From: an uncultured archaeon
GTDB taxonomy: Archaea > Asgardarchaeota > Lokiarchaeia > Sigyniarchaeales > SOKP01
Assembly: GCA_964493715.1 (NCBI GenBank)
Contig: CAZBPC010000061.1
Coordinates: 1-20,925, forward strand
Length of the DNA stretch: 20,925 nucleotides
Direction of reading: 5' to 3'
The position numbers and the translations under genes are program-made. Under the pieces are notes generated by a model. It worked only from the letters and a program-made list of their open reading frames with translations, was not told the DNA's origin and did not search any database. Below, one piece after another: positions 1 to 20,925 of this stretch. How positions within the stretch are numbered: position 1 is the stretch's first letter; every line of letters starts with the position of its first letter.

Positions 1-1
1 T

Positions 2-625
2 GAATATCTTGAAATGGGTTTTAAATTTCATGGTCATAAATGTCCTGCTATGCCATTAGGACTAAAAGCAGCGAGTATTGCAATGAATACGTTAAATGTT
101 GAAAGATCACAGGCAGGTGAATTATATACAATCTTAGATTTAGGTGACTTTCACTGTGCAACTTGTTTTGCAGACGGAGTTCAAATTATAACCGGTTGTA
201 CCTATGGAAAAGGAAATATCTCAAGATCTCATAAAGGTAAATTTTCTCTAACTTTGATAGATCGGAAGAATGGAAGGGGTGTTAAAGTAATTCCTTCAGG
301 AGAGTGGTTAAAGCAAGCATTCCAGTCAGATTTTATGGAACAGCGTAAAAAGGGAATTCCTCCTCAAAACATTTCAACTGAAATTACCAATCCACTTATT
401 GAAAAAGTACTAAATTCTTCAAATGATCAATTCAAAGTTAAATTATTACCAAAGATAAACATTGAGATACCCCCACACATTTGGGATAAAGATCTATGTG
501 AAGAATGTGGAGAATTAACTGTCGCCGAGTATGGACATTACATTAATGGAAAATTTTTATGTAAGGACTGTGCCAGGATGACTGATAATATTTTAGGGGG
601 ACTTCGTGGTCCTAAAATAGTATAA
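2..625 (+). CDS. FmdE-family (formylmethanofuran dehydrogenase subunit E-like) protein with C-terminal C4 zinc finger; probably 5'-truncated by the window edge
   Basis: FHGHKCP, C-x2-CFADGVQIITGCTYGKGN and C-terminal CEECGE...CKDC motifs are typical of FmdE. The frame is open from position 2 (EYLE) to the ATG at 14, so the true start may lie outside the window. Confidence 0.85.
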   Translation, partial: EYLEMGFKFHGHKCPAMPLGLKAASIAMNTLNVERSQAGELYTILDLGDFHCATCFADGVQIITGCTYGKGNISRSHKGKFSLTLIDRKNGRGVKVIPSGEWLKQAFQSDFMEQRKKGIPPQNISTEITNPLIEKVLNSSNDQFKVKLLPKINIEIPPHIWDKDLCEECGELTVAEYGHYINGKFLCKDCARMTDNILGGLRGPKIV

Positions 626-677
626 TAAAAGCAATTTACCATTTTTTATTTCTAATTTCAATTTTGAGGTCAATCCC

Positions 678-1523
678 ATGGAAATTTTATTGTATTTTGT
701 CATTGCTATTGTAGTCTTTGCATTTACAGCAATAGTAGCTATAGCTGGTATTGGAGCAGCATTTATTTTAATCCCTTTCTTGTTTTGGATGGGATACCCA
801 TTTAATCTTGCAGCAACTATAGGAATGTTTTCAAATGTGTTAAGTACTGGTTCGCAATCATATGTGCATGCAAAAAATCATTCAATTAACTATCGCATCG
901 CTTTACCTATGATTATTACAAGTGGAATTTTTGCGGTTATAGGAGTATTAATATCAACATCTGTGGATGAAAAAATCTTGTTAATTTTATTTTCAATATT
1001 TCTTTTTGTAGCAGGATCATTTATTTTTTTTCGAACAGTTAAAAGTAATAAAAATGAAAATTTTGAAAAAAAAGAAATTGAAAACATAAATATATTATCA
1101 GGAAATATTAAAGAAAAGAAGGAGCATATAGATCTGAATGAAGAAAATACATTTACACCTTCTAAATATATAATTTTTGGATTGATTTCTGGCATATTAA
1201 TTGGATTCATTAGTGGAATGCTAGGAGTAGGTGGAGGGTCACTTATTCTACCAGTACTATTGTTTTATGGAATGGAGACAAAAAAAGCAGCATCAACTAC
1301 TTCATTTGTCGTTTTATTTTCAAGTCTAACGAGTTTTCTTTCACGTGTAATTATAACTCAAATTGATTGGGGACTCATAATAATTGTTGGAATATTTACG
1401 CTGATGGGTGGATTCACAGGTTCTAAATTGATGCATTTCAAACTTAAACAGAAGCAAATAAAACTTGTAATAATTATAATTCTATGGGTTGTTGGAATTA
1501 AGATACTTTTAGGTTTATTTTAA
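678..1523 (+). CDS. TauE/SafE (TSUP) family sulfite/sulfur-compound exporter
   Basis: Hydrophobic two-repeat membrane protein with GIGAAFILIP and GFISGMLGVGGGSLILP motifs plus KKAASTTS. Confidence 0.88.
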   Translation: MEILLYFVIAIVVFAFTAIVAIAGIGAAFILIPFLFWMGYPFNLAATIGMFSNVLSTGSQSYVHAKNHSINYRIALPMIITSGIFAVIGVLISTSVDEKILLILFSIFLFVAGSFIFFRTVKSNKNENFEKKEIENINILSGNIKEKKEHIDLNEENTFTPSKYIIFGLISGILIGFISGMLGVGGGSLILPVLLFYGMETKKAASTTSFVVLFSSLTSFLSRVIITQIDWGLIIIVGIFTLMGGFTGSKLMHFKLKQKQIKLVIIIILWVVGIKILLGLF

Positions 1524-1548
1524 TAAATTATGTTGAAGAATTAACCCG

Positions 1549-1569
1549 TTTGATTTTTTATAAATCAAA
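1549..1569. promoter_or_regulatory. Inverted repeat overlapping a TATA-like box upstream of the ArsR gene; candidate autoregulatory operator
   Basis: TTTGATTT-N5-AAATCAAA (1549-1556 / 1562-1569) overlaps TTTATAAA (1557-1564), ~55 nt before ATG 1623. AT-rich, so a chance match is possible. Confidence 0.35.
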
Positions 1570-1622
1570 ACAAATATAAATTCGAATTAGTTATAAAAAT
1601 ATGAAATTAATTAGAAAAGAAT

Positions 1623-1991
1623 ATGAATGAAATGACAGATAAGATTAAGAACTACATTGCTCTGAATAATATAGATGAAAGTGAAGAAGAATTTAAAACA
1701 AAAATCAAACGATGGAAGGTTGAGGTTTTAAATAATCCATCGTTTGAAGAGGAACTCAAATTTCATAAAGCCTTAGCAAACCAAGAGAGATTACTAATTT
1801 ATAAACTTCTTCTTAAAAGACCAATTTGTACTTGTGTATTAAGTTTTATTTTAGGCAAATCTCAGAGTACAATAAGTAGTCATTTAAAAGTAATTGAAGA
1901 TGCGGGTTTAATTATCGGAAAAAAAGAAGGCTATTTTGTGCACTACTACACTCGAGAGATGTTTGCTCAAGAATTTTCATTTAATATCTGA
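1623..1991 (+). CDS. ArsR/SmtB family transcriptional regulator
   Basis: FHKALANQERLLIYKLL...ICTCVL...SQSTISSHLKVIEDAGLI...KEG...Y winged-HTH signature with a CxC potential sensing site. Confidence 0.9.
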   Translation: MNEMTDKIKNYIALNNIDESEEEFKTKIKRWKVEVLNNPSFEEELKFHKALANQERLLIYKLLLKRPICTCVLSFILGKSQSTISSHLKVIEDAGLIIGKKEGYFVHYYTREMFAQEFSFNI

Positions 1992-2133
1992 TAGATAAAT
2001 CAAATGTATTGATGAAATGCAAATTAATTCAAGATATTACATTAAAAAAGAGTATAAAATACAGAAATTTTTAAAATCCGGTTCTTAATTTCAGTTAAAA
2101 GACAAATAGCAGTTAAAAAAAATAAAATAAAAA

Positions 2134-2220
2134 TTAAGTTCCTTCTTCGTAGCCGTGGATATAGTTATATTGTTCCTCGGTTAAATTATCAATCTCAACG
2201 CCCATTGCTTGAAGTTTAAG
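2134..2220 (-). repeat. Diverged duplicate of the ahcY 3' end (LKLQAMGVEIDNLTEEQYNYIHGYEEGT*); gene remnant or 23-aa small ORF (ATG 2205 to stop 2134)
   Basis: Manual alignment of 2134-2217 to 5085-5168 gives 69/84 identical nt, no indels, the same TAA and 3 amino-acid changes. An in-frame stop at 2224-2226 rules out a full second ahcY. Confidence 0.9.
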
Positions 2221-2285
2221 AAGTTATAAATATATAAGAATTTTTTTCGGATTCCATTGAAGTAGAAGAATTAAGGAGTCAATAT

Positions 2286-2429
2286 TTAGATGTAAGAAGT
2301 TCCTTTTTTTCCACTTGTCCCACTTTCATAAGGAATTGATTGTAAAATAATATCTGCTTGATTTATCAGATCAGATGATAATGCTATTCCCCCAAAAGAT
2401 CCATAATCGTCATCTTTATACTGCCCCAT
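2286..2429 (-). other. Possible 47-aa small ORF or gene fragment (MGQYKDDDYGSFGGIALSSDLINQADIILQSIPYESGTSGKKGTSYI)
   Basis: ATG-to-TAA open frame with protein-like composition between the SIR2-TPR stop and the ahcY duplicate; no family recognised. Confidence 0.25.
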
Positions 2430-2511
2430 AGTAAGTGGATCATTTTTGGAAAATATATAATTTCACAAAATTAGAAATGAATAAAAAAAAAGATGTAGAA
2501 GATCTAACTTA

Positions 2512-4767
2512 TTAATTTTGAATAGATTCAATATCATTTTTAATTTCTTCTTTAGTCTGTGCATCACCTAATTTTTCATAAAGTTCTTGAGCATCTTTTA
2601 ATATACTAATTGCTGTTTCACCATCTTCTGTATATTTATAATAAGAAATACCCATACTTCTGAGGTATTTCGCTTTTCTCTCTATATCGTCTCCATCTTT
2701 TAATAGATCAAGGATCTTTAAATAACTATTATAAGCTCTCTCGTAGTCTTCTATATTATAAGATACAACAGCAATGCTGTTATGAATATCAACAATAAAA
2801 TTGATATCACCGATTTTCTCAGCAATTTCTAGAGATTGCCTGAATAATGATAAAGCATCATTATATTTGCCGAGATTATAAGCAGAAGATCCCATCGAGT
2901 TTAGAAGGTTTGCCTTATTAGGGAGCATATCATGTTCCTCATAAATTTCAATAGCTTTTCCCCAACTCTTAGTAGCTTCTTCCTCATTTTTTAGAAAATC
3001 CTGTAGATTTCCAATCATATGAAGTAGACTTGCTATACTCTCGTAATCATTTATCTCAGTTGCAAGATCAAGCCCTTTATTGAAAAATTCAAATGCTTTT
3101 TCATAGTCCCCTAAATCCTGATAGATTAAACCAATATAATTTAGTCTTACTGTTTGCTCAGGAAGAGTTCCAAGTAATTTATCGATTTGCAAAGCTTCTT
3201 CAAAAAAGTTCAAAGCTTTCTCAAACGCGCCTGATGTTTTGTGAACCACCCCAATATCCATCAACGCCTTCGCCTTAAATTGCAAATCCCCAGTCTTATT
3301 TACTATATTTATAACTTTTTGATAATAATCTAAGGCTTTATCTTGATTACCCATCTTTCCATGAGCAACTCCAAGATTTAAAAGAGGCCCTATACACCCC
3401 TTTAAATCATCATTTGCTTCATTAAGTTTTAATGATTCCATATAAAAATTTATTGCATTTTTGAAATCAGCTTGACTCGAATAGAAAGTACCAATATTGT
3501 TCAGACAAGAGGATTGTCCTTCATAATCATTAAGCTTGTTAAAGATTTCTTTTGCTTCTTCTAACTTTTCTATACATTGAATACGGGATAGTTCACTAGA
3601 AGAGAAGCTAGCAATATTAGTTAAAAATTCAGCTTCCCCTTTTAGATCATTCATGGATTTAGCTAATTCTAATCCTTTTTGCCATACGCGTCTCGCATTT
3701 TTCCAATCACTTAGAGTGTGATAAATATCACCTGCGAATTCATACTGGGTGATTAAATCGATGTTTTTATACTCATCCAAAGATTTTATCCACTCACTGA
3801 AATCGGGGTATTTCATTTCATCCTCAACCTTTACTTCAGTAATTGGGATGGATAGTAGAATTTTCGGCCATAAGAATTCCGAAATAAACGTTTTAGTATT
3901 CGATTTAATAAGGAATGTCTCAATATTGTGCTTTTTTTTTATATCATATAGAAATTTTTCCTGCTTTGATAGATCTAAATTTAAAACTGAGTCGAAACGC
4001 ACTATTTCTATATCTTCTAATCCTGTTTTAGAGATATGATCAATCCAAATGATTTTTTTATAAATAGCAATTTCTTTTAAGAAAGGAGTAATATCAAAAT
4101 CATCACTGCCAGAATATCCTATAATAATTAAGACACGATCTTTTATTATTTTTGAAATTATTGGTTTTTTATAGGGTTCAATAGTAAAAGTATCTCCTTC
4201 CTCTCGATCCCTTCCTAATGAGGAAATGGTAGTTACAAGAGACTCGGAAGTATTTTTTTCTGTTATAAGATTTCTCTTTGAGCCGTGGAGTTTGAAAAAG
4301 GAAAATTGCTTGATATTAGCTACATCATTTATCTGATTAAGATCTAAATATTGTTTTTTTAATATTATAGGATTTATTTGTCTCCTTTCTTCATTTGATA
4401 GAATGTTAATCAGCGCACATTCAATTAAATAATCAAAATTCGTGGTTATTACTTGATTTTTAATAGTAATATTGTGACCTAAAAAGTAATGGATAAGATT
4501 TGGTTTCATTCTTTGCTCTAAAAAATCCAGAAATCTAAGGGATTTATCAATGTATCGTTGAAGTTGTTCAACAAAAATCTCATATCTTAAAGATTCTTTT
4601 TGTAAAATTATATTGATTTCTTCAGCAGGAACACATAATCTCGCTAAAGTTTCTAAAAACTTTTTGGCTGAAGGCAAATTACTCGGAGCATCCATAGAAA
4701 TTCCTGCTCCAACTAAAAATGTGATTTTATCCGAAGGTTCAATAATTTTTGCAAAATTAGAATTCAT
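2512..4767 (-). CDS. SIR2-like (SIR2_2) domain protein fused to a C-terminal tetratricopeptide-repeat array
   Basis: FLVGAGIS, ITTNFD, KLHGS and IIGYSGSD motifs in the first ~250 aa. About ten ~40-aa TPR units follow from ~aa 340 (e.g. LLNLGVAHGKMGNQDKALDYYQKVINI). Confidence 0.9.
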   Translation of the reverse strand: MNSNFAKIIEPSDKITFLVGAGISMDAPSNLPSAKKFLETLARLCVPAEEINIILQKESLRYEIFVEQLQRYIDKSLRFLDFLEQRMKPNLIHYFLGHNITIKNQVITTNFDYLIECALINILSNEERRQINPIILKKQYLDLNQINDVANIKQFSFFKLHGSKRNLITEKNTSESLVTTISSLGRDREEGDTFTIEPYKKPIISKIIKDRVLIIIGYSGSDDFDITPFLKEIAIYKKIIWIDHISKTGLEDIEIVRFDSVLNLDLSKQEKFLYDIKKKHNIETFLIKSNTKTFISEFLWPKILLSIPITEVKVEDEMKYPDFSEWIKSLDEYKNIDLITQYEFAGDIYHTLSDWKNARRVWQKGLELAKSMNDLKGEAEFLTNIASFSSSELSRIQCIEKLEEAKEIFNKLNDYEGQSSCLNNIGTFYSSQADFKNAINFYMESLKLNEANDDLKGCIGPLLNLGVAHGKMGNQDKALDYYQKVINIVNKTGDLQFKAKALMDIGVVHKTSGAFEKALNFFEEALQIDKLLGTLPEQTVRLNYIGLIYQDLGDYEKAFEFFNKGLDLATEINDYESIASLLHMIGNLQDFLKNEEEATKSWGKAIEIYEEHDMLPNKANLLNSMGSSAYNLGKYNDALSLFRQSLEIAEKIGDINFIVDIHNSIAVVSYNIEDYERAYNSYLKILDLLKDGDDIERKAKYLRSMGISYYKYTEDGETAISILKDAQELYEKLGDAQTKEEIKNDIESIQN

Positions 4768-4833
4768 TATTTAAATTTTTTTAGTTTTAAATTATTAAAT
4801 ATGTGAAAGTAAATTAAAAGTATTACTTTATCA

Positions 4834-4855
4834 AACATCCTCGATCGAGGATGTT
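4834..4855. repeat. Perfect 22-bp palindrome AACATCCTCGATCGAGGATGTT
   Basis: The sequence equals its own reverse complement and lies 67-88 nt upstream of the SIR2-TPR start. Confidence 0.9.
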
Positions 4856-5084
4856 CCAGAAAATTTAAATCTCTTACAAACTAATTGAGTAAACTGCAAG
4901 ATATTAGAATAATAATAAAAAATATAACGCTTCTAATTATGACAAAAAATAAATTTGGAACCCGAACGTGATTCATTAGATAATTTTAAAAAAAATTATC
5001 TCTCGAAGGCCCCCTCTAATTAAATGATAAAATATCTAACCAAAAAATTGAAAAAAGAGTAAAACAAAAAAAAAGATTAGGAGC

Positions 5085-6353
5085 TTAAGTCCCTTCTTCG
5101 TAACCGTGAATGTAATTATATTGTTCTTCGGTTAGAGTGTCTATCTTTATACCCATAGCTTGAAGTTTCAAAATTCCTACTTTATCGTCAATATCAGTTG
5201 GTACATCAACCATTCCTGGTTTAAGATTTTTCTTGTTTTTAACAATATACTCAGACATTAAAGCTTGAAGTCCAAATGACATGTCCATGACTTCACTAGG
5301 GTGTCCCTCAGAGAGCACTAAATTAGCCAAACGCCCTTTAGCTAGAAGATAAACCTTTTTACCATCGGGAAAGACTAATTCTTCTACATCACGCCGAATT
5401 GGTTTGATTTCTTTAGCAAATTCGTATAGTTCCTTGGTTGGGATTTCTATGTCAAAATGCCCAAGATTACCTAAAATAACTCCGTCTTTAAGAGCATTAA
5501 AGTTTTCTATTGTAGGTAATATCACGTGTTTACATCCCGTTGCAGTTAATATAATATCTGCGTCAGGTAAGGCTTTTCCAATTGGCATTACTTGGTAACC
5601 TGTAAATTTAGCTTGGAGCGCTTTAATCGGATCAATCTCAGTGACAATGACGTTAGCACCTAGTCCCCTAGCTCTCAATGCCATGCCTGATGAACAGTGT
5701 CCGAATCCTGCAATCACACAAACCTTGCCCGCAAACAAAACGTGCATTCCATATATTGCTGCAACAATCCCTTGTCCAGTTCCTAATTCATTATCAAACT
5801 GATTTTTACAACGAGCATCATTAACTGGAAATAAAGGAACTTTTAAAGCACCTTGTTTATCCATTGCTTTAAATCTTTTCACGCCGGTTGTTGTTTCTTC
5901 TTGACAAGCGATAATAGTTCCATTCTGTATCAATTCAGGAAACTCTTTATGCGCAGTAACAATCATATCAGCACCATCGTCTATAAGAATATTAGGCCTA
6001 GCTTTTAAGCACTCTCTTATACACCAATAAAATTCTTCATCAGTATTGCCATGCCATGCAAATACATTTATTCCTTCTTTAACTAATGCAGCTGATACAT
6101 CATCTTGAGTTGATAAAGGATTACTTCCACATAAATATACATTTGCACCACCAGCTTTTAATGTTCGAGCTAAATTTCCTGTTTCTTTTGTTATATGAAG
6201 GCATCCAGCGATGGTTATGCCCTTTAAAGGTTTTTCCCTTTCAAATCGTTCTCGAATAACTTTAGAAATGACGGGCATTTTATTTTCAGCTATATATAAT
6301 GCTTCTCTACCTTGTTCTGCTAAAGTTTCATCAGCAACTTTATAATTTATCAT
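5085..6353 (-). CDS. ahcY: Adenosylhomocysteinase (S-adenosyl-L-homocysteine hydrolase)
   Basis: GCLHITKET, GSNPLSTQD, IDDGAD, EETTTG, VNDARCKNQFDN, GHFDIEI and GRLANL...GHPSEVMDMSF motifs. ATG at 6353 preferred over the GTG at 6362. Confidence 0.97.
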   Translation of the reverse strand: MINYKVADETLAEQGREALYIAENKMPVISKVIRERFEREKPLKGITIAGCLHITKETGNLARTLKAGGANVYLCGSNPLSTQDDVSAALVKEGINVFAWHGNTDEEFYWCIRECLKARPNILIDDGADMIVTAHKEFPELIQNGTIIACQEETTTGVKRFKAMDKQGALKVPLFPVNDARCKNQFDNELGTGQGIVAAIYGMHVLFAGKVCVIAGFGHCSSGMALRARGLGANVIVTEIDPIKALQAKFTGYQVMPIGKALPDADIILTATGCKHVILPTIENFNALKDGVILGNLGHFDIEIPTKELYEFAKEIKPIRRDVEELVFPDGKKVYLLAKGRLANLVLSEGHPSEVMDMSFGLQALMSEYIVKNKKNLKPGMVDVPTDIDDKVGILKLQAMGIKIDTLTEEQYNYIHGYEEGT

Positions 6354-6360
6354 ATTTAAC

Positions 6361-6390
6361 ACTTTTGTTAGATGTACTTTTGTTAGATGT
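6361..6390. repeat. Perfect 15-bp tandem duplication (ACTTTTGTTAGATGT x2) immediately upstream of ahcY
   Basis: 6361-6375 is identical to 6376-6390. Confidence 0.85.
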
Positions 6391-6492
6391 TACTTATTAA
6401 ATTTTAATTGATTAATAAACGTATTTTTAATTAAAATGTTTACTTAATGAAGAATTTATTAACATTTAATTCATTATATATTGTGTTGTATA

Positions 6493-7461
6493 ATGAATAA
6501 ACAAAAGATAGAATTAAAAGATGAACAAGAGGTTCAGAATCTCCTTAAACCTTTAAATTCTCGTTCTAAATTAAGAGTTTCAAAGATTTCTGATACATTA
6601 GACATATCTCGACAATCTTTTCACACTAAATTCTCTGCTTTGATATCGGATCAAATAATTAAGAATTTTACAATTAATATAAATCCGAGATTAGGTCAAA
6701 ATAGAATGAAAATTGTAATACTAGAGATTAAAACAAATCCAAAAGAGCCACATTTGGTGCAAGATTTAATTAAAATCCCACAATTGAAAAGTTTAGATGG
6801 TATTTTTGGAGAATTTTCCTTAATCGGTCTATTACAATTCAGATCAGCAGAGCAATATCATGAAATACTACATGTTATAGACCAAATCATGACAGCTTCT
6901 TATTTTAAAAAATATCAAATGACCGAGGTAATACGCATTTATAAAATGAATGGAATTCAACTCAATGAAATCGAATTTGATCCAAAGTATGAACTAGATG
7001 AAGTAGACTATAATATTTTAGATATATTGCAAGAAAATCCAGGATTAAAACCAATTTCTACTTATGAAGTGAAAAAGATTCTCAATCAAGATTTAAATCA
7101 AATTTCCCAACCTACAATCTATAATAGGATTAAACTCCTTGAGAATTCAGGAATTATTTTAAATTATACGGTTAACTTTAACCCTAGAGCTATTGGATAC
7201 AATGGGAAATTTATAGTTAGAATTAAACCAAGGAATCCTTCTGAGTACGATGAACTTGCTTTAAATTTGGAAAAAATTAAGGAAATCACTGATTTATTCC
7301 GAATTGGTGAGCAATATGGTCTTTTTGCTGTTGTCCGTGTTAAAAGGATCGATGATTTCGCTAAATTTATCAAAGAATTATATAATGAAAAGATTGAAGA
7401 TACACTCACAAATTTTGTGCTCGACGAGCTGATTTTGTATGATAATTTTGCAATCTTCTAA
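6493..7461 (+). CDS. Tandem-domain Lrp/AsnC family transcriptional regulator (HTH-RAM-HTH-RAM)
   Basis: Two HTHs (ISRQSFHTKF...IIKNFTININP and LDEVDYNILDIL...ISQPTIYNRIKLLENSGII), each followed by a RAM domain (GIFGEFSL, RIGEQYGL). ATG at 6493 preferred over the TTG at 6481. Confidence 0.85.
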   Translation: MNKQKIELKDEQEVQNLLKPLNSRSKLRVSKISDTLDISRQSFHTKFSALISDQIIKNFTININPRLGQNRMKIVILEIKTNPKEPHLVQDLIKIPQLKSLDGIFGEFSLIGLLQFRSAEQYHEILHVIDQIMTASYFKKYQMTEVIRIYKMNGIQLNEIEFDPKYELDEVDYNILDILQENPGLKPISTYEVKKILNQDLNQISQPTIYNRIKLLENSGIILNYTVNFNPRAIGYNGKFIVRIKPRNPSEYDELALNLEKIKEITDLFRIGEQYGLFAVVRVKRIDDFAKFIKELYNEKIEDTLTNFVLDELILYDNFAIF

Positions 7462-7518
7462 TAAATCTTGGAATGAAAAAATTTAACTTTAATTGCTTTG
7501 GCATACTATATTGAAACG

Positions 7519-9597
7519 ATGAGGATTTTTTTTGAATTAGTGAGCAAAAAGATAGGTCTTTCAAGAATCGGACGCATTATCCTTTCAAAAGAAGAAAAAA
7601 GATACGTGAGTTCTCCGAATCTTATTATTCCGATTAAGAGATCACTAGTAAACATGGTGGATTTCCTTGAAGAATTCGAAAAACATCCAATATTCTTGAT
7701 TTCAAACGAGATTTTTCTGAAAATATCATTTTTACGAGCAAAATTCAAGGAAAATGCCTTTTTATATACCCATTATGGGACGATTGAAAAATTCGATAAA
7801 GTTTTAGAGGAAAATAAAGCAATTTTCCTTGGAGATAATATTATTGCATTAATCCCTTTTAATAATCCTACAACAGTTCTAAATAAAGATTTTGCGAAGA
7901 GAGAAGTTGAACATCACATCAAAATTATTCAAGATATACTTATAAAAAATCCATACTTAAATTTTGGTGTTACGATAAAACTTTTTGGTTATGCCGAATT
8001 ATTTAATCTATATTTCCCCTTAATCCAAAATAACACTAACATTAAAATTCTTAACTTCAGGGATTTATTTGAATATAAAAAGAACTTTCGACAAATCCTA
8101 CAAATAATTTTTGAAATTCGAAAAGAAGTTGATCAAAATTTATTATTTATGATATCAGGTAAAATCTTACCAAACTCTTATCCATTATTAGTATATCTAG
8201 GATTTGATCTCATAGATAGTTCATACATGTTATATCTTTCTTCTGAAAACCTTTATGATACGATAGAACACTTATTACCAGTATATAAGATGCAGTATTT
8301 TCCATGCTCTTGTTGCGCTTGCAAAGGAAAGTTAAAAAATTTAGCATCAGAGAAATTTACAAGAGAAAAATTTGGGCAATTAACTCTTCATAATTTGATC
8401 AATGCCAAAAACCAAATACATAAAATTAAGCAATATATAAAAACGGAAGATTACAGAAATTTTGTTGAAAAGTCTTCAATGAATGATACCACTTTATTGT
8501 CAATGTTAAAAATTGCAGATCATCAATATTTTGAGGAAATTAGATATGAAACTCCAATCATGCAAGAAGTCAAACCTATAGAAAGCATTGGTCCATCCTC
8601 ATATTTTCGTCCAGATTTCCAAGAATATAGAGAAGAAATAATTAAAAATTTTGAACCTGAACCTTGGACAAGACTAATCATATTATTACCTTGTTCTGCC
8701 AAGAAACCTTATTCTGAATCAAAATCTCACAAGAAATTCCAAGAAGTAATGCATAAATTCAAAGAATTCCCGGATTTTCAAGAGTTTATAATAACATCTC
8801 CTCTTGGAGTAATACCTCGTCAATTAGAGGACATATATCCGGTAAATAGTTACGATATTTCAGTAACCGGGGAATGGGATTCTGAAGAAAAATTAATTGC
8901 ACAGGAGATGCTAACAAAATTTATTTCGATGTACGATCCAAAAATCCCAATTATTTGTCATCTTTCTGGAGAAGCATATAAGGAAATTGTGGATAACACT
9001 ATGAGCATCTTGCCTCATGAAGTTTTTTTTTCTGACATTGATAATAGATTAACTTCTAAAGAATCTCTAAAATCTTTAGAAAATTTATTAATTAAATGTA
9101 AAAATATATCCAATACATCTGATTCAAAACAAAGTCAATATCATAAATCTTGGATACGTAAATTTGTAAAAATCCTCGATTATCAATTTGGAAAAGGAAT
9201 TGGAGTGGCTTTTTTTTCAAATACAGTAAGATTATATCCAAATAAGGACAAAACGATTATTAATATCAGAGATGTAAATTCAAAAAAAAAATTTGGTAAT
9301 TTTATAAAAAAAACTGGGCAGTTAGAACTTTCCATATATGGTTCAAATACTATTAAAGATATTATTAAAATCACTCACTTCATAATCTTTGATGGAGAAA
9401 ATATTGGTGGAAATACATTATTTAGACCGGGAGTTATTGATTTTAGTGATGATCTCAAACCAAATAATTTTGCCTTTATATGGAATAAGACAAAAGAGGA
9501 AATAATTGGAATTGCAAGGATGTTGGTTGGATCACCTTATATTAAAAATTCTAATACTGGTCCAATTGCTAAAATATATGAAAAAATGAAAAAGTGA
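7519..9597 (+). CDS. arcS: Archaeosine synthase subunit alpha (ArcS / arcTGT2)
   Basis: TGT-like N-terminus (GLSRIG), zinc site CSCCAC...HNL, ArcS motif LLPCSAKKPYSESKSH, ITSPLGVIPRQLE...YP...YD and a C-terminal PUA-like domain (LFRPGV). ATG at 7519 is likely; the ORF track starts at TTG 7498. Confidence 0.9.
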   Translation: MRIFFELVSKKIGLSRIGRIILSKEEKRYVSSPNLIIPIKRSLVNMVDFLEEFEKHPIFLISNEIFLKISFLRAKFKENAFLYTHYGTIEKFDKVLEENKAIFLGDNIIALIPFNNPTTVLNKDFAKREVEHHIKIIQDILIKNPYLNFGVTIKLFGYAELFNLYFPLIQNNTNIKILNFRDLFEYKKNFRQILQIIFEIRKEVDQNLLFMISGKILPNSYPLLVYLGFDLIDSSYMLYLSSENLYDTIEHLLPVYKMQYFPCSCCACKGKLKNLASEKFTREKFGQLTLHNLINAKNQIHKIKQYIKTEDYRNFVEKSSMNDTTLLSMLKIADHQYFEEIRYETPIMQEVKPIESIGPSSYFRPDFQEYREEIIKNFEPEPWTRLIILLPCSAKKPYSESKSHKKFQEVMHKFKEFPDFQEFIITSPLGVIPRQLEDIYPVNSYDISVTGEWDSEEKLIAQEMLTKFISMYDPKIPIICHLSGEAYKEIVDNTMSILPHEVFFSDIDNRLTSKESLKSLENLLIKCKNISNTSDSKQSQYHKSWIRKFVKILDYQFGKGIGVAFFSNTVRLYPNKDKTIINIRDVNSKKKFGNFIKKTGQLELSIYGSNTIKDIIKITHFIIFDGENIGGNTLFRPGVIDFSDDLKPNNFAFIWNKTKEEIIGIARMLVGSPYIKNSNTGPIAKIYEKMKK

Positions 9598-9604
9598 GAG
9601 ATAC

Positions 9605-10675
9605 ATGATTGATAAAGTAAAAAAGATTCGAACCAGATCCATTCATAGATTAAAAGGATTACCTTTAGAAAAATTAGATAAACCTGTAACTTATTGGATA
9701 AAGGAAGATCGTTTACTCGACCAAATTGGTAAAGAATTTACCATTATCTTAAGAACGAAAGGATGTAGTTGGGCTTTAGGAGATCAAGGTGGCTGTACCA
9801 TGTGCGGGTACATTCAAGATTCATCTGTTGATATGATTAATTCAATTAACATAAAAAATCAATTTATGCATGCTTGGAATGATAAAATCGAGGAAATATT
9901 AAAAGAAGAGGAAAAATACATCATCAAAATTTTTAATTCTGGTAGTTTCTTTGATAATGATGAAATTCCTGAAGATTTACGAAATTTCATTTATGAAAAA
10001 ATTGATGAAGTTAGCAATATAACTGAGGTTGTCGTGGAGTCTCGTACTGAGCATTTGAGTAGAGAGAAACTGATCCACATGAGGTCTAAATTAGGGAGTA
10101 GGCATATTGAAATAGGAATAGGGCTTGAGACAGTAAATGACTATATTCGATTAAATTATATTAATAAAGGCATGACTTTCAAGGAATTCGTGGATGCTGT
10201 TAATTTATGCAGACAAAATGATATTGGTATTAGAGCATACTTATTATTTAAACCTCCTTTTATGAGTGAAGAGTCAGCAATCGATGACTGCGTTAGCTCC
10301 ATTAAAACTTTGATAGATATGCAAGTTAACACAATTTCCATTAATCCGGTTAATATTCAGCGAGGAACATTAGTAGAATATCTTTGGCAACAAAATCGAT
10401 ATCATGTCCCCTCATTTTATTCTCTTTTCAAAAGTCTGAAACGGGGGATAAAAACCCAAGATAAGCTAAAGAATACACGAGTAGTATGCGATCCATCAGG
10501 TGCGGGTTCAAGAAGAGGCATTCATAGTTGTTCTAAAAAGGAATGCAATATTCGTATGAAAGATTTTCTTAAAAATTTTGTTCTTTCCCAAGATATTATA
10601 TATTTAAAGAAATTGGAAGAAGAAGAACATTGTCCTTGTAAATTGAATTATCAAATACAGAAGATGTTTAATTAA
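9605..10675 (+). CDS. raSEA: Archaeosine biosynthesis radical SAM protein RaSEA
   Basis: ILRTKGCSW...GGCTMCGY (C-x9-C-x2-C), KIFNSGSFFD, VESR, IGLET, INKG, YLLFKPPF and GSRRGIHSC; starts 7 nt after arcS. Confidence 0.9.
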   Translation: MIDKVKKIRTRSIHRLKGLPLEKLDKPVTYWIKEDRLLDQIGKEFTIILRTKGCSWALGDQGGCTMCGYIQDSSVDMINSINIKNQFMHAWNDKIEEILKEEEKYIIKIFNSGSFFDNDEIPEDLRNFIYEKIDEVSNITEVVVESRTEHLSREKLIHMRSKLGSRHIEIGIGLETVNDYIRLNYINKGMTFKEFVDAVNLCRQNDIGIRAYLLFKPPFMSEESAIDDCVSSIKTLIDMQVNTISINPVNIQRGTLVEYLWQQNRYHVPSFYSLFKSLKRGIKTQDKLKNTRVVCDPSGAGSRRGIHSCSKKECNIRMKDFLKNFVLSQDIIYLKKLEEEEHCPCKLNYQIQKMFN

Positions 10676-10836
10676 AGCAAAAATGTTACAAATTTTTAAT
10701 TTCTATCAAACAAGAACATTTCTACCAAGAAATTATAATCGTGTACTTTTTTGTCTAAGAACGCTTTAAAACAGTATATTTAAATATTAGTCTTCAATTT
10801 TTAACTTTATATTTTAACAATACATAAGGGTAAGCC

Positions 10837-11085
10837 TTGAAAAATTGGGTTCAAGTAAATCTATTCTATCTCGGACAATCTAAAAAACATCATATTTTTA
10901 GAGCCAAGAGATGGGATAAATCGTTGGAAAAAATACTGTTTAAATCAATATATAGTGAATCTTATGAAGAGATTGGTTCTATCAAAGAAATTTTTGGACC
11001 TATTACTCTACCCCTCATCTCAATTAAAACATCTTCCATTCATAATTTCAATCCCGAGAGTAAGTTTTATATAAAAATGGGCTAA
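10837..11085 (+). CDS. gar1: H/ACA RNP component Gar1/Naf1-family protein (divergent; start uncertain)
   Basis: IGSIKEIFGPITLPLISIK matches the Gar1 G-x-(V/I)-x-(D/E)-IFGP-x3-P motif. The size and the position directly before tfb match the usual archaeal gar1-tfb linkage. Confidence 0.7.
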   Translation: MKNWVQVNLFYLGQSKKHHIFRAKRWDKSLEKILFKSIYSESYEEIGSIKEIFGPITLPLISIKTSSIHNFNPESKFYIKMG

Positions 11086-11143
11086 TCTTTGAAGTAGTTG
11101 TGAAAATTAAGCCAATTAGGTGTAGTTTATTTCAAGTTGGAAT

Positions 11144-12091
11144 ATGGAAAATTTTGCTGCAATAGAAAATCTAAAAATAAAAGATGGATATTGTTTAGAG
11201 TGTGGAAAGAACGTACTGTTAGATGAAAATAGGGGATTAATGGTTTGTGAAGAATGTGGGCTAGTACATTCAGAAAATCATATTGATCATGGTCCAGAAT
11301 GGAGAGCCTTTGATGCGGATCAGAAGAAAAAAAGAACACGTACAGGGGCTCCAATGACTTATATGATACACGACAAGGGATTAAGTACCATGATTGATTG
11401 GAAGAATCGAGATATCTTTGGTAAAGAAATTCCTGCTAAATTAAGAGGTCAAATTCATCGATTACGTAAATGGCAGAGCAGAATTAGGGTTTCCGATGCA
11501 ACTGAACGTAATTTAACATTCGCATTAAGCGAATTGGATAGAATGGCATCTAATCTAGAACTTCAAAAAAATCTCAGGGAGTGTTCGGCAAAGATTTATA
11601 GAGATGCTGTTGAGGCTCATCTAATTCGGGGAAGAAGCATTGAAGGAGTGGCAGCAGCAAGTTTATATGCAGCATGCAGAATGTTTAAAGTCCCACGTAC
11701 ATTAAATGAAATTGCCGAAGTCGCACGAGTAGATAAAAAAGAAATTGGCAGATCCTATCGTTTCATTTCTAGGGAATTAATTTTAAATTTGAATCCTACA
11801 AAAGCAGCAGACTTTCTTACTAGGTTCATTTCTGAATTAGAATTATCAAATGAATGCCAAAAAATGGCGAAAAAGGTAATTGGAATGGCTGAAGTAAGGG
11901 GTTTAACCTCTGGTCGTGGTCCCACAGGACTCTGTGCAGCAGCTATATACGCAGCAAGTATTTTGACTAAGGAAAGAAGAACTCAAAGAAGAATTGCACA
12001 AATCAGCCAGGTCACAGAGGTGACAGTCAGGAATAGGTTCTCTGAACTAATTGAAAATTTAAATTTAGGTATAACCTTTAAGAAGAAATAA
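11144..12091 (+). CDS. tfb: Transcription initiation factor IIB (TFB)
   Basis: Zinc ribbon CLECG...[22 protein letters not shown], cyclin repeats [14 protein letters not shown] and [13 protein letters not shown], and VTEVTVRNR. Confidence 0.98.
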
Positions 12092-12221
12092 TAATTGCTT
12101 TCTTTCTTATTCTATTTATTTTATACTTTTTAACCGTGTTATCTCAATATTACAACAATTAAAGATGGTTTCGTTTTAATTAGATCATATAATACATGCA
12201 ATATTAAACAGGTCCGGTTAA

Positions 12222-12572
12222 ATGAAGCCTGAATCAACAAGATTAGTCAAACAAGTAGAAGTGAATTATTTTTTGCATAAAATCAAGCAAAACTTCCCTA
12301 ATTTTGTGGCCGGAGTGATTACTGATCGTAATGGATTTCCAATCGGTGCAAAAATATCAAAAAGACTATGGATCCGTGAAAACACATTAGCATTAACTGC
12401 TATATCAAAAAATAGGGAGTTATCTATTAGGGATCCCAATTTAGTTCCGCTTAAATTTGATATTGATAAAGGTAAACGCTATCGGTTACTTCTGTTACTA
12501 GAAAAATCTAAGAATTATAAAGAGAATATGAAGTCATTAAAAGAAATTATAAAATCGCAAAATTTATTTTAA
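12222..12572 (+). CDS. Hypothetical protein, possibly a divergent Roadblock/LAMTOR-like fold
   Basis: Helix followed by PNFVAGVITDRNGFPIGA resembles the Roadblock beta1-DxxG-beta2 motif; adjacent to a clear Roadblock gene. Confidence 0.5.
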   Translation: MKPESTRLVKQVEVNYFLHKIKQNFPNFVAGVITDRNGFPIGAKISKRLWIRENTLALTAISKNRELSIRDPNLVPLKFDIDKGKRYRLLLLLEKSKNYKENMKSLKEIIKSQNLF

Positions 12573-12728
12573 ACATATTTTCATTTCATAGAATTCCTAA
12601 CTTAGAGATTTCATTATTAATAACTTTACAATCAAGACTTAAGTTTTTAAGTTTAAATGGTTATCTTTAAAAGTATAGGAATTAGATAATTGTAAGTTTT
12701 TATTATCTTCGCAAGGAGAAGATTTACG

Positions 12729-13199
12729 TTGAGTTACTCCAAAGATGAGGTTGCTTTAAGAAAGATTTTAAAAACAATTATCACAAGCACTCCTGGGTTA
12801 AAATATGCAATTATCATTGATGATACGGGAATCACAATAATGAGTGAATCGAAATTCACATTCTCCAATGAAGAAGAGATATCCGTGGAAAAAATTGGAG
12901 CAATTGGGGGCGCTGTATTTAACGCAGGAGAAGAACAAGGACATATATTAGGATATGGATATACAGAACTACAATTCACTGAATATGATAAGGGTTTTAT
13001 TTTTTCAGGAAAAATAGGGAAAGGAGTTTTGTGCATAGTTACTGATAAAAACGTTCTAATAGGGTTTGTAAGGGCACTAATTAAACGATTTGCTCCTAAA
13101 ATTTCTCAAATATTGACCCGTTATTTACAAACAGATCAAGGAGAGTTAAATAAGGAACTTAAAGATCTGTTTAGTTCTGAAACCATGGGGTTGCTTTAA
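12729..13199 (+). CDS. Roadblock/LC7 (LAMTOR2/MglB-like) domain protein
   Basis: PGLKYAIIIDDTGITI...EKIGAIGGAVF...LG...TEYDKGFIF...GKGVLCIVTDKNVLIGFV pattern. The TTG start is preceded by AGGAG at 12714-12718. Confidence 0.85.
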   Translation: MSYSKDEVALRKILKTIITSTPGLKYAIIIDDTGITIMSESKFTFSNEEEISVEKIGAIGGAVFNAGEEQGHILGYGYTELQFTEYDKGFIFSGKIGKGVLCIVTDKNVLIGFVRALIKRFAPKISQILTRYLQTDQGELNKELKDLFSSETMGLL

Positions 13200-13289
13200 C
13201 TTCTCAATTTCATTAATTGAGCATATATTGTCGCCTAAAACACTAACTCACTTTTATCATATCAAGGTTATACCAGAGTAGTCAAAAAA

Positions 13290-13407
13290 GTTCTCTCGTG
13301 CCAGGCTATAATTTCTATGCCGTTTTGGGATATAATCATGTCTGCACGCTGGGTGACTGACTCAAGCCTCATTGCAAAGGTACTCACCATAGCTAGGTAA
13401 AGAGCCC
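13290..13407 (-). ncRNA. Candidate 118-nt structured ncRNA with tRNA-Ala(UGC)-like motifs; identity unknown
   Basis: 56/118 G+C (47%) in an AT-rich gap. Hand-foldable three-way junction, TTTTAATA ~26 nt upstream and T6 immediately downstream on the minus strand. Strand not certain. Confidence 0.45.
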
Positions 13408-13442
13408 ATTTAATATGCAGTATTAATATTGATTATTAAAAT

Positions 13443-13522
13443 TCAGGATGTAAGCATGACTTTGCGCGCGCATTCATCTTTTTTCATGCGTGTCCTCGAA
13501 CATGCAATTATTCCATCATCAT
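13443..13522 (-). ncRNA. Candidate box C/D sRNA
   Basis: Box C ATGATGA (13522-13516), D' ATGA (13487-13484), C' AAGATGA (13480-13474) and D CTGA (13446-13443) occur in canonical order. The spacers (28 and 27 nt) are longer than typical archaeal guides. Confidence 0.55.
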
Positions 13523-13562
13523 TTCCCAATTTTTGTTATTTTTCTTTTCTAAAAACTTTTTG

Positions 13563-14309
13563 TTATTTTTCTTTCTTAATTACCTTCAAAATTTCTTCAT
13601 AGGAACCTAATAGCTCTGAAACTGAGGGATCTAGCAACCCTACATTAGGTTTTCCTTCAAAAAATAAACTTCCGTTATTTAATACCATCATTCTATCTGC
13701 CCAATTTTCAATGAAAAAGAGATTATGAGTAGTATATAATATTGTCATTTTTTCCTCTTTTCTAAGGGTTTCCAATATTTTTAAATGATTATAAATTGAT
13801 TTAAAATCAAGATTTGCGAATGGTTCATCTAAAATTAATAATTTGGGCTTTAGCACTAGCAGTCCTGCTAAAGCAGCACGTTTCTTTTGACCCCAAGACA
13901 GATCAAAGGGAGAATATTGTTTATAATCGATCAACTCAACTGCTTTCAGTGCCCAATTAACTCTTTTCATGACTTCATTCTCTTCAAGTCCAAGATTTCG
14001 TGCTCCAAAACCTACATCTTCTTCTATAGTTGGAGCAAATAATTGATCATCTGGATTTTGAAATAAGAAACCAATCTTTTGTCTTAACTTCCACAATTGA
14101 TTTTTATTCCTTGTCAGTATCTCATCAAAAATTTTAATAGATCCCGATTTAGGTTTCAGTAAACCAACTAATAGTCTTAGTAAAGTAGTTTTCCCAGAGC
14201 CATTATTACCGGTTAAAGCATAGATTGAATTCTCTTTTATTTTAAATGATATGTTATCAATAGAAAATTTTGAATTGTAGTCAAAATTCAAGTTATCTAC
14301 TTCTATCAG
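13563..14309 (-). CDS. cbiO: ECF transporter ATPase, CbiO/NikO type
   Basis: Walker A GNNGSGKTT, GFLFQNPDDQLFAPTIEEDVGFG, LSWGQKKR and LILDEP. The conserved IEVDNLNFDY N-terminus extends back to a CTG at 14309; the ORF track starts at TTG 14291. Confidence 0.9.
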   Translation of the reverse strand: MIEVDNLNFDYNSKFSIDNISFKIKENSIYALTGNNGSGKTTLLRLLVGLLKPKSGSIKIFDEILTRNKNQLWKLRQKIGFLFQNPDDQLFAPTIEEDVGFGARNLGLEENEVMKRVNWALKAVELIDYKQYSPFDLSWGQKKRAALAGLLVLKPKLLILDEPFANLDFKSIYNHLKILETLRKEEKMTILYTTHNLFFIENWADRMMVLNNGSLFFEGKPNVGLLDPSVSELLGSYEEILKVIKKEK

Positions 14310-15109
14310 AAAAATAGTTTAAAAACCTCTGTATAAATCTGTTCTATGTGAATCAAGTAACTTAATAAGAAAGAGATAGCTATAAAAGCGAGTACTATTG
14401 ATAGATCTAAAATCTTCAATTTCTTTGGAGCAAAAGTAATCTTACCAGAAAAACCCCGCATTTTCAAACTCTCATAAAGTTTTTCACTTCTTTCCATATT
14501 GTGTACAAGATTTTTACCCATTATGAATGCATGAGCCTTTAGTTGCCGCCAATATGAAGTGATGTTTTTTCCTCTTAAATTTTGGGCTTCTAATACCTTT
14601 CTATTAGATATTGCAAGTATTGGTATGTAATGAAGCATTATAATCACACTGCCAGTAAAAAAGGAGGGAATTGCTCGAAATTTAGTTAAAGCTTCTATAA
14701 ATTCTGAATAAGTTAATGAAGAAAAAAAGGTTAAAAACACAAAAATAGCTCCAATAATTCGAAGGAATAAAGTTATTGCAAATATTAACCCTTCCTCATA
14801 AATATTCAATACAATCCCTATATTTAATTGAAAAAGGATGGTGTTTCCAAGGTAAAAAGGTATAAAAATCGTGATAAGTAGTACAAATGGTAGTAACGCT
14901 CTAATTCTTGATAATACAGTAAATATTTGCAGCTGAAAGCCTAAATTAAAGAATATAACGAGTAATATTATTGTAATTATTAAATATATATCATTTATTA
15001 GTAGGAAAGGAATAACAAGAATAAATGGTAGAATAAAACGAGTTAAGGGATGAATTCTATTTAATATATTCTTTTCATCTTCATGTTTAAAAGGTAATGT
15101 TATTTCCAA
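14306..15109 (-). CDS. cbiQ: ECF transporter transmembrane T component, CbiQ/NikQ type
   Basis: LNRIHPLTR, hydrophobic helices and two coupling motifs (AQNLRG and ERSEKLYESLKMRGF). TTG at 15109, with GGAGG upstream, is preferred over 15157. Confidence 0.88.
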   Translation of the reverse strand: MEITLPFKHEDEKNILNRIHPLTRFILPFILVIPFLLINDIYLIITIILLVIFFNLGFQLQIFTVLSRIRALLPFVLLITIFIPFYLGNTILFQLNIGIVLNIYEEGLIFAITLFLRIIGAIFVFLTFFSSLTYSEFIEALTKFRAIPSFFTGSVIIMLHYIPILAISNRKVLEAQNLRGKNITSYWRQLKAHAFIMGKNLVHNMERSEKLYESLKMRGFSGKITFAPKKLKILDLSIVLAFIAISFLLSYLIHIEQIYTEVFKLFF

Positions 15110-15307
15110 TTTCTTTAATCTCCTCCAAATTTTAATATTTAGATAAGTAAATTCCAACTTTCGTTCAATATAACGTTAGTGGCATTATCATATGAAATCA
15201 TACTATTTTATAAATTATTCATATTCTTTAAAAATAATACTTCTTTATAAGAAAATATTATTCATAATAAAAATAAATTTCGATAACAAAATATAAGGTA
15301 AAAAAAA

Positions 15308-15985
15308 ATGCACATACCTGACGGGTTACTCGATCCTATCACTATTGTAATTCTATGGATTGTTAGCATTACAATCATGATATTCGGATATTTTAGAATG
15401 GGGAATCTATTTGAAAAAGAAGATTCTGAAAAATTAATTCCATACATCGGTGTATTGGCGGCTGTTATTTTTGCATTCCAATTCGTGAATTACCCCATCC
15501 CAGGAGGTACTTCTGGTCATTTAGTAGGAGGCACATTAGTAGCTATAATATTAGGTCCTTGGGCTTCCGTTATAGTGTTATTTTTAATATTAGTTGTTCA
15601 AAGTCTCTTTGGGGATGGCGGAATCACGGCATTAGGAGCGAATACATTTAATATGGGAATTATTGGAGGAATGGTGGGATTCTATATAGTGGTTTTAATT
15701 GTTAAAATTTTAAATAACACTTCCTTAAAGAAGGAGATAAAAGTTACAATCGCTACTGGTATTGGATCTTACATCGCAATTGTATTGGCTTCATTTATTT
15801 GTGGTATTGAAATTGCTATTGGAGGAAAAATTCCAATTGAAATTGCGATCGTATCCATGGTTTTTTGGCATATGATAATAGGGATAGGGGAAGGGATAAT
15901 TTCAGCTTTAATTATATTTTATATATATAAAACAAAACCAGATTTTATTACGACTGAATCAATAATGGGGTTGAATATGAAATGA
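15308..15985 (+). CDS. cbiM: Ni/Co ECF transporter substrate-binding component CbiM/NikM
   Basis: N-terminal MHIPDG, plus GGTSGHLVGG, ILGPW, QSLFGDGGITALGANTFNMG and HMIIGIGEG. Confidence 0.93.
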   Translation: MHIPDGLLDPITIVILWIVSITIMIFGYFRMGNLFEKEDSEKLIPYIGVLAAVIFAFQFVNYPIPGGTSGHLVGGTLVAIILGPWASVIVLFLILVVQSLFGDGGITALGANTFNMGIIGGMVGFYIVVLIVKILNNTSLKKEIKVTIATGIGSYIAIVLASFICGIEIAIGGKIPIEIAIVSMVFWHMIIGIGEGIISALIIFYIYKTKPDFITTESIMGLNMK

Positions 15986-16305
15986 TTGAATGGAAAAGAT
16001 ATAAATGGCCAATTATCACCGTTCTGATAATAATTGTTGTATTAATGTTAGCATTAGCAACAGGTTTTACAATTGGGTTTCTTTCTGAAAACCCTGATGG
16101 ATTAGAAAGGGCTTTAATCGATTTTTATGGTGAAGAGTGGCTTGAAAATTTAATTTCTCCCTGGACTCCAATCTTAAGCTGGATTACAAATGATTATGTT
16201 GCGGGAATTCTTGGCATGATCCTTTCAATAGCGTTAATGATCGGAGTATTCTATTTGATCTCAAATTCAAAGAAAAAAAAAAGGCTTAAAGGAAAAAAAA
16301 TTTAA
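15982..16305 (+). CDS. PDGLE-domain protein (NikN/CbiN-like accessory component)
   Basis: SENPDGLE between two transmembrane segments; ATGA overlap with the cbiM stop. Confidence 0.85.
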   Translation: MIEWKRYKWPIITVLIIIVVLMLALATGFTIGFLSENPDGLERALIDFYGEEWLENLISPWTPILSWITNDYVAGILGMILSIALMIGVFYLISNSKKKKRLKGKKI

Positions 16306-16323
16306 AAAAAAATATTAAAAAAT

Positions 16324-17064
16324 TTATTTATTTCCATATTTTTTGAAGATTAGAATTCCCAAAATCACTACTACTATGCTAAATATTGCAATAAAAGCGA
16401 AATCTATTAAGATGTTAGCACTCAGTAGATTAGCACCATTAAAAATAGATGTTAATGCATCAGTGGCATAATAACTGGGAAGGAAAACCGCAATTACTCT
16501 AGTTGTACTTGTTATCGGTAAAAATGTTCCAAAAAACATTTGAGGGAGAATGAAAATAAATGAAATACCAGTTGCTGTTCCAGCATTTTTAGAAATTGAT
16601 GCTGTAATGAGTCCCAATCCCACAGAACTTAATGAGAATAAAGCCATCAGTAAAAATGCAAACAAGATTCCTACAATGTCGCTATTAGAATTAAATCCTA
16701 CTAACAGTGCTATAACATATACTATTGCAACTTGCATCATAGAGAGTATCATATTAGAGAGTAAATTAGCCAACATGAAATCACTAGACGACATTGGTGT
16801 AGTATTGAGTCTTCTCAATACTCCTTGTTCTCTTAATTCGGTAAACGATTGTGAAACAGTCATTATGATAAATATACATGCGTAAGCAAATAATCCCGGA
16901 ACCATAACATTAAAAGTGTTACCAAGTTCAGGATCACTAAAAGCGAATCCAAAGGTGAGTGTAAGAACCGCGGGAAATAAAAGCATCAAAAATAAGTATG
17001 CTGGCTCCCTAACGAGTTTTAGAAGTTCCATTTTCAATAGAGCTAAAATTTTTTGGATATCCAT
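16324..17064 (-). CDS. ABC-2 type exporter permease
   Basis: REP...LLFP, VPGL, ELREQGVLRRLNTTP, FFGTFLP and FLPSYYATDAL; about six TM segments; start overlaps the ATPase stop. Confidence 0.9.
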   Translation of the reverse strand: MDIQKILALLKMELLKLVREPAYLFLMLLFPAVLTLTFGFAFSDPELGNTFNVMVPGLFAYACIFIIMTVSQSFTELREQGVLRRLNTTPMSSSDFMLANLLSNMILSMMQVAIVYVIALLVGFNSNSDIVGILFAFLLMALFSLSSVGLGLITASISKNAGTATGISFIFILPQMFFGTFLPITSTTRVIAVFLPSYYATDALTSIFNGANLLSANILIDFAFIAIFSIVVVILGILIFKKYGNK

Positions 17065-17909
17065 TAGACTCCCTCCATAATTTTTCTTCCAGTTATTTTC
17101 ATAAATACTTCTTCTAAATTTTTGACTTCATATTTCTTTATTAAATCTTGTGGAGTTCCTATTTCAATTAATTTACCGTAATCAATTACAGCTACTCTAT
17201 CGCATAGCGCTTCTGCTTCTTCAATATAATGTGTCGTAAGGAAGATGGTTTTATTTTTAGTTTTAAGAGATCCAATGAACTCCCAAGTCGCTCTCCGTGC
17301 TCTTGGATCCATACCCACTGTGGGTTCATCTAAAAATGCTATTTTAGGCTCATGAATTAACGAAATTATCATATTAAGTTGCCTTAGCATCCCACCACTA
17401 TATCCTTTCGTTTTTCTTCTACTTGCTTTTGATAAATCTAGAAATTCTAAAAGTTTATTGGTCTTATCAGTTATTTCAGCCTTTTTCATCGAATATAGCT
17501 TCCCAAAAAGTTCGATGTTCTCTATACCCGTAAGAAATTTAAAAACGGATGGCTCTTGAGGACATACTCCAATCAATTCTTTGATATGAGAGAGCCCATC
17601 ATATACATCATAACCGTTAACAATTGCGGTTCCACTTGTTGGTTTTTCAAGCCCAATCAACATGTTAATTGTTGTAGTCTTTCCTGCTCCATTCGGTCCC
17701 AAAAAACCAAATAATTCTCCAGGCTTTACTTTAAAGGAGACGTCCTCGACTGCGATAATATCATCATATCCCTTTTTCCCTCTGAATACTTTCCTTAAAT
17801 TTTGTACTTCAATCGAAAATTCACTATTGGGATTTATGATATTTTCGGGTTTTTCATATGGTTTTATTTTTATTGACACTTTTAAATCACTTCCATAATC
17901 ATTGATCAT
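17064..17909 (-). CDS. ABC exporter ATP-binding protein (DrrA/NodI-like)
   Basis: GFLGPNGAGKTT, YSGGM, FLDEPTVGMDP, TTHYIEEAEALCDR and LEEVFMKITG. Confidence 0.93.
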   Translation of the reverse strand: MINDYGSDLKVSIKIKPYEKPENIINPNSEFSIEVQNLRKVFRGKKGYDDIIAVEDVSFKVKPGELFGFLGPNGAGKTTTINMLIGLEKPTSGTAIVNGYDVYDGLSHIKELIGVCPQEPSVFKFLTGIENIELFGKLYSMKKAEITDKTNKLLEFLDLSKASRRKTKGYSGGMLRQLNMIISLIHEPKIAFLDEPTVGMDPRARRATWEFIGSLKTKNKTIFLTTHYIEEAEALCDRVAVIDYGKLIEIGTPQDLIKKYEVKNLEEVFMKITGRKIMEGV

Positions 17910-17957
17910 TGTAAGGTTAATATTAATATAAATTAACTTTAGTCCAATCTTTAATAT

Positions 17958-18017
17958 AGAAATGAGATAATTCGCTTTTATTATTAATGATAATCAGATA
18001 TAGCAGAAATGAGATAA
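17958..18017. promoter_or_regulatory. 13-bp direct repeat AGAAATGAGATAA x2 upstream of the ABC operon; candidate regulator sites
   Basis: Exact copies at 17958-17970 and 18005-18017 (47-bp period), with a partial AATGATAA between them. Confidence 0.45.
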
Positions 18018-18207
18018 AAAAATAAGCAAAATGGGAGGTTTTTAACCCACTTGGGTGAAAAATTGTACATAAAAAAAATGACTATCTCTCTAAAATAAGG
18101 TTCTATTACCTCATTGAACGAAATTAAAATTTTCTTTATATATAAAATTTACAATTTTATTACCCATTTATCACGATTATAGTGAAAAAAGGGGTAATTT
18201 AGAATTA

Positions 18208-19119
18208 TTAGAGATTTATCTCTTGAACCTTCTCTTTAAGATAAGTTTCTCTCCATGTGGGAAAAAATTTAGATTCAATAAGTATTGTAACTTCTACAGA
18301 ATCATAATTTTCAGAAAGAAGTGATGATTCTATCTCTTGAAGTTCTTTCATTGATTCTGTCCAAACACATATAAGTTTTATATAAGGTAAATTACTAAAA
18401 ACCCACGAATAAACAATTCTGGAGCCATAAACTTTTTTTAAGCCTTGAAGGAAATCTCGATCATCAATTAAAGAATCAGATTTTAACTTTAGGACGATCA
18501 TGCTAAAAATTGAGGAGGGAAACCAATTTAAATAAAATTCTATTAAAGAGTTTTCAATCAAATTATCTAATCGTCTCTTAACTGTCTTGGTGGAAGCTCC
18601 TATTTCTTCTGCTACATCAGAAATGGTTTTTCTAGAATTATCTTTTAAAGAATTTACAATAAGATAATCCAAATGAGTAAGCCTTTTTTTATCATTTATT
18701 GATACTGAATATAAATTTCGATCAATTCCAATTGTAAGTTCACTTATTTTTCCCGTTGTTCTTATAAAAGTAATTAATGAATCCAGTTCATTCATATTTT
18801 GAATATAAGCATGGATATAGAATACATTTCCACTAGCACGTGAAATACTATATATAAACTCATTATCACCTAATTTTTTTAAAAGAAATTTCTTATCTTT
18901 TACATTTGGAGTTCCAAACATCACGATATGTGATAAATTTGGAAAATTAGCGAAACCTAATCTTGCTTTAAAATCTTTTATAATATCCAATTCTACTAAC
19001 GATTTAACACGTTTATGGATTGAATTGATACTAATATGAAATTCATCAGCTAATTGTTTATAGGGTGTCCTTGAATCAGCCATTAATATTATTAAAATTT
19101 TAAGATCAATTTCATCCAA
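18208..19119 (-). CDS. Tandem-domain Lrp/AsnC family transcriptional regulator
   Basis: MDEIDLKIL...DSRTPYKQLA...SIHKRVKSL and a second HTH LTHLDYLIV...NSRKTISDVAEEIGASTKTVKRRL. Confidence 0.88.
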   Translation of the reverse strand: MDEIDLKILIILMADSRTPYKQLADEFHISINSIHKRVKSLVELDIIKDFKARLGFANFPNLSHIVMFGTPNVKDKKFLLKKLGDNEFIYSISRASGNVFYIHAYIQNMNELDSLITFIRTTGKISELTIGIDRNLYSVSINDKKRLTHLDYLIVNSLKDNSRKTISDVAEEIGASTKTVKRRLDNLIENSLIEFYLNWFPSSIFSMIVLKLKSDSLIDDRDFLQGLKKVYGSRIVYSWVFSNLPYIKLICVWTESMKELQEIESSLLSENYDSVEVTILIESKFFPTWRETYLKEKVQEINL

Positions 19120-19233
19120 AAATTAACACTTTTTCAAATTTAATAATTTAAAATAATCAATTCATTTAATATAACAATCTACAATTTAAGAATTAGTCTA
19201 TCAAAATTTAAAATTTATTCGGAAATTAATCGT

Positions 19234-19818
19234 ATGACTTTAATTTTTATTATTCATTCAGAAACAATAAATCTTGAACGCTCTTCTATTAAAGATCTTC
19301 CTGGATCTTCTGGAAGGTTAGATGTTCTTTGTAGATGTATCTTAGCCGCGTTATATCAAAATTCTGAACTTGAGGAAGATGTCCAAATTTGGGTTTTCAT
19401 TGATACTTATGGAACCTATATCTTTAATTCTGAAAAGTTTGATGTTAATTTTCCAAAAAACGAACTGATGCTAGCTAAGTATTTTATCGACTTTATTTTA
19501 CATGAAAACAACAATATGTCCAATCCATTGTATCCAATTGAAAAATCAAGTATAAGCATTTTTAAAGCTATTGAAGAATTTAGTAAAAAAGGTTGTTTAG
19601 TTATCATTTTAAACGAAGATGGAGAAGATTTTGGTGATTTTATGGAAATAAAACATCGAAATCAAGACTATGTATTTATCATAGGAGACCAAACTGGTAA
19701 TTTTATGAATAAAAGGGAGTTAATGGGATTAAATCTCACTAATTTAAGCTTGGGTAAGCAATCATACTTAGCATCTTCAGTAATTAGGTTGATCAAAATG
19801 ACTCTACTCAAATTATAA
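19234..19818 (+). CDS. trmY: tRNA (pseudouridine(54)-N1)-methyltransferase TrmY-like SPOUT methyltransferase
   Basis: KDLPGSSGRLDVLCRCI, LNEDGED, FIIGDQTG and LSLGKQSYLAS motifs. Confidence 0.85.
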   Translation: MTLIFIIHSETINLERSSIKDLPGSSGRLDVLCRCILAALYQNSELEEDVQIWVFIDTYGTYIFNSEKFDVNFPKNELMLAKYFIDFILHENNNMSNPLYPIEKSSISIFKAIEEFSKKGCLVIILNEDGEDFGDFMEIKHRNQDYVFIIGDQTGNFMNKRELMGLNLTNLSLGKQSYLASSVIRLIKMTLLKL

Positions 19819-19885
19819 CAAAAAATTTTATAACTTACAGAATGTTTAAATTATCACATTTCATTAAGGAGAAACTGATTAGGAA

Positions 19886-20557
19886 TTGAATGAAATAGGA
19901 CAACCACGCAATAAACAAGAAGCTCAAAGAAGATTATTATTTAAATTCATTGATACTCCAGTTAAATTTCTAATCAAACATAATGTTTCCCCAAACATGC
20001 TTTCTTTTTATGGTTTTTTATGTTCTCTTATTTCAGCGATATTTATTGGGATGGGAGGATTGCACTTTTCATTTTGGTTAGGGTGGATTGGTCCTTTTCT
20101 TTTTTTTTGGACAGGTGCTTTCGATGTTTTTGATGGAGAAGTAGCAAGGAGAACTAATCAAAATTCCAAAGCAGGAGCCTTCTTAGATTCAAATTTAGAT
20201 CGTCTTTCTGATGCCGTGATCATTTTGGGTATGGTATTCGGAAATCTGATTAATTATATAGTTGGATATATCTTAATATTCCTCGTCATCATGATCTCCT
20301 ATATTCGAGCAAGAGCAGAAAGTGAAGGTCTTGAAATGAGGGGTATTGGAATCATGGAAAGAGCAGAACGCGTGATAATTCTGTTCTTTTTCTTTATAGG
20401 GGAAGTATGGGCATATTTTCTAACAGATCTTGTTTTTGGAGCCCCTAGTCCATTATTTAGTCAATTATTTATTTTAATATTTATGTTATTATGTCTTTAT
20501 ACAGTTATTCAACGTCTTACTTATTCCTATAAATCTTTAAGCAAGAACGATAATTGA
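19886..20557 (+). CDS. CDP-alcohol phosphatidyltransferase, likely archaetidylinositol phosphate synthase
   Basis: VSPNMLS, DVFDGEVARR...GAFLDSNLDRLSD signature, ISYIRARAE and GIMERAER. The substrate is inferred from these motifs and from the position next to rps26e. Confidence 0.88.
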   Translation: MNEIGQPRNKQEAQRRLLFKFIDTPVKFLIKHNVSPNMLSFYGFLCSLISAIFIGMGGLHFSFWLGWIGPFLFFWTGAFDVFDGEVARRTNQNSKAGAFLDSNLDRLSDAVIILGMVFGNLINYIVGYILIFLVIMISYIRARAESEGLEMRGIGIMERAERVIILFFFFIGEVWAYFLTDLVFGAPSPLFSQLFILIFMLLCLYTVIQRLTYSYKSLSKNDN

Positions 20558-20697
20558 AAGGAAATTTGTGAATGCAACTAACAAATGAAGTTAATATCTT
20601 TAAAATCTGAGATTTTTTAGCTAAAAGAATAAATTTTTTAAATTTTGCCTTATTTAATTATTTAGCATCAAATACTAATAATTCAAAAGAAGAAAAA

Positions 20698-20925
20698 ATG
20701 CCAAAGAAGAGAAGGAGTTCCGGAAAGAGTGGTTCCAGCAAGGGACATTACAGTCAAGTTCAATGCGCCAAGTGTGGGAGATTTGTACCAAGGAGTAAAG
20801 CCAAAGCGGTGACTCGAAGAGTCTCGTTGGTTGATGGAAGAATGTTCACTGAACTAAAAAAAACAGGAACGATTATTCAAAGTCCTAGCAAAAAAAATTA
20901 CTACTGCATCTCATGCGCGATACAT
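20698..20925 (+). CDS. rps26e: 30S ribosomal protein S26e (eS26), 3'-truncated by the window end; absent from the ORF track
   Basis: Manual translation MPKKRRSSGKSGSSKGHYSQVQCAKCGRFVPRSKA...LVD...YYCISCAIH carries the eS26 CxxC...CxSCAIH zinc motif. Confidence 0.95.
   Translation, partial: MPKKRRSSGKSGSSKGHYSQVQCAKCGRFVPRSKAKAVTRRVSLVDGRMFTELKKTGTIIQSPSKKNYYCISCAIH

Follow-up and report, generated by a model that had tools for sequence, protein, structure and literature searches.

Our results support the 3' end of ahcY, the gene for adenosylhomocysteinase, as a recurrent site of gene insertion at which no integrase was found. In the archaeal genome that holds the window (the whole analysed stretch of 20,925 nt; this genome is G000, other G-numbers are genomes of relatives and X-numbers are runs of other samples), one complete ahcY is followed on the same strand by 4-5 relics of its own tail, the fifth being weak, with other genes lying between them. 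Displaced ahcY tails were identified in 12 genomes from five genera (G000 and 11 others). Among 28 genus loci with usable context, a count that leaves out six genus genomes whose contig stops at most 0.8 kb downstream of ahcY, an interval of 8-207 nt separates the gene from a convergent ArsA-like gene in 12, and the gene is followed by 0.5-9 kb of differing genes in the remaining 16. Twelve of these 16 occupied loci hold no relic, and therefore many insertions occurred without tail duplication. The Pfam analysis of the window, contig C17 (30000-48227), the 16 occupied genus loci and 8 family loci revealed no recombinase (tyrosine or serine integrase), transposase or homing nuclease, and no tRNA was found at the locus. 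The sequence-only reading had proposed an integrase-free hotspot for defence cargo; the hotspot stands, but its cargo is mostly metabolic, being constituted mainly by oxidoreductases, transporters and regulators.

The features on which the analysis is based are the following, in window coordinates unless C17 is named:

6481-7461, plus strand: upstream anchor, a double Lrp/AsnC-type regulator (Pfam)
7498-9597, plus strand: upstream anchor, an archaeosine-TGT-like gene (Pfam)
5085-6362, minus strand: live ahcY of 425 codons, with a GTG start at 6362 (TIGR00936 and Pfam)
5085-5173, minus strand: live tail copy, the last 29 codons and stop of this gene, resembling G001/G022
4910-5034, plus strand: remnant of a gene for a luciferase-like (LLM, about 280 aa) oxidoreductase, convergent to ahcY (blastn, start alignment and peptides)
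2512-4767, minus strand: SIR2_2 and TPR protein of 751 aa (Pfam)
2286-2429, minus strand: ORF of 47 codons, within the 287-nt spacer 2223-2511
2134-2222, minus strand: displaced ahcY tail (tail29), codons 397-425 and stop, closely preceded by an in-frame TAA
1-1991, plus strand: cargo layer of FmdE-like, TauE/SafE exporter and ArsR-type regulator genes, convergent to ahcY (Pfam)
14-625, plus strand: FmdE-like gene, whose start lies on contig C17
678-1523, plus strand: TauE/SafE exporter (Pfam)
1623-1991, plus strand: ArsR-type regulator (Pfam)
1-55: overlap of 55 nt with the right end of C17 (C17:48173-48227)
C17, 47984-47754, 46421-46387 and 44980-44906: ahcY tail relics of 72, 10 and 24 codons

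The live gene is the only full ahcY copy in G000. Its product matches the TIGR00936 equivalog over the full length (521.2 bits, cut-off 497.6), which makes it an adenosylhomocysteinase, and displays the Pfam domains AdoHcyase and AdoHcyase_NAD; in relatives, the start is the ATG at 6353, three codons later than the GTG at 6362. Upstream, 13 of 13 extended genus loci have the Lrp gene adjoining ahcY, and the TGT-like gene is likewise there in every locus whose flank was long enough.

The segment 2134-2222 repeats the end of ahcY (the last 29 codons with stop and terminator) and aligns without gaps to 5085-5173 with 81% identity over 89 nt. The final 84 nt of the two copies match at 69 positions, with 15 differences, and the 25 aligned codons show 11 synonymous and three replacement changes; the translations are LKLQAMGVEIDNLTEEQYNYIHGYEEGT and LKLQAMGIKIDTLTEEQYNYIHGYEEGT, each ending in the stop. 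A T-rich tract follows each copy, and an 11-nt core, AAACTTCAAGC, is identical in both at their 5' edge. This match is no chance resemblance, because across the six frames of the entire 3.68-Mb genome the tail motif with an immediate stop was found five times, always at the ahcY locus, and the genus ahcY-tail DNA profile matches 2222-2134 at E 7e-23. Tail29 further retains conserved flank of the terminator over about 20-37 nt, to about 2097 (homology to the ahcY 3' flank of relatives reaches 2097-2116), and its nearest live alleles are those of G009 and G007 (88%), its identity to the live tail of its own genome being 80%. G000 is a metagenome bin of 160 contigs with 3.85% estimated contamination; an assembly chimera at the window was nevertheless ruled out, since contigs from three other samples bridge each junction (runs X2, X3 and X4 for 2134-2222; X2, X3 and X10 for 5085). 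The indel-free direct repeats with T-rich flanks announced by the sequence-only reading were confirmed, together with their continuity across both junctions. No joint skipping the cassette (the excised or empty form) was present in the contigs of four runs, contigs being prone to drop rare variants.

As the same reading had stated, the DNA between the two window copies encodes no integrase or transposase, nor was a tRNA found there; it had, however, overlooked a deleted oxidoreductase gene. The remnant at 4910-5034 consists of a ribosome site, an ATG (4939) and the first 7 codons joined to the last 25 or so; both ends match by blastn an intact gene located behind ahcY in G012, G021 and G017, with the peptide matches MTKNKFG and KKIISRRPPLIK, which identify it as a deleted gene whose start and end are fused. 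This remnant separates the live ahcY tail from the SIR2-TPR gene, and the two do not abut. The SIR2-TPR protein matches Pfam SIR2_2 (37.8 bits, cut-off 24.5) and TPR families; its matches in the PADLOC defence library are weak, the best being a pAgo-associated SIR2 (E 1.9e-5, about 100 residues), and no partner genes of SIR2 defence systems are present. We consider it accessory cargo with a candidate role in defence. Among 40 other genus genomes, an ortholog (78% aa) was detected in one, G023, where it likewise immediately follows ahcY, and the DNA common to both spans 2502-4828 of the window (83%). The 47-codon ORF gave no Pfam or PADLOC match and no likeness to the cargo proteins of relatives at E≤0.005, and is probably no gene.

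The stack continues on C17. The 55-nt overlap is the sole end-to-end overlap for these two ends among the 160 contigs, the FmdE reading frame runs on across it, and a contig of run X2 extends 254 nt past window base 1. In the direction of ahcY, the live gene is followed by the LLM remnant, the SIR2-TPR gene, tail29, the ArsR-TauE-FmdE layer and the 72-codon relic, which limits that layer on the other side from tail29; next come a nitroreductase-like gene (383 aa), the 10-codon relic, an LLM gene (312 aa), the 24-codon relic, an ABC-2 transporter and the weak fifth relic. Each layer comprises one to three ordinary genes, and no TauE ortholog at E≤1e-40 was found in 40 other genus genomes. The stop codon and terminator are preserved in all G000 relics, which differ at the 5' end (72, 29, 24 and 10 codons), four of them beginning at codons 350 (approximately), 397, 402 and 416. 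The DNA upstream of the relics displays no similarity to ahcY, nor do these upstream sequences resemble each other, and the 170-290-nt spacers before each relic show no likeness to any cargo protein.

The live gene is itself, by the grouping of its segments, a mosaic of three parts: nt 10-540 group with G014/G015/G056 (support 0.92), nt 541-960 with G012/G017 (0.91) and nt 961-1275 with G001/G022/G056 (0.995). The first third shares 93-96% DNA identity with G014, whose adjacent Lrp protein is just 54% identical. The live tail follows the closest relatives, G001 and G022, at 12-15 of 18 informative sites, and the copy at 2134 sides with other species, agreeing for example with G009 and G017 at 12 of 18. 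Consequently, the 2134 copy is not established as native, and the polarity assumed earlier, with the native tail at 2134 and a foreign one at 5085, is not supported by these alleles. Congruence of the 5085 tail with the ahcY body, which would have spoken against displacement, holds by half, as the 3' third groups with G001/G022 and the other segments elsewhere. The live tail and the 10-codon relic are both G001-like, and the G000 tails give no order of events. Conversely, the claim that the synonymous bias reflects divergence of both tails under protein-level selection, as parts of working genes, was borne out: differences between live tails and relics fall mostly on third codon positions, at ahcY and at other loci (for C40, 18 synonymous versus 7 replacement), and because they are mostly synonymous, the tails and relics derive from different working alleles rather than from local duplication.

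A clear case of displacement was found in G051, where an ahcY relic of 77 codons lies 80 nt from ArsA, the spacing of empty sites. This relic shares 93.6% identity with the G016 live tail, with 45 of 50 flanking nt matching, and was displaced by TetR-ADH-methyltransferase-DUF4386 cargo that G052 likewise carries behind its live gene. Of the sites that distinguish G016 from G052, the first 9 include 4 at which the relic is G052-like and the last 22 include none, G052 being a proxy for the donor allele and the split points (first 9 versus last 22 sites; first 25 nt) having been chosen post hoc. By this distribution the displaced tail appears to be the native allele, with donor-like sequence confined to the 5' end, as homologous resolution predicts, and the tail-replacement model put forward earlier fits this genome cleanly.

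With moderate confidence, we favour the reading that the relics derive from tail-replacing insertions; homologous recombination of the host would have spread them, the tail copies would act as homology arms, and the SIR2-TPR cassette would be the youngest layer of the stack. In a gene that would be strongly conserved and frequently recombined between species of the family, incoming DNA of a relative, carrying the 3' part of ahcY and its own downstream genes, would pair with the resident ahcY, and its far end would be resolved within the resident tail; ahcY would stay complete, and the resident end, its terminator and the old neighbours would be shifted downstream as a dead relic. The unit of live tail, cargo and partial tail would have ahcY homology on both sides, could thereby be copied into other genomes by host homologous recombination and, in principle, could loop out and re-enter as a circle. 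Repeated rounds would produce the stacked layers, with the enzyme of the process encoded by no layer in G000. We infer this route and the direction and order of the events; each cassette type may first have originated by a rare illegitimate join or by break repair. Against this reading stand the 12 occupied genus loci that hold no relic and the weak NERD match in G135 given below. In addition, relic 5' ends recur at codons 347-351 (G000, G051, G079 and G135), at 395-398 (G000, G084 and G117) and, four times within G135, at 310-314; 10 close boundary pairs were observed versus 5.9 expected (P = 0.07, conservative permutation), and this recurrence hints at a site-preferring cut.

The architecture at ahcY, a complete live gene followed by a same-strand string of orphaned 3' ends with passengers between them, is that of C-terminal displacement at polymorphic-toxin loci, as described for the T6SS effector-immunity arrays of Vibrio cholerae (Kirchberger et al., 2017, PMC5361080) and the rhs orphan tips (Jackson et al., 2009, as cited in PMC5361080). 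According to that description, a conserved 5' anchor receives a new 3' end and passengers, and old ends stack downstream with no integrase; its authors invoke illegitimate recombination facilitated by homology and, for the subsequent spread of whole arrays, homologous recombination. Such arrays are explained by selection, because the replaced end described is the variable toxin domain and the passenger its immunity gene, whereas at ahcY a conserved tail is replaced by a nearly identical peptide, the passengers are unrelated ordinary genes, and the host is an archaeon. Integron arrays are likewise one-sided stacks of promoter-proximal, single-gene cassettes with a repeated recombination sequence between them; unlike integrons, the ahcY stack displays no IntI integrase, attI, attC hairpin or inverted repeat shared between cassettes, its repeat consists of coding sequence from the tail of the adjoining gene, and most of its cargo genes face the opposite way, with their own upstream regions.

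Fungal mitochondrial mobile ORFs provide another comparison, homing-type and tail-replacing, and it is possible, although we consider it unlikely, that the relics are footprints of homing-type elements, in which a nuclease encoded beside a recoded tail would cut alleles lacking that tail, repair would copy tail, nuclease and passengers, and the nucleases would later have been lost in G000. The WHO elements at yeast FBA1 (Coughlan et al., 2020, PMC7282813) comprise endonuclease genes and pseudogenes, with fragments starting at the cleavage site; as described, a housekeeping gene is there followed by clusters with its own 3' fragments, the youngest layer lies nearest and the 3' end is chimeric, so that both the anatomy and the chimeric target gene match those of ahcY, chimerism being also expected under plain homologous recombination. 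The loose clusters of boundaries, among them four G135 relics starting within about 3 nt, point in the same direction, as do a 793-aa ORF in the first slot of G135 that matches the NERD nuclease family below threshold (E 0.0066, 17.4 bits, cut-off 22.1) and two more G135 ORFs in which manual reading found candidate D...ExK-like motifs. However, the G000 stack differs from WHO clusters as described in holding ordinary cargo and no nuclease gene or recognisable remnant of one, its spacers included, and in fragments that start at four different codons. No nuclease family was found in the 4-5 G000 layers or the 16 occupied genus loci, 8 further family loci contributed just that NERD match and two PIN-type toxin genes, and G000 lacks a homolog of the G135 ORF, its sole NERD ORF lying elsewhere in the genome.

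Integrase-borne replacement of 3' ends is known from e14 and phage 21 at E. coli icd and from tycheposon islands with partial tRNA repeats, where, as at ahcY, a 3'-end duplicate with mostly synonymous differences brackets the insert and serial integration leads to repeated partial targets. Accordingly, the layers might be decayed integrative elements whose tyrosine or serine integrase used an attachment site in the ahcY 3' end, with integrases and most genes since deleted; elements of this kind typically supply a new 3' end for the target and leave incomplete copies of it amid the cargo, and recurrent boundaries would suit a few att types. We regard this as very improbable: the known elements encode an integrase and recombine at a defined core, neither of which was found at the ahcY stack, and integrases are absent from the approximately 36 loci examined; the identical core is at most 11 nt between two window copies 81% alike; the 5' limit of the duplicated target is not constant, boundaries scatter over about 13 nt within one class and upstream sequences are unrelated; and the layers of one to three ordinary genes display no element backbone. 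Furthermore, the integrated Asgard elements described in PMC11529989 carry integrases and short att motifs. A local tandem duplication with later decay of the surplus ahcY copies, or a strain-mixing assembly artefact, could be suspected from the fragmented bin, its estimated contamination and the 55-nt join to C17, but is already contradicted and has hardly any probability left, as the copies differ by 18-23%, mostly synonymously, and so diverged in separate working genes, the relics are closer to alleles of other species than to their own gene, both window junctions are bridged in other samples, and the same architecture is present in 11 other genomes.

Tail-replacing insertion spread by homologous recombination, the reading we favour, would not be peculiar to ahcY. 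Nine further loci with displaced gene tails were identified in G000, showing the same pattern, and across this genome 14 orphan C-terminal fragments lie downstream of their gene on the same strand and one lies upstream, with none on the opposite strand.

Two gapless copies of the ahcY 3' end lie in the window at 2134-2222 and 5085-5173; as the sequence-only reading had described, they are direct repeats (81% identity; 69 of the last 84 nt equal) with a synonymous bias, their 25 aligned codons displaying 11 synonymous and 3 non-synonymous (V/I, E/K, N/T) differences, and each copy ends in TAA followed by a T-rich tract. The 5085 copy is the 3' end (the live tail) of the sole complete ahcY of G000, the Asgard genome under study, and this gene passed the TIGR00936 equivalog cut-off. 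The 2134 copy (tail29; relics, i.e., displaced partial ahcY 3' ends, are named here by codon number) is a dead remnant in which a TAA precedes the shared core by two codons, and was scored at E 7e-23 by a DNA profile of the ahcY tails of the genus. When the 3.68-Mb genome was scanned throughout in six frames, the tail motif stood directly before a stop codon five times, each time at the ahcY locus.

The window arrangement is no assembly chimera, because contigs assembled from sequencing runs of other samples bridge both junctions (2134-2222 in X2, X3 and X4; 5085 in X2, X3 and X10). No excision or empty-site joints were found in the contigs of X2, X3, X4 and X10, and a contig loose end at 5279 corresponded to sequence of a further relic, tail72, mis-laid on live ahcY. 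Contigs of X2 and X3 also depart from the window at 1967, as well as at 514, 641 and 1068; the 1967 loose end matches positions 7274-7303 of contig C118 of G000, which otherwise has no similarity to the locus, and is possibly a strain variant or a k-mer link. At the opposite end of the gene, a perfect 15-nt tandem duplication (ACTTTTGTTAGATGT twice, 6361-6390) lies exactly on the GTG start of ahcY, the start in relatives being three codons further in.

The window corresponds to an entire contig (C61), and its first 55 nt match the final 55 nt of contig C17 exactly; among the 160 contigs of the G000 bin, neither window end has another such overlap. An FmdE reading frame runs through, and the probable join is supported by this overlap of k-mer length and by frame continuity. 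Across it, the following features were identified.

Features of the ahcY locus, in the direction of ahcY (window positions unless C17 is named)
5085-6362, minus strand: complete ahcY, with the live tail at its 3' end
about 4910-5034: ghost of a convergent luciferase-like (LLM) oxidoreductase gene, between SIR2-TPR and the live tail
2512-4767: SIR2_2 + TPR protein (SIR2-TPR), 751 aa
between SIR2-TPR and tail29: spacer of 287 nt with an unsupported 47-codon ORF
2134-2222: tail29
C17 47984-47754, same strand as ahcY: tail72, 72 codons, internal stop
C17 46421-46387, same strand as ahcY: tail10, 10 codons
C17 44980-44906, same strand as ahcY: tail24, 24 codons
C17 41583-41540: weak fifth relic (EINKLT*DQYIYSW), E 0.28

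Relics and cargo alternate along this stack: ahcY, the oxidoreductase ghost and SIR2-TPR are followed by tail29, ArsR, TauE and FmdE genes, tail72, a nitroreductase-like gene (383 aa), tail10, an LLM oxidoreductase gene (312 aa), tail24 and an ABC-2 transporter gene, with the genes after tail29 all convergent. Measured from the live stop codon, tail24 lies 8.35 kb away and the weak fifth relic about 11.7 kb. All relics retain their stop codon plus some 20-100 nt of 3' flank, variation being confined to the 5' ends.

Several further features were observed along C17. An ArsR/DUF7347-type regulator gene stands beside a frameshifted paralog of 63% identity (C17:41621-42134 and 42250-42750; locus record L013, 11622-12751), and the weak fifth relic lies just beyond this pair, 11 nt past the stop codon of a zinc-ADH gene that is convergent. 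A 9-nt unit (TTATTTTTA; L013 16512-16567, equal to C17:46511-46566) is repeated within the DNA separating tail10 from the nitroreductase-like gene. A convergent peptide remnant (...DPSYWPGR..) is common to the tail10 flank (C17:46138-46386) and the live ahcY flanks of the relatives G001 and G023 (L016 1-360; L046 3273-3678), and looks like the end of another lost neighbour gene. Candidate ArsA-tail relics in two spacers (E 0.007-0.4) were judged noise.

The sequence-only reading saw only SIR2-TPR and a possible small ORF between the window copies; SIR2-TPR is present, whereas the small ORF lacks support and the oxidoreductase ghost had been overlooked. This ghost consists of a ribosome site, an ATG and the first seven codons joined to roughly the last 25 codons, and an intact version of the gene occupies the same place in G012, G021 and G017. 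Since the ghost lies between them, SIR2-TPR does not adjoin the live tail. Neither integrase nor transposase genes occur between the copies, as previously stated, nor do tRNA genes. Among the 40 other genomes of the genus, a SIR2-TPR ortholog was found in one (G023), likewise directly behind ahcY and followed 1 kb on by a 42-codon ahcY relic; orthologs of TauE and of the nitroreductase-like gene were found in none. SIR2-TPR is a candidate defence protein; its best SIR2 match in PADLOC is a weak one (E 1.9e-5). The genome scan revealed no bracketing of its paralogs on C57 and C75 by the tail of a neighbour.

The region upstream of ahcY is syntenic throughout the genus (Lrp-type regulator, archaeosine-TGT-like gene), whereas the downstream side is not. 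In the usual layout, ahcY is convergent with an ArsA/Get3-like ATPase gene, followed by Toprim, OsmC, FtsY, prefoldin, eIF6 and S15-peptidase genes. The site was empty, with stop codons 8-207 nt apart, in 12 of the 28 genus genomes with usable context, and occupied by 0.5-9 kb of varying genes in the remaining 16; these relatives, with a single genome for each species, do not constitute independent samples, and six additional contigs that stop within 0.8 kb past ahcY fall outside the 28. Inserted genes encode DUF6125, a ribbon-helix-helix protein, two LLM oxidoreductases, an OYE reductase, DJ-1, a cupin, a CAAX protease, DUF2961, TFIIB, a TetR-ADH-methyltransferase-DUF4386 block, an iron-type ABC transporter and SIR2-TPR. 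In G000, the ArsA block (ArsA to peptidase, plus genes beyond) lies at C17:12331-32149, inverted relative to ahcY; therefore, one inversion breakpoint falls at the ahcY junction.

The DUF6125 gene (167-170 aa) recurs between ahcY and ArsA in 10 genus genomes (L083, L088, L089, L090, L091, L043-L046, L055), is also cargo at a separate displaced-tail locus of G000 (C112), and may be either an old neighbour or a frequent passenger. The S15 peptidase gene is tandemly duplicated in G000 (C17:18459-23003), G056 and G041, with 54% and 78-82% identity to the single-copy query. Additionally, G008 harbors a second full ahcY, 77% identical, on another contig and in another context (G008:C16:11702-12964, L056).

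The reading of the 2134 copy as the native end, since displaced, was not borne out, as the closest relatives side with the live tail. These relatives, G001 and G022 (85% DNA identity over ahcY, Lrp and the TGT-like gene), agree with the live tail at 12 and 15, respectively, of the 18 sites separating the window copies; G009, G017 and G024 each agree with tail29 at 12 of the 18, and tail10 with its 70-nt flank is G001-like. Moreover, ahcY itself is a mosaic: nt 10-540 grouped with G014/G015/G056 (support 0.92), nt 541-960 with G012/G017 (0.91), and nt 961-1275 with G001/G022/G056 (0.995). The first third of the gene shares 93-96% DNA identity with G014, where the adjacent Lrp protein is only 54% identical. 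Therefore, ahcY segments move between species, and, several layers having accumulated, native and foreign are not readable from one tail pair. A Campbell-type crossover within the window repeat was considered and rejected, the live tail being G001/G022-like throughout and tail29 not, with no clear switch among the 18 sites; a call from the flanks was likewise discarded, as they are short and T-rich and align ambiguously.

A single event can be followed in G051, where a 77-codon relic lies 80 nt from ArsA, the position of the live tail in empty sites, and shares 93.6% identity with the live G016 tail, with 45 of 50 flank nt equal. Here the displaced tail is indeed the resident one, as had been proposed, although the relic is chimeric. 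The TetR-ADH-methyltransferase-DUF4386 block precedes it, and an identical block type follows live ahcY in G052; the ahcY body of G051 sits at the edge of a different contig. At sites distinguishing G016 from G052, the relic sides with G052 at 4 of the first 9 and at none of the final 22, and 5 of its 12 differences from G016 fall within the first 25 nt, the split points having been chosen after seeing the data in both cases. Such a donor-type 5' end is predicted by homologous resolution inside the tail, and, judging from these sequences, a fresh illegitimate join would not yield it. The route could be the import of a ready-made cassette, with its own relic as the right-hand arm, or the entry of a circle by single crossover.

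Partial ahcY tails downstream of ahcY were also identified, by a search of 136 genomes of the class and subsequent inspection, in G074, G079, G084, G090, G095, G117, G125 and G135; together with G000, G023, G015 and G051, relics occur in 12 genomes of five genera. Cargo in these family genomes includes a PEP-utilising enzyme, an nSTAND3 NTPase, PIN + UPF0175 toxin-antitoxin pairs, transglutaminase-like proteins, transporters and several large unknown ORFs. G135 contains six relics between ahcY and ArsA, four of which start within about 3 nt of one another, near codon 312, and large unknown ORFs of this array (L099 6736-9117 and 820-2538; L098 10748-11632) end 6-34 nt before a relic. Its first-slot ORF (793 aa) has a sub-threshold match to NERD, a PD-(D/E)XK nuclease family (E 0.0066; 17.4 bits, cut-off 22.1). 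In different genera, the 5' limits of relics fall repeatedly close to codons 310-314, 347-351 and 395-398, the DNA upstream of them being unrelated and the scatter about 13 nt; boundary clustering is not claimed, given P = 0.07 in a conservative permutation test.

Two other ORFs of G135 carry D...ExK-like motifs, judged by eye only. The G135 ahcY also has a 32-nt insertion near codon 309 (L099 9873-9904, contig C22 of G135) with an 8-bp hairpin (TTTAGCAC...GTGCTAAA) and an in-frame stop, which divides the gene into ORFs of 310 and 100 codons; the insertion lies about 10 nt upstream of the start point of the four relics, and might represent a scar, a very small mobile hairpin or an insert that is spliced. 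In G026, from another family, an internal ahcY fragment was observed 0.8 kb downstream, at a locus with masked bases.

This organization is not restricted to ahcY. The last 80 residues of all 2,938 called ORFs were searched against the G000 genome for orphan C-terminal fragments (E <= 1e-5, within 30 kb, outside any ORF of 120 aa or more), revealing 14 downstream on the same strand, one upstream, at a tandem paralog boundary, and none on the opposite strand. Nine loci besides ahcY (C101, C112, C14, C2, C20, C40, C6 and C63, L070-L077; C55, L078) correspond to a clean succession of gene, cargo of ordinary genes, and the gene's own tail, the latter being a copy of the last 29-71 codons located 0.1-4 kb downstream on the same strand. 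Parent genes include those for a DNA methylase, a ubiquitin-conjugating-like enzyme, a phosphofructokinase, a VWA protein, DUF2804 and an alpha/beta hydrolase; behind the hydrolase gene, on C20, come a SIR2-TPR paralog, a pair of small ORFs and the tail of the hydrolase gene itself. In most of the nine loci, third codon positions hold an excess of the differences between live tail and relic. The one SMC gene located in G000, on C48, has scpA/scpB-like genes immediately behind it.

The stack, the hypervariable occupancy of the site, the mosaic ahcY, the synonymous-biased divergence, the chimeric relic of G051, the downstream-only polarity of orphan tails and the absence of recognisable recombinase or nuclease genes are all observed, and are best accommodated, in our view, by recombination-driven tail replacement, a reading we hold with modest confidence. 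Conserved coding sequence would act as the recombination anchor, the donor segment supplying a complete replacement end together with the donor's downstream genes and leaving the resident end stranded; the relic would then serve as a second homology arm, by which whole cassettes may spread, stack and be lost through host recombination. The first origin of each cassette type, the order of the layers and the participation or not of circles as intermediates are what we infer from these observations.

The main rival, a homing-type process like that of the yeast WHO elements whose nuclease genes have since been lost, seems to us rather unlikely: the loose boundary clusters of the relics and the G135 array with its weak NERD match speak for it, whereas tblastn of the cargo proteins of all relatives against nine G000 spacers gave no nuclease remnant, matching only the LLM ghost and the ArsR-like pseudogene paralog. 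As for a nuclease acting in trans, G000 has no homolog of the 793-aa ORF of G135, and contains one unrelated NERD ORF, on C69. Decayed integrase elements fit poorly and are improbable; no integrase, transposase or homing-nuclease families were found in the genus ahcY loci examined, and described integrated Asgard elements bear integrases and short att motifs, unlike the ahcY arrangement (PMC11529989). Local duplication or artefact, which also fits poorly, is the least probable of all; tail29 is closer to the live tails of G009 and G007 (88% identity) than to its own live tail (80%).

Tail replacement by recombination has parallels in rhs loci and T6SS effector-immunity arrays, which show C-terminal displacement and for which anchor-mediated illegitimate recombination followed by homologous spread has been proposed (PMC5361080); WHO elements at FBA1 are the other closest system (PMC7282813). 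In contrast to both, at ahcY the tail of a conserved enzyme is swapped for a near-identical one, and here the cargo is unrelated and ordinary, the host is archaeal, there is no nuclease on site, and many target genes are found within one genome. Searches of the open-access literature yielded no description of displaced housekeeping-gene tails as cassette separators in archaea, and nothing relevant on ahcY as an insertion site or on C-terminal displacement in archaea. More tentatively, this Asgard family may gain genes by integrase-free cassettes (replacement tail, cargo, partial tail) in which the 3' end of a conserved gene is a portable recombination site; these might be made at preferred breaks in ahcY, possibly by hitherto undescribed PD-(D/E)XK-type homing nucleases, for which the first-slot ORF of G135 is a candidate, and host recombination alone might subsequently excise them, pass them between genera and stack them.

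Taken together, the locus provides a concrete and datable record of the entry of accessory genes into an Asgard chromosome without mobile-element machinery on site, each worn ahcY tail marking one event. An orphan tail lying downstream of a gene and on its strand constitutes a simple genomic signature of recent acquisitions and their donors, and, since the scar marks ahcY in five genera as well as nine further genes of G000, gene gain by this route may be common in the lineage.
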